Source: a virus
Taxonomy: Duplodnaviria > Heunggongvirae > Uroviricota > Caudoviricetes
Direction: 5' to 3' (one strand)
DNA length: 9,304 nucleotides
Virus record (IMG/VR): IMGVR_UViG_2671180603_000009
Span: 1-9,304 of that record
This document shows, one piece after another, positions 1-9,304 of this stretch (positions are counted from its first letter, which is position 1; every line of letters starts with the position of its first letter). The translations under genes and the position numbers were made by a program. Under the pieces are notes generated by a model. The model did no database searches. It was not told where the DNA came from and saw only the letters and a program-made list of their open reading frames with translations.

Positions 1-131
1 GGAGTGTCCGTTAAACTCAGGCTACCTCATACAGTGGGTAAACTTGTTTATCGGTGCTCATTGTTTTTTAACCTCAACTCAGATTAAAATTACTGCGAGT
101 GATGAATAAATGTCCCAGGTTCTTCACTCAG

Positions 132-161
132 GCCTGCACAGTGTGCAGGCTTTCTTTTTTT
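132..161 (+). terminator. Rho-independent terminator-like hairpin followed by T-run
   Basis: Perfect 8-bp inverted repeat GCCTGCAC (132-139) / GTGCAGGC (143-150) with 3-nt loop, then tttcttttttt (151-161). T-run is on the plus strand, so it would stop rightward transcription running into the minus-strand gene that ends at 161. Confidence 0.5.
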
Positions 162-436
162 CAGATTTCACCTTTTAATTTCATTGCAATCAGAGTTGCC
201 AGAAATTCGGCTTTTTTTTCTGCGGGCAGATTCTTTCCTATGTGCACCAGACACATTTTTTTTACACCATCGTTAAGTGTTTTAACGTTGCCTGATGGAC
301 CGTCGATATCAACCACAGTGAATGGGGTTTCTTTATTTTCTGTCTTAATCACGTAGCCAATACGCTTTCCTTCCAGATTAACCTCGTGAACAATGTCATC
401 AGTAGTTACAACAGTGGCTTCATAACTGGTAATCAT
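161..436 (-). CDS. hypothetical prophage protein (91 aa)
   Basis: ORF track 161-484; start chosen at internal ATG 436 (MITSYEAT...) because it is preceded by AAGGAG at 6-7 nt spacing. No family recognised. Confidence 0.65.
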   Translation of the reverse strand: MITSYEATVVTTDDIVHEVNLEGKRIGYVIKTENKETPFTVVDIDGPSGNVKTLNDGVKKMCLVHIGKNLPAEKKAEFLATLIAMKLKGEI

Positions 437-469
437 GTTTTTCTCCTTAATTAAGGTTGAGCGAACCCC

Positions 470-483
470 TGCCATTGCTGGCA
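470..483 (-). other. conserved hairpin at cassette boundary (GCAA tetraloop on minus strand); second copy at 1281-1294
   Basis: TGCCA-ttgc-TGGCA on plus, i.e. UGCCA-GCAA-UGGCA on minus; identical sequence at 1281-1294 downstream of each small-peptide gene. No U-run follows, so not called a terminator. Confidence 0.35.
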
Positions 484-520
484 TATAAGAATGAAACCGG
501 ATATTTATTACGGAACTGTT

Positions 521-712
521 TTAAAGACCTGCCGGGATTTCGTTATTATCATGGTGAATAACTTTATCGACCGGATAACAGTCACCGGGAATTTTCTGTT
601 TCGCTGCGGCAGTCATACATTCTTTCATTGAGCTGTATACGCCAGTAACCATGTCAACCGGTTCACCGGAAACAAGAAAAACCGTCAGAACGAGTGCAAA
701 TACTGTATTCAT
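521..712 (-). CDS. small putative secreted peptide, 63 aa (cassette copy 1)
   Basis: ORF track 521-766; start taken at ATG 712 (MNTVFALVLTVFLVSG...), which gives a hydrophobic signal-peptide-like N-terminus and an ATGA overlap with the stop of the upstream ORF at 709; two conserved Cys in the mature part; paralog at 1332-1523. Confidence 0.55.
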   Translation of the reverse strand: MNTVFALVLTVFLVSGEPVDMVTGVYSSMKECMTAAAKQKIPGDCYPVDKVIHHDNNEIPAGL

Positions 713-897
713 TGTGCACATCCTTTTGGCATCAGACGTAAACGAGCCAGCATTGAAACAATGCATATTTTATTTAATAGCTCCCGTTCGTGTTTTCTCT
801 TGTTAATGGCATCTTCAGTAAATACAGGGTTACTGATAGTGACACCAATTTCAAAACAACCTTCAGACGTATTAACGTTTGGTAATAACGTCTCCAT
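709..897 (-). CDS. hypothetical 62-aa protein (cassette copy 1)
   Basis: ORF 709-897; ATG 897 preceded by GAGGA at 7 nt; stop overlaps start of the peptide gene (ATGA); ~90% identical paralog at 1520-1708. Confidence 0.5.
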   Translation of the reverse strand: METLLPNVNTSEGCFEIGVTISNPVFTEDAINKRKHERELLNKICIVSMLARLRLMPKGCAQ

Positions 898-907
898 TAT
901 TGCGTCC

Positions 908-1238
908 TCAACAATGAATTTTGAGTAATTGTTCCACAGTCATATTTTTAATTGCGCCCCGGTTAACAAGAGTCCATCCCTGTTTTTCCAGATAAAACCG
1001 GAAAGTCTCCAGGGGACAGACCAGTGCGCCATCAGGAACGGTTTCGGTGAATTCGACATTGCCGAATTTGTCGAAGTGAACAACCAGGGTGCGGCCATCG
1101 CCTGGAATTATTTTGTCAGTGGGTGGGGTGTTATTCTGGCGCAGTTCGGCCTCCATGCGATCGAACTCAGCAATGTAGGCTTCTTTGAATGCGGCGGNNN
1201 NNNNNNNNNNNGGCGGCGCAAATAAAGACTTTACTCAT
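908..1238 (-). CDS. standalone homolog of the C-terminal domain of the Rha-like protein, interrupted by N-run 1198-1211
   Basis: Translation 908-1197 (...AAFKEAYIAEFDRMEAELRQNNTPP...LLKIHC) is ~92% identical to the C-terminal ~95 aa of the 1719-2276 protein. A candidate start ATG at 1238 (MSKVFICAA, GAGG upstream) lies beyond the N-run; frame across the Ns cannot be verified. Confidence 0.45.
1198..1211. other. run of 14 N (assembly gap or masked bases) inside a coding region
   Basis: Literal n characters; flanked on both sides by GCGGCGG-like sequence. Confidence 0.95.
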
Positions 1239-1331
1239 TTTGTTTTAACCTCATTACAGATTTAAGGGTGAACAAATCCCTGCCATTGCTGGCATATAAA
1301 AATGAAACCGGATATTTATTACGTGGCTGCT

Positions 1332-1523
1332 TTAAAGACCTGCCGGGACTTCTTTATTATCCTGGTGAATGATTTTATCAACCGGATAACAGTTACCGGG
1401 AATTTTCTGTTCAGCTGCAGCAGCCACGCATTCTTTCATGGAGTTGTATACTCCGGTAACCAGTTCAGCTGGTTCGCCCGTATTAAGAATAACGGTCAGA
1501 ACGAGTGCAAATGCTGTATTCAT
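1332..1523 (-). CDS. small putative secreted peptide, 63 aa (cassette copy 2)
   Basis: Start ATG 1523 (MNTAFALVLTVILNTG...), ATGA overlap with upstream ORF; ~75% aa identity to the 521-712 product. Confidence 0.55.
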   Translation of the reverse strand: MNTAFALVLTVILNTGEPAELVTGVYNSMKECVAAAAEQKIPGNCYPVDKIIHQDNKEVPAGL

Positions 1524-1708
1524 CGCCAGCATCCTTTTTGCATCAGACGCAAACGAGCCAGCATTGAAACAATGCATATTTTATTTAATGACTCCCGTTC
1601 GTGTTTTCTCTTGTTAATGGCATCTTCAGTAAATACCGTGTTACTGATAGTGACACCAATTTCAAAACAACCTTCAGTCGTATTAACGTTTGGTAATAAC
1701 GTTTCCAT
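1520..1708 (-). CDS. hypothetical 62-aa protein (cassette copy 2)
   Basis: ATG 1708 preceded by GAGGA (overlapping the rha stop codon); paralog of 709-897. Confidence 0.5.
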   Translation of the reverse strand: METLLPNVNTTEGCFEIGVTISNTVFTEDAINKRKHERESLNKICIVSMLARLRLMQKGCWR

Positions 1709-1718
1709 TATCGCGTCC

Positions 1719-2276
1719 TCAACAATGAATTTTGAGTAATTGCTCTACAGTCATATTTTTAATTGCGCCCCGGTTAACAAGAGTCCATCCCTGTTCTTCC
1801 AGATAAAACCGGAAAGTCTCCATGGTACAGACCCGTGCGCCATCAGGAACGGTTTCGGTGAATCTGATGTTGCCGCGTTCGTCGAAGTGAACAACCAGGG
1901 TGCGGCCATCGCCTGGAATTATTTTGTCAGTGGGTGGGGTGTTATTCTGGCGCAGTTCGGCCTCCATGCGATCGAACTCAGCAATGTAGGCTTCTTTAAA
2001 TGCAGCGGCTTTTTTGCCAGTGAATCCCATCACCAGGAAAACGAAGCCGTTTTTGGTGATTTGGTACATCGGGCGTTTTTCGCCTTTGGCGTCAGTGTAG
2101 GTGACGTCCTCAAAATTGAGGGCGTTAAATTCAGGTGAGCATTCAGTATTTGCGATGGCACGTAACACATTGTCGTGACGCTTGCCAAAGAACTCTGCGA
2201 TCGCAATAGACGTAGTGACAGCGCGACCATTTTCGATGGTTACGTCAGGGTGAGAAAGGGCAGGGATAGTAGCCAT
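1719..2276 (-). CDS. rha: Rha-family phage regulatory protein (185 aa)
   Basis: Start ATG 2276-2274 preceded by GAGGA at 7 nt. Translation contains the Rha-family signature as I recall it (...IAEFFGKRHDNVLRAI...FVFLVMGFTGKKAAAFKEAYIAEFDRMEAEL). ORF track extends to 2573 but that upstream extension is not accepted as coding. Confidence 0.8.
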   Translation of the reverse strand: MATIPALSHPDVTIENGRAVTTSIAIAEFFGKRHDNVLRAIANTECSPEFNALNFEDVTYTDAKGEKRPMYQITKNGFVFLVMGFTGKKAAAFKEAYIAEFDRMEAELRQNNTPPTDKIIPGDGRTLVVHFDERGNIRFTETVPDGARVCTMETFRFYLEEQGWTLVNRGAIKNMTVEQLLKIHC

Positions 2277-2316
2277 GATGGCATCCTCGAGTGATAAGTT
2301 AATTAACTCACCACCG

Positions 2317-2729
2317 AGGTTTTCCACGACCATAAGGGTGGTGTGACGTACAGGGGTGGAAATACCGGTCACTCGAGAACCCGGCCAGTCTTGCGACTGC
2401 CCTGCACATCCCACCATAATTTGAATGGAGCTGTGCATTACGCATAAAAAAACCGCTTCAGCGCGGCTATGCGCTCGAGTAACGTTCGGGTTTCCACGCC
2501 CGGCACCCGTTTTATAAGGTGCAGGTGCACTATAATTCCACCCGTTCTGGTTTTCAATAGCTACATTCAACATTTTCTCTTTCCTTTCATCACCGAAGTG
2601 AACTTTGTTGATGCGGTGCCTGGTGCCTCCAGGTGACGTTAACCAGTTAACAATTAACGCCGGATACAGGGAAACCCATAACCACCCGATACGGGGGAAC
2701 TAATCGCTTTTTAACTGTGCCGCGTGCGC
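2317..2729. repeat. copy 1 of a ~413-nt tandemly duplicated non-coding element immediately upstream of rha
   Basis: Aligns base for base with 2731-3143 (about 32 differences, ~92% identity); hairpin-rich; see findings. Confidence 0.9.
2446..2469 (-). terminator. terminator-like hairpin plus U7 within element copy 1
   Basis: Plus strand aaaaaaa (2446-2452) followed by ACCGC-ttcag-(c)GCGG; on the minus strand this is a GC hairpin followed by seven U. Stem is short (4-5 bp). Confidence 0.35.
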
Positions 2730-2730
2730 N

Positions 2731-3143
2731 AGGTTTTCCACGACCATAAGGGTGGTGAGACGTACAGGGGTGGAAATACCGGTCATCACGGAACCCGGCC
2801 AGTCTTGCGACTGCCCCGCACGCCCCACCATAATTTGAATGTGGCTGTGCATTACGCATAAAAAAACCGCCTGAGCGCGGTTATGCGCCGTGAATGACTT
2901 CGGGGTAGCAATCCCGGCACCCGTTTTATGAGGTGCAGGTGCACTATAATTCCACCCGTTCTGGTTTTCAATAGCTACATTCAACATTTTCTCTCACCTT
3001 TCATCACCGAAGTGAATTTTGTTGATGCGGTGCCTGGTGCCTCCAGGTGACGTTAACCAGTTAACAATTAACGCCGGATACAGGGAAACCCATAACCACC
3101 CGATACGGGGGAACTAATCGCTTTTTAACTGTGCCGCGTGCGC
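2731..3143. repeat. copy 2 of the ~413-nt tandemly duplicated element
   Basis: See 2317-2729; a single n at 2730 sits exactly at the junction of the two copies. Confidence 0.9.
2860..2883 (-). terminator. terminator-like hairpin plus U7 within element copy 2
   Basis: Plus strand aaaaaaa (2860-2866) then ACCGC-ctgag-(c)GCGGT; minus strand reads as a hairpin followed by U7. Confidence 0.35.
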
Positions 3144-3177
3144 TGAGCCGCATTCACCGCATCACAAAATTCACTTT

Positions 3178-3218
3178 AAAAAGGGCGGACATCAGCCAGC
3201 AATGAAACTGATGCCGCC
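3178..3218 (-). terminator. candidate Rho-independent terminator on the minus strand
   Basis: GGCGGACATCAG (3184-3195) pairs with CTGATGCCGCC (3208-3218), 11 bp with one bulge and a 12-nt loop; on the minus strand the hairpin is followed by CCCUUUUUAAA (plus a-run 3178-3182). Confidence 0.4.
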
Positions 3219-3418
3219 AAAGGTACCAATCAACATGGAGTGTTGTGGCGTGGTTGTCACTTAAGCGTATGGTCAACCTGACAACCCGGTGTCCTCAACG
3301 GGGAAGGAATAACTCCGCCATACTTACCGCCGCGTCATTTCGCGTTGTGTGCCTGCTTTTAACCACGTCAGGCGAGGTGGTATCCTTCTTATCCCGAATA
3401 ACCAAGAAGGAAATCTAT

Positions 3419-3619
3419 ATGACTAAAGAAGAATTTGTCTCTTATATTTTTGATAAAACGGTTGAAATGTATGCCGCTACTTACGGGTCCTGTAATCCTC
3501 TGAATAAACCAGAGGGAAAAGATGATTTCGACAAAATTTACCGCTTCTTGGAGGACCGCTATATCAAAAGCTTAGAGGACGCAGGGATCAAATCCCCAGT
3601 GAAGTCACCATTGTCCTGA
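3419..3619 (+). CDS. hypothetical small protein (66 aa), the only plus-strand gene in the left arm
   Basis: ATG 3419 preceded by AAGGAA at ~7 nt; the ORF track start at 3245 uses an alternative start with no RBS and is rejected; 3' end overlaps the convergent gene 3588-3965 by 32 bp. Confidence 0.5.
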   Translation: MTKEEFVSYIFDKTVEMYAATYGSCNPLNKPEGKDDFDKIYRFLEDRYIKSLEDAGIKSPVKSPLS

Positions 3620-3965
3620 GAACTTGCAGAACGTCATGATCATAACTTCCATCCAAACCGCGACGGCGAATTGCTTCTCGTATTACCGGAAGCAGTTCGC
3701 TGGAAATCTCGGTGCATATTTCACCTGATAATACGCTTGGCTCAAGTGAGAATATTGGTGAACTTACGGTCTTGGTCTCGACAGTTTCAGAGTCAGTGCC
3801 AACATTATAAAGCTCAACGAAAGCGGTCTTGATTTTCCGGGCCAGATCTTTTGCTGGCTCGCTTGCAATATCTTTCCCGATTTCTCGCAGCACAGAATGC
3901 AATGTATGAGCTGCTGTTTTCTGTACATCAGACGGTAAATCTTTAAATTCCATCGTCAGCCTCAT
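3588..3965 (-). CDS. hypothetical protein (125 aa; 121 aa if started at ATG 3953)
   Basis: ATG 3965 overlaps the stop of the upstream gene (TGATG coupling); alternative ATG at 3953 has GAGG 6 nt upstream. No family recognised. Confidence 0.6.
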   Translation of the reverse strand: MRLTMEFKDLPSDVQKTAAHTLHSVLREIGKDIASEPAKDLARKIKTAFVELYNVGTDSETVETKTVSSPIFSLEPSVLSGEICTEISSELLPVIREAIRRRGLDGSYDHDVLQVLRTMVTSLGI

Positions 3966-4117
3966 CAGTCAGTGTTTCTGGCTAACCAGCAACGCGCGCC
4001 AGATTCGGTTTTAAACGTTTTGCTTTTGGTATACGTCATGGCGGTAAACGTTCCATCCTGGTTAGGGAACACGCCGCACACCAGAGATTCGTTGTTGCCA
4101 AGATCGATAGTATCCAT
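3965..4117 (-). CDS. hypothetical small protein (50 aa; 68 aa if started at 4171)
   Basis: ORF track 3965-4171; ATG 4117 (MDTIDLG...) has GAGGT 5 nt upstream whereas ATG 4171 has no obvious RBS. First gene downstream of the operator-controlled leftward promoter. Confidence 0.45.
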   Translation of the reverse strand: MDTIDLGNNESLVCGVFPNQDGTFTAMTYTKSKTFKTESGARCWLARNTD

Positions 4118-4296
4118 GCTGACCTCATTTCCCCTTAACGCCGGGGTGGCGGAACAAAAAACCTGCTGCATAGTTAAAGATTGAACCCTGCCGTCATGTT
4201 CTTACGCCTCGGGCTGGCTACTTAACCCCTGACCACTGTCTGGTAACTCGAAGTATTGCCCTGCATTCTGTGGGGCGGGGTGGGTTGACGCCTGAA

Positions 4297-4338
4297 AAAA
4301 TAGCATCATTATTTTTTGATGTAAATAGCATCGCTATT
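4297..4338 (-). promoter_or_regulatory. leftward early promoter (PL-like) overlapped by two repressor-operator-like inverted repeats
   Basis: Minus strand reads TTTACA (plus 4320-4325), 17-bp spacer, TATTTT (plus 4297-4302). Inverted repeats AATAG-N5-(C/T)TATT at 4299-4313 and 4324-4338, centres 25 bp apart, overlap the -10 and -35; same motif recurs at 5434-5473. Confidence 0.5.
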
Positions 4339-4350
4339 GTTTTTGTTGGG

Positions 4351-4377
4351 GCAAGAAAAAACCACCCTAAGGTGGTT
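4351..4377 (-). terminator. Rho-independent terminator downstream of the toxin gene
   Basis: AACCACC-ctaa-GGTGGTT (4360-4377) preceded on plus by an A-run (4356-4361); on the minus strand this is a 7-bp stem followed by UUUUUUC, 17 nt after the stop at 4394. Confidence 0.6.
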
Positions 4378-4393
4378 CTGTCGGCGGGAATAA

Positions 4394-4684
4394 TTAACTG
4401 TTTTTGCCTGGATACTGTCTTCGAGAATGCACAATATTTACTACTTCTATGCTTGATGCTGTTACTCGGTAAAGGATGATGTAGTTAGGATGAGTTACAA
4501 TTTCACGAAGACCAAGAACTCGCTCGCTTGGAGGATACAGGTAAGGATGCTCTGTGAGCGGCAAAACGGATGTTTCAATTCGAATTTTCATTCTGCGTGC
4601 TGCCGCGGGATTTTCTTTAGCTATGTAGGCTACGATCTGGCGCAAATCATCACGAGCAGATGGTAGCCATAAAACGGGTAACAT
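4394..4684 (-). CDS. parE: ParE/RelE-superfamily toxin (96 aa)
   Basis: Translation MLPVLWLPSARDDLRQIVAYI...HPYLYPP...LREIVTHPNYIILYRV...VVNIVHSRRQYP matches my recollection of ParE-type toxins; start overlaps the stop of the upstream antitoxin gene (TAATG). Confidence 0.8.
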   Translation of the reverse strand: MLPVLWLPSARDDLRQIVAYIAKENPAAARRMKIRIETSVLPLTEHPYLYPPSERVLGLREIVTHPNYIILYRVTASSIEVVNIVHSRRQYPGKNS

Positions 4685-4878
4685 TATTCACCTCTGTGAG
4701 TTGCAGCAGCAATTTGGGCAATAATTTGTTCCATTTCCGCCATTACCTCATCATGCGGAATCGCCGGGCGGGGATCCGCGAGGCTTGCTGCTACTTTGGC
4801 CCGCAGCCATTCGTTGTAACTATTTTCTTGCTCAACTGTCTCAAATTCTGAAACCATTGGGGAAAGGACTGTACTCAT
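4684..4878 (-). CDS. small antitoxin (64 aa), likely PaaA/ParD-like partner of the ParE toxin
   Basis: Small acidic protein directly upstream of and translationally coupled to the toxin gene; AGGAG-like RBS about 12 nt upstream of ATG 4878. Resemblance to the PaaA2 antitoxin of E. coli O157 is from memory and unverified. Confidence 0.65.
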   Translation of the reverse strand: MSTVLSPMVSEFETVEQENSYNEWLRAKVAASLADPRPAIPHDEVMAEMEQIIAQIAAATHRGE

Positions 4879-4897
4879 TTTACATATCTCCTCTGAT

Positions 4898-5398
4898 TTA
4901 GGCGCGACGGCCTTTTTGTGCAGCTAACCACCGCGCAACCGTACGATCCATTGATTCTTTTTTATCTTTCATCTCCTGAAGCATGTGTTCTTGATCTTCT
5001 TTCGGAAAAGCTCTGAACGTATGGATTAAATCTCGTTCCATCGGCTCTACGGCAAACGGTAGTTCATCCTCTGTTTGTTCTGTGTCTGCTGGTAATGCGA
5101 CTATGTTATCTTGCTGTGGTTCTCGACAATACATCCTTGCAATTTGCAGCAAATCTACCATGTCTGGCCTGATTGACTCAGGGGGAACTTTCAGTAAGCC
5201 AGCAAACTTTAGAACAGCCTCAAGGTTTAGTGGGGTTTGACCATTTAGGTAGTGACTTACCGCCCCTTGTGTTGAAAACCCCATAATTTCCGCCGCACGT
5301 TCCTGAGTCAATCCCAACTGAGATTTCTTTGCCATCCAGATTTCTTTCAGTCTTCTGGCGGCGTTGAGGTCGGTGTCTGACAATGATTTTCTTTTCAT
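4898..5398 (-). CDS. HTH (XRE-family) transcriptional repressor, RacR/PaaR-like, 166 aa
   Basis: ORF track 4898-5428 (GTG start); ATG 5398 (MKRKSLSDT...) preferred. HTH-like segment LGLTQERAAEIMGFSTQGAVSHYLNGQ; acidic C-terminus with no recognisable S24 peptidase (LexA-like) motif; divergent from the Cro-like gene and 19 nt upstream of the antitoxin gene. Confidence 0.75.
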   Translation of the reverse strand: MKRKSLSDTDLNAARRLKEIWMAKKSQLGLTQERAAEIMGFSTQGAVSHYLNGQTPLNLEAVLKFAGLLKVPPESIRPDMVDLLQIARMYCREPQQDNIVALPADTEQTEDELPFAVEPMERDLIHTFRAFPKEDQEHMLQEMKDKKESMDRTVARWLAAQKGRRA

Positions 5399-5405
5399 AC
5401 ATCCA

Positions 5406-5475
5406 ATTCTAATAAGATTGCTAATCACTTTGAAATAGCATCACTATTTACTTTTAAAAATAACAGTGCTATTAA
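5406..5475. promoter_or_regulatory. divergent promoter/operator region (OR-like)
   Basis: Inverted repeats AATAG-catca-CTATT (5434-5448) and AATAA-cagtg-CTATT (5459-5473), centres 25 bp apart, plus weaker AATAA-gattg-CTAAT (5411-5425). Plus-strand TTTACT (5447-5452), 17 bp, TATTAA (5470-5475) upstream of the Cro-like gene; minus-strand TTTCAA/18 bp/TAGAAT (plus 5406-5411) just upstream of the repressor ATG. Confidence 0.5.
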
Positions 5476-5509
5476 TTATGCATTGGTAACACATCACATA
5501 GGGCGGATT

Positions 5510-5773
5510 ATGAATCTTGGAGAATATTTGCATCATTTTCATATAACCCAGAGTTCATTTGCTGAGATTGTTGGCGCATCCCAAGGGATGGTCAGCCACG
5601 TTATAACGGGGCGTGCAAAACTTACAGGAGAAAAAATATTACGTTGGTGTGAAGCAACGGGATGGGTGGTGACCCCACATGAGATTGACAGTAAAACCTA
5701 CCCCAACCCAACTGACGGCTTGCCTGCTGAGTTTCAGGCTAACACACAACCATCGGCGGGGGTTGATTCATGA
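5510..5773 (+). CDS. Cro-like / YdaS-family HTH protein (87 aa)
   Basis: ATG 5510 (MNLGEYL...); ORF track start 5483 is a TTG. HTH-like TQSSFAEIVGASQGMVSHVITGRAK; first rightward gene divergent from the repressor; stop overlaps next gene (ATGA at 5770-5773). Confidence 0.7.
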   Translation: MNLGEYLHHFHITQSSFAEIVGASQGMVSHVITGRAKLTGEKILRWCEATGWVVTPHEIDSKTYPNPTDGLPAEFQANTQPSAGVDS

Positions 5774-6195
5774 AAATCAAGCATGAACACATCCGCATGG
5801 CGATGAAAGCCTGGGCGCATCCGGACGGTGAAAAAGTTCCGGCAGCTGAAATAACCAGGGTTTATTTCGAACTGGGAATGACGTTTCCGGTTCTGCATAA
5901 CGACAGCAAGCACAACACGCTTTATCTCAACACCCAAAAGATTTTCCGTTGGCTGGATAAAGACACCCCTGACGCTGTTGAAAAAATTCAGGCGTTGTTA
6001 CCTGCGATCGAAAGGGCAATGCCACCTCCGCTGGTGGCTCGAATGCGCAGCCACAGTTCAGCTTATTTTCGGGAACTGGTGGAGACGCATGAACGACTGG
6101 TGAGAGACGCTGATGATTTTGTCGCAGTGGCAATCGCCGGTTTCAATCAGATGAACCGTGGTGGCCCGGCAGGAAATGCTGTGGCAGTACATTGA
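5770..6195 (+). CDS. YdaT-like protein (141 aa)
   Basis: N-terminus MKIKHEHI... and position directly after the Cro-like gene match my recollection of Rac prophage YdaT-family proteins; translationally coupled to the upstream gene. Confidence 0.7.
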   Translation: MKIKHEHIRMAMKAWAHPDGEKVPAAEITRVYFELGMTFPVLHNDSKHNTLYLNTQKIFRWLDKDTPDAVEKIQALLPAIERAMPPPLVARMRSHSSAYFRELVETHERLVRDADDFVAVAIAGFNQMNRGGPAGNAVAVH

Positions 6196-6266
6196 CTGAC
6201 AATAGCCATATCGAATCGCTCCCGGCAACTCGTGAGTAAAAAGATTCGGTATCAGAAGAGGTGAGT

Positions 6267-7331
6267 ATGGCTAACGCCTGGCTCAGATTATGGCATGACA
6301 TGCCAAATGACCCTAAGTGGCGAACAATTGCCAGGGTGTCAGGGCAGCCAATTGCAACAGTGATGGCAGTGTATATCCACCTCCTGGTGAGCGCGTCACG
6401 AAATGTCACGCGAGGTCACATTGATGTCACGACAGAAGATTTGGCAAGTGCGCTCGACGTGACAGAAGAGGTAATTGATTCAATTTTGCAGACGATGCAG
6501 GGGCGGGTACTTGATGGTGATTTAATCACTGGATGGGAAAAACGCCAGGTGCTTAAAGAGGACAACGGCAATATTTCGCAAACCGCAAAATCTCCTGCAG
6601 AGCGCAAGAGGGCGCAGCGAGAGAGGGAAAGAAAGCGGGAACAAAATGGCGATTGTCACGGCGCGTCACGAAATGTCACGCACATGTCACGACGAGTCAC
6701 GACAGATACAGATAAAGATACAGATAAAGAAGATCAAAACACTATGGTCCATGGCGTAAAAAACGCCACGAACCAGGCAGGGGATGTTCAGACCGTCAAT
6801 CCTGGTCAGCCAGCAGGCTCGACACCGGAAGCCGATTCAGCGTATGCGCTGAAAGCCGATTCGGGCGCTGTGCAGCAGGTGATGACCGCAAGGCCGGAGC
6901 AATCACTCCAACTGCAGCAGCCTGAAGCCGATTCCGCCATTCAGCGGGAAGCCGATCGGGTAGCCCCGGAAAACACCGGGCAGCCTGTGGGACGAGTGGA
7001 TTATCCGGATGTGTTCGAACAGGTCTGGCGGGAATACCCGTTGCGTGCCGGGGCAAACCCGAAGAAATCCGCATTCAGTGCCTGGAAGGCCAGATTGCGC
7101 GAGGGGGTGCCACCAGAGACCATGCTGGATGGTGTGAGGCGTTACGCGAGATACCTGGCGGCGACCGGGAAAGCGGGAACGGAATTTGTTCAGCGAGCGA
7201 CGACGTTTTTTGGGCCGGACCGGAATTTTGAAAACCCCTGGTTGCTCCCGGTAAGCGGCACGAACAACCAGCGTTGTGTGAATCATATTTCTGAACCGGA
7301 TACCGAAATTCCGCCGGGATTCAGGGGGTGA
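6267..7331 (+). CDS. phage replication initiator / replisome organizer (O-like, YdaU-type), 354 aa
   Basis: ATG 6267 preceded by AGAGGTGA; N-terminus MANAWLRLWHDMPNDPKWRTIA... is typical of prophage replication proteins as I recall them; iteron-like repeats lie inside the gene; followed 6 nt later by a DnaC-like gene. Confidence 0.8.
   Translation: MANAWLRLWHDMPNDPKWRTIARVSGQPIATVMAVYIHLLVSASRNVTRGHIDVTTEDLASALDVTEEVIDSILQTMQGRVLDGDLITGWEKRQVLKEDNGNISQTAKSPAERKRAQRERERKREQNGDCHGASRNVTHMSRRVTTDTDKDTDKEDQNTMVHGVKNATNQAGDVQTVNPGQPAGSTPEADSAYALKADSGAVQQVMTARPEQSLQLQQPEADSAIQREADRVAPENTGQPVGRVDYPDVFEQVWREYPLRAGANPKKSAFSAWKARLREGVPPETMLDGVRRYARYLAATGKAGTEFVQRATTFFGPDRNFENPWLLPVSGTNNQRCVNHISEPDTEIPPGFRG
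6388..6430. repeat. iteron cluster 1 (four GTCAC(G/A) repeats at ~10-bp spacing)
   Basis: GTCACG at 6392, 6402, 6423 and GTCACA at 6412; the 21-mer gcgcgtcacgaaatgtcacgc (6388-6408) is repeated exactly at 6661-6681. Confidence 0.6.
6654..6728. repeat. iteron cluster 2 (five GTCACG repeats) plus AT-rich 12-bp tandem repeat; candidate replication origin
   Basis: GTCACG at 6655, 6665, 6675, 6686, 6696 (spacing 10/10/11/10), then gatacagataaa x2 (6705-6728). Arrangement resembles phage lambda, whose origin lies inside gene O. Confidence 0.55.
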
Positions 7332-7337
7332 TGTGGC

Positions 7338-8084
7338 ATGAAAAACATTGCGGCAGCCGGGGTTCTTGAACGTATTCACAGACTTGCACCACAGGGGGCG
7401 GTTCCACCGTACCGGACGGTGGAGGAGTGGCGGGAATGGCAACTTGCTGAAGGACGAAAACGCAGCGAGGAGATTAACCGCCAGAATCGCCAGTTGCGGG
7501 TGGAAAAAATCCTGAATCGTTCGGGCATCCAGCCTCTGCACAGCAAATGCTCGTTTGCGAATTATCAGGTGCAGAACGACGGGCAAAAATACGCGCTGAG
7601 CCAGGCCAAATCCATAGCTGACGAACTGATGACCGGGTGCACGAATTTTGTGTTCAGCGGTAAAACCGGCACCGGGAAAAATCACCTTGCAGCGGCGATG
7701 GGTAACTGGCTGATGGCGAAGGGGCGCAGCGTGATTATCGTCACCGTGTCTGATGTCATGAGCGTGTTGCATGACAGCTACGACAACGGCAAATCCGGTG
7801 AAAAATTTTTACAGGAGCTTTGCGGGGTTGATTTGCTGGTCCTGGATGAAATAGGCATTCAGCGGGAGACGAAAAACGAGCAGGTGGTATTGCACCAGAT
7901 AATTGATCGCCGGACAGCATCACTGTGCAGTGTCGGGATGTTAACAAACCTGAATCATGCCGCAATGAGCACGCTTCTTGGTGAGAGGATTATGGACCGC
8001 ATGACCATGAACGGTTGTCGGTGGGTGACGTTTAACTGGGATAGCTGGCGTTCAAATGTCAGCTTTCCGGGAGTTGTGAAGTAA
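7338..8084 (+). CDS. DnaC/IstB-like AAA+ helicase loader (248 aa)
   Basis: Walker A GKTGTGKNHLAAA and Walker B LLVLDEIG visible in the translation; start 6 nt after the initiator stop. Confidence 0.85.
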   Translation: MKNIAAAGVLERIHRLAPQGAVPPYRTVEEWREWQLAEGRKRSEEINRQNRQLRVEKILNRSGIQPLHSKCSFANYQVQNDGQKYALSQAKSIADELMTGCTNFVFSGKTGTGKNHLAAAMGNWLMAKGRSVIIVTVSDVMSVLHDSYDNGKSGEKFLQELCGVDLLVLDEIGIQRETKNEQVVLHQIIDRRTASLCSVGMLTNLNHAAMSTLLGERIMDRMTMNGCRWVTFNWDSWRSNVSFPGVVK

Positions 8085-8105
8085 TTTTTGTTGGAGGATG
8101 TTTTA

Positions 8106-8831
8106 ATGGAAACTGTATTTGACGCACTGAAAGCACTGAAAAGAGCCTCTTCACATGTGGTGGCGTCCCGCCTTGGAATCAGCCGTGAAGATGCGGTCAA
8201 CGAACTGTGGAAACTGAAGCGCCGTGGTGAAGCGGATAACAAGGGTTCGATGTGGTGGCTGATTCAGGCTGGTGAAAGTGAACCAGTGTCACCGGTACCG
8301 AAAGTGACAGCGCAAATGCTGACTGAGGCGATTGAACAACATGGCCCACAAACGGCGGATGAGCTGGCACTGATGTTCGGGATTACCTCCCGCCGGGCGA
8401 ATTCATCGCTGGCCATGGCAATCAGCAAAGGGCGTCTGATTCGCGTGAATCAGGGCGGTAAATTTCGGTACTGCATACCGGGCGCTGATTTACCGGCAGA
8501 GCCGAAAGCCGCATCCATAGCGGAAACGGATGGTAAAGTCTTTCCTCAGCCAGCAGGTGTTGCGTTACCGGTACAGGAAGCTGCAACACAGGAAGAAATT
8601 AAAACAGAAACTGTGGCGGACATTGTGCAGTCGTTGCCATCGTTCACCGAAACGCAAGCGGATGACCTGGTTTTACCATCGCTGCATATGGCAAACCGCG
8701 AACTGCGTCGGGCGAAAAGTCATGTCCAGAAGTGGGAGCGTGTCTGCGCCGCGTTGCGGGAGCTGAACAAGCACCGGGATATTGTTCGACAGATTGTCGA
8801 TTCCTCCGGTCGTATTGTGTCGGAAAAGTGA
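8106..8831 (+). CDS. hypothetical prophage protein with two winged-helix-like repeats (241 aa)
   Basis: ATG 8106 preceded by GGAGGA; ORF track start 8088 is TTG. Two similar N-terminal segments ([10 protein letters not shown]...; [10 protein letters not shown]...), acidic linker, coiled-coil-like C-terminus. Family not verified. Confidence 0.6.
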
Positions 8832-8846
8832 TTGCCGGGGGCGCTT

Positions 8847-9269
8847 ATGGCAAAAGTATTTACACAGGAAGAGCGGGAAAAAATTAAGGGGCAGGTTGTT
8901 GAACTCGTACGCCAGAGTGGGCGCGAGACGTTACGACAACTGGAAGCTAAAACCGGGGCGACAAGATATTTAATAAGCGTTCTCGCCAGAGAGCTGGTTG
9001 CCAGTGGGGATGTATACAACTCTGGCTACGGGTTATTCCCGTCTGAACAGGCTCGTAAGGACTGGCAAAACGCCCGCAAAAAACTCTCGAGGGCAAAGCT
9101 GAAGAAACCATCTGTGGTTGATCCGGACCTTATCTGGTCATTACCAGACGGAGAAATACGCCGCTACGACAGACATCAGAACATAATCTGTCGCGAGTGC
9201 CGGAAGAGTGAAGTTATGCAGCGTGTACCGGCTTTCTATCAGGGTGATTTTCAGGAGGCGGTACTGTGA
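8847..9269 (+). CDS. hypothetical protein (140 aa)
   Basis: ATG 8847 preceded by GGGGG at ~6 nt; ORF track start 8832 is TTG; basic, possibly DNA-binding; no family recognised. Confidence 0.55.
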   Translation: MAKVFTQEEREKIKGQVVELVRQSGRETLRQLEAKTGATRYLISVLARELVASGDVYNSGYGLFPSEQARKDWQNARKKLSRAKLKKPSVVDPDLIWSLPDGEIRRYDRHQNIICRECRKSEVMQRVPAFYQGDFQEAVL

Positions 9270-9304
9270 GTGAAATTAGCTATCAGGCTTCAATTACCGC
9301 TGGC

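Follow-up and report, generated by a model that had tools for sequence, protein, structure and literature searches.

A dicBF-type prophage operon with isrK, C4 and rha, and an apparent tandem dicB–ydfD cassette most likely produced by scaffolding

Results

Gene content of the locus

The window analysed here, that is, the whole stretch of 9,304 nucleotides, is the entire record CXDK01000158.1 of draft assembly GCA_001252175.1. Read along the minus strand, it presents a DicA/CI-like repressor, a PaaA2/ParE toxin–antitoxin pair, a ydfA-like gene (DUF1391), a DicF-like sRNA, an isrK promoter, isrK, C4, rha, dicB, ydfD and ydfE, in this order. The HTH repressor (4898–5428) is encoded on the same strand as dicB, which places dicB in the operon context of a DicA-type repressor.

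Two stretches, 451–1197 (copy 1) and 1262–2010 (copy 2), are collinear and 91% identical, with a spacing of 811–813 bases; their alignment of about 748 bases contains 64 mismatches and 2 gaps, a similarity far beyond chance. Gene by gene, the copies differ by 5–15%. The two collinear homologous stretches on which the initial annotation based its reading, a tandemly duplicated three-gene cassette, are thus present. Their left flanks are unlike. Copy 1 lies beside a hypothetical protein of 91 aa (161–436, minus strand; NCBIfam PRK09790, phrog_4778), whose gene follows ydfD in the Rac-like prophage, and the PRK09790 gene is also found beside ydfD in the compared loci L016, L019 and L021. Copy 2 lies beside a ydfE-type exonuclease gene, which normally follows ydfD in the Qin-like prophage and of which the first 9 codons (MSKVFICAA; 1212–1238, minus strand) are present before a block of N cuts it; an exonuclease/YdfE gene occupies the corresponding position in loci L001, L002, L004, L006 and L009.

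Each copy holds an intact ORF of 62 aa and one of 63 aa on the minus strand, as initially described. Judged by profile matches and by identity to K-12, the 62-aa protein is DicB in both copies. Copy 1 (709–897, Rac-like allele) matches PF05358 with E = 3.8e-40 and NF049927 with 134.6 bits and is 97% identical to K-12 DicB, and copy 2 (1520–1708, Qin-like allele) matches with E = 1.7e-36 and 130.7 bits and is 87% identical. In the same order, the PF05358 scores of the two copies are 135.8 and 124.1 bits, the cut-offs being 27 bits for PF05358 and 100 bits for NF049927. In both copies dicB lies directly upstream of ydfD and overlaps it by ATGA, as in K-12, which confirms the overlap described for the two small ORFs.

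On the same kind of evidence, the 63-aa protein is identified as YdfD/DUF1482, which is the lysis protein of Qin. The Rac-like allele in copy 1 (521–712, minus strand; PF07358 E = 7.7e-23) is 75% identical to K-12 YdfD and lies inside the segment 1–1014, which is identical to the Rac-like locus L019; the Qin-like allele in copy 2 (1332–1523, minus strand; E = 2.9e-21) is 67% identical to K-12 YdfD and 100% identical to L008 and L006. The PF07358 scores, in the same order, are 80.6 and 75.5 bits (gathering score 25). Alignment with K-12 YdfD reveals that C32 and C45 are invariant.

The initial annotation had left both small proteins without a function and had taken the 63-aa product for a secreted peptide. 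Pfam, NCBIfam and identity to K-12 assign both to known families, and the literature lends the secreted peptide no support: according to PMC8835842, YdfD, at 63 aa, binds the enzyme IspG and lyses the cell, an effect that is prevented when DicB stops division. DicB, at 62 aa, recruits MinC and so blocks Z-ring formation (PMC6832061); PMC10448788 is a further source on the functions of these genes. In fact, rha, dicB, ydfD, isrK and C4 are all already characterised or curated families, and the cassette is the known prophage gene set rha-dicB-ydfD. Among the outcomes that the annotation itself named as speaking against it was that the small ORFs be known lysis or Kil genes; since both proteins are known genes, this is what we find.

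The regulator of copy 2 (1719–2276, minus strand, 185 aa) belongs to the Rha family and is a putative antirepressor. It matches PF09669 (E = 2e-32; 112 bits against 29.9) and TIGR02681 (123.3 bits against 45.95), as well as phrog_995 and anti-repressor PHROGs, and the Rha assignment of the initial annotation was therefore right. A Rha protein in each copy had also been proposed; this holds for copy 2 by both profiles, but copy 1 retains merely the last 96 codons of rha (908–1197, minus strand), which run into 14 N and are of the copy-2 (Qin-like) allele over their final ~110 bases. Profile search of this C-terminal fragment returned no Phage_pRha domain. The ribosome-binding site described as overlapping the upstream stop is present, with GAGGA overlapping the rha stop codon (TGTTGAGGACGC.ATAATG).

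We rejected as rha the 284-aa ORF at 1719–2573, which is PGAP's Rha protein and reads through isrK and C4. Its start lies upstream of the −10 element of the isrK promoter, and we therefore take ATG 2276, giving 185 aa, as the likely start on sequence grounds.

Small RNAs upstream of rha

Upstream of rha, all on the minus strand, lie a Qin-type C4 antisense RNA (2334–2421; RF01695, 70.9 bits against a gathering score of 45) and an isrK sRNA (2446–2522; RF01394, 61.2 bits against 50). A promoter and terminator scan places a promoter TTGAAA-17-TATAGT at 2529–2557 and the isrK terminator, a GC hairpin followed by a T run, at 2451–2468. A second isrK/C4 unit follows at 2731–3143 on the same strand (C4 2748–2835, isrK 2860–2936, promoter 2943–2971), with Rfam scores of 80.5 bits against 45 for C4 and 64.8 bits against 50 for isrK; it is a Qin/Rac/Qin mosaic. 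Further upstream, the DicF-like sRNA (3183–3231, minus strand) is syntenic with K-12 dicF and scores 38.8 bits with RF00039, under the gathering score of 48 (E = 1.4e-6).

The 12-nt loop of C4, GUUCUCGAGUGA, is complementary to the rha leader, UCACUCGAGGAU, and the complementarity covers the Shine–Dalgarno sequence. We judged this pairing by loop-level duplexes, which give −18.2 kcal/mol for the cognate leader and −7.1 kcal/mol for the leader of the other, non-cognate prophage; whole-molecule duplex folding merely ranked cognate above non-cognate. Between the Qin-like and the Rac-like prophages, C4 loops and rha leaders differ together. Between C4 and rha, where P1 has icd, the only ORF seen is one of 45 aa (2308–2445) that overlaps C4 and leaves 31 bases to the rha ATG at 2276, without overlap coupling to rha.

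Assembly of the window and comparison with complete genomes

The window contains just two stretches of N, each exactly at the join of one of its two large direct repeats. The first is a scaffold gap of 14 N (1198–1211, no strand) between a Rac-like and a Qin-like piece, with matches to complete genomes ending on both sides. The second is a single N at 2730 (no strand), at which the second direct repeat joins, 2317–2729 being repeated at 2731–3143. The window is a short-read draft scaffold of three pieces (1–1197, 1212–2729 and 2731–9304) joined by N. We considered and rejected masking by the data provider, as the deposited NCBI record is equally long and identical to the window over its first 7,156 bases. 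The N block where the two copies join went unmentioned in the initial annotation.

Comparison with complete genomes points to two separate origins. Sequence of the window has 100% identity to HE616528.1-type loci (S. sonnei type), and complete Shigella sonnei-type genomes have copy 2 with its flanks just once, in a Qin-like prophage. In the complete genomes L008 and L006, sequence matching 1212–2729 (99.8–100%) is followed directly by sequence matching 3144 onward (100%), and therefore both repeats are single-copy there. Positions 1–1197 have their match elsewhere in those complete genomes, in a Rac-like prophage that lies 80–210 kb away from the Qin-like locus. There are 11 mismatches to the Rac-like locus, and nine of them, at 1088–1160, are the copy-2 allele. 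Piece 1 is accordingly, in all likelihood and as far as these matches indicate, the paralogous rha'-dicB-ydfD of another, Rac-like prophage of the same genome.

The second isrK/C4 unit alternates in segments between two S. sonnei-type alleles and is absent from the corresponding position in the complete genomes compared. Piece 3 most probably opens with a chimeric second copy of isrK/C4, 413 bases long, given this segmental pattern. A natural third allele was also considered and rejected, the best full-length match among 5,426 complete E. coli genomes being 94%.

The tandem itself was sought more widely. Related sequence is matched in 4,731 of the 5,426 complete E. coli genomes, and a match spanning the tandem in none of them (0/5,426). 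Among the loci listed for the two DicB alleles (L005–L014 and L015–L024), none of 20 has a second dicB within 5–6 kb. The junction, searched for as an rha fragment, 0–30 bases and the exonuclease start, was not found in genome, viral or metagenome contig collections; applied to the window, the pattern does match, and the handling of N is therefore not the reason for the missing matches. A phage record with the tandem was sought as well, and the best phage matches cover ≤40% of the window. That the duplication be an assembly artefact was the other outcome which the initial annotation had set against its own reading, and both the N at the joins and the complete genomes argue for it indirectly: the tandem is most likely an artefact, with copies from two different prophages joined across N in a draft assembly.

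Two observations on the assembly count the other way. The deposited scaffold has this order, and pieces are adjoined by a scaffolder, which normally reflects some read-pair links; the small N block could perhaps be a real junction left unresolved. The adjacency would then be real: illegitimate or short-homology recombination would have put a Rac-type rha'-dicB-ydfD downstream of the Qin-type cassette, isrK/C4 would be truly duplicated with gene conversion, and the N would mark unresolved spots. The hexamer GCCGCC flanks the N block to left and right (ATG..TGCGCCGCC and CCGCCGCATTC), which makes a short-homology join conceivable, and gene conversion between neighbouring paralogs could also yield the allele switch at 1088–1160. 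We nevertheless regard this explanation as unlikely, because each N stretch falls exactly on one of the two repeat joins, and because the arrangement occurs in no complete E. coli genome and in no related complete genome, the mosaic isrK/C4 unit likewise being found in no complete E. coli genome. Moreover, if the gap is taken at its written length of 14 N, the exonuclease start does not share a reading frame with the rha fragment, the truncated rha product, of 82 aa, is recorded in this contig alone, and the scaffold measures just 9.3 kb, typical of repeat-bounded prophage fragments.

A true in-situ duplication of one cassette followed by divergence, as the initial annotation had it, would fit the collinear layout and regular spacing but is highly improbable, since the genes have diverged to the extent given above, the left flanks differ, and in complete genomes the two copies have their 99–100% matches at different prophage loci (copy 1 being identical over 1–1014 to the separate Rac-like locus, copy 2 identical to the Qin-like locus), so that the copies are orthologues of two distinct prophage loci.

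Discussion

Taken together, the sequence comparisons make us confident that this is the distal part of an early-left operon of dicBF type, which belongs to a Qin-like lambdoid prophage and carries an isrK-C4-rha insert; its apparent tandem is most likely a scaffolding artefact. The closest known counterpart is the K-12 Qin dicBF operon (dicA / ydfA-ydfB-ydfC-dicF-dicB-ydfD-ydfE), which shares with the window dicB of 62 aa, ydfD of 63 aa, their 4-nt overlap and ydfE after them, as well as a DUF1391 gene and a DicF-like RNA upstream and a repressor/Cro-like pair further upstream. Unlike K-12, where the dicF region abuts dicB directly, the window has a module of ~1.3 kb (isrK promoter, isrK, C4 and rha) between the two. 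It also differs in having a 125-aa protein in place of ydfB and ydfC, in the presence of the PaaA2/ParE pair, and in its DicF-like RNA, which has another 5' seed and scores below the Rfam threshold.

The inserted module resembles isrK-orf45-anrP of Gifsy-1 in Salmonella (PMC4825925), in that both have an isrK-family sRNA, equipped with a sigma-70 promoter of its own and a leaky terminator and followed first by a 45-aa ORF and then by an antirepressor-like gene; rha holds the position equivalent to anrP. In Gifsy-1, the antirepressor start shares an AUGA with the stop codon of the small ORF before it, giving translational coupling (PMC4825925), whereas such coupling is absent from the window because its 45-aa ORF stops 31 bases short of the rha ATG. 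Two further differences are that dicB and ydfD follow the antirepressor gene in the window, and that the window lies in an early-left operon whereas the Gifsy-1 locus adjoins antQ (PMC4825925).

Similarities also extend to the immI region of P1 and P7 (c4, icd, ant), where a C4-family RNA lies upstream of an antirepressor-type gene on the same strand, with its loop complementary to the downstream ribosome-binding site, and a cell-division inhibitor is part of the operon. Citron and Schuster reportedly described, in 1990, P1/P7 hetero-immunity with alleles that differ in loop and target together (cited in PMC8201110), as do those of the Qin-like and Rac-like prophages. The co-differing C4 loops and rha leaders suggest, by this analogy with P1 and P7, that one genome harbours two antisense specificities that are hetero-immune. 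The division inhibitor of the window is DicB, downstream of rha, while that of P1 is Icd, upstream of ant; the regulator is of the Rha family and not P1 Ant, and the host element is a lambdoid prophage and not the P1 plasmid prophage.

The sequence features suggest how the operon may be controlled. The 12-nt loop of C4 would pair with the rha ribosome-binding site and gate rha; translation of dicB would be coupled to the rha stop and that of ydfD to dicB via ATGA. Because of this chain of coupling, rha, dicB and ydfD would probably be co-produced only when the RNA gate opens.

The initial annotation had further guessed at a new exclusion or immunity module composed of a regulator and an exported peptide. 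The part concerning exclusion is right by coincidence, since DicB is reported to block, via the same MinC interaction, DNA entry by ManYZ-dependent lambda-type phages (PMC6832061); the N-terminus of YdfD, for its part, is hydrophobic. A new module of this kind is nonetheless scarcely credible: both families are already characterised, YdfD is reported to act on IspG and not as an exported peptide (PMC8835842), and PADLOC defence models gave no match to the window proteins.

Were the join real in this one isolate, for which we see a slim chance, a single operon would carry two diverged DicB/YdfD pairs together with an upstream hybrid isrK/C4 unit having a Rac-type loop and a Qin-type second site. 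If true, this would be natural recombination between prophages, with modules of toxic small proteins stacked and the specificities of antisense immunity mixed. In sum, under the preferred reading of a scaffolding artefact, the locus is a caution that paralogous prophage modules in short-read drafts can mimic tandem duplications with diverged copies once contigs have been joined over small N gaps.

Identity and layout of the three genes

Profile matches identify the 62-aa protein as DicB (PF05358, Pfam, 124 and 136 bits, cut-off 27; NF049927, NCBIfam, 131 and 135 bits, cut-off 100), with 97% (copy 1) and 87% (copy 2) identity to E. coli K-12 DicB. The 63-aa protein is, by the same kind of evidence, a member of DUF1482, the YdfD family (PF07358, Pfam, 75.5 and 80.6 bits, cut-off 25), and is 75% and 67% identical to K-12 YdfD (annotated ‘lysis protein’), with both cysteines kept. 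The gene upstream of dicB is assigned to the Rha family through matches to PF09669, TIGR02681 and PHROGs annotated transcriptional regulator or anti-repressor. The two small proteins, which the initial annotation had considered unassignable, are therefore DicB and YdfD, and its interpretation is supported in part. No PADLOC defence model matched the Rha-family, DicB or YdfD proteins.

All three genes are already known, and PGAP annotates the region as ‘Rha family / DicB / DUF1482 / exonuclease’. DicB binds MinC and blocks Z-ring formation, and raises lambda resistance ~100-fold through a MinC-dependent inhibition of ManYZ (PMC6832061). YdfD, which binds the MEP-pathway enzyme IspG, causes lysis, and co-expression of DicB or SulA prevents this; dicB and ydfD partially overlap in one operon (PMC8835842), which is under DicA repression that an antirepressor relieves (PMC10448788). 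Since 4,731 of 5,426 complete E. coli genomes match the region, the rha-dicB-ydfD arrangement with isrK-C4 is, at the sequence level, common in E. coli. In many complete and draft genomes IS1 copies flank rha on either side or replace it. IS1 lies at or around rha in the S. sonnei-type Qin-like prophage loci L006, L007 and L009-L013, and dicB-ydfD is intact in every such locus.

The initial observation is confirmed in part. As first described, the copies are collinear homologous stretches (451-1197 and 1262-2010), with 64 mismatches and 2 gaps over ~748 bases. The minus-strand 62-aa (709-897; 1520-1708) and 63-aa (521-712; 1332-1523) ORFs are intact, and the described coupling is present in either copy: the upstream gene's stop codon falls within the overlap with a GAGGA ribosome-binding site, and the two ORFs overlap by ATGA. 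The Rha-type protein claimed for each copy holds for copy 2, preceded by a complete 185-aa rha (1719-2276, minus), and fails for copy 1, where the last 96 codons of rha are followed by 14 N (1198-1211). Directly right of this block, and reading towards it, an exonuclease gene is represented by its first nine codons (MSKVFICAA). Between copies, nucleotide difference is 5% for the rha C-terminus, 7% for dicB and 15% for ydfD, each with a pN/pS of 0.4-0.6.

Origin of the tandem arrangement

We compared the window with complete genomes carrying the copy-2 DicB allele, including HE616528.1, an accession cited in S. sonnei papers. Window positions 1212-2316 match the Qin-like loci L008 and L006 at 100% and 2317-2729 at 99.8%; in both loci, window position 3144 onward (100% match) follows directly after 2729, neither direct repeat is doubled, and ydfE stands where the window has N and copy 1. 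Positions 1-1197 match a different, Rac-like prophage in the same genomes (HE616528.1, ~1.96 Mb versus 1.75 Mb for the Qin-like locus; CP032523.1, ~4.16 Mb versus 4.08 Mb), where rha is full-length and the 91-aa downstream neighbour of copy 1 recurs. Bases 1-1014 are identical to this Rac-like locus, and nine of the 11 mismatches to it fall at 1088-1160 and bear the copy-2 allele; the sequence at the end of the 1-1197 piece thus switches paralog. By these alignments the copies are orthologues of two distinct prophage loci, whether or not their adjacency is real, and hence not the in-situ tandem duplication originally proposed.

The adjacency itself is very probably a scaffolding artefact, an assessment resting on several independent observations: the source of the record, its N positions, the complete genomes, the paralog switch, a mosaic repeat unit and the lack of another example. 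The window is the entire 9,304-base record CXDK01000158.1, a short scaffold of draft assembly GCA_001252175.1. N occurs in it at two places only, 1198-1211 and 2730, and it has only two large direct repeats (451-1197/1262-2010 and 2317-2729/2731-3143), each with one of these N stretches precisely at its join. When short-read assemblies are scaffolded and then gap-filled, small N gaps are known to remain with false duplications and paralog contamination on their flanks, and this may have happened here. In the second isrK/C4 unit (2731-3143) the core is Rac-type and the ends are Qin-type; in its C4 the loop is Rac-type and the second site Qin-type. Over its full length this unit matches no complete E. 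coli genome at more than 94%.

A real, isolate-specific juxtaposition of the copies is improbable. Records of the truncated, 82-aa product of rha come from the window's contig only, and the junction pattern was not found in other collections of genome, viral and metagenome contigs. None of the 5,426 complete E. coli genomes gave a tandem-spanning match (their ‘88% coverage’ matches span ~1.65 kb only, because both copies map onto a single locus), and none of the 20 loci listed has a second dicB within 5-6 kb.

Neighbouring genes

Upstream of the isrK and C4 RNAs that precede rha, a DicF-like sRNA (3183-3231, minus; Rfam, 38.8 bits, gathering score 48, E = 1.4e-6) is syntenic with K-12 dicF. 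Its 5′ seed region differs from that of K-12 DicF and is 8 bases shorter, and its targets may therefore differ as well. Relative to K-12, the window has the isrK-C4-rha module inserted between its dicF region and dicB. Upstream of the DicF-like RNA lie genes for a 125-aa protein and a DUF1391 (ydfA-like) protein and, beyond these, a PaaA2/ParE pair, an HTH repressor and a divergent Cro-like gene. The pair (PaaA2-type antitoxin, 64 aa; ParE-type toxin, 96 aa; 4394-4878, minus) has the prophage repressor on one side and the ydfA-like gene on the other; related E. coli prophages carry RelB/RelE, HigB/HTH or nothing in its place. Downstream, the 91-aa protein (161-436, minus; PRK09790, NCBIfam; phrog_4778) matches no Pfam family; in Rac-like prophages its gene is flanked by ydfD and recE.

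Small RNAs upstream of rha

isrK (2446-2522 and 2860-2936, in the units proximal and distal to rha) and C4 antisense RNA (2334-2421 and 2748-2835) each occur twice on the minus strand, that of rha, all above the Rfam gathering score. Each isrK has a predicted strong, sigma-70-like promoter (TTGAAA-17-TATAGT) and a predicted hairpin-plus-T-run terminator. A match to STnc100 (3018-3171, minus; Rfam, 31.6 versus 47 bits, E = 9.5e-5) is below threshold; it lies upstream of the distal isrK promoter, with homologous sequence upstream of the proximal one (~2604-2729).

The order isrK, 45-aa ORF (2308-2445) and rha is that of the Gifsy-1 isrK-orf45-anrP locus, where transcripts that continue past the isrK terminator form a long, translationally silent mRNA activated in trans by IsrK (PMC4825925). 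Unlike Gifsy-1, the window has no AUGA coupling, since 31 bases separate the end of the 45-aa ORF from the rha ATG. A second resemblance in layout is to P1 immI, in which the antirepressor Ant is controlled by C4 RNA and Icd (PMC8201110).

PGAP's Rha protein is a 284-aa ORF (1719-2573, minus) that starts upstream of the isrK promoter -10 element and reads straight through isrK and C4. Its Phage_ASH match (PF10554, Pfam; residues 14-109) is the translated isrK/C4 region, and part of this family may therefore model translated regulatory RNA.

Family membership and the literature show that a repressor-controlled early-left operon ends in rha-dicB-ydfD. We propose that transcripts begun at the isrK promoter, or reading through from further upstream, would pass a leaky isrK terminator. 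C4 RNA, which as in P1 is probably processed out of this same transcript, would mask the rha ribosome-binding site. Once this block is lifted, ribosomes would translate rha and re-initiate first at dicB, where Shine-Dalgarno and rha stop overlap, and next at ydfD via ATGA. From the literature, DicB would stop division and close the ManYZ entry route, and YdfD would inhibit IspG, with lysis held back while DicB blocks division.

We compared C4 loops and leaders of the window (2334-2421 and 2262-2333, minus) with those of the Rac-like locus L019 (4297-4456). In computed duplexes, the proximal C4 12-nt loop GUUCUCGAGUGA pairs with UCACUCGAGGAU of the rha leader, covering the GAGGA Shine-Dalgarno (-18.2 kcal/mol), and the duplex of the Rac-type loop GUUCCGUGAUGA with its own leader has -16.5 kcal/mol, versus -7.1 and -12.4 kcal/mol for the cross pairs between the prophages. 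By these energies, C4 loop and rha-leader target differ together between Qin-like and Rac-like prophages, which suggests, by analogy with P1 and P7, two hetero-immune antisense specificities in one genome.

Follow-up and report, generated by a model that had tools for sequence, protein, structure and literature searches.

What is the element of about 413 nt that stands twice, end to end, upstream of rha in the sequence of a virus assigned to the Caudoviricetes? The window, the whole stretch of DNA analysed here, comprises 9,304 nt, and a sequence-only reading of it had proposed that the doubled element is a tandem duplication encoding one large structured RNA of a family that it did not recognise. 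Our analysis strongly favours a model in which each 413-nt unit is an IsrK/C4 switch located before a prophage rha gene, the two units being specificity variants from two prophages that were scaffolded end to end. The RNA is an already known one, belonging to the phage switch class of P1 C4, P4 CI and Salmonella IsrK, and it lies in a misassembled scaffold; the RNA ends and the misassembly we infer from the sequence.

Two known RNA families in each unit

Tandem Repeats Finder describes 2317-3143 as a repeat with a period of 414, 2.0 copies and 93% matches. Direct comparison of 2317-2729 with 2731-3143, 413 nt each, gives 33 differences, in line with the roughly 32 counted before; these are concentrated in paired elements, with the pairing retained, and the sole base separating the two copies, 2730, is an N, which the sequence-only reading had missed. 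An Rfam scan identifies two curated families in both copies, isrK (RF01394, model positions 1-77 of 77, above the gathering threshold of 50) and the C4 antisense RNA (RF01695, model positions 1-87 of 87, above the gathering threshold of 45), while c4-a1b1 (RF03163) gives weak matches overlapping the 5' half of each isrK. The isrK and C4 matches lie on the minus strand, as does rha, which bears out the strand assigned by the sequence-only reading. That reading had itself named an Rfam match to a known family as evidence against an unrecognised RNA, and two such families are present. What it took for one large structured RNA is really a promoter, a terminated IsrK, a C4 antisense RNA (processed in relatives) and target sites, which in copy 1 and the genes that follow are arranged as listed here in the order of the RNA strand.

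2529-2557, minus strand: predicted PisrK promoter, sigma-70 type, TTGAAA-17 nt-TATAGT, 10/12 consensus matches
2446-2522, minus strand: IsrK, RF01394, 61.2 bits
2497-2491, minus strand: site a1, GUGGAAA, in the loop of IsrK hairpin 2
2483-2474, minus strand: site b1, GUUACUCGAG, in the IsrK linker
2468-2451 plus U7, minus strand: IsrK terminator, hairpin and U7
2334-2421, minus strand: C4, RF01695, 70.9 bits
2277-2417, minus strand: equivalent of Gifsy-1 orf45, its AUG inside the C4 5' stem (AUUAUGGUGGG)
2379-2368, minus strand: element b', UUCUCGAGUGAC, loop of C4 hairpin 2
2362-2356, minus strand: element a', UUUCCAC, single-stranded C4 element
2277-2327, minus strand: target region with a2 and b2, ahead of rha
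2327-2321, minus strand: site a2, GUGGAAA, just 3' of C4
2294-2284, minus strand: site b2, UCACUCGAGGA, including the rha Shine-Dalgarno GAGGA
1719-2276, minus strand: rha, the gene under predicted control, with a Phage_pRha domain
1708-1520, minus strand: dicB, downstream of rha
1577-1332, minus strand: DUF1482 gene, downstream of rha

The corresponding elements of copy 2 are as follows.

2943-2971, minus strand: predicted PisrK promoter, consensus matches
2860-2936, minus strand: IsrK, RF01394, 64.8 bits
2911-2905, minus strand: site a1, UUGCUAC, in IsrK
2898-2888, minus strand: site b1, GUCAUUCACGG, in IsrK
2882-2865 plus U7, minus strand: IsrK terminator, hairpin and U7
2748-2835, minus strand: C4, RF01695, 80.5 bits
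2793-2782, minus strand: element b', UUCCGUGAUGAC, C4 loop
2776-2770, minus strand: element a', UUUCCAC, in C4

In copy 1, IsrK consists of two 5' hairpins followed by the b1 linker and a Rho-independent terminator, and by consensus matches this sRNA of about 77 nt has its own predicted promoter and terminator, the promoter ending 6 nt ahead of the isrK 5' end in each copy. C4 of copy 1 has a 17-bp outer stem that encloses a GCAA hairpin, a second hairpin bearing the 12-nt b' loop, and the single-stranded a'. In P1 and P4, C4 is processed by RNase P from a longer transcript; Hfq binding and trans-activation of the long transcript are characteristic of the isrK family. The elements a' and b' are complementary to a2 and b2 at the downstream ribosome-binding site, where the Shine-Dalgarno GAGGA lies 7 nt before the rha AUG at 2276; the Phage_pRha domain occupies residues 120-204 of the maximal 284-aa frame.

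Every motif quoted from the letters alone lies within one base of its stated position, and these structural observations find a place in this arrangement. The CGGG/CCCG stem with a variable loop (2487-2502 and 2901-2916) is IsrK hairpin 2, the hairpin followed by U7 on the minus strand is the IsrK terminator in both copies, and the GCAA-loop hairpin at 2386-2399 is the first inner C4 hairpin. The long-range helix between GGTCACTCGAG (2367-2377) and CTCGAGTAAC (2474-2483) in copy 1 and between GGTCATCACGG (2781-2791) and CCGTGAATGAC (2888-2898) in copy 2, which we find within one base of where it was placed, is the C4 loop b' pairing with b1 in IsrK. The minimum-energy fold predicted for the 258-nt leader (-111.5 kcal/mol, z = -7.4) includes a long-range helix of a1b1 with a'b'.

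The identity of both families in Rfam, together with anchors in Gifsy-1, P4 and P1/P7, makes the element an ordinary, already known member of the phage RNA-switch group (P1, P4, Gifsy-1). The switch is homologous to seqA-CI-seqC of P4, a1b1-c4-a2b2 of P1 immI and isrK-orf45-anrP of Gifsy-1. A close parallel is the isrK-orf45-anrP region of Gifsy-1 (isrK 34316-34240, C4 34214-34131, anrP start 34076), which has the same order of promoter, terminated IsrK, C4-type RNA (STnc1160/orf45) and regulator gene, its isrK promoter (TTGACA-17-TATATT) occupying the same position as PisrK in the window. Hershko-Shalev et al. 2016 (PMC4825925) report that STnc1160, a processed species from downstream of IsrK, is stable. 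In the same phage, the pairs G28-C162 and G31-C159 of "helix b-I" were proven by compensatory mutation (PMC4825925), and our mapping places them in a1 and a'; in the window, the middle part of IsrK likewise pairs with the downstream C4/orf45 segment, as judged by covariation and the minimum-energy fold. The two loci differ in the regulated gene, which belongs to the Rha family in the window and is the ORF6N-type AnrP in Gifsy-1, and in their surroundings, the window module lying in an early-left dicF-dicB region and the Gifsy-1 module beside a Q-like antiterminator; isrJ follows the Gifsy-1 module but not the module in the window. They also differ in the orf45 frame, which ends in an overlapping AUGA in Gifsy-1, whereas the frame in the window (47 codons) shows no stop overlapping the regulator start and enters rha in frame without a stop codon, so that the translational-coupling step of Gifsy-1 is not literally transferable.

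In P4 (isrK 8692-8615, C4 8507-8420 by Rfam), the order is as in the window, and the homology of seqA, the CI RNA (seqB) and seqC reaches the opening codons of the ORF that follows (MATTLTPSHPE versus MATIPALSHPD), although the P4 genes downstream are other than those in the window. IsrK is described as a structural homologue of P4 seqA, the CI RNA as pairing with seqA and seqC, and the P4 output as premature transcription termination of the replication operon (PMC4825925). In the account of P1 and P7 cited in PMC7313666, C4 regulates ant by binding complementary upstream regions, and in immI it controls icd/ant through a1b1 and a2b2 sites (Citron and Schuster 1990, cited in PMC7313666). The two Rfam families named for immI are RF01695 and RF03163. 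What the window shares with immI is the fold of C4, a pair of recognition elements that both recur upstream and downstream, a downstream site pair lying over the ribosome-binding site of the gene that precedes an antirepressor-type function, and specificities that differ between related phages via matched changes; unlike in P1/P7, the a1b1 leader is a separately terminated sRNA (IsrK), and the target is rha directly, with no icd, rather than icd/ant. In APSE phages of Hamiltonella, c4 and isrK lie upstream of a BRO-N gene (PMC7313666), the same Rfam family pair, whose a'/b' match sequence located before the neighbouring regulator gene, in another host and before another gene family than in the window.

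Matched pairing elements and a predicted switch

Searches based on Rha provided 18 loci from species-representative genomes, 80 from IMG/VR and two complete E. coli loci. Rfam places a single isrK and then a single C4 directly before the gene start in E. coli, Shigella, Citrobacter, Marinomonas, Vibrio and Arsenophonus; on one short contig of Pseudomonas, only C4 is detected. Among the 80 IMG/VR loci, 76 keep the isrK-C4-gene order and four have a different leader or no C4 part; P4 and Gifsy-1 keep it too. Searches of phage collections returned partial matches only, at about 85% identity, in Stx phages.

In an alignment of 41 distinct modules from enterobacteria, Vibrio, Marinomonas and Arsenophonus, b' varies in concert with b1 in IsrK and with b2, which abuts or overlaps the Shine-Dalgarno, and a' likewise changes together with both a1, in the hairpin 2 loop of IsrK, and a2, which follows C4 closely on its 3' side. 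For a1-a' and b1-b' together, 89.4% of cells are paired, compared with 62.6% in shuffles, and 162 cells are changed on both sides; the covariation score is 0.631 versus 0.152, was reached by none of 500 shuffles, and is at most 0.137 in slid controls. Within the two RNAs, the internal helices reach 95.4% pairing and include 18 pairs in which both sides have changed; in the C4 outer stem and its two hairpins, 98-100% of cells are paired and 15 pairs are of this kind. The compensatory changes noticed between the two copies are therefore real, the covariation across 41 modules supporting the pairing. A column-wise count of b'-b2 and a'-a2 on the same alignment is weak (64.5% paired, with a slide of -2 scoring better), and the register of b2 relative to the Shine-Dalgarno moves by 2 nt between classes. 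Because a shifting register weakens column counts, we used register-free duplex energies, which for b'-b2 are -17.5 kcal/mol in cognate and -8.4 kcal/mol in non-cognate combinations; the corresponding values are -13.7 and -7.1 for b'-b1, -15.8 and -8.4 for a'-a1, and -12.5 and -6.6 for a'-a2. In 36 of 40 modules, b2 is the best or tied target of b'.

The 41 modules comprise 17 b' classes and 11 a' classes, and these re-assort: CCGUGAUGA, for example, occurs together with a1 GUGGAAA, UUGCUAC or UUAGCAC. Nevertheless, the a and b classes are nearly always coherent over the three copies of each element, though copies of a and b are interspersed in the RNA. The two variants in the window have b' = CUCGAGUGA and b' = CCGUGAUGA, with cross duplexes of -8.6 to -11.6 kcal/mol versus cognate values of -16 to -20 kcal/mol, and are predicted from these energies not to cross-react. 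Tentatively, as a reading that we consider possible and yet short of probable, we suggest that a and b form a two-part address code by which co-resident prophages gate their own antirepressor-type gene without cross-talk, IsrK serving as a built-in decoy for C4. With several copies per genome that differ in specificity, the module is a good natural data set for antisense-target co-evolution.

By analogy with P1, P4 and Gifsy-1, the switch may operate as follows. The elements a' and b' of C4 would each be able to pair with the upstream sites a1 and b1 in IsrK or with a2 and b2 downstream. Most transcripts would stop at the IsrK terminator, while those that read through would carry C4, which would fold back on a1/b1 or pair with a2/b2. 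Pairing of C4 would shut the rha ribosome-binding site and the orf45-like frame, so that the downstream genes, including dicB, would remain silent, probably through polarity. Free IsrK, with a1/b1 as decoy sites, would compete for a'/b' and open the message for the synthesis of Rha, a putative antirepressor-like regulator; Rha-type and Ant-type proteins would then act on prophage regulation. Because the a and b sequences differ among prophages, each module would address its own target only. The outputs described for the three studied relatives differ from one another, comprising a translation block, transcription termination and activation by IsrK.

Two probable scaffold joints and the apparent duplication

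The single N between the copies is one of two interruptions in this part of the window, and a second pseudo-duplication accompanies the other: 451-1197 and 1262-2008 are 91% identical over the DUF1482 gene, dicB and the 3' part of rha, and are divided by a run of 14 N.

2730, no strand: single N, scaffold joint between the piece 1212-2729 and the piece from 2731 onwards
1198-1211, no strand: run of 14 N, scaffold joint; the homology of 451-1197 to 1262-2008 stops exactly at 1197

Both N sites thus coincide exactly with ends of homology, at 1197 and at 2729 and 2731. The piece between them, 1212-2729, is 99.7% identical to an IMG/VR locus (L021) over exactly that span; this locus has one unit, and its sequence differs past both ends of the piece. 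Identity to the left piece is 98.3-98.5% in two other loci (L031 and L033), which match the copy-2 unit at 96.4-96.7% but rha 2009-2316 at only 83%. This pattern indicates a single prophage as the origin of the left and right pieces, the scaffold lacking that prophage's rha 5' half, and the 83% at 2009-2316 marks the middle piece as an interloper contig rather than a collapsed repeat. The apparent duplication is most likely a scaffolding artefact joining contigs of two related prophages, in which 1212-2729 would be a contig of the second prophage dropped into the gap between the contig that ends at 1197 and the one that starts at 2731. An identical core at 2009-2316 common to two prophages was also considered and is ruled out by the 83% identity of L031 and L033 there.

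That the sequence-only reading saw a tandem duplication is understandable, for the sequence as given reads so, and a lone N might in principle mark an ambiguously called base. A real duplication, with two IsrK/C4 modules of different specificity in series before one rha, is nevertheless highly improbable. The N stands precisely on the boundary between the units, a pattern seen again at 1198-1211; 1212-2729 matches L021 as a block with differing flanks; and L031 and L033 show how the partner locus is arranged in nature, with one copy. In 5,426 complete E. coli genomes, a 300-nt query spanning the junction found no one-piece match, all 17 of its full-coverage places being two permuted pieces over a single unit of 406-417 nt. 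Neither did blastn detect a second unit copy in about 87 related enterobacterial loci carrying the unit, where most matches cover the entire isrK-C4 part and a few reach only its isrK end; two further loci (L029 and L042) have a different leader. As a biological feature, then, the duplication falls to the N at 2730 and to the single copy in these loci and genomes.

Copy 2 itself also argues against two working modules in series: its C4 is followed in the window by neither a b2 site nor a target gene, and its a1 does not match its a'; with an a'-a1 duplex of -8.1 kcal/mol, it is alone among the 41 modules in having a non-cognate-like value. Roughly the first 60 nt of copy 2 belong to the other class, as would be expected of a chimeric contig end, although the a1/a' mismatch could instead reflect a natural recombinant. 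Scaffolding from two prophages predicts a source locus for copy 2 with a rha 5' half like that of L031 and a b2 of UCAUCGCGG. The module is present in about 84% of complete E. coli genomes, the median number of places per genome being 2 and the maximum 10, and with several copies per genome short-read assemblies often break there. One other IMG contig (L035/L036) has a likewise doubled rha, around a 20-nt data gap.

The MLNV frame and the Pfam "Ash" domain

As the sequence-only reading had noted, a frame starting with MLNV is open and in copy 1 continues in frame into rha. The region could accordingly be taken to encode protein, namely an N-terminal "Ash" domain of a 284-aa Rha that starts at MLNV. 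PF10554 (Phage_ASH, "Ash") matches residues 14-109 of the 284-aa frame above its gathering threshold (60.4 bits, E = 2.7e-16), Rha proteins of 284 aa are annotated by PGAP (NCBI), 37 of 40 enterobacterial sequences having both the MLNV and the rha starts keep the frame open and in phase with rha, length differences within it are multiples of 3, and Gifsy-1 orf45 is translated from the AUG inside C4 (PMC4825925).

We regard this protein reading as very unlikely, because the frame does not evolve as coding sequence by codon position and is interrupted by stops in distant relatives. In the leader, the MLNV/rha frame has 36 of 83, 40 of 84 and 35 of 84 variable sites at the three codon positions (15/53, 16/54 and 17/53 without the a and b elements), and thus no third-position excess, in contrast to rha itself, whose first 330 nt in these genomes have 38, 33 and 83 variable sites out of 110 per codon position. 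The earlier preference for RNA over protein is upheld by this comparison. Moreover, the frames of Marinomonas, Vibrio and Arsenophonus contain stop codons although the RNAs are conserved there, the promoter and terminator lie inside the ORF, and the MLNV ATG (2573-2571) is upstream of the PisrK -35. A PDB sequence search with the 99-aa leader translation matched no solved structure. The PF10554 match in P4 falls exactly over the CI RNA, on the old and now obsolete "cI gene product" ORF.

The "Ash" domain in Pfam therefore looks like a conceptual translation of the isrK-C4 locus. By analogy with Gifsy-1, its last 47 codons (2417-2277) alone would correspond to the translated orf45, and translation of the leader may be limited to these. 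In Gifsy-1, the first AUG of orf45 (A107 when numbered from the start of IsrK) is the one that lies within the conserved AUUAUGGUGGG of the C4 5' end, and by this comparison the real orf45 AUG is the one inside C4. An alternative start at the AUG directly after the IsrK U-run was rejected: from there, 15 of 44 distinct sequences, those of the most common class among them, read MR and then a stop.

Reading the locus as an RNA switch has consequences for annotation. PGAP-type annotation lengthens Rha by about 100 residues across isrK-C4, and Pfam holds the translation as "Ash"; studies that use Ash as a protein domain or as a marker of P4 epsilon (PMC8951638, PMC8628076) track the RNA locus. The P4 helper-derepression protein epsilon belongs to PF25738, a family other than PF10554. 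If the address-code reading is true, the Pfam "Ash" that serves as a protein marker in some studies is a translated RNA gene. The reinterpretation of "Ash", together with a clean natural example of antisense-target specificity classes, is a by-product of value.

A single novel structured RNA of about 413 nt, to which the strong predicted folding (z = -7.4) and the real covariation might point, has a probability close to negligible, since two curated Rfam families account for all structured parts and the unit has an internal promoter and terminator. Upstream of isrK on the RNA strand, the part of the unit at 2729-2523 (207 nt) has a weak STnc100-like match only.

Specificity of the antisense elements

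Among the 41 distinct isrK-C4 modules of our alignment, the specificity classes of the two elements, a and b, re-assort from one module to another. Along the RNA, the sites of IsrK (a1, b1), the C4 elements (a', b') and the downstream target sites (a2, b2) follow the order a1 b1 ... b' a' a2 ... b2, so that each element is present in three copies and the copies of the two elements are interleaved. This arrangement implies that coherent swaps of a class need several exchanges or, alternatively, co-evolution after recombination. In copy 2 of the isrK-C4 unit (2731-2795, 2905-2911), a1 reads UUGCUAC and is mismatched to a'/a2, which read UUUCCAC/GUGGAAA, whereas a'/a2 read GUAGCAA/UUGCUAC in coherent relatives of the type of L031, a locus with the natural single-copy arrangement. 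The mismatch in copy 2 reflects either the end of a chimeric contig or a recombinant that arose naturally by a single crossover and has yet to be compensated.

Two IMG/VR loci (L029 and L042) carry the same rha gene (at 1501) behind a leader of ~250 nt that is unrelated in sequence. This leader contains ACAGUUAAG twice: one copy precedes a terminator and the other lies at the Shine-Dalgarno sequence. The leader may represent an analogous antisense switch of a different family.

Probable scaffold joints and doubled rha genes

A second pseudo-tandem duplication, spanning the DUF1482 gene, dicB and the 3' part of rha, is formed by 451-1197 and 1262-2008, which are 91% identical. The two parts are separated by a run of 14 Ns (1198-1211), and the homology ends exactly at the last base before this run. 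This pseudo-duplication is the same scaffolding artefact as that at position 2730, where contigs of two related prophages were most likely joined at an N site. Similarly, a single contig in another draft genome (IMGVR_UViG_2663762996_000010, 17523-22115) has two rha copies 1.9 kb apart that flank a 20-nt data gap; each copy shares 98% identity with the Rha protein in the window over residues 1-159 of the latter, and this doubling is probably a scaffold artefact of the same type.

The Pfam family PF10554

PF10554 ('Phage_ASH') has been employed as a marker of epsilon (PMC8628076) and described as a domain of unknown function within Rha proteins (PMC8951638). In the window, its match (2247-2534, minus strand) is to the isrK-C4 RNA locus in conceptual translation, and the stretch matched is included in the 284-aa 'Rha family' proteins predicted by PGAP in two of the compared loci (L001, L002). 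In the P4 record, PF10554 maps not onto epsilon, which belongs to PF25738, but onto the 'cI protein' ORF, an obsolete annotation that overlaps the CI RNA (L101 8330-8521, minus strand).

Operon setting and neighboring features

Features upstream of isrK
3183-3231, minus strand: DicF-like sRNA (Rfam 38.8 bits, below the threshold of 48; E = 9.5e-6)
3215-3188, minus strand: terminator of the DicF-like sRNA
3018-3171, minus strand: weak STnc100 match (Rfam 31.6 bits; threshold 47)

Together with threshold-level DicF matches at the equivalent position in the relatives L002 and L007, the DicF-like sRNA places the isrK-C4-rha module between dicF and dicB, in a dicBF-type operon. The weak STnc100 match falls within the ~200 nt of the unit that precede the isrK promoter.

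Other features of the window
4394-4878, minus strand: ParE-toxin/PaaA2-antitoxin gene pair
6654-6730, plus strand: short tandem repeats, TGTCACGACA x5 and AGATACAGATAA x2.2

The toxin-antitoxin pair sits between a repressor-like HTH gene (4898-5428) and a DUF1391 gene. The repeats fall within a 356-aa gene (6261-7331) that by position corresponds to the lambdoid replication-initiator (O) gene, and they are positioned like origin iterons.

Follow-up and report, generated by a model that had tools for sequence, protein, structure and literature searches.

A small accessory gene in the sieB position of a lambdoid prophage and a predicted sas-like antisense element at its 5' end

Gene content and orientation of the locus

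We analyzed a stretch of 9,304 nt from a virus of the class Caudoviricetes (IMG/VR record IMGVR_UViG_2671180603_000009, positions 1 to 9,304), here referred to as the window. Judged by its gene content, the window represents the immunity region of a Qin/Rac-type lambdoid prophage. Read in leftward direction, the order is an HTH repressor, PaaA2/ParE, a predicted early-left promoter, a DUF1391/YdfA gene, a partner gene, a small ORF on the plus strand, a DicF-like sRNA and modules of isrK, C4 and antirepressor type. The features which are relevant for this study were as follows:

3183-3231, minus strand: DicF-like sRNA (Rfam RF00039, 38.8 bits against a gathering score of 48, E = 1.5e-6)
3188-3215, minus strand: predicted terminator of the DicF-like sRNA, located downstream on the leftward transcript
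3345-3424, minus strand: predicted sas-like antisense segment, comprising the complement of start codon and Shine-Dalgarno (SD) sequence, hairpin 2, hairpin 1 and the tail UAAAAGCAGGCACACAA
3351-3381, both strands: conserved core element, 91% identical to P22 29650-29684
3362-3366 and 3377-3381: hairpin 1 (ACCAC/GTGGT), with an interleaved alternative stem GCCTG (3351-3355)/CAGGC (3369-3373)
3378-3386, plus strand: candidate extended -10 TGgTATCCT with a -35-like TTAACC (3359-3364) at a 16-nt spacer, as read from the sequence
3383-3411, both strands: hairpin 2, an 8-bp inverted repeat of TCCTTCTT (3383-3390) and AAGAAGGA (3404-3411) with a 13-nt loop
3407-3412, plus strand: SD sequence AAGGAA, 6 nt before the ATG and in the 3' arm of hairpin 2
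3419-3619, plus strand: small ORF of 66 aa (phrog_34441) from ATG 3419-3421 to TGA 3617-3619, the accessory gene of this study
3588-3965, minus strand: convergent partner (phrog_33007) of 125 aa, or of 121 aa if the start is at 3953, with the stop codon at 3588-3590
3965-4171, minus strand: DUF1391 gene of YdfA/YdaF type, the first gene of the leftward operon (Pfam PF07151, E = 3e-28)
4297-4325, minus strand: predicted early-left promoter TTTACA-17-TATTTT with an upstream TG, based on a consensus match only
4898-5428: HTH repressor

Coordinates and length of the small ORF were exactly as originally predicted, and so was the overlap of 32 bp (3588-3619) with the 3' end of the partner gene. Among the plausible genes of the left arm it was indeed the sole one on the plus strand; the ORF list contained many shadow ORFs besides. 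No minus-strand terminator was predicted between 3588 and the terminator of the DicF-like sRNA, and thus the entire small ORF lies antisense to the leftward operon. The original prediction, according to which the two transcripts are antisense to each other at their ends, was therefore correct but understated. The early-left promoter is presumed to be the source of the predicted antisense transcript.

A plus-strand gene at this position is also known from other lambdoid elements. The corresponding order is racR, ydaG, ydaF (DUF1391), sieB (plus strand, with a 3' overlap of 4 nt), the kilS sRNA and kilR in Rac, and c2, PL, gene 24, sieB (plus strand) and ral in P22. Judging from gene order, the small ORF is found where P22 and Rac carry sieB in their early-left operons, that is, in the position of an accessory gene opposite the early-left operon between repressor-proximal genes and genes of the kil/dicB type.

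The small ORF and its convergent partner

Comparative analysis indicated that the small ORF is a genuine conserved prophage gene. It matched phrog_34441 over its full length (E = 2e-49) and is annotated in RefSeq as WP_000159335.1 in BL21 as well as in phage mEp460. In a search of 5.8 billion proteins the full-length homologs shared 54-98% identity and were all 65-66 aa long. An HMM search of 1.84 billion cluster representatives added one relative of 73 aa and retrieved 10 representatives only at E < 1e-10, several of which were fragments or mis-called extensions of the small ORF. A remote homolog of 63 aa was found in SfII (hhalign probability 92%). The reading frame of 65-66 (or 73) aa was kept in six divergent lineages, and pairwise Nei-Gojobori comparisons between lineages yielded dN/dS values of 0.08-0.36 with dS near saturation. 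A correctly spaced SD sequence preceded the ORF in all lineages. The AF2 model of the protein was a two-helix hairpin (pLDDT 82, helices 3-22 and 31-54).

This narrow family and the lack of a match in the Pfam, NCBIfam, PADLOC and fold searches described below might also be expected of a non-coding shadow frame, conserved only through overlapping RNA elements or through the partner gene. We regard this explanation as very improbable. It is at odds with a frame and length that persist at 54% amino acid identity although synonymous sites are saturated and dN/dS is low, and with an overlap to the partner gene that is limited to the last 32 nt. The remote homolog of SfII, the confident AF2 model and the spacing of the SD sequence in all lineages speak against it as well. 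A longer frame of 124 aa starting at GTG 3245 was ruled out, since an upstream indel of 82 nt in relatives is not a multiple of three.

The 66-aa protein was assigned to no accepted Pfam family and no NCBIfam family. A hit to the Pfam family Zn_ribbon_16 was rejected (E = 0.04, sub-threshold, no Cys pattern). Foldseek of the model against the PDB retrieved nothing at E < 4, and the PADLOC HMMs for anti-phage defence gave no hit at E <= 0.1 with either the small ORF or its partner. The Pfam search did not detect the SieB domain (PF14163) in the 66-aa protein, compared to E = 1.5e-31 for SieB of Rac. A conserved internal start comparable to that of Esc was not found either; the sole internal Met (codon 17) was not conserved in the homologs. 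A literature search returned nothing usable on the protein accession, on ECs2282 or on the start sites of sieB-type genes. Its position would suit a factor for exclusion or conversion that is expressed in the lysogen and possibly cooperates with the convergent partner.

Protein homologs of the partner were all annotated as 'hypothetical'. The partner carried a conserved C-terminal domain of ~45 aa (LPVIREAIRRxGLxGxYDHxV..RTMxTSLG), and this domain was found beside an intact small ORF in all 66 of 66 loci, always convergent and overlapping at the 3' end. In loci L005 and L006 the homolog of the partner had 129 aa and was 28% identical (E = 7e-8 in a comparison limited to these two sequences), uncalled partner ORFs were present in Cedecea (L003) and SfII (L078), and L069 carried a partner-like gene of 63 aa with a weak match. 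In Cedecea the pair of small ORF and partner was located between cro and a cII-like gene. It thus moved as a unit and is again placed antisense to an early operon. This constant companionship suggests a functional pair.

Of 5426 complete E. coli genomes, about 390 contained the small ORF. The laboratory strains BL21 and E. coli C carry it, in BL21-Gold(DE3) at 2187465-2187665 of NC_012947.1. In about 1,680 more E. coli genomes the upstream flank of the gene was present alone and reached no further than its first 37-64 nt. Thus, the presence of the gene is variable among related prophages. The original prediction had suggested a moron-like insertion, and this is supported by the opposite orientation of the gene, by its variable presence and by the finding of another plus-strand ORF behind the flank in 3 of 3 inspected loci. 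Morons of lambdoid prophages are described as autonomous accessory genes (PMC7067206). The small ORF resembles them in being variable, oppositely orientated, likely equipped with its own promoter and one of several different cargos at a single site. Unlike them, it lacks a predicted terminator of its own: the scan for terminators and promoters predicted no terminator after 3619, and the extended -10 was the only candidate for an own promoter. Furthermore, it differs from the usual moron definition in travelling with a convergent partner gene and a conserved antisense element. In three relatives from IMG/VR an IS1 element was inserted after codon 15-16 of the small ORF.

The conserved upstream element and its hairpins

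A pattern scan of IMG/VR located the core element in more than 120 loci. Together with earlier searches, all loci gathered amounted to 180 core copies with 69 distinct downstream variants and at least 17 clusters of plus-strand cargo proteins, including SieB-like proteins. A plus-strand ORF with an SD sequence started within about 130 nt of the element in 149 of the 180 records, and no plus-strand ORF was detected in the other 31. The element was conserved at 90% or more across phages of Escherichia, Shigella, Salmonella, Cronobacter, Klebsiella and Hafnia, where it was attached to many unrelated small genes. No Rfam family matched it at E <= 10.

About 1,600 further E. coli genomes without the small ORF contained a sequence with 100% identity to positions 3345-3387 of the window. 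In three of these loci, which we inspected individually, both the hairpin and the plus-strand gene behind the element differed from those of the window; two of the genes were annotated, and one was an unannotated ORF. These genes encode an ECs_2282-type zinc-ribbon protein (APEC O18), a membrane protein of 106 aa and a protein of 151 aa, respectively. In APEC O18 the element is located upstream of ydfC, away from dicF and directly before the plus-strand ORF. Hairpin 1 was also considered as a terminator and rejected, for neither strand carries a T-run behind it.

The predicted pairing of CCTTCTT (3384-3390) with AAGAAGG (3404-3410) exists, the repeat being in fact 8 bp long, and in the sequence the SD motif AAGGAA does lie inside the 3' arm of hairpin 2 as proposed. 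RNAfold predicted hairpin 2 together with a second hairpin at 3362-3381 (-19.6 kcal/mol, z = -2.3 for 81 nt). Hairpin 2 by itself reached about -8 to -10 kcal/mol, which places the SD sequence in a stable local stem. The window contained 5 perfect 8-bp hairpins with loops of 3-20 nt compared to 3.15 +/- 1.9 in dinucleotide shuffles. Taken alone, hairpin 2 does not exceed chance, and its significance arises only through the comparison with relatives.

Two arrangements of the element were distinguished. In the long form, present in P22, Rac and many E. coli phages, hairpin 1 is followed by hairpin 2, a TATAAT-like box, a second repeat unit with the SD sequence and the ATG. The short form, found in the window and in at least ten other types of cargo and hairpin, contains a single repeat unit, so that the 3' arm of hairpin 2 is at the same time the SD sequence. 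The overlap of hairpin and SD sequence hence results from the loss of about 40 nt which part them in the long form.

Each of the 15 distinct short-form stem variants retained 6 or more contiguous pairs, and two-sided changes occurred at six positions of the stem. Hairpin 2 kept a constant register to hairpin 1, both with the SD sequence in the stem and with it outside. The SD sequence was located in the 3' arm in 12 of the 15 variants; in the remaining three (SfII, L133 and phiES15) the GGA core was outside the stem. Pairing was thus not conserved together with the SD sequence, and the long-form hairpin holds no functional SD sequence at all. Based on these comparisons, hairpin 2 is considered to be real and under selection, and to track the core element rather than the ribosome site.

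The two forms also differed in the strand on which hairpin 2 folds better. In long forms this was the minus strand in 23 of 27 variants and the plus strand in none, with a mean difference of 3.6 kcal/mol, which fits a structure of the sas RNA. Among 22 short-form variants 13 favoured the minus strand and 7 the plus strand, and 2 were equal. Owing to G-U pairs the plus strand was favoured in L005, L065, L144, L166 and SfII, by 3-5 kcal/mol in some of them. RNAalifold on a MAFFT alignment of the long forms did not recover hairpin 2, because the arms were out of register, and proposed a GCCUG/CAGGC stem. Stems were therefore counted per variant in Python.

A strict promoter scan listed no plus-strand promoter upstream of the small ORF. 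Besides its TG, the candidate extended -10 matches the consensus at 8 of 12 positions; it was not listed, since the threshold of the scanner was 9 of 12. The motif TGgTAT(C/A)(C/T)T was present in all short-form variants, where it overlaps the 5' arm of hairpin 2, and absent from the long forms. In every short form an extra A after GGTGGT creates TGnTATnnT; the long forms are without this A and have their TATAAT-like box 26-34 nt further on. Cedecea (TGaTACCCT) and L069 (TGtTATTCT) kept an extended -10 at equal distance from the ATG despite having no hairpin 1. From this motif, the plus-strand start would probably be at about 3392-3396, inside the loop of hairpin 2. As the extended -10, the one promoter-like motif that is conserved here, overlaps the 5' arm, the mRNA is probably without hairpin 2.

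Relation to the P22 sieB/sas region and predicted regulation

To our knowledge, sas is so far a single example, from P22, dating from 1993. The 5' flank of the small ORF (3345-3411) is homologous to the region upstream of sieB in P22. In a BLAST search against phage records, positions 3348-3381 of the window shared 91.4% identity over 34-35 nt with P22 and many P22-like phages. The match in P22 (29650-29684) is located directly upstream of the annotated sieB promoter (29690-29720), the RNA start (29727) and the ATG (29758).

The sas RNA from infected cells has been sequenced in a small-RNA study of 2026 and is 127 nt long (PMC13397905). We mapped this sequence exactly to the minus strand of L076 (1487-1613). 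The RNA begins 2 nt beyond the sieB start codon; a stem-loop (UUCUCG..CGAGAA) comes next, followed by the conserved core and a 29-nt tail. The minus strand of the window aligns with sas over both hairpins and the tail, hairpin 2 corresponding to the stem-loop UUCUCG..CGAGAA. Hence, also in the window two stem-loops of the leftward strand are found immediately 3' of the start-codon complement. The homology with sas covers its structured body; the target-pairing part is necessarily gene-specific. According to statements in PMC12197685 and PMC7067206, both citing Ranade & Poteete 1993, sas pairs with the sieB mRNA and switches its translation.

As in the P22 sieB/sas region, the window contains a plus-strand accessory gene opposite the early-left operon, the homologous core of ~35 nt (91% identity) and a second stem-loop at equal spacing. 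In contrast to P22, the cargo is an unrelated 66-aa protein, predicted to be soluble and two-helical, rather than the SieB membrane protein, and an Esc start is missing. The P22 translational switch is therefore not literally applicable. The window also lacks the ~40 nt which hold the sieB promoter, the RNA start and the second repeat unit. Consequently, hairpin 2 abuts the SD sequence and a different promoter, the candidate extended -10, must serve. Taken together, the locus is best described from its sequence as a variant of the P22 sieB/sas arrangement, the non-SieB cargo, the fusion of the stem to the ribosome site and the conserved convergent partner being new.

Other known systems share parts of this arrangement. 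In Rac of K-12 a DUF1391 gene is likewise followed by a convergent gene on the plus strand, which overlaps a minus-strand gene at the 3' end of the latter, and then by an sRNA and a division inhibitor. The homologous upstream element of Rac contains a covarying stem GCCCGG/CCGGGC. Rac differs in carrying sieB itself and a long form with about 70 nt from hairpin 1 to the ATG, while in the window an additional gene, the partner, separates the DUF1391 gene from the small ORF. In K-12, polycistronic transcription in leftward direction is documented for the region equivalent to that of the window (PMC10448788). The dicBF operon of K-12 Qin (ydfABC-dicF-dicB) shares the DUF1391 gene in first position, an sRNA of the DicF type and a homologous DicF leader. 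It contains ydfB and ydfC in place of the partner and the small ORF, and of the element no more than a degenerate remnant is left. The window in turn is without the 82 nt which form the RNase III stem in Qin and continues into the isrK/C4/antirepressor module instead of dicB. The OOP RNA of lambda, for which a separate promoter, a separate terminator and an overlap with the 3' end of cII are stated in PMC7067206 (refs 40-41), is likewise a short antisense RNA (here a predicted one) against a message of the early operon region in a lambdoid phage. It is the closest idea to the 3'-end antisense regulation suggested originally. However, the conserved antisense element of the window covers the 5' end of the gene and appears to be derived from read-through of the operon.

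Of the options considered originally, antisense regulation is the best reading of the locus, owing to the homology of the 5' flank with the sieB/sas region of P22; the antisense RNA itself is predicted. We consider it moderately probable that the small ORF is a lysogen-expressed accessory gene which is shut off by a sas-like antisense RNA as soon as the leftward operon fires. In the lysogen the leftward promoter would be repressed, and the extended -10 (3378-3386) would drive transcription of the small ORF. The resulting mRNA would have a leader of about 25 nt, in which the SD sequence is free for translation. When the early-left operon fires, upon induction or from an infecting relative, antisense transcription would run through the small ORF and generate a sas-like RNA composed of the complement of start codon and SD sequence, hairpin 2 and hairpin 1. 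This RNA would pair with the 5' end of the mRNA and turn translation off, and transcriptional collision may add to the effect. The inverted repeat would accordingly be the stem-loop of the sas-like antisense RNA. We infer the promoter, the existence of the antisense RNA at this locus and its effect on translation. The antisense partner originally named was the gene with the 32-bp overlap at the 3' end. This overlap exists, but the relevant partner would rather be the whole leftward transcript at the 5' end of the small ORF.

Originally, the hairpin had been proposed to control translation by structure. In such a model the mRNA would start upstream of 3383 and hairpin 2 would occlude the SD sequence in cis until opened by temperature, a helicase or another opening factor. 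The position of the SD sequence in the 3' arm, here and in 12 of the 15 short-form variants, the covariation of hairpin 2 and the better fold on the plus strand in 7 of 22 short-form variants are consistent with this. The register of the stem, however, follows hairpin 1 and not the SD sequence, and the GGA core is outside the stem in SfII, L133 and phiES15. In the long forms the hairpin is a minus-strand structure upstream of the predicted -10 (in P22, of the mapped/annotated start). Moreover, there is no credible promoter within the conserved upstream 37-43 nt, and in APEC O18 the element begins only 22 nt from the ydfC start codon. The extra A of the short form makes the TAT of the -10, and its TA is mostly outside the stem yet invariant. 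We therefore consider occlusion in cis rather unlikely. While the hairpin is real and selected, it probably does not sequester the SD sequence in cis, its register being fixed to hairpin 1 and the SD sequence lying outside the stem in 3 of 15 variants.

The hairpins might also be processing or stability signals of the leftward transcript, such as the boundary of a DicF precursor or a protector of the 3' end, and be unrelated to the small ORF. An adjacent long stem in K-12 Qin is indeed an RNase III site which creates a 190-nt DicF species (PMC10448788), and the calculated 5' end of this species aligns to the 3' arm of GAAAGCGCAxGG / CCGTGCGCTTCC. The minus-strand nature of the long-form hairpins and the 31 of 180 core records in which no plus-strand ORF was detected would fit this explanation, too. 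On the other hand, the element of APEC O18 is distant from dicF and directly before a plus-strand ORF, such an ORF with an SD sequence follows within about 130 nt in 149 of 180 records, and the P22 RNA bearing these hairpins is reported, in the statements cited above, to regulate the adjacent gene. A mere role in processing thus seems unlikely to us.

If antisense control by a sas-like RNA is general, the element would allow accessory genes expressed in lysogens, which are candidates for exclusion or defence factors, to be recognised by sequence. It would also account for the shut-off of these genes upon entry of the prophage into the lytic cycle. A more far-reaching proposal, which we put forward as speculation and regard as improbable in its entirety, is that the ~70-nt element is a portable two-strand cassette of promoter and sas scaffold. 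It would mark a site of cargo exchange in enterobacterial lambdoid prophages, with the 66-aa protein and its partner as an unrecognised exclusion/self-immunity pair. In P22, Esc neutralises SieB. If the reading as a pair is true, the lysogen would supply the small protein, and a relative, induced or incoming, would express the partner from its early operon; the partner would neutralise the small protein as Esc does SieB, and the antisense RNA would reinforce the switch. The fusion of hairpin and ribosome site in the short form provides a compact and directly testable arrangement.

Small ORF and convergent partner gene in related loci

Comparison of the related loci identified an IS1 element within the small ORF, inserted after codon 15–16, in three IMG/VR relatives (L066, L067 and L068). 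A single site was used, in both orientations, and the upstream context of L067 and L068 was that of the window itself. The conserved C-terminal domain of the convergent partner was also found to be encoded by uncalled minus-strand ORFs, located at 3568–3897 in the Cedecea locus (L003) and at about 1130–1336 in the Shigella phage SfII (L078). In Cedecea, the first stop of this minus-strand frame was reached only beyond the entire small ORF.

Two contigs carrying this gene of E. coli-type prophages (L008 and L010) are labelled as Veillonella parvula and Geobacteraceae MAGs. These labels are likely the result of mis-binning.

Alternative folds of the conserved core and the sas loop

Within the conserved core (3351–3381) two interleaved stems can be formed, GCCTG (3351–3355) with CAGGC (3369–3373) and ACCAC (3362–3366) with GTGGT (3377–3381). 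Since their arms follow the order a-b-a'-b', either a pseudoknot or two alternative folds are possible. RNAfold chose the GCCTG/CAGGC stem for the minus strand and the ACCAC/GTGGT stem for the plus strand. The first stem showed covariation in Rac (GCCCGG/CCGGGC).

In P22 (L076, 1541–1600) and other long forms a unit of approximately 14 nt (ACCCCTACAGnGAGA) is directly repeated. Because of this repeat the 10 nt with which the sieB mRNA starts (ACCCCUACAG) also have a complement in the sas stem-loop, namely in its loop (CUGUAGGGGU). Based on this complementarity, a contact of the loop with the 5' end of the sieB mRNA could occur beyond the cis-antisense pairing.

Small-RNA matches and an 82-nt deletion

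Matches to known small RNAs, together with one terminator, were as follows.

3183–3231, minus strand: divergent DicF-like sRNA (RF00039, E = 1.5e-6; 38.8 bits, gathering score 48)
3188–3215, minus strand: terminator of the DicF-like sRNA
3018–3171, minus strand: STnc100 (Rfam sRNA), matched in part and below threshold (31.6 bits, E = 1e-4)

The window lacks 82 nt which are present in BL21 and K-12 Qin, with the junction at approximately 3338–3345 and TTTCGCG/TTTCGTG repeats flanking the deletion. The missing nucleotides form a long stem (GAAAGCGCAxGG / CCGTGCGCTTCC). For the RNase III-dependent 190-nt DicF species of K-12, the 5' end calculated from this length and the DicF 3' end lies inside the 3' arm of this stem. 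Leftward of its DicF-like sRNA the window carries isrK/C4/antirepressor modules in place of dicB.

Possible duplication of the antirepressor region and predicted early-left promoter

Both isrK and the C4 antisense RNA were present twice (2334–2522 and 2748–2936, minus strand). ORF sets were likewise duplicated (about 161–1156 vs 1332–2573) with an N run between them; N runs are located at 1198–1211 and 2730. The doubled sets could reflect an antirepressor module duplicated in tandem, or else an assembly artefact.

The repressor gene and the predicted early-left promoter are separated by a gene pair.

4394–4878, minus strand: ParE toxin / PaaA2 antitoxin pair

A perfect 8-bp palindrome (4295–4317) overlaps the predicted early-left promoter and may be an operator.

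Follow-up and report, generated by a model that had tools for sequence, protein, structure and literature searches.

The stretch of DNA analysed here (hereafter the window; 9,304 nucleotides) contains a leftward operon that is bounded by two clusters of short inverted repeats and runs from a repressor gene through a PaaA antitoxin gene and a ParE toxin gene to an intrinsic terminator. The repressor gene (4898-5398, minus strand) encodes a protein of 166 residues, in which a lambda-cI-type N-terminal domain is joined to a PaaR-type C-terminal domain. Next on the same strand is a gene for a PaaA2-type antitoxin (4684-4878; Pfam PF21217, E = 3e-23), which matches the PaaA2 structure 3ZBE (E = 1.4e-23) and has no DNA-binding domain; its stop codon overlaps the start of the gene for a ParE-family toxin (4394-4684, minus strand; Pfam PF05016, E = 1.8e-17), which matches the ParE2 structure 5CW7 (E = 6.7e-37). 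The terminator (4352-4379, minus strand) consists of nine stem pairs, a UUAG loop and a U-run, and folds with an energy of -15.1 kcal/mol (z = -3.3). A hairpin and T-run are found at the same place in most relatives; the consensus scan missed the terminator because the stem runs into the T-run. The first gene of the leftward PL operon (3965-4117, minus strand) encodes a DUF1391/YdfA-like protein (Pfam PF07151, E = 3e-28) and carries the annotation ydfA in locus L001.

On the plus strand, the PR operon opens with a gene for a Cro-like (YdaS-type) helix-turn-helix protein of 87 residues (5510-5773), followed by a gene for a YdaT-family CII-like activator (5770-6195; Pfam PF06254; PHROG 163 'CII-like transcriptional activator', E = 3e-40). 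A predicted YdaT site (5763-5780, no strand assigned; TTGATTCATGAAAATCAA) lies at the cro/ydaT junction and is a perfect TTGATT-N6-AATCAA with no mismatches, a motif that was defined, together with its position, by footprinting in prophage CP-933P (PMC9986795). Its presence indicates a putative second, PRE-like input to repressor synthesis. With a ParE toxin, a PaaA2-type antitoxin, a PaaR C-terminal domain and a divergent ydaS-ydaT pair carrying a YdaT site, the locus is a PaaR-PaaA-ParE module.

A motif search of the window recovered all five copies of the inverted repeat AATAG-N5-CTATT that had been reported in a sequence-only reading of this DNA; we refer to them as predicted operators, with no strand assigned. 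Two are located at the left end of the operon, OL1 (4299-4313; AATAGCATCATTATT, one mismatch) and OL2 (4324-4338; AATAGCATCGCTATT, no mismatches), and two at the right end, OR2 (5434-5448; AATAGCATCACTATT, no mismatches) and OR1 (5459-5473; AATAACAGTGCTATT, one mismatch). The identical spacing claimed for the two pairs is borne out, with a start-to-start distance of 25 bp in each. The weak fifth site, OR3 (5411-5425; AATAAGATTGCTAAT), has two mismatches and starts 23 bp from OR2. At OL no more than two sites are evident. The three right-hand sites fall inside the 111-bp region between the repressor ATG (5398) and the cro ATG (5510), with their centers 20, 43 and 68 bp from the repressor ATG for OR3, OR2 and OR1, respectively.

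With at most one mismatch the motif occurs four times in the window against 0.21 expected, a number reached in none of 200 shuffles. An unbiased repeat search of positions 4200-5600 returned as its top result the same two site pairs, which form a 40-nt inverted repeat (4299-4338 and 5434-5473; 75% complementary). The fuller consensus is a 15-bp palindrome of 7-1-7 form, AATAGCA-N-TGCTATT, in which the invariance of AATA/TATT looks inflated because the consensus sites were collected by pattern matching. Allowing two mismatches gives eight matches against 3.15 expected, so that OR3 is not significant by count alone; it is supported instead by the conservation of its position in relatives. We give next to no weight to the idea that AT-rich palindromes arose here by chance, or that the repeats act as RNA hairpins, in either case without a role in protein binding. 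The pattern is indeed AT-rich, and among viral contigs rich in AT it has many chance matches (71 of the 119 loci in the scan described below, mean GC 0.31); the site regions do fold as RNA; however, these folds are weak (-7 to -9 kcal/mol), the sites are absent from the PL and PR transcripts because they lie upstream of the predicted start sites, and neither the excess of one-mismatch sites nor the retention of their position across diverged loci fits chance. RNA structure was rejected as their function.

Both site pairs overlap predicted promoters that face outwards from the operon. The consensus scan placed PL on the minus strand at 4297-4325 (TTTACA at 4325-4320, a 17-nt spacer and TGcTATTTT), with an extended -10 whose hexamer occupies 4302-4297 and a start expected at about 4290-4293. 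OL1 spans the PL spacer and the first four nucleotides of its -10, and OL2 abuts the -35 with a 2-nt overlap. At this position relatives have TTGACN or TTTACA, 17-18 nt and TGcTATTGT, and the promoter at the equivalent position of CP-933P, PL933P, is active and is repressed by PaaR2 and YdaS (PMC8630535). PR was read directly from the plus strand at 5447-5475 (TTTACT at 5447-5452, a 17-nt spacer and TGcTATTAA at 5467-5475), with its start expected near A5482; OR1 spans its spacer and the first four nucleotides of its -10. PR has an imperfect -10 (TATTAA) and escaped the consensus scan, because the scan rule demands T at position 6 of the -10. In relatives PR reads TTTACT, TTTACA or TTGACT, with the spacer constant at 17 nt. 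The scan predicts a PRM-like promoter for the repressor gene on the minus strand at 5406-5434 (TTCAAA at 5434-5429, a 17-nt spacer and TAGAAT at 5411-5406), 7 nt from the ATG. OR3 lies within the PRM spacer, in contact with the -10, and OR2 is positioned between the -35 elements of PRM and PR. The overlaps between sites and promoters are those described in the sequence-only reading, with PL and PRM obtained from the scan and PR from direct reading. A plus-strand promoter-like match at 4285-4312 (TTGACG-16-CATTAT) was set aside as likely chance; it faces the terminator and parE in antisense and serves no gene. The promoter scan also gave a match within the repressor gene, running from 5311 to 5283.

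The repressor is composed of an N-terminal domain (residues 1-90), a disordered linker (residues 92-111) and a two-helix C-terminal domain (residues 119-165), and its only Pfam matches are HTH_3 and HTH_31. It aligns with lambda cI (1LMB) with E = 2.9e-9 (phmmer) and 37-40% identity, and its AlphaFold model matches lambda cI N-terminal structures with TM scores of 0.81-0.93 and rmsd values of 1.1-2.0 Å (Foldseek). Residues E33 and E37 align with E34 and D38 of lambda cI, which are residues of the positive-control patch, and the N-terminal arm is also common to both proteins. The N-terminal domain is thus homologous to that of lambda cI, but the protein as a whole is not a full cI, having a PaaR-type C-terminal domain in place of the LexA-type one. 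The last 44 residues are 52% identical to PaaR2 (BLASTP, E = 4e-15), and BLASTP finds no similarity to PaaR2 in the N-terminal domain; Foldseek returned no PDB fold match for the C-terminal domain. PaaR2 is octameric in solution (PMC8630535), and the oligomeric state of the domain in the window repressor is inferred from the 52% identity across 44 residues. Neither Pfam nor the model shows an S24 LexA-like peptidase domain in the repressor, and RecA-stimulated self-cleavage is not expected because the C-terminal domain is of the helical PaaR type and not S24. LexA boxes (CTGT-N8-ACAG, at most one mismatch) number five against 2.9 expected, none of them convincing, and give no hint of SOS-controlled induction. 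The system is lambda-like at its operators, but its induction must differ.

The repressor mRNA very probably begins at the A of ATG 5398, or within a base or two of it, and would thus be leaderless, an idea put forward as speculation in the sequence-only reading and now supported by the promoter geometry. The gap between the PRM -10 and the ATG keeps its length (6-7 nt) while varying in sequence across nine diverged loci, and leaves no space for a Shine-Dalgarno sequence. CP-933P shows this same geometry (GATAAT, 6 nt, ATG) at paaR2, whose mRNA proved leaderless when 5' RACE and N-terminal sequencing were applied (PMC8630535). We consider it unlikely that the mRNA is leadered, with a start further upstream or with translation from the in-frame GTG 5428 giving an N-terminal extension. 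The mechanical ORF list does begin the repressor frame at this GTG, some database entries have N-terminal extensions (P0001, 178 aa; P0020), and a leader would be present on a PRE-like transcript made through the YdaT site. The GTG is, however, not conserved, being GAG in L012-type loci; the alignment with lambda cI starts at residue 2 of the ATG-5398 product, and RefSeq gives an identical start in locus L001.

Relatives keep the motif, its pairing at 25 bp and its position at either end of the operon. Loci that retain these features encode repressors with 47-90% identity and carry varying cargo (PaaA-ParE, HigBA, HipA-like or none). The OL1-OL2 distance is 24-26 bp in 12 loci, and an OR3-like site with an invariant ATTA...TATT frame is present 23-24 bp from OR2 in 12 of 12 loci. 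In an alignment of nine loci the invariant columns are the operator edges, the PRM -10 and the ATG, while the cro leader is variable. Relatives that share the C-terminal domain and the cargo but have another N-terminal domain are missing the motif and have repeats of their own at both ends; the sites co-vary with the DNA-binding domain. This pattern bears on the notion that the PaaA-ParE complex regulates its own operon through the repeats, in the manner of classical type II systems, a notion to which the position of the repeats flanking a toxin-antitoxin operon lends some appeal. We regard this as scarcely credible, as PaaA2-type antitoxins have no DNA-binding domain, the motif architecture persists with other cargo or none, and the motif disappears in relatives that keep this cargo but have another repressor N-terminal domain.

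As a reverse test, viral contigs were scanned by DNA pattern alone, blind to proteins. The scan returned 119 viral loci, 47 of which encode this repressor N-terminal domain, and all 55 motif pairs in the 47 are placed either upstream of codon 1, by 34-82 bp, or downstream, by 0.5-2.4 kb; the upstream distance has its mode at 56 bp, the same as in the window. The other 71 loci are the AT-rich ones noted above, as expected of chance matches. The Cro-like protein is probably a second binder of the same predicted operators: its recognition helix, SQGMVSHVITGR, is the same at every locus of this operator type and is different at loci of other types. The Cro helix follows the motif no less closely than the repressor domain, computation cannot tell which of the two proteins is the binder, and one could suppose that the repeats are bound by the Cro-like protein alone, or by another factor, while the 166-residue repressor recognizes other DNA. 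That is highly improbable, given that some of the 47 loci have no detectable Cro homologue, that the start of the repressor recognition helix, (T/S)QG, is kept down to 28% identity, and that in lambda and CP-933P the sites are common to both proteins (PMC8630535).

The role of OR3 is less secure. It might be non-functional and conserved for PRM alone, in which case each side would have two sites and OR3 would play no part in negative autoregulation; we find this rather unlikely. About three matches as poor as OR3 arise per window by chance, OL has no third site, and part of the conservation of OR3 could be promoter constraint because it overlaps the PRM spacer and -10. Against this, the left half of OR3 (ATTAG) falls in the spacer, where no sequence is required by the promoter, yet its ATTA is invariant in the nine diverged loci; OR3 also keeps its 23-24 bp distance to OR2 and an operator-like ATTA-N7-TATT frame, and its center is 20 bp from the ATG compared with 19 bp for lambda OR3.

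Two complete E. coli genomes carry the immunity module, and 70 of 5,426 carry a sister type with 78% identity. A genome scan with one genome per species gave no confirmed relative of the N-terminal domain, probably because few exact peptide patterns were used; the viral-contig scan and protein search did recover such relatives. No sequenced phage has an N-terminal domain above 60% identity, and a DNA-level search of sequenced phages matched the toxin-antitoxin part alone, in phage Evi. We found no description of the operator motif in open-access papers, which is weak evidence that it is undescribed.

Taken together, these results suggest, with a probability of roughly 0.85, that the five sites serve as operators in the immunity switch of a lambdoid prophage. 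The DNA probably derives from Shigella sonnei or E. coli. In the proposed mechanism, a repressor dimer would most likely bind the 15-bp palindrome through its lambda-cI-type helix-turn-helix domain and N-terminal arm. The 25-bp-spaced pairs sit identically on the two predicted outward-facing promoters, PL serving the leftward early genes and PR the cro-like, CII-like and replication genes; with the outer site of each pair (O1) over the extended -10 and the inner site (O2) abutting the -35, an occupied pair is predicted to shut its promoter. OR2 and OR3 would be centered at about -43 and -20 of PRM, a placement that predicts activation of PRM at low repressor and repression at high repressor, as in lambda. 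The Cro-like protein probably competes for the repressor's sites, and the PaaR2-like C-terminal domain is the probable source of pairwise cooperativity and a possible one of OL-OR looping over about 1.1 kb. The PaaA-ParE pair is cargo of an operon that ends at the terminator just before OL.

The main value of these findings is a correct annotation of the region that controls a prophage immunity module, and our understanding of such switches is unchanged: judged from sequence, the immunity specificity appears to be new, while the arrangement of the switch is ordinary and known. The window provides a clean, predicted palindromic operator for a PaaR-type repressor, an exact sequence that is lacking for CP-933P, the sole characterised PaaR system, and, since its DNA-binding domain is truly homologous in sequence to that of lambda cI, it connects PaaR-type repressors with cI. 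Because recognition helix and operator consensus are shared, the window and the 78%-identical sister type (P0009 type) are predicted to be homoimmune. Expression of the ParE toxin-antitoxin cargo is predicted to depend on whether the switch is in its lysogenic state.

A more tentative possibility, which we are inclined to doubt, is that the lambda-type N-terminal domain and the operator layout form a portable specificity cassette in which the C-terminal domain is swapped. In the layout in question, each end has a pair of AATAG-N5-CTATT sites spaced by 25 bp, and there is a deliberately weak third site. The cassette is seemingly kept from Shigella and E. coli to high-GC hosts (contigs with GC 0.38-0.64), and on this reading the C-terminal variants are a LexA-type cleavable domain, a PaaR helical domain, and a second helix-turn-helix combined with PaaR. 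If true, the cassette would be a natural experiment separating operator from C-terminal contributions to cooperativity, looping and inducibility, and the two-domain variants might give immunity to two phage groups together.

Among sequenced phages, the nearest N-terminal domains (52-57% identity) belong to the cI of Stx2a phages (e.g. Lyz12581Vzw) and to 'DicA' of phage Rac-SA53. These have related recognition helices (TQGAVSQLLN and SQGTVSQYLN) and A[AT]TAG-N5-CTA[AT]T sites 23-25 bp apart upstream of the repressor gene, the flanking sites being more degenerate than those of the window. Stx2a-phage cI differs in that its C-terminal domain is of LexA type and its leader contains a Shine-Dalgarno sequence (GGAGG). 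A second paaR-paaA-parE locus of E. coli O157:H7 (L026/L027), probably the CP-933M homologue named in Hallez et al. 2010, has a ParE that is, by eye, nearer to that of the window than ParE2 is, and its repressor C-terminal domain is 56% identical to the window's across 64 residues. Its geometry is like that of the window (TAAAAT, 6 nt, ATG; repeats at both ends), whereas its N-terminal domain (MMSALEVSMYRIS...) and repeats (AAAAACTGT...ACAGTTTTT) differ, and the window motif is missing from the scanned locus.

CP-933P (Sp12 of E. coli O157:H7; paaR2-paaA2-parE2 with ydaS-ydaT; Jurenas et al. 2021, PMC8630535; Prolic-Kalinsek et al. 2023, PMC9986795) has the same gene order and operon structure as the window; its DNA (locus L150) and the PaaR2 sequence were retrieved via the ParE2 sequence. 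Each system has a repeated motif at OR and OL; the window has a YdaT homologue and, at the same gene junction, a perfect copy of the YdaT site footprinted in CP-933P, and the PL leader sequences are homologous. In CP-933P, PaaR2 and YdaS share footprints and PR, PRM and PL are repressed, with the exact binding sequences inside the footprints still unresolved (PMC8630535); that work described PaaR2 as a functional cI analogue without sequence similarity. The N-terminal domain of PaaR2, which starts MQKKE, is unrelated in sequence to that of the window repressor and has no detectable similarity to cI. The operators also differ, being GTTTAGTAA-type repeats of two overlapping kinds in CP-933P and one clean palindrome in the window; OR and OL of CP-933P, as read in locus L150 only, contain GTTTAGT repeats and not the window motif. 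Because both the repressor N-terminal domains and the operators differ, the two prophages are expected to be heteroimmune, and the window is, on its predicted operators and repressor, a different immunity type of the CP-933P architecture.

The analogy to lambda OL/OR drawn in the sequence-only reading holds in every part that can be tested by computation, namely repressor homology, geometry, conservation and co-variation of the Cro helix. Both systems have three sites between divergent PR and PRM promoters, a repeated palindromic operator, and the motif again at a distant PL, which in the window lies just past the operon terminator and is conserved there in relatives. The site centers are 19, 42 and 66 bp from the ATG in the annotated lambda record and 20, 43 and 68 bp in the window, and the operator spacings are 23 and 24 bp in lambda compared with 23 and 25 bp. 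Cargo is located between the repressor gene and OL in both (rexAB in lambda), and the promoter geometry would suit a leaderless repressor mRNA in the window as well. The two systems differ in operator length (15-bp AATAGCA-N-TGCTATT in the window, 17-bp sites in lambda), in the number of OL sites (two evident, compared with three), in the OL-OR distance (about 1.1 kb, compared with 2.4 kb) and in the C-terminal domain of the repressor, which is short, helical and of PaaR type in the window and S24 LexA-like in lambda; and where lambda has Cro and CII, the window has YdaS-type and YdaT-type proteins.

A search of the 9,304-bp window for AATAG-N5-CTATT with at most one mismatch returned only four sites, starting at 4299 and 4324 (predicted OL1 and OL2) and at 5434 and 5459 (predicted OR2 and OR1), against a chance expectation of 0.21; none of 200 shuffled sequences reached four. 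A fifth site at 5411-5425 (predicted OR3) carries two mismatches and is not significant by count, since about three such matches per window are expected. The start-to-start spacing is 25 bp within each pair and 23 bp between the fifth site and its neighbor at 5434. The top match of a motif-blind repeat search was a 40-nt inverted repeat (4299-4338/5434-5473) made up of both site pairs; a complete two-site unit is therefore mirrored at both ends. These results agree with the sequence-only reading, which had described two pairs with identical 25-bp spacing at the ends of the immunity operon and a weaker fifth site. The predicted operator is a 15-bp 7-1-7 palindrome.

Between the two clusters lies a leftward operon of repressor (4898-5398, HTH_3 domain), PaaA2-type antitoxin (4684-4878) and ParE-family toxin (4394-4684, its start overlapping the antitoxin stop), which ends at a terminator at about 4352-4379, a strong hairpin with a U-run (-15.1 kcal/mol, z = -3.3). 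A consensus scan called two leftward promoters: the predicted PL at 4325->4297 (TTTACA-17-TATTTT, with TG before the -10) and the predicted repressor promoter at 5434->5406 (TTCAAA-17-TAGAAT), whose -10 ends 7 nt from the ATG at 5398. The predicted rightward promoter, PR, was not among its calls because the scan rule demands T as the sixth -10 base; its elements, TTTACT (5447-5452), a 17-nt spacer and TGcTATTAA (5467-5475), were read directly from the sequence. At both PL and PR the outer site provides the TG and the first four -10 bases and the inner site overlaps the -35 by two bases, and thus the two promoters share one layout. The proposed overlap of the sites with the leftward -10 and -35 and with the rightward promoter, and the placing of TAGAAT about 7 nt ahead of the repressor ATG, are in this way borne out. 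Downstream of PR are a Cro-like gene (5510-5773), a YdaT/CII-like gene (5770-6195), a replication initiator (6261-7331) and a DnaC-like loader (7338-8084). A promoter-like TTGACT-17-AATTAT at 5283-5311 (minus strand), within the repressor coding sequence and facing the antitoxin and toxin genes, may be a chance match or an internal promoter for the cargo.

Protein searches returned repressors 75-90% identical over their full length, as well as 47%-identical repressors in Salmonella diarizonae and 244-aa variants with an additional helix-turn-helix domain; an N-terminal domain of >60% identity was absent from sequenced phages in the collection searched. Contigs carrying the relatives were fetched and 12 loci compared. 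All 12 have two sites 25 bp apart directly upstream of the repressor gene, a weaker third site 23-24 bp beyond the upstream pair, and two further sites 24-26 bp apart past the end of the immunity operon; a motif search in related prophages was a check proposed by the sequence-only reading. This layout is independent of the cargo (PaaA-ParE, HigBA, a HipA-like pair, two unknown ORFs or none), and the OL-OR distance among loci that keep it ranges from ~1.0 to 3.0 kb. The consensus from 62 half-sites is AATAGCA-N-TGCTATT, the invariance of its outer AATA being partly an effect of the site-finding method. When the right-hand regions of nine loci are aligned, the invariant columns coincide with the edges of the operators, the repressor-promoter -10 and the ATG; the cro leader differs among loci, and the gap from -10 to ATG is 6-7 nt long with varying sequence. 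The slot between repressor and OL holds PaaA-ParE, HigB-HigA, HipA_2/DUF3037, two unknown ORFs or nothing in loci L012, L015, L017, L023 and L025. Repressor variants of 243-255 aa (P0013-P0023; loci L017, L023 and L025) carry an extra helix-turn-helix domain, in the order window-type N-terminal domain, second helix-turn-helix of the L002/L003 immunity type and PaaR C-terminal domain; these three loci have AATAGCA-type sites in both OR and OL.

Viral contigs were also scanned for the bare DNA pattern AATAR-N5-YTATT-N10-AATAR-N5-YTATT, which gave at least 119 loci. At least 47 of these encode a homologue of the N-terminal domain, and among the matches listed their identity is 28-100%, contig GC is 0.38-0.64 and the recognition helix start (T/S)QG is kept. 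All 55 motif pairs of the 47 listed loci lie 34-82 bp upstream or 0.5-2.4 kb downstream of codon 1, with none farther than 82 bp upstream and an upstream mode of 56 bp, the same as in the window. The other 71 loci (mean GC 0.31 among the matches listed, many of them giant-virus contigs) look like the chance matches expected of an AT-rich pattern.

Heteroimmune loci from E. coli (L002/L003) and O157:H7 (L026) have the C-terminal domain, cargo and flanks of the window but different repressor N-terminal domains; the window motif has no match in them, and repeats of a different kind stand at each of their two ends. The Cro-like recognition helix SQGMVSHVITGR is common to all loci with AATAGCA-type sites and absent from the heteroimmune loci, and the Cro-like protein probably shares the predicted operators. 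Of 5,426 complete E. coli genomes, ~3,700 contain the flank to the left of PL (4150-4287), whereas 4280-5520 occurs in only two, the classic picture of an immunity region's mosaic boundary. The PL leader (4150-4290) is 92-96% identical in those ~3,700 genomes and is found in the O157:H7 prophage CP-933P as well. It includes a CCCACCCCGCCCC tract and GCCCTGCATTCTGTGGGGC, and it may be nut-like or may form a structured 5' UTR.

Residues 1 to 80-90 of the repressor are homologous to the lambda cI N-terminal domain (E = 2.9e-9). The match begins at residue 2, in favor of ATG 5398 as the start codon, and the RefSeq annotation of a 99%-identical locus places the start at the same codon. An AlphaFold model (mean pLDDT 78) has three regions: an N-terminal domain that superimposes on lambda cI N-terminal structures with TM 0.81-0.93, a disordered linker (residues 92-111) and a C-terminal domain of two helices, for which a PDB fold search gave no match. 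No S24 peptidase domain was found in this repressor, which is without a cleavage domain. Over its final 44 residues it shares 52% identity with the C-terminus of PaaR2, the CP-933P repressor, whose sequence was taken from a CP-933P-type contig found via ParE2; the protein is therefore a natural hybrid, in which a DNA-binding domain of lambda type is joined to a C-terminal domain of PaaR type. In lambda cI the positive-control residues E34 and D38 make contact with sigma region 4. The repressor has E33 and E37 at these aligned positions, making activation of its own promoter from OR2 plausible.

Farther left, Rfam places two copies each of C4 antisense RNA (2334-2421 and 2748-2835) and isrK sRNA (2446-2522 and 2860-2936) on the minus strand within 2317-3143. 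All four sit inside a tandem duplication of 414 bp (91-96% identical, with a single N at 2730 at its junction), which is upstream of the ORF for an Ash/Rha-type regulator (1719-2573, minus). The region resembles a P1 immI-like antirepressor module within the PL operon, a candidate inducer for a repressor without self-cleavage. A 300-nt direct repeat (451-750 and 1262-1561, 85% identity, 811 bp apart), in which several small ORFs are duplicated, flanks a run of 14 N (1198-1211); it could be a true tandem duplication or a scaffolding artefact merging two related prophage copies.

Comparison with the operators annotated in the lambda record shows close agreement: OR3, OR2 and OR1 are centered 19, 42 and 66 bp from the A of the repressor ATG in lambda and 20, 43 and 68 bp in the window, with spacings of 23 and 24 bp and of 23 and 25 bp, respectively. 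The slot between repressor gene and OL in the window relatives is the counterpart of the lambda rexAB position. Within the reach of sequence analysis, geometry, cI homology and conserved sites support the suggested lambda OL/OR-like logic.

The closest characterised system is the immunity region of CP-933P. There, PaaR2 and YdaS have overlapping footprints in the PRM-PR interval; each of the two represses PR, PRM and also PL, which has similar operators; PaaR2 is an octamer in solution; and paaR2 is leaderless by 5' RACE and N-terminal sequencing (PMC8630535). The window has the same -10-to-ATG geometry, and with the 6-7-nt gap this favors the suggestion of a leaderless repressor mRNA. In phage Lyz12581Vzw (Stx2a-type; L029, locus 2389-2500), by contrast, the cI gene, whose product combines an N-terminal domain of 52% identity with a C-terminal domain of LexA type, has a GGAGG Shine-Dalgarno 10 nt after a -10-like TAAAAT, whereas the PaaR-type relatives are all of leaderless geometry. 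YdaT of CP-933P targets TTGATT-N6-AATCAA at the ydaS/ydaT junction (PMC9986795). A perfect copy at 5763-5780 spans the cro stop and ydaT start, matching in motif and position the site footprinted for YdaT (OM/PRE933P), which would imply that the repressor operon receives a CII/PRE-like establishment input. A search of the open-access literature for the operator strings found no paper. The PL leader of the window is homologous to that of CP-933P, but its N-terminal domain and operators are unlike those of CP-933P, and its repressor, unlike PaaR2, is similar in sequence to cI; it is therefore another immunity type with the same architecture, and would represent a further variant within a well-known kind of switch.

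Follow-up and report, generated by a model that had tools for sequence, protein, structure and literature searches.

A putatively chimeric lambda cI/PaaR-type immunity repressor and its PaaA-ParE genes in a lambdoid prophage

Results

We analyzed a 9,304-nt stretch of Caudoviricetes virus DNA (IMG/VR record IMGVR_UViG_2671180603_000009, positions 1-9,304; hereafter the window) and find that it in all likelihood carries the immunity region of a lambdoid prophage resembling Rac, Qin and CP-933P, in which the repressor gene is cotranscribed leftward with genes for a PaaA-family antitoxin and a ParE-family toxin as a three-component module of the PaaR-PaaA-ParE type. The combination of repressor and toxin-antitoxin (TA) operon is not new; it is well described, and a cryptic E. 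coli O157:H7 prophage provides the experimental precedent; the window copy is a heteroimmune member of these CP-933P-type paaR-paaA-parE operons. An earlier note on this DNA had proposed the match to PaaR-PaaA-ParE systems, which stands as to gene order, junctions, position and the PaaA and ParE families, but not as to the repressor, which is not a full-length PaaR2 homologue.

Organization of the repressor-antitoxin-toxin unit

The three genes, which the earlier note had described as co-oriented across 4394-5398, are all intact on the minus strand and encode a 166-aa immunity repressor (4898-5398, ATG at 5398), a 64-aa antitoxin (4684-4878) and a 96-aa toxin (4394-4684). Their junctions are likewise as claimed: the repressor and antitoxin genes are separated by 19 nt (4879-4897), and the antitoxin and toxin genes overlap by 1 nt. 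The spacer reads ATCAGAGGAGATATGTAAA on the transcribed strand and provides, as read from the sequence, a GAGGAG Shine-Dalgarno ribosome-binding site 9 nt before the antitoxin ATG, with equivalent gaps of 17-27 nt in relatives. The antitoxin gene lies directly upstream of the ParE gene with a TAATG overlap at 4684, a translationally coupled arrangement, and GAGGTG is found upstream of the toxin start. Repressor, antitoxin and toxin genes thus follow one another on one strand with no room for an intergenic terminator, and a terminator lies after the toxin gene. This putative, t_imm-like intrinsic terminator of the transcript (4351-4382, minus strand), earlier placed at 4351-4377, was recovered by folding as a hairpin and T tract at ~4353-4379 (AACCACC-TTAG-GGTGGTT followed by the T tract on the minus strand; -15.1 kcal/mol, z = -2.8 relative to shuffles). 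All four related immunity types compared (L001, L002, L003 and L004) have a hairpin here too, with differing stem sequences. A simple pattern scan for terminators did not list the 4353-4379 hairpin, which we treat as a false negative given the fold; our guess is that stem extension consumed the T run.

The homology search against PaaA2 and ParE2 to which the earlier note had pointed returned both families. The toxin matches Pfam ParE_toxin (PF05016; E = 1.8e-17, 64.1 bits, cut-off 23, residues 4-91 of 96) and ParE2 in the PDB (5cw7_B; E = 6.7e-37, residues 1-93). It is 100% identical to WP_014334020 of E. coli RMDEC465, 86% identical to the toxin of a second O157 copy (L002) and 67% identical to ParE2 from an O157:H7 genome. 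The antitoxin matches Pfam PaaA2 (PF21217; E = 3e-23, 81.9 bits, cut-off 27), the NCBIfam model TA_RelB_antitoxin (E = 3e-27) and PaaA2 in the PDB (3zbe_A; E = 1.4e-23); it shares 77% identity with its counterpart in the second O157 copy and, along residues 1-56, 75% with PaaA2, whereas its C-terminal third is unrelated to that of PaaA2. PaaA2 is its sole Pfam match, and no RHH, HTH or AbrB match to a DNA-binding domain was found within its 64 residues. Growth inhibition or SOS induction in the absence of antitoxin have been reported for ParE2 only (PMC8630535). In RefSeq the three proteins are named simply "helix-turn-helix domain-containing protein", "RelB family antitoxin" and "RelE/ParE family toxin".

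A lambda cI-type DNA-binding domain on a PaaR/DicA-type C-terminal module

The repressor matches Pfam HTH_3 (E = 8e-9), and its N-terminal domain is homologous to that of lambda cI in the PDB (1lmb; E = 3e-9, phmmer), with the acidic residues E33 and E37 aligned to E34 and D38 of lambda cI. Its AlphaFold2 (AF2) model features helices over residues 8-91, a low-confidence linker at 92-113 and further helices over 119-165, of which 119-129 and 133-165 are predicted at pLDDT 80-91. Foldseek comparison of this model with the lambda cI N-terminal domain gives target-normalized TM-scores of 0.82-0.94 at 37-40% identity. The C-terminal part has a different affiliation: residues 123-166 align with residues 80-123 of PaaR2 (52% identity, E = 5e-15), the rest of PaaR2 remaining unaligned; the last 64 residues are 56% identical to the repressor of the second O157 copy; and residues 106-162 match the NCBIfam DicA model PRK09706, albeit below its cut-off (E = 7e-8). 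A helical domain of ~48 residues (LL.TF.AFPEEDQE...ARWLAAQK) is common to the window repressor and PaaR2 in the alignment.

Structure-database searches with the window repressor did not return 7nkv, 8c3k or 8c3l, which represent the PaaR2 N-terminal domain, and a word-indexed homologue search with the same query missed PaaR2, the genuine paaR2 being located via the published primer F-1-PaaR2. An assignment as full-length PaaR2 homologue was rejected, as only the last 44 residues are PaaR2-like and the N-terminal domain is of the lambda cI type. Sequence comparison and the AF2 model together indicate that the repressor is a natural chimera, in which a lambda cI-type DNA-binding domain is joined through a predicted disordered linker to a C-terminal domain of ~48 residues of the PaaR/DicA type. 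The repressor has no Pfam match to Peptidase_S24, the LexA-like autocleaving domain. A repressor of this chimeric build, devoid of any peptidase domain that RecA could cleave, makes the prophage heteroimmune to CP-933P as well as CP-933M and is itself probably not directly SOS-cleavable. A search of the window for LexA boxes yielded nothing above chance, and for this reason no SOS input is proposed.

Candidate operators and promoters

The placement of the unit between OR-like and OL-like regions, as put forward in the earlier note, agrees with our analysis: candidate operators of the form AATAG-N5-CTATT flank the repressor, antitoxin and toxin genes on both sides. Allowing at most one mismatch, the window holds four such sites against 0.21 expected (none of 200 shuffles reached four), and all four fall inside predicted control regions, at 4299 and 4324 (OL) and at 5434 and 5459 (OR). 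The OR-like region (5406-5475) comprises the candidate operators 5434-5448 and 5459-5473 and a weaker third one with two mismatches at 5411-5425, with center-to-center spacings of 23 and 25 bp. It also contains divergent promoter-like sequences. A leftward PRM-like promoter (TTCAAA at 5434-5429, 17-nt spacer, TAGAAT at 5411-5406) lies 7 nt upstream of the repressor ATG and has its predicted start at the ATG or 1 nt before it, a position that makes a leaderless repressor mRNA probable, on the model of PaaR2 and cI (PMC8630535). The rightward PR-like promoter has weak hexamers, read by eye (TTTACT at 5447-5452, 17-nt spacer, TATTAA at 5470-5475). The center of the OR2-like site (5441) is 42-43 nt upstream of the predicted leftward start, and lambda OR2 sits at -42.

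On the opposite side, the OL/PL-like region (4297-4338, minus strand) presents two candidate operators (4299-4313 and 4324-4338) that overlap a leftward PL-like promoter (TTTACA at 4325-4320, 17 nt, TATTTT at 4302-4297); only these two sites were found, as opposed to three in lambda. An O104-type relative whose repressor locus is 78% identical keeps the operator half-sites and varies their centers. Overall, the promoter scan is at chance level (4 found vs. 3.6 expected). Sequence and the CP-933P precedent are consistent with binding of the repressor to these candidate operators at the operon promoter, PR and PL.

The genes divergent from the repressor complete the region. A Cro-like HTH gene in the YdaS position (5510-5773, plus strand) encodes a protein that matches Pfam HTH_3 under the gathering score (E = 4e-4), is 85% identical to an O104-type Cro-like protein and 36% identical to the YdaS-position protein of the second O157 copy, and gives no blastp match to YdaS of CP-933P. 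It is followed on the plus strand by a gene for a YdaT-family regulator, a CII analogue (5770-6195; Pfam YdaT_toxin, E = 5e-9), which is 77% identical to YdaT of CP-933P. The cro/ydaT junction contains a candidate YdaT operator, TTGATTCATGAAAATCAA (5763-5780), whose 18 bp recur unchanged in CP-933P (L004) and in the second O157 copy and match perfectly the published TTGATT-N6-AATCAA YdaT site (PMC9986795).

Discussion

Proposed mode of action

We propose a working model drawn from the sequence and from the experiments on CP-933P. In lysogeny, repressor dimers or oligomers would occupy the AATAG-N5-CTATT sites at OR and OL and keep off both PR, with its Cro-like and YdaT genes, and PL. Repressor bound to the OR2-like site would adjoin the -35 element of the PRM-like promoter, from which a leaderless mRNA would start at the repressor ATG, cross the 19-nt gap to enter paaA and then parE, which overlaps it, and end at the ~4353-4379 hairpin, just before OL/PL. 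Such a single transcript from the repressor promoter is suggested here by the anatomy of the locus and has been shown for CP-933P alone. During establishment, YdaT at 5763-5780 would activate a PRE-like leftward promoter and thereby provide a second input to the operon; hexamers for such a promoter were sought and none was located with confidence, and CP-933P has a different sequence to the left of the YdaT site. PaaA, devoid of a DNA-binding domain and protease-labile in the characterized homologue, would neutralize ParE through direct binding. Were the immunity cassette lost or replaced, antitoxin resupply would stop and ParE would be freed, a toxin whose homologue is found at the nucleoid and elicits SOS. 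Cells or recombinants losing the immunity region would then be penalized, amounting to addiction and stabilization.

Relation to characterized immunity regions

paaR2-paaA2-parE2 of the cryptic prophage CP-933P of E. coli O157:H7 was reportedly described by Hallez in 2010. Its operon structure, PRM-type drive and the role of PaaR2 as cI analogue were established by Jurenas (2021), together with PRM, PR, PL and PRE, the leaderless paaR2 mRNA and bistability (PMC8630535). PaaR2 is opposed there by the Cro-like YdaS and the CII-like YdaT, and is termed a cI analogue "despite lacking sequence similarity"; the operon is addictive in that it stabilizes plasmids (PMC8630535). No ParE2 activity was detected in CP-933P in either transcriptional state (PMC8630535), and its physiological role therefore remains a proposal. 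Formation and specificity of the PaaA-ParE complex have been described, along with partial repression of the paaR promoter by this complex (PMC4803016).

The window shares with CP-933P the gene order, the short junctions, the hairpin after parE, the placement of the unit between OR (with divergent Cro-like and YdaT genes) and OL/PL, the PaaA2 and ParE families, the identical YdaT operator, the homologous C-terminal ~45 residues of the repressor and a promoter positioned for leaderless repressor mRNA. The differences, besides the divergence of toxin and antitoxin given above, concern the repressor, the operators and the Cro-like protein: the solved PaaR2 N-terminal domain (7nkv, 8c3k) is unrelated to the lambda cI-like one of the window, four GTTTAGTAA-type inverted repeats stand in CP-933P against the AATAG-N5-CTATT sites of the window's three-site OR, and YdaS has no detectable similarity to the Cro-like protein. 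Homology to CP-933P resumes exactly at 4287, outside OL, and on the other side at 5759, the YdaT site, and these break points delimit an exchangeable immunity cassette. The second O157:H7 copy is presumably the CP-933M paralogue paaR1-paaA1-parE1, assigned by elimination. It offers the closest TA pair from the characterized strain background and the same flanking ydfA, ydfB, dicB and YdaT genes, yet has a 133-aa repressor with another HTH domain and AAAACTGTT-type repeats as operators.

With lambda itself the window has in common the homologous repressor N-terminal domain, a putative three-site OR, an OR2-like site adjoining the -35 element of PRM, a probably leaderless repressor mRNA and accessory genes downstream of the repressor that, judging from their arrangement, would be cotranscribed with it and terminated before OL/PL. 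It differs in the short helical PaaR/DicA-type module that replaces the S24 peptidase domain, in its type II TA cargo, in the CII role being taken by the unrelated YdaT protein and in the two sites found at OL. The analogy to the rexAB position drawn in the earlier note is stated verbatim in the literature, where the TA pair replaces rexAB (PMC9986795); only the genomic position is shared, as Pfam searches of the cargo give ParE and PaaA2, without similarity to either RexA or RexB. Canonical ParD-ParE modules of two genes (RK2, Vibrio, Caulobacter) likewise contain a ParE-family toxin, but the window antitoxin lacks an RHH or other DNA-binding domain and autoregulation is passed to the prophage-level repressor. 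The DicA (Qin) and RacR (Rac) repressors, which have partners of the YdaS/YdaT type, resemble that of the window in the C-terminal match to the DicA model and in their ydfA, dicB and YdaT neighborhood, and differ from it in the N-terminal domain. To our knowledge, neither Qin nor Rac of K-12 has been described with PaaA-ParE in the slot after the repressor.

Alternative interpretations

The HTH protein could instead be a dedicated third TA component, supplying a split-off antitoxin DNA-binding domain rather than prophage immunity. That the module was first framed as a "three-component TA" is in line with this, as is the partial repression of the paaR promoter by the PaaA-ParE complex (PMC4803016). 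We consider it very improbable given the lambda cI-type N-terminal domain, the divergent Cro-like/YdaT pair, and the recurrence of the OR operators over a second leftward promoter at OL, at a distance of 1.1 kb; moreover, the slot beside repressors of this family can hold quite other kinds of cargo or an uncharacterized gene, and Bartonella, Acetobacteraceae and sphingomonads have PaaA-ParE pairs with no HTH gene upstream. Transcription of the TA genes chiefly from a promoter of their own, independently of the repressor gene, might be sought in a promoter-like site within that gene (5311-5283; TTGACT, 17 nt, AATTAT), but this site would still read most of the gene and promoter-like matches occur at chance frequency. 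With just a ribosome-binding site in the 19-nt gap, no terminator between the genes and an operon demonstrated experimentally in the CP-933P homologue (PMC8630535), we regard such independence as improbable. Decay of the module into a nonfunctional remnant would fit the N gaps and partial duplications in the surrounding window and the cryptic state of CP-933P itself; it is very improbable for ORFs that are uninterrupted and as long as expected from the solved homologues, that encode proteins found identical in independent genomes, and that are under purifying selection (dN/dS 0.05-0.13 across the three genes, with 0.05-0.07 for the toxin and 0.07-0.13 for the antitoxin gene, synonymous divergence being saturated).

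A further reading, compatible with addiction, holds that PaaA-ParE is anti-phage cargo expressed from PRM like RexAB, acting by abortive infection or exclusion and triggered by infection rather than by cassette loss. It draws on the rexAB position of the pair (PMC9986795) and on the PADLOC-matching cargo that related prophages hold in the same slot. A PADLOC search with PaaA, ParE and the repressor, on the other hand, matched no defense model for any of the three, our literature search found no phage-challenge test of PaaA-ParE and nothing specific on ParDE/PaaA defense, and the published data describe addiction through plasmid stabilization with no steady-state toxin activation (PMC8630535). 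We therefore judge an anti-phage function unlikely, and retain as the likely reading a prophage immunity repressor cotranscribed with a putatively addictive PaaA-ParE pair.

Distribution and cargo of the slot

DNA of the TA pair is present in 842 of 5,426 complete E. coli genomes. A scan of species-representative genomes with a PaaA alignment returned no enterobacterial loci and only alpha- and betaproteobacterial two-gene PaaA-ParE pairs, matches that are informative on origin and not on prophage context. In the phage genome collection, phage Evi alone carries a PaaR2-type cassette, and no isolated phage with the immunity type of the window was found. Prophages sharing the N- or C-terminal domain of the repressor harbor other cargo in the same slot: a HigB/HTH pair matching PD-Lambda-2_A/B in PADLOC, a HipA_2 and DUF3037 pair matching the candidate system PDC-M66A/B, or one uncharacterized gene. 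The rexAB position of lambdoid prophages is known to collect defense and TA genes, and the variable cargo in this slot fits that idea. The C-terminal module of ~48 residues, for its part, occurs with a lambda cI-type, a PaaR1-type, both in tandem, or a PaaR2-type DNA-binding domain. One could imagine from this that the stretch from repressor to OL in YdaS/YdaT-type lambdoid prophages is a general exchangeable bay for toxin and defense cargo under PRM, served by repressors with interchangeable DNA-binding domains on a common C-terminal module, and that PaaA-ParE serves lysogens as a RexAB-like device against phages or recombination and not only in addiction; we offer this broader view as speculative and rather doubtful.

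Implications

The finding has little import beyond correct annotation, in that the three genes can be given the names of a PaaR-type immunity repressor and of PaaA-ParE. Unlike PaaR2, however, the window repressor has a DNA-binding domain with clear sequence homology to lambda cI, which lends further weight to the view, already published, that the "third component" of such TA systems is simply the prophage repressor. Furthermore, the apparent chimera of a lambda N-terminal and a PaaR C-terminal domain would be natural material for studying cooperativity without an S24 domain.

Gene organisation and protein identities

In the immunity region of the prophage, three co-oriented genes on the minus strand encode a repressor of 166 aa (4898-5398, ATG at 5398), an antitoxin of 64 aa (4684-4878) and a toxin of 96 aa (4394-4684). 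These are exactly the coordinates of the earlier note, whose observations on reading frames, junctions, terminator fold and operators are borne out in every detail. The repressor-antitoxin spacer (4879-4897, 19 nt), which reads ATCAGAGGAGATATGTAAA on the coding strand, contains only a GAGGAG ribosome-binding site, and the antitoxin stop and toxin start have one base in common (TAATG). A GTG at 5428 offers a possible longer repressor start; RefSeq homologues use the 166-aa form.

The toxin belongs to Pfam family ParE_toxin (E = 1.8e-17) and aligns end to end with the solved ParE2 structure (5cw7, E = 6.7e-37), while the antitoxin matches both Pfam PaaA2 (E = 3e-23) and solved PaaA2 (3zbe, E = 1.4e-23) and has no DNA-binding domain, so that the proposed homology to ParE and PaaA holds for both proteins. 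The repressor carries a Pfam HTH_3 domain, its residues 2-81 align with the N-terminal domain of lambda cI (E = 3e-9), and residues 106-162 match the DicA model in its C-terminal portion with a score below cut-off (E = 7e-8). In an AlphaFold2 model computed with 39 homologues as input, residues 8-91 form a helical N-terminal domain predicted with confidence, residues 92-113 a disordered linker and residues 119-165 a C-terminal domain made of a helix, a turn and a long helix. Foldseek superposes the first of these domains on structures of lambda cI with target-normalised TM scores of 0.82-0.94 at 37-40% identity. The repressor lacks an S24 peptidase domain.

On the minus strand 3' of the toxin gene, the sequence AACCACC-TTAG-GGTGGTT followed by a T tract folds into a terminator hairpin at -15.1 kcal/mol (z = -2.8). 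A simple terminator pattern scan of the window did not list this hairpin, probably because the T run is consumed by stem extension. All four immunity types compared have a hairpin after parE, with unrelated stems in three of them, and this retention of position without retention of sequence supports a functional terminator that would insulate PL from PRM transcription.

A lambda-like control region

The divergently oriented genes at 5510-5773 (a Cro-like HTH protein) and 5770-6195 (YdaT family), the replication genes on the rightward side, and ydfA (DUF1391) with dicB-type genes farther out to the left of OL place the operon in the immunity region of a lambdoid prophage of Rac/Qin/CP-933 type. 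The palindrome AATAG-N5-CTATT occurs, with at most one mismatch, at four sites against 0.21 expected: at 5434 and 5459 between the repressor gene and its divergent neighbour, and at 4299 and 4324 just past the terminator. A third OR site with two mismatches lies at 5411, which puts the OR centres at 5418, 5441 and 5466 with spacings of 23 and 25 bp. The O104:H4-type locus (L003) keeps the half-sites AATAG and CTATT and differs in the five central bases, as expected of true operator half-sites.

A leftward PRM-like promoter (TTCAAA at 5434-5429, 17-nt spacer, TAGAAT at 5411-5406) lies 7 nt ahead of the ATG of the repressor gene with no ribosome-binding site in between, implying a leaderless repressor mRNA, as for cI and PaaR2. 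The middle OR site is centred 42-43 nt upstream of the predicted PRM start, the centre of lambda OR2 being at -42 of PRM, and E33 and E37 of the repressor are aligned with E34 and D38, which serve lambda cI in positive control; together, this geometry and alignment make lambda-style activation of PRM by the repressor plausible. The PR-like promoter, read by eye (TTTACT, 17-nt spacer, TATTAA at 5447-5475), has its -10 element overlapped by the rightmost OR site, and the two OL sites overlap the -35 and -10 elements of a leftward promoter at 4325-4297.

Across the cro/ydaT junction lies the sole perfect match in the window to the YdaT operator TTGATT-N6-AATCAA (Prolic-Kalinsek et al. 2023, PMC9986795), TTGATTCATGAAAATCAA at 5763-5780, and CP-933P and the second O157:H7 copy (L002) share these 18 bp. 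DNA similarity to CP-933P picks up again at 4287, immediately to the left of OL, and at 5759, at the YdaT site; within these limits it is confined to the toxin-antitoxin genes and the 3' end of the repressor gene, at about 76%. These boundaries delimit an immunity cassette of about 4288-5758, a typical lambdoid mosaic unit.

Relation to characterised systems

The earlier note read the operon as a PaaR-PaaA-ParE-type system in the position of the lambda rexAB genes, an interpretation that is correct and already known from CP-933P (PMC8630535, PMC9986795). In that prophage paaR2-paaA2-parE2 form an operon in the immunity region; PaaR2, translated from a leaderless mRNA, is a functional cI analogue whose operators, set between PRM and the divergent PR, overlap with those of the Cro analogue YdaS, a PL with matching operators lies past the toxin-antitoxin genes, and the CII analogue YdaT activates a PRE-like promoter (Jurenas et al. 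2021, PMC8630535). The locus is bistable and stabilises an unstable plasmid (PMC8630535). O157:H7 carries a second, paralogous system, with no cross-neutralisation in the PaaA1/ParE2 and PaaA2/ParE1 combinations (PMC4803016).

We located genuine paaR2 in an O157:H7 genome via the published primer F-1-PaaR2. Relative to this CP-933P locus (L004), the window proteins show 67% identity for the toxin, 77% for YdaT and 75% for antitoxin residues 1-56, whereas the C-terminal third of the antitoxin is unrelated, the repressor aligns only over its last 44 residues (52%) and the Cro-like protein gives no hit to YdaS. The second O157 copy, presumably the CP-933M paralogue by elimination, is closer (toxin 86%, antitoxin 77%, Cro-like protein 36%, YdaT 81%), its repressor aligning over the last 64 residues only (56%), and the O104:H4-type locus matches throughout (toxin 87.5%, antitoxin 83%, Cro-like protein 85%, YdaT 77%), including a full-length repressor of the same 166-aa architecture (78%). 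In E. coli RMDEC465 the toxin and the antitoxin are both identical to those of the window and the repressor is 99.4% identical, and the top matches in a large protein collection carry the labels Shigella sonnei and E. coli. Of 5426 complete E. coli genomes, 842 contain the toxin-antitoxin DNA, 593 contain the PaaR2 primer sequence and 65 cover at least 80% of window positions 3500-6300 at one place. Purifying selection acts on all three genes: in pairwise comparisons with diverged homologues, dN/dS is 0.05-0.07 for the toxin, 0.07-0.13 for the antitoxin and 0.08 for the repressor, and synonymous sites are close to saturation. Escherichia phage Evi (LR597642.1, 24332-25192, L052) also has genes for a PaaR2-type regulator and for PaaA2, with an unannotated ParE2-like ORF 67% identical to the window toxin.

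Other features of the window

An N run (1198-1211) and a single N (2730) each adjoin a partial tandem duplication of 85-96% identity (451-750/1262-1561, 2317-2474/2731-2888, 2485-2729/2899-3143) involving the dicB/DUF1482 or the Ash/C4/isrK block. This has the look of two similar prophages scaffolded together or collapsed in a draft assembly rather than of a biological duplication. C4 antisense RNA (2334-2421 and 2748-2835, both minus) and isrK (2446-2522 and 2860-2936, both minus) match at Rfam gathering level directly upstream of a minus-strand ORF (1719-2573) with Phage_ASH and Phage_pRha domains, resembling a P1 immI-like antisense-controlled antirepressor module. Such a module could be an induction route for a repressor without an S24 cleavage domain; a search for a LexA box found none. 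A 125-aa ORF in the PL-side operon (3588-3965, minus) and a convergent 66-aa ORF (3419-3619, plus) have no Pfam, NCBIfam or PADLOC match, and window positions 3500-3973 (1-474 of the 3500-6300 query), holding most of both, are uncovered in the closest E. coli genomes.

A modular repressor upstream of a cargo slot

Repressor homologues are built in modular fashion around one common C-terminal domain of about 48 residues (alignment A2), which is joined to a lambda-cI-type HTH in the window and O104 type (166 aa), to a different HTH in the L002 type (132-133 aa), to both HTH domains in tandem (about 244 aa) or to the PaaR2 N-terminal domain (123 aa). In the tandem proteins P0013, P0018, P0020 and P0022 (about 244 aa), the lambda-cI-type HTH precedes the PaaR1-type one; the window repressor looks like a tandem-HTH protein minus the second HTH.

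The cargo after the repressor gene varies among loci that all adjoin Cro-like and YdaT genes: PaaA-ParE after P0043-type repressors, HipA_2 with DUF3037 after a tandem-HTH type (L041, 3787-5360; hits to the PADLOC candidate system PDC-M66A/B), a HigB/HTH pair after a Salmonella diarizonae relative (L044, 3612-4339; hits to PADLOC PD-Lambda-2_A/B) and an uncharacterised 112-120-aa gene after a common Salmonella type (L049, 3577-3915). PaaA, ParE and the repressor match no PADLOC model. In Bartonella, Acetobacteraceae and sphingomonads, PaaA-ParE also occurs as a plain two-gene module with no HTH gene ahead of it, in agreement with a published proposal that the immunity region of a prophage acquired the pair by insertion (PMC8630535). 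This occurrence argues that the "third component" of PaaR-PaaA-ParE is the prophage repressor itself and not a dedicated toxin-antitoxin regulator. Loci L005-L040 (Bartonella, Acetobacteraceae, Sphingomonadales and some Burkholderiales) encode antitoxins 55-80% identical to the PaaA alignment, in most cases with a ParE gene next and mostly without a co-oriented HTH gene, and show such antitoxins to be widespread beyond the enterobacteria; some pairs lie on small plasmid-like contigs beside replication-protein-like genes, and in Bartonella several of the ParE genes carry a frameshift or are truncated.

Overall, the feature is real, and the system is a heteroimmune member of the experimentally characterised CP-933P kind. 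As far as we found, two of its traits are not yet described: a chimeric repressor, with a lambda-cI-type domain on a PaaR-type C-terminal domain, together with its lambda-like three-site OR, and a toxin-antitoxin pair more similar to that of the second O157 paralogue than to PaaA2-ParE2. Even for CP-933P the physiological role is still a proposal, namely that the module guards the immunity region against loss or replacement (PMC8630535); for the copy in the window the candidate functions are defence against phages and an addictive or stabilising effect on the immunity cassette.

What the first reader, a model, noticed from the sequence alone, without database searches (positions are those of the whole stretch)
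4394..6195. Repressor is flanked by two potentially toxic modules (ParE on its own operon, YdaS/YdaT-like under the promoter it would repress)
In the Rac prophage, RacR is reported to be essential because it represses the toxic ydaS-ydaT genes. Here the homologous arrangement (Cro-like 5510-5773, YdaT-like 5770-6195) is combined with a ParE toxin cotranscribed with the repressor. If both are functional, loss of the repressor or of the prophage would release two independent toxic activities, a layered stabilisation arrangement.
Basis: inference. Interest (0 to 1): 0.45.

Follow-up and report, generated by a model that had tools for sequence, protein, structure and literature searches.

The report
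Prophage immunity switch carrying PaaA-ParE cassette
This is the lysis/lysogeny control region of a lambda-like prophage that carries an already described three-gene ParE toxin-antitoxin cassette behind its repressor; the neighbouring "YdaS/YdaT" genes are the phage's Cro- and CII-type regulators, not a second toxin module, so the arrangement is an ordinary variant of a known system.

Summary
However, a PaaA2-family antitoxin gene (4684-4878) lies between the repressor (4898-5398) and parE (4394-4684), and the finding does not mention it. The three genes form a paaR-paaA-parE-type operon, the three-component toxin-antitoxin (TA) system characterised in E. coli O157:H7 prophages CP-933P and CP-933M. 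The divergent genes 5510-5773 and 5770-6195 match the YdaS (Cro analogue) and YdaT (CII analogue) positions of CP-933P. The window's YdaT is 77% identical to CP-933P YdaT, which was tested and found non-toxic and unable to activate rcsA. It is only 33% identical to the toxic Rac YdaT. RacR and Rac YdaS have no detectable relative here. In CP-933P, adding ydaS-ydaT to the TA locus did not improve plasmid stabilisation, so the "layered stabilisation" idea has been tested on the closest homologue and was not supported. What differs here is the immunity type. The repressor has a lambda-CI-like N-terminal domain (about 40% identity) joined to the conserved PaaR/DicA C-terminal domain, with its own ATAGC-N3-GCTAT operators at OR and OL. 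This type occurs in 72 of 5,426 complete E. coli genomes. Any toxicity on repressor loss more plausibly comes from dicB and prophage replication. Interest is low.

The parts
4394..4684 (-). parE: ParE-family toxin, 96 aa, last gene of the repressor operon
   Evidence: Pfam PF05016 E=1.8e-17. PDB 5cw7 ParE2 E=6.7e-37 over residues 1-93. 67% identical to ParE2 (L005), 83% to the other O157:H7 copy (L003), 100% to L001.
   Evidence: Pfam PF21217 PaaA2 E=3e-23. NCBIfam NF050103 E=3.3e-27. PDB 3zbe PaaA2 E=1.4e-23. 36 invariant columns across 5 loci. Its stop overlaps the parE start at 4684.
4898..5398 (-). Immunity repressor (PaaR/CI analogue), 166 aa: lambda-CI-like N-terminal HTH domain plus PaaR/DicA-type C-terminal domain; no S24 peptidase domain
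   Evidence: Pfam HTH_3 only. Residues 2-81 match the lambda CI N-terminal domain, PDB 1lmb, E=2.9e-9. The C-terminal ~55 aa are conserved with the PaaR1- and PaaR2-type repressors and with DicA (NCBIfam E=8.8e-8; BLASTP 29% identity, E=2e-6). RefSeq homologues start at the same ATG.
5406..5434 (-). Predicted PRM: TTCAAA-17-TAGAAT. The -10 ends 7 nt before the ATG at 5398, which implies a leaderless repressor mRNA
   Evidence: Promoter scan, 9/12. Both hexamers are conserved in L001, L002 and L004. A leaderless paaR2 was shown experimentally in CP-933P. For this window it is an inference.
5433..5474 (.). OR: two palindromic operators, ATAGCATCACTAT (5435-5447) and ATAACAGTGCTAT (5460-5472), centres 25 bp apart
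   Evidence: The same motif and spacing occur at OL. The motif is conserved in loci with the same repressor type (L001, L002, L004) and replaced by unrelated repeats in loci with PaaR1- or PaaR2-type repressors.
5447..5475 (+). Predicted PR: TTTACT-17-(TG)cTATTAA, overlapped by both OR operators; drives ydaS-ydaT and the replication genes
   Evidence: Read directly from the sequence. It mirrors the scanned PL. It was not listed by the scanner, so this is an inference.
5510..5773 (+). ydaS-position gene: Cro analogue, 87 aa HTH protein
   Evidence: Pfam HTH_3 E=4.9e-4, below the cut-off. PHROG 35 'transcriptional repressor' E=8e-17. 83% identical in same-immunity loci, 29% to CP-933P-type YdaS. 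No hit to Rac YdaS.
5763..5780 (.). YdaT box TTGATTcatgaaAATCAA, overlapping the ydaT start codon
   Evidence: Exact match to the footprinted CP-933P YdaT operator 5'-TTGATTN6AATCAA-3'. Present in all 8 aligned loci, exact in 6 and with one substitution in L001 and L004, whatever the immunity type.
5770..6195 (+). ydaT: CII-analogue transcriptional activator (POU-like HTH, tetramer)
   Evidence: PDB 3c4r E=3.9e-79 and 8bt1 (CP-933P YdaT) E=3.1e-70. PHROG 163 'CII-like transcriptional activator' E=3e-40. 77% identical to CP-933P YdaT, 33% to Rac YdaT.
4355..4382 (-). Intrinsic terminator-like hairpin plus U-run, directly after parE
   Evidence: RNA fold -15.1 kcal/mol, z=-2.49. Inverted repeat I19. 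The stem is conserved in L001, L002 and L004.
4297..4337 (-). Predicted PL (TTTACA-17-TGnTATTTT) with OL operators ATAGCATCATTAT (4300-4312) and ATAGCATCGCTAT (4325-4337); reads towards ydfA and dicB
   Evidence: Promoter scan. Operator search. The 40-nt inverted repeat I1 pairs 4299-4338 with 5434-5473.

Best explanation
Region 4297-6195 is the immunity (lysis/lysogeny) region of a lambdoid prophage of the CP-933P/Qin backbone type. A non-cleavable CI-analogue repressor is transcribed leftward from a PRM-like promoter, probably as a leaderless mRNA. It binds paired palindromic operators (ATAGC-N3-GCTAT) at OR and OL. There it shuts off PR (ydaS/cro analogue, ydaT/cII analogue, then the O-like and DnaC-like replication genes) and PL (ydfA and onward to dicB). 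YdaS competes for the same operators, as Cro does. YdaT binds the TTGATT-N6-AATCAA box at the ydaS/ydaT junction and activates a leftward PRE-like promoter that feeds the repressor operon. A self-contained paaA-parE toxin-antitoxin pair sits in the repressor operon, between the repressor gene and its terminator. It has no DNA-binding antitoxin and depends on the phage switch for transcription. It acts as an addiction cassette: if the DNA segment is lost, labile PaaA is degraded and ParE, which induces SOS and associates with the nucleoid, kills or arrests the cell. This stabilises the immunity region. The sequence here shows the gene identities, the operator and promoter geometry, the YdaT box, the terminator and the mosaic structure. 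The regulatory logic and the addiction function are inferred from experiments on the CP-933P homologue.
For: Family and structure matches support all five proteins. Gene order and spacing are the same as in annotated E. coli loci and as in the true paaR2-paaA2-parE2/ydaS/ydaT locus (L005 and phage Evi). The OR and OL operator pairs are mirror images with 25-bp spacing and overlap the predicted PR and PL. They co-vary with the repressor's N-terminal domain across loci. The PRM -10 lies 7 nt from the ATG. An exact YdaT box is present, and the box is conserved across heteroimmune loci. A terminator follows parE. The mosaic identity profile shows paaA-parE and the repressor 3' end conserved (60-83%), the repressor N-terminal domain, OR and ydaS unrelated (24-46%), and ydaT conserved again (87-88%). 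PMC8630535 establishes the CI, Cro and CII roles, the leaderless paaR2, PL/OL, bistability and mini-F stabilisation. PMC9986795 footprints the YdaT operator. paaA-parE occurs as a bare two-gene module in 36 loci from other Proteobacteria, with no PaaR C-domain, YdaS or YdaT nearby. Phage Tritos and Qin lack the pair on the same backbone. Together these fit a cassette that was inserted.
Against: Nothing was tested on this allele. The repressor's N-terminal domain, the operators and YdaS are unrelated to those of CP-933P, so operator occupancy order, PRM activation and bistability are extrapolated. The operator motif count alone is not significant (6 found against 2.4 expected; 9 of 200 shuffles reach 6), and neither is the promoter count (4 against 3.3). 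Support comes from position, symmetry and co-variation instead. Only two clear operators per side were found, against three or four in lambda and CP-933P. The ParE2 target is still unknown according to the paper. PADLOC gave no defence-system hit, which says little either way.
Confidence: 0.85

Rival explanations
1. One reading: the repressor holds down two independent toxic activities. One is ParE, in its own operon. The other is a YdaS/YdaT toxin module under PR. Losing the repressor or the prophage would release both, giving layered stabilisation.
For: Rac YdaT is lethal when expressed, and racR could be deleted only in a ydaST-deleted background (PMC11879457). Pfam names the family 'YdaT_toxin'. 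Prolonged overexpression of CP-933P YdaS and PaaR2 causes growth defects. The window's YdaS is a different protein from the tested CP-933P YdaS (29% identity), so it is untested.
Against: The window's YdaT belongs to the CP-933P clade (77% identity) and not the Rac clade (33%). CP-933P YdaT showed no toxicity and cannot activate rcsA, the route of Rac YdaT lethality. paaR2-null constructs and ydaST-on cells were viable, with no extra SOS. ydaST plus the TA locus stabilised mini-F no better than the TA locus alone. ParE is paired with its antitoxin, so loss of the repressor alone should not free it. No RacR or Rac YdaS homologue is present.
Confidence: 0.1
2. Repressor loss is toxic, but through other repressor-controlled genes. 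These are the FtsZ-ring inhibitor DicB downstream of PL and unscheduled replication from the O-like/DnaC-like genes downstream of PR. The TA independently guards against deletion. This is compatible with the best explanation and replaces the 'second module'.
For: dicB copies at 709-897 and 1520-1708 are 97% identical to K-12 DicB. They lie on the PL-transcribed strand with ydfA (DUF1391) first, the same order as dicA-ydfA-ydfB-ydfC-dicF-dicB in Qin. A replication initiator (PHROG 3729, E=3e-250) and a DnaC-like loader follow ydaT. From my own knowledge, not tested here: DicA represses the dicB operon and its inactivation blocks division, and derepressed defective lambda prophages kill by in-situ replication.
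Against: Whether transcripts from PL reach dicB, about 2.6-3.6 kb away and past the C4/isrK/Rha genes, is unknown. No DicF was detected at Rfam gathering score. The left part of the window looks mis-scaffolded. No experiment was done.
Confidence: 0.45
3. The paaA-parE pair serves mainly as an anti-phage (abortive infection or exclusion) cargo gene of the prophage, like rexAB in the lambda cI operon, and not as an addiction module.
For: It occupies the position in the repressor operon that rexAB occupies in lambda. It is expressed in the lysogenic state. TA systems are often defence genes (my own knowledge).
Against: There is no PADLOC match. Published data show plasmid stabilisation, and I know of no phage-defence test. 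No ParE2 activation was seen under the tested conditions.
Confidence: 0.15

Closest known systems
paaR2-paaA2-parE2 / ydaS-ydaT immunity region of cryptic prophage CP-933P (Sp12), E. coli O157:H7 (Jurenas et al. 2021, PMC8630535; YdaT structure PMC9986795)
   Same: The gene order and orientation are the same, with a three-gene operon of regulator, DNA-binding-less PaaA antitoxin and ParE toxin. The repressor C-terminal domain is conserved. A PRM-like promoter abuts the start codon. OR and OL operator sets sit at PR and PL. YdaT is 77% identical and the YdaT box is identical. The same ydfA...dicB and O-like flanks are present.
   Different: The repressor is 166 aa against 123 aa. Its N-terminal domain is unrelated to PaaR2 and recognisably lambda-CI-like. 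The operators are ATAGC-N3-GCTAT in place of the GTTTAGTAA-type repeats. The intergenic region is 111 bp against 97 bp. YdaS is only 29% identical, and PaaA and ParE only 67% identical. It is therefore a heteroimmune allele.
Second O157:H7 copy (133-aa repressor; I take it to be the paaR1-paaA1-parE1 system of CP-933M from the paper's mention of a homologue there, and the assignment was not verified)
   Same: PaaA is 78% and ParE 83% identical, closer than to the '2' system. The C-terminal repressor domain and the YdaT (81%) are shared.
   Different: The repressor N-terminal domain, the operators (ACAATAAAAAACTGT-type repeats) and YdaS are unrelated.
Rac prophage racR-ydaS-ydaT (E. coli K-12)
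   Same: The layout is the same: a divergent repressor / Cro-like / CII-like arrangement with a YdaT box over the ydaT start codon. YdaF/YdfA (86% identical) and YdaV/DnaC-like (80%) flank it. YdaT belongs to the same family.
   Different: RacR and Rac YdaS have no detectable similarity to the window's proteins, and YdaT is only 33% identical. Rac has no TA behind the repressor. The toxicity of Rac YdaT works through rcsA activation, which CP-933P-type YdaT lacks.
Qin prophage dicA-dicC / ydfA-ydfB-ydfC-dicF-dicB
   Same: The repressor C-terminal domain is homologous to DicA. The leftward gene set ydfA...dicB is the same. The repressor lacks a peptidase domain.
   Different: In Qin, dicA is followed directly by ydfA. 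Here about 0.5 kb carrying paaA-parE and a terminator is interposed. The N-terminal domain differs.
Bacteriophage lambda cI-rexAB / cro-cII switch
   Same: The repressor N-terminal domain is about 40% identical to the lambda CI N-terminal domain (32 of 80 aligned residues, counted by hand). Other shared features are 17-bp-class palindromic operators in pairs at OR and OL, a likely leaderless repressor mRNA, a CII-type activator site, and accessory genes riding in the repressor operon.
   Different: There is no S24 autopeptidase C-terminal domain, so no RecA-mediated cleavage is expected. The CII analogue is a YdaT/POU-type protein. The cargo is a TA pair, not rexAB. Two clear operators per side, against three.

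Membership tests
paaR-paaA-parE three-component type II TA (Hallez 2010 / Jurenas 2021) | ParE-family toxin as the last gene | tested here: met
   Pfam PF05016 64 bits against a cut-off of 23. ParE2 structure 5cw7 E=6.7e-37, aligned over residues 1-93.
paaR-paaA-parE three-component type II TA (Hallez 2010 / Jurenas 2021) | PaaA2-family antitoxin without a DNA-binding domain, immediately upstream of and overlapping the toxin gene | tested here: met
   Pfam PF21217 81.9 bits against a cut-off of 27. NCBIfam NF050103 94.3 against 50. PDB 3zbe. No other domain in its 64 aa. The stop/start overlap is at 4684.
paaR-paaA-parE three-component type II TA (Hallez 2010 / Jurenas 2021) | Third gene upstream in the same operon encoding an HTH regulator of the PaaR type | tested here: inconclusive
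   An HTH regulator lies 19 nt upstream on the same strand, and its C-terminal ~55 aa align with PaaR1- and PaaR2-type proteins (25 invariant columns). The N-terminal DNA-binding domain is not PaaR-like and resembles lambda CI. It is a domain-level homologue, 30% identical overall to PaaR2.
paaR-paaA-parE three-component type II TA (Hallez 2010 / Jurenas 2021) | Toxicity of ParE, neutralisation by PaaA, post-segregational killing | not testable with these tools
   Known only for the CP-933P system.
Lambdoid immunity switch (CI/Cro/CII logic) | Divergent PRM/PR sharing repeated operators, with a matching operator set at a distant PL | tested here: met
   Operators at 5435-5447 and 5460-5472, and at 4300-4312 and 4325-4337, with equal 25-bp spacing. 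They overlap the predicted promoters and co-vary with the repressor type across loci. This is sequence-level only; binding was not tested.
Lambdoid immunity switch (CI/Cro/CII logic) | CII-type activator with its binding site between the cro and cII analogues | tested here: met
   Exact TTGATT-N6-AATCAA at 5763-5780, the footprinted site for CP-933P YdaT. Present in all 8 aligned loci, exact in 6 and with one substitution in L001 and L004.
Lambdoid immunity switch (CI/Cro/CII logic) | RecA-cleavable repressor (S24 peptidase C-terminal domain) | tested here: not met
   Pfam finds only HTH_3/HTH_31. The C-terminus is DicA/PaaR-like. The same is true of PaaR2.
Rac RacR/YdaS/YdaT module (repressor essential because ydaS/ydaT expression is toxic) | RacR-homologous repressor and Rac-type YdaS | tested here: not met
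   BLASTP of the window's repressor and YdaS against RacR and Rac YdaS gave nothing better than E=0.39.
Rac RacR/YdaS/YdaT module (repressor essential because ydaS/ydaT expression is toxic) | Rac-type YdaT (activates host rcsA, lethal on expression) | tested here: inconclusive
   It is in the same Pfam family but only 33% identical. It is 77% identical to CP-933P YdaT, which is reported non-toxic and unable to activate rcsA. The phenotype of this allele was not tested.
YdaS/YdaT as a type II toxin-antitoxin pair (database label) | A toxin neutralised by the adjacent antitoxin protein | not testable with these tools
   The published work on both Rac and CP-933P rejects this label. Structure and PHROG matches classify YdaT as a CII-like DNA-binding activator.

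The most novel reading that the evidence does not exclude
The locus may be a natural chimera. The immunity-specificity block (repressor N-terminal domain, OR/OL operators and the cro analogue) has been swapped by recombination inside the repressor gene, while the repressor C-terminal domain and the paaA-parE pair stayed linked. If the TA kills recombinants that lose it, it would force breakpoints into the repressor linker. That would explain why at least three unrelated DNA-binding domains share one C-terminal domain next to the cassette. A stronger version is that the conserved C-terminal domain talks directly to PaaA-ParE and couples the TA state to the lysogeny switch. Separately, the untested YdaS of this immunity type could be toxic.
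Probability: 0.2. Interest if true: 0.35.

Novelty: new member of a known kind. Interest (0 to 1): 0.15.

Why it matters
The value is mainly in annotation and in correcting a misleading name. The Pfam label 'YdaT_toxin' and the Rac precedent invite the reading that a second toxin is present. The closest experimentally studied homologue shows a CII-like activator that is not toxic. The locus does add a third immunity type to the paaR-paaA-parE family. It shows that the TA pair and the repressor's C-terminal domain stay together while the DNA-binding specificity is exchanged. It also shows that the same TA pair exists as a free two-gene module in distant Proteobacteria. These points fit the published idea that the cassette was inserted into, and now stabilises, lambdoid immunity regions. 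None of them opens a new question.

Tried and rejected
1. A PADLOC scan of the five proteins gave no defence-system assignment, only a marginal RmrA hit for YdaS (E=6e-4).
2. An Rfam gathering scan found no DicF or other RNA in 4180-6300. The only hits were C4 and isrK further left.
3. The operator pattern count and the promoter scan are not significant as bare counts. I relied on position, symmetry and cross-locus co-variation instead.
4. The terminator scanner missed the hairpin after parE. Folding confirmed it.
5. The GTG start at 5428 for the repressor (176 aa) was rejected. It lies upstream of the predicted PRM, and RefSeq homologues use the ATG at 5398.
6. The genome-contig scan with PaaA returned no enterobacterial locus, because the collection holds one genome per species. 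It could not be used to survey repressor types, but it showed the bare two-gene modules.
7. A megablast of 3150-9304 found no complete E. coli genome matching the whole stretch at high identity (best 86-87% coverage at about 89%), so the source strain was not identified.
8. The idea that the repressor C-terminal domain exists only next to the TA was rejected. DicA has it and has no TA.
9. I looked for a PRE -10 element leftward of the YdaT box and found nothing convincing. PRE is left as inferred from CP-933P.
Full report
**Observation.** ORF listing and family scans confirm five genes in 4394-6195.
- On the minus strand there are three. A 166-aa HTH repressor runs 4898-5398, with its best start at the ATG at 5398, as in the RefSeq annotation of homologous loci. 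A 64-aa PaaA2-family antitoxin runs 4684-4878 (Pfam PF21217 E=3e-23; NCBIfam RelB-family antitoxin E=3e-27; PDB 3zbe E=1.4e-23). A 96-aa ParE toxin runs 4394-4684 (PF05016 E=1.8e-17; PDB 5cw7 ParE2 E=6.7e-37).
- On the plus strand there are two. An 87-aa HTH protein runs 5510-5773. A YdaT-family protein runs 5770-6195 (PDB 3c4r E=4e-79; 8bt1, the CP-933P YdaT, E=3e-70).

**Anatomy of the control region.**
- Between the repressor ATG (5398) and the ydaS ATG (5510) lie two 13-bp palindromes. They are ATAGCATCACTAT (5435-5447) and ATAACAGTGCTAT (5460-5472), with centres 25 bp apart.
- The same motif at the same spacing recurs just beyond parE, as ATAGCATCATTAT (4300-4312) and ATAGCATCGCTAT (4325-4337).
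- The bare count is not significant (6 found against 2.4 expected). However, the two pairs form a 40-nt inverted repeat (I1). Each pair overlaps a promoter-like site.
- The leftward PL is TTTACA-17-TGnTATTTT at 4325->4297. Its mirror image, TTTACT-17-TGcTATTAA at 5447-5475, I read as PR (inference).
- A PRM-like TTCAAA-17-TAGAAT (5434->5406) ends 7 nt before the repressor ATG. That predicts a leaderless mRNA, as was shown experimentally for paaR2 and as is known for lambda cI.
- A hairpin with a U-run follows parE (4382->4355, -15.1 kcal/mol, z=-2.5).
- An exact TTGATTcatgaaAATCAA sits at 5763-5780 over the ydaT start codon. This is the footprinted high-affinity operator of CP-933P YdaT. The box is present in all eight loci I aligned (exact in six, one substitution in L001 and L004), whatever their immunity type.

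**Identity.** The literature search leads directly to the paaR2-paaA2-parE2 three-component TA of prophage CP-933P (PMC8630535). In that system:
- PaaR2 is the CI analogue, YdaS the Cro analogue and YdaT the CII analogue.
- PaaR2 and YdaS compete for operators in the 97-bp intergenic region and at a PL/OL site.
- YdaT activates a PRE-like promoter.
- The locus is bistable.
- The TA stabilises a mini-F plasmid.

I fetched the true PaaR2-type locus (L005, E. coli O111; also present in phage Evi), a second O157:H7 type with a 133-aa repressor (L003), and three loci of the window's own type (L001, L002, L004).
- Against the PaaR2-type locus, the window's PaaA and ParE are each 67% identical, YdaT is 77%, the repressor is 30% and YdaS is 29%.
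- Against L003, the figures are PaaA 78%, ParE 83%, YdaT 81%, repressor 42% and YdaS 29%.

The repressor alignment shows a shared C-terminal domain of about 55 aa and unrelated N-terminal domains. The window's N-terminal domain matches the lambda CI N-terminal domain (E=2.9e-9, about 40% identity by my hand count). The C-terminal domain is also homologous to DicA. No S24 peptidase domain is present.

Operator sequences follow the repressor type. They are ATAGC-N3-GCTAT in L001, L002 and L004, and different repeats in L003 and L005.

A 100-nt identity profile makes the mosaic explicit. Against the other two types, paaA-parE is mostly 76-83% identical to the window (two parE bins drop to 37% and 55% against L005), and the repressor 3' end is 60-68% identical. 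The stretch from about 5050 to 5650 (N-terminal domain, OR, ydaS) is at random level, 24-46%. Identity returns to 87-88% from the YdaT box onward. This is therefore a third, heteroimmune allele of a known architecture.

In complete E. coli genomes, the TA pair is found in 842 of 5,426, and this repressor type is found full-length in 72.

**The 'second toxic module'.** The comparison with Rac holds only loosely. RacR and Rac YdaS have no detectable similarity to the window's proteins, and YdaT is 33% identical. Rac YdaT is indeed lethal, and racR could be deleted only when ydaST was also deleted (PMC11879457). However, that lethality runs through direct activation of host rcsA, and the same paper reports that the CP-933P homologue cannot activate rcsA.

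Jurenas et al. found no toxicity for CP-933P YdaT and only growth defects on prolonged overexpression of YdaS and PaaR2. Cells with a paaR2 stop mutant, and cells in the ydaST-on state, were viable with no excess SOS induction. Stabilisation of mini-F was equal with and without ydaST.

The layered-stabilisation idea therefore fails on the nearest tested relative. ParE would be released by loss of the genes, through antitoxin decay, and not by loss of the repressor. The caveat is that nothing was tested on this allele, and its YdaS is a different protein.

**Where repressor-dependent toxicity more plausibly lies.** Leftward of PL the window carries ydfA (DUF1391) and, further on, dicB, which is 97% identical to K-12 DicB. 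The order is the same as dicA-ydfA-...-dicB in Qin. Rightward of ydaT lie a replication initiator and a DnaC-like loader. Derepression of a division inhibitor and of in-situ replication are the classical causes of lethality in defective lambdoid lysogens. That statement rests on my own knowledge and was not tested here.

**The TA as a cassette.** Qin and phage Tritos have the same backbone without the TA. A scan of species-representative genomes found 36 paaA-like loci in Bartonella, Acetobacteraceae, Sphingomonadales and others, with 45-80% PaaA identity. Nearly all have parE directly downstream. None has an ORF with the PaaR C-terminal domain, YdaS or YdaT within 3 kb. This agrees with the published suggestion that paaA-parE was inserted into the immunity operon.

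**Verdict.** This is a new member (a new immunity allele) of a known kind, and the interest is low.

Noticed in passing
window 451-1197 vs 1262-2008; 2317-2729 vs 2731-3143; N runs at 1198-1211 and 2730: Two pairs of adjacent segments are 91% and 93% identical, and each pair is separated by Ns. This looks like two alleles of one prophage segment placed in tandem by a scaffolder. It produces duplicate dicB, C4 and isrK copies and a truncated second Rha-like ORF.
   Followed up: partly
window 2334-2421 and 2748-2835 (C4); 2446-2522 and 2860-2936 (isrK); 1719-2573 (Rha/Ant-like), all minus strand: Rfam C4 antisense RNA and isrK hits (E from 1e-11 to 5e-15) overlap or lie just upstream of the 5' end of a Rha/anti-repressor-family gene (PHROG 995 and 373). 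This could be a P1/Gifsy-style antirepressor circuit, and so a possible induction route for a repressor that lacks a RecA-cleavable domain.
   Followed up: no
window 709-897 and 1520-1708 (minus): The dicB cell-division inhibitor gene is 97% identical to K-12 DicB. It lies on the PL-transcribed strand and is a more credible repressor-controlled toxic function than YdaS/YdaT. No DicF RNA was detected at Rfam gathering score.
   Followed up: partly
L007-L042 (genome-contig loci): PaaA-like/ParE pairs with up to 80% PaaA identity are present in Bartonella (many species), Gluconobacter/Acetobacter/Komagataeibacter, Sphingomonadales and some Betaproteobacteria. They occur as stand-alone two-gene modules without a PaaR-type regulator. 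How these pairs are autoregulated without a DNA-binding antitoxin is unclear. Some Bartonella loci have a divergent XRE-type gene about 0.5 kb upstream.
   Followed up: partly
L043 (phage Evi LR597642.1) 2659-2940 (minus): The deposited phage record annotates paaR2 and paaA2 equivalents but leaves the parE2 ORF unannotated. The ORF is intact and identical to ParE2 over the toxin domain.
   Followed up: yes
window 4276-4306 vs 5754-5784: A 31-nt direct repeat (74% identity) links the region just outside OL (GGGTTGACGCCTGAAAAAATAGCAT) to the YdaT box region (GGGTTGATTCATGAAAATCAAGCAT) (D3). It may be a degenerate YdaT half-site near PL, or it may be chance.
   Followed up: no
window 5413-5425: ATAAGATTGCTAA has 3 mismatches to the operator consensus and is centred 22 bp left of the 5435-5447 operator, inside the PRM spacer. 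It could be a weak OR3-like site for negative autoregulation. It is below any statistical support.
   Followed up: no
window 3150-9304: No complete E. coli genome matches the whole stretch. The best matches have 86-87% coverage at about 89% identity. The immunity block is 99-100% identical at protein level to strain RMDEC465, and 99% identical at DNA level to FDAARGOS_944. The prophage is a mosaic and the source strain remains unidentified.
   Followed up: partly

Follow-up and report, generated by a model that had tools for sequence, protein, structure and literature searches.

A candidate replication origin within the initiator gene of a lambdoid E. coli prophage

Positions 6391-6775 of a 9304-bp stretch of viral DNA (the whole stretch analysed, hereafter the window) are read here as the origin of vegetative replication of a lambdoid E. 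coli prophage, situated inside the gene of its own initiator, with a probability of about 0.8. An origin had been proposed here in a first-pass annotation. The proposal is supported computationally, at the level of sequence, by repeats that are translated in three frames and exceed what the protein needs, by frozen synonymous sites, by an adjoining AT-rich run and by the layout of SPP1 oriL. A literature search found no description of this origin and no experiment on this initiator family. The features are listed below in window coordinates.

4898-6195, mixed strands: upstream immunity/regulation module of three genes
4898-5428, minus strand: cI-like repressor
5483-5773, plus strand: Cro/YdaS-like gene
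5770-6195, plus strand: CII/YdaT-like gene
6267-7331, plus strand: initiator gene (open reading frame and translation), 354 aa, 'phage replisome organizer' type
6391-6411 and 6661-6681, plus strand: exact 21-bp repeat GCGCGTCACGAAATGTCACGC, two iterons per copy
6395-6431, plus strand: iteron cluster 1, four GTCAC(G/A) words, encoding aa 43-55
6458-6463, minus strand: single inverted iteron (CGTGAC on the plus strand), within the D-V-T codons of 'ALDVTEE'
6655-6701, plus strand: iteron cluster 2, five GTCACG words, encoding aa 130-145 of the disordered linker (pLDDT ~30-37)
6704-6745, plus strand: A-rich, AT-rich run, candidate DNA unwinding element; GATACAGATAAA twice, then GAAGATCAAAACACTAT; encodes DTDKDTDKEDQNT
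6745-6775, no strand assigned: imperfect inverted repeat (hairpin) TGGTCCATGGCGTAAAAAACGCCACGAACCA, immediately 3' of the AT-rich run
7270-7328, plus strand: C-terminal tail QRCVNHISEPDTEIPPGFRG, near-identical to the extreme C-terminus of E. coli DnaT (primosomal protein 1)
7338-8084, plus strand: DnaC-like helicase loader gene, 248 aa, 7 nt downstream of the initiator gene

Repeats and AT-rich run in the initiator gene

The nine GTCAC(G/A) words described in the first-pass annotation, in two clusters at 10-11 bp spacing, are real. On the plus strand they start at 6395, 6405, 6415 (GTCACA) and 6426 in cluster 1 (steps of 10, 10 and 11 bp) and at 6655, 6665, 6675, 6686 and 6696 in cluster 2 (steps of 10, 10, 11 and 10 bp). 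The clusters are separated by ~230 bp, and cluster 1 lies 270 bp from the AT-rich run. The 6-bp core is short for an iteron. An exact 21-bp repeat had also been described; its second copy is at 6661-6681 as given, and its first copy is at 6391-6411, 3 nt away from the 6388-6408 originally assigned. The inverted copy at 6458-6463 and the hairpin at 6745-6775 are additions to that description. Neither a DnaA box nor an IHF site matching the consensus is present in 6250-6800, and promoter-like matches in the region were not above shuffled expectation.

The window (9304 bp) contains 12 copies of GTCACR, an unremarkable total (9.1 expected), and 10 of these copies fall within 6395-6701. Against the nine same-strand copies in 320 bp, first-order Markov simulation (1000 runs) yielded 2.3 copies on average and never more than 4, and base composition predicts 0.28. 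With synonymous codons resampled for the same protein, 5000 trials averaged 1.7 copies and peaked at 7, and none of them reached nine. Cluster 1 words are translated in three frames, as S-R, V-T, G-H and V-T. The corresponding residues (aa 43-55) form the end of helix 29-45 and the loop before helix 56-63 in the AF2 model, and pLDDT of the loop is low. Both iteron-bearing protein segments, this low-confidence loop and the disordered linker, tolerate sequence change. The repeats had been placed between the N- and C-terminal regions of the initiator, which holds for cluster 2 and the AT-rich run (linker, aa 130-160) and fails for cluster 1, which is inside the N-terminal domain.

The AT-rich 12-bp tandem repeat was confirmed at 6705-6728, with copies of GATACAGATAAA at 6705-6716 and 6717-6728. 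The 40-mer at 6706-6745 was calculated at -43.2 kcal/mol (gene mean -57.7, sd 3.8); no other 40-mer of the gene is less stable, and only two in the window are. For the hairpin a DNA fold of -8.7 kcal/mol was obtained (z = -3.05), with a terminator-like stem on the minus strand. Perfect stems of at least 7 bp follow the AT-rich run in 32% of homologous loci, compared with 8% of background segments.

Conservation across homologous loci

GTCAC was found at identical offsets from the PKWR codon (+83, +93, +103 and +114) in 25 loci from gamma- and beta-proteobacteria, at a locus GC of 34-69%. Loci sharing the cluster 1 offsets belong to Enterobacterales, Pseudomonas, Bordetella, Acidovorax, Stenotrophomonas, Chromobacterium and others. 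The conserved offsets are also present in the isolated phages pAEv1818 and phi1, and conservation of the words spans hosts from Entomomonas to Pseudothauera. In homologues, cluster 2 consists of 3-6 copies in 10-11 bp steps at +300 to +410, and the two clusters are equally conserved (25 loci). The inverted copy is kept at +147 in most GTCAC-class loci. Helical phase between the two clusters is not conserved among loci. The distance from the last cluster 1 word to the last cluster 2 word is mostly 249, 258 or 267-270 nt; loci differ by multiples of 3 nt because indels must stay in frame. Conservation in homologous initiator genes was one of the points on which the first-pass annotation had staked its reading. 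The repeats are kept at the same offsets over a range that runs from E. coli to Acidovorax, Bordetella and Pseudomonas, and where the word switches it does so in both clusters together.

The words are under selection at the DNA level. Across 22 diverged loci, codon entropy was 0.13 bit inside iteron cores and 1.50 bit outside them (Mann-Whitney p = 1e-5), and the codons TCA, GTC, ACG, GGT and CAC are fixed inside words even at a locus GC of 60-69%. In the inverted copy, the Val codon of 'ALDVT' is GTG in 18 of 19 loci, compared with 24% GTG elsewhere in the domain. The sole exception, locus L027 of the GTAACG class, has GTTAC, the reverse complement of its own word. The compared loci are related by descent, and part of the positional conservation is therefore inheritance. 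Despite this shared descent, synonymous sites outside the words have been randomised.

These data bear on whether the repeats are the by-product of a repetitive or low-complexity protein (SRNVT..VT motifs, DTDK repeats) and chance, with no function at the DNA level. The repeated peptide reported earlier does exist (ASRNVT is present twice), DTDK is a peptide repeat, and the NVTRGHxDVT motif is conserved as protein. However, the words are read in three frames, synonymous resampling does not reach nine copies, and synonymous sites are frozen inside the words only. A protein-level explanation was rejected on these three grounds and is given a negligible probability. Over cluster 2, moreover, the words are conserved while the linker protein sequence is not.

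Three word classes were found among the homologues (GTCACG, GTAACG and CGAACG), and each locus has its word in both clusters. The word class covaries with the N-domain family. Different classes occur inside one host genus (for example Serratia, Pantoea or Pseudomonas), which argues that the binding protein is encoded by the element. Most homologous loci are without a YdaT-like neighbour, so the N-domain is the only constant partner of the words. Sites for a host factor of the PhoB type, or for another phage regulator (Cro, CII or YdaT-like), were also considered. PhoB-type regulators have TGTCA direct repeats spaced at 11 bp, winged-helix response regulators typically show direct repeats with this 11-bp periodicity, and several iteron copies in the window read TGTCAC. 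The word class nevertheless follows the N-domain family and not the host genus, and the words are conserved over the whole host range given above. The PhoB-like explanation was rejected for these reasons, and sites for regulators of either kind are regarded as very improbable.

The AT-rich run is conserved as well. In 48 of 49 homologous loci the last iteron is succeeded by an A-rich run of GATAAA/GATACA hexamers, and the AT excess averages +0.21. The copy number of the 12-mer is the sole length difference among four alleles of >97% identity, of which the window has two copies and L003, L002 and L001 have stepwise more. In the deletion allele P0018, most of cluster 2 and the AT-rich run are missing. 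Family homology breaks exactly after the AT-rich run, where differing C-terminal modules join. The break, the deletion alleles and the variable copy number would suit a run and repeats that serve mainly as a recombination junction for swapping N- and C-terminal modules of the initiator, or that are slippage-prone DNA without selected function. Either proposal leaves the phased words, the frozen synonymous sites and the covariation of the two clusters unexplained, and is judged improbable. As a side effect, such behaviour would be compatible with the origin reading.

Initiator protein and gene neighbourhood

The initiator was assigned to phrog_3729 ('replication initiation protein', E 3e-250), and near-identical genes are named 'phage replisome organizer' by PGAP. 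Domain limits were taken from an AF2 model, in which helical domains at the N-terminus (~aa 1-95) and the C-terminus (~aa 246-311) flank a linker that is disordered (~aa 128-242). Mean pLDDT of the full model was low (53), with values of 60-86 within aa 1-95. Pfam and NCBIfam scans of the whole protein returned nothing usable. The isolated N-domain matched Pfam Phage_rep_org_N (PF09681) over 1-119 of 121 profile positions with 16.2 bits, below the gathering cut-off of 23.3 (E 0.011), and 0 of 15 family members, scanned as whole proteins, reached E 0.1 against this profile. A weak match to Pfam HTH_Crp_2 was also obtained in the N-domain. Foldseek of the AF2 model against the PDB gave no match at E < 1; the top weak matches were mostly winged-helix regulators (MarR/MepR, CRP, Rrf2 and ArsR), none of them significant. 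The N-domain is a putative winged-helix fold.

Membership of the lambda O family was rejected, as no Phage_rep_O match was found in the initiator even at E up to 10. Identity with DnaT was likewise rejected; similarity is limited to the last ~25 residues, which correspond to the DnaT C-terminus, and neither PF17948 (the DnaT DNA-binding domain) nor full-length similarity was found. PF17948 is absent from the window protein and present in other family alleles (P0054 and P0087). The DnaT-like tail also occurs in Rac YdaU and in the P0044-type initiator, and a YdaV/DnaC-like gene follows both. The tail is a candidate docking motif for the helicase or its loader.

The loader gene downstream matched Pfam IstB_IS21 and Bac_DnaA, NCBIfam PRK12377 (500 bits), the DnaC equivalog (300 bits) and phrog_50. 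The initiator gene is presumably transcribed from the upstream regulation module, whose cI/cro/cII-like gene order is repeated in L001, L002 and phage Tritos. This initiator with a DnaC-like loader, in a cI/cro/cII-like module, was found in ~2,500 of 5,426 complete E. coli genomes, including many Shiga-toxin strains. Outside E. coli, the initiator module was found in phages and prophages of Aeromonas, Bordetella, Pseudomonas and Serratia, among others. N-domain, iterons and AT-rich run travel together; the C-terminal domain and the downstream loader vary among family members.

Comparison with known origins and proposed mechanism

SPP1 oriL, like the proposed origin, lies in an initiator gene (gene 38, encoding the replisome organizer G38P) between the N- and C-terminal parts. 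A 356-bp region of gene 38 is sufficient for G38P-dependent replication in vitro (PMC5737612; PMC6316719). The order in gene 38 is that of the window: N-domain, iterons at ~11 bp, AT-rich tandem repeats and C-domain. About five A-rich iterons (GAAACGACA / AAAAGACAC) in ~11-bp steps are directly followed by AACAATGAT three times on the same strand, and cluster 2 with the AT-rich run matches this layout. In both systems a helicase-loader gene is next and the initiator is without an AAA+ domain. The window initiator has no significant sequence similarity to G38P (best BLASTP E 0.36), and the resemblance is therefore one of architecture. SPP1 differs from the window in that G38P has Pfam Phg_2220_C, to which the window protein has no match, in that no iteron cluster was seen in the N-domain coding region and a second binding site, oriR, lies 13 kb away, and in its Firmicutes host (Proteobacteria for the window) and its G39P/G40P partners in place of a DnaC-like loader and host DnaB.

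The repeats might instead be initiator-binding sites, within the initiator's own transcription unit, mainly for control (autoregulation, a roadblock, or titration or handcuffing, like the incA/incC iterons of plasmids), with the true origin elsewhere; in a weaker version only cluster 1 would serve control, and cluster 2 with the AT-rich run would be the origin. Such a role would fit the division of the words into two clusters and the 270 bp between one of these and the AT-rich run, as well as the sufficiency of a single cluster in lambda and SPP1 oriL and the proposal that oriR of SPP1 stalls forks. However, cluster 2 is always joined directly to the AT-rich run, which is the classic arrangement of iterons and an unwinding element. 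In phage Tritos, a complete genome of 46 kb, the iteron clusters in the initiator gene are the only phased GTCAC clusters, and equal conservation of both clusters also speaks against the proposal. We consider it unlikely, and retain the origin reading.

The origin of phage lambda, with those of P22 (gene 18), phi80 and 82, is another close parallel. The lambda origin comprises iterons, an AT-rich region and a palindrome within gene O, in the stretch that codes for a flexible linker. Lambda O is modular; its N-terminal half binds the origin and its C-terminal half contacts the loader. Lambda has four iterons in a single cluster, each 18-19 bp long and internally dyad-symmetric. In the window, by contrast, asymmetric 6-7 bp cores occur once per helical turn, in two clusters with one inverted copy, the loader is DnaC-like and not lambda P, and no Phage_rep_O domain was detected. 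The genetic context (cI, cro, cII-like gene, initiator, loader) is shared with lambda. Published work places ori-lambda within O (PMC6022878, PMC3349717).

The Rac prophage of E. coli K-12 (ydaS-ydaT-ydaU-ydaV) resembles the window in gene order, in its YdaV/DnaC-like loader and in the DnaT-like tail of its initiator. Within ydaU, too, direct repeats resembling AGATGTTCAAA precede a GATACAGATAAAGAT run, although the repeat word is different and the spacing is 33 bp. Rac has been reported to have an active origin, oriJ, whose position relative to ydaU was not found in a literature search. Rac ydaU was rejected as the same gene; the YdaU N-domain (DUF1376) is unrelated, and BLASTP similarity is confined to the C-terminal tail. 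In theta plasmids (P1, F, RK2 and pPS10) and SaPI/PICI elements, direct repeats are bound head-to-tail by a winged-helix initiator next to an AT-rich unwinding element, sometimes with a second iteron cluster. Their iterons are usually 17-22 bp and intergenic, whereas those of the window are short and inside coding sequence.

We infer the repeat-binding partner, the melting site, the route of helicase recruitment and the division of labour between the clusters as follows. After derepression, the initiator would be made from the rightward early transcript. Its N-terminal helical domain, probably a winged helix, would bind the asymmetric GTCACG words head-to-tail, four in cluster 1 and five in cluster 2, with one inverted word between them. 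With one word per helical turn, the words would all be on one face of the DNA. The initiator would oligomerise within the clusters, and possibly also between them over ~230 bp, and distort the DNA. The adjoining A-rich GATACAGATAAA run (6704-6745) would then melt. The C-terminal part of the initiator, with its DnaT-like tail, would bring the DnaC-like loader (7338-8084) and host DnaB, and the host replisome would take over. Lambda and SPP1 oriL need no second cluster ~230 bp away, and cluster 1 may therefore serve another purpose, for instance control.

A change of the iteron word from GTCACG to GTAACG to CGAACG necessarily rewrites the loop at aa 43-55 (SRNVTRGHxDVT to SNATERGRTQN). The origin might be bipartite, with one of its iteron arrays carried in three reading frames by the coding sequence of the initiator's DNA-binding domain, so that site specificity and protein sequence would be physically coupled; this is a speculative and rather unlikely proposal. 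If the loop contacts DNA, one step would be enough to switch the specificity of both protein and site. Such a switch, if true, would allow new, mutually compatible replicon specificities to arise rapidly in prophages. In the same speculative reading, the two iteron arrays might be bridged into a loop needed for melting.

Papers typing the non-lambda replication regions of Stx phages state that how such regions replicate is not known. The Eru1-3 replication modules were rejected as counterparts, as their proteins are different from those of the window module. A precisely delimited origin candidate makes the replication of these prophages directly testable, including by synonymous knock-out of the words. 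The three word classes are natural specificity classes for studies of initiator-iteron recognition and of incompatibility. Strong constraints at the DNA level shape part of the initiator protein sequence, which matters when conservation of that protein is interpreted. An origin inside the initiator gene is a known arrangement (lambda, SPP1), found here in a widespread initiator family; the rule is extended to another family, and nothing is overturned.

Initiator gene and its repeats

The initiator gene lies in a lambdoid early-right module of the following composition.

Genes of the module
4898-5428, minus strand, cI-like repressor
5483-5773, plus strand, Cro/YdaS-like gene
5770-6195, plus strand, CII/YdaT-like gene
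6267-7331, plus strand, initiator ORF, 354 aa
7338-8084, plus strand, DnaC-like loader
8088-8831, plus strand, DUF1627 gene

The initiator was assigned to phrog_3729 ('replication initiation protein'), and near-identical copies carry the PGAP label 'phage replisome organizer'. Matches to the DNA of 6200-7400 were present in 2,524 of the 5,426 complete E. coli genomes, as well as in seven deposited genomes of E. coli phages. Pfam Phage_rep_org_N aligned end to end with the N-terminal helical domain (N-domain), at a score below threshold. The AlphaFold model, which is of low overall confidence with a usable N-domain part, is helical at aa 1-95, disordered at aa 128-242 and helical in the C-terminal domain. 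A Foldseek search with this model yielded no significant match, the top weak matches being mostly winged-helix regulators. Unresolved or masked bases in the window are 14 N at 1198-1211 and one N at 2730.

Ten of the 12 GTCACR words of the window are inside the initiator ORF.

Repeats in the initiator gene
6395, 6405, 6415 and 6426, plus strand, cluster 1 words (GTCACR matches)
6458-6463, minus strand, inverted word (GTCACR match)
6655, 6665, 6675, 6686 and 6696, plus strand, cluster 2 words (GTCACR matches)
6391-6411 and 6661-6681, exact 21-bp repeat GCGCGTCACGAAATGTCACGC
6705-6728, AT-rich 12-bp unit GATACAGATAAA, in tandem
6745-6775, imperfect inverted repeat with 13-bp arms, directly past the AT run

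The repeats are real. Nine same-strand copies fall within 320 bp, against at most four when the window was simulated 1000 times with a first-order Markov model. Synonymous re-encoding of the initiator (same protein, codons sampled from neighbouring genes) gave a mean of 1.7 copies in the first 480 nt, and nine copies in 0 of 5000 re-encodings. Since the clustering exceeds both controls, the amino-acid sequence does not account for the repeats. The 21-bp repeat exists as described in the first-pass annotation, with its first copy shifted by 3 nt. The same annotation had placed the repeats between the N- and C-terminal regions of the protein, which holds for cluster 2 only: in the AlphaFold model cluster 2 and the AT run code for aa 130-160 of the disordered linker, whereas cluster 1 codes for aa 43-55, a helix end and low-confidence loop within the N-domain.

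Conservation of the words and their predicted binding protein

Conservation in homologous initiator genes, on which the origin reading had been staked, was found at fixed positions. Among 55 loci with N-domain relatives (scan with one genome per species), 25 carry GTCAC at identical offsets of +83, +93, +103 and +114 nt from the conserved PKWR codon. The same 25 loci hold 3-6 more copies at about +320 to +450 in steps of 10-11 bp, and most have an inverted copy (GTGAC) at +147. Their hosts include E. albertii, Aquitalea, Entomomonas, Rahnella, Serratia, Bordetella, Pseudomonas, Acidovorax, Gilvimarinus, Castellaniella, Stenotrophomonas, Chromobacterium and Pseudothauera, and the GC content of the loci spans 34-69%. 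In Pseudomonas phage phi1 (KT887557.1; L066 2501-3400; Detrevirus, D3-like) the full iteron layout (+83, +93, +103, +114; +342 to +372) lies in an initiator gene that is left as a gap between annotated CDSs.

Three reading frames are used for the four cluster 1 words (GCG TCA CGx, GTC ACG, GGT CAC, GTC ACG). In 22 diverged loci the codons overlapping the words show almost no variation (entropy 0.13 bit), whereas those of equally conserved residues elsewhere in the N-domain are randomised (1.50 bit; p = 1e-5 against the words). At the inverted copy, Val is GTG in 18 of 19 'ALDVT' loci, compared with 24% GTG elsewhere. With word codons nearly invariant and codons of other conserved residues randomised, the comparison is direct evidence that purifying selection acts on the DNA words as such.

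In homologues without GTCAC, the two cluster positions are taken by a different word: five loci have GTAACG and thirteen have CGAACG(C). Both clusters of a locus are filled by one and the same word, and in L027, a locus of the GTAACG class, the inverted copy is GTTAC, complementary to the word that this locus uses. Different word classes were found within a single host genus. Most loci have none of the window's C-terminal domain, loader and YdaT-like neighbour. Only the N-domain accompanies the words throughout, so it is their likely, predicted binding protein.

A second type of initiator (P0044) combines an unrelated N-domain with the same C-terminal half and loader as in the window. Its gene (L062, E. 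coli contig DBJGDY010000009.1) also has two iteron clusters, at 2684-2720 and 2938-2976 (about 250 bp apart), with the word AAGGGGCT recurring in 11-bp steps and an A-rich run behind it. A two-cluster arrangement within the gene thus extends beyond a single N-domain family.

AT-rich run and hairpin

In 48 of 49 loci the AT content of the 50 nt past the last cluster 2 word exceeds that of the gene (mean excess 0.21); the usual sequence there is (C/T)AGATAAAGATAAAGA... or GATACAGATACA.... The minimum of duplex stability among the 40-mers of the gene falls at window 6706-6745, 3.8 sd under the average for the gene. Four alleles that are >97% identical (E. coli, Shigella-type and phage) were aligned: the window, L001 (3068-4186), L002 (1068-2174) and L003 (3068-4138). 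They differ in length only by the number of GATACAGATAAA units (peptide DTDK), a variable-number tandem repeat with two copies in the window (6704-6728) and stepwise more in L003, L002 and L001. In a 302-aa initiator (P0018) an in-frame deletion takes out most of cluster 2 and the AT run; this is presumably an origin-dead allele.

The inverted repeat at 6745-6775 folds as DNA at -8.7 kcal/mol (z -3.05) and is terminator-like on the minus strand. Stems of at least 7 bp follow the AT run in 32% of homologous loci, against 8% in the background, and GC-rich hairpins with differing stem sequences occur there in many of these loci, for example L006, L012, L013, L022, L023 and L066. In lambda ori a palindrome lies beyond the AT-rich region, and the window hairpin resembles it in position.

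Elsewhere in the window, 913-952 and 1724-1763 are nearly identical AT-rich 40-mers, AATGAATTTTGAGTAATTG(T/C)TC(C/T)ACAGTCATATTTTTAAT, about 810 bp apart and among its least stable duplex segments. The pair points to duplication of a promoter or gene-start region on the minus strand.

Proposed helicase recruitment and comparison with known origins

The C-terminal ~25 residues of the initiator (QRCVNHISEPDTEIPPGFRG, window 7270-7328) match the very end of E. coli DnaT almost residue for residue (6aep_A 72-96; 9zbt_D 159-179). K-12 Rac YdaU and the P0044-type initiator finish with this tail too, and in all three cases a DnaC-like (YdaV) gene comes next. The tail is possibly a portable docking motif, recognised by the helicase or its loader, through which the helicase would be recruited. 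Other alleles of the initiator family have a full DnaT-like domain in its place. Escherichia phage Tritos (OV696610.1, 32105-33638; L003 / L060) has the same initiator and putative origin without the downstream DnaC-like gene, the initiator being followed by a 140-aa hypothetical gene. No other phased cluster was found in the complete Tritos genome, which argues against a separate origin elsewhere using these words. In gene content, Tritos looks pieced together from the K-12 cryptic prophages Rac, Qin and DLP12 (recE, pinR, dicB, dicF, ydfU, cspB/I, ybcV/W).

Lambda O/ori stands in the same genomic context and also has its origin inside the initiator gene; its iterons are long and symmetric, unlike those of the window, and a Pfam scan found no Phage_rep_O (lambda O domain) in the window initiator. 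The gene order recurs in K-12 Rac (oriJ), together with a YdaV/DnaC-like loader, but the Rac initiator has an unrelated N-domain. Rac ydaU (K-12 MG1655; L064 3472-3563; NC_000913.3 about 1421471-1421562) contains AGATGTTCAAA-like direct repeats spaced 33, 33 and 12 bp apart, after which come a GATACAGATAAAGAT run and two copies of ATCCCCCCC; this region is a candidate for the position of oriJ. In SPP1, oriL within gene 38 is made up of G38P-bound iterons ('AB boxes') and an AT-rich unwinding element, and a 356-bp fragment suffices for G38P/G39P/G40P-dependent theta replication in vitro (PMC5737612, PMC6316719). The coding strand of gene 38 shows GAAACGACA/AAAAGACAC repeats ~11 bp apart and then AACAATGAT tandem repeats, so that iterons precede AT-rich tandem repeats between the N- and C-terminal parts, as cluster 2 and the AT run do in the window. 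The likeness is architectural, since sequence similarity between the initiator and G38P was not significant.

A literature search returned no experiment on this initiator family; the proposal of the first-pass annotation, a replication origin inside the initiator gene, is well supported by the comparative evidence. The window element is most likely a further case of an iteron origin inside a phage initiator gene, an arrangement already known. Its twist is an extra iteron array, written in three frames of the N-domain coding sequence and co-varying with the other array.
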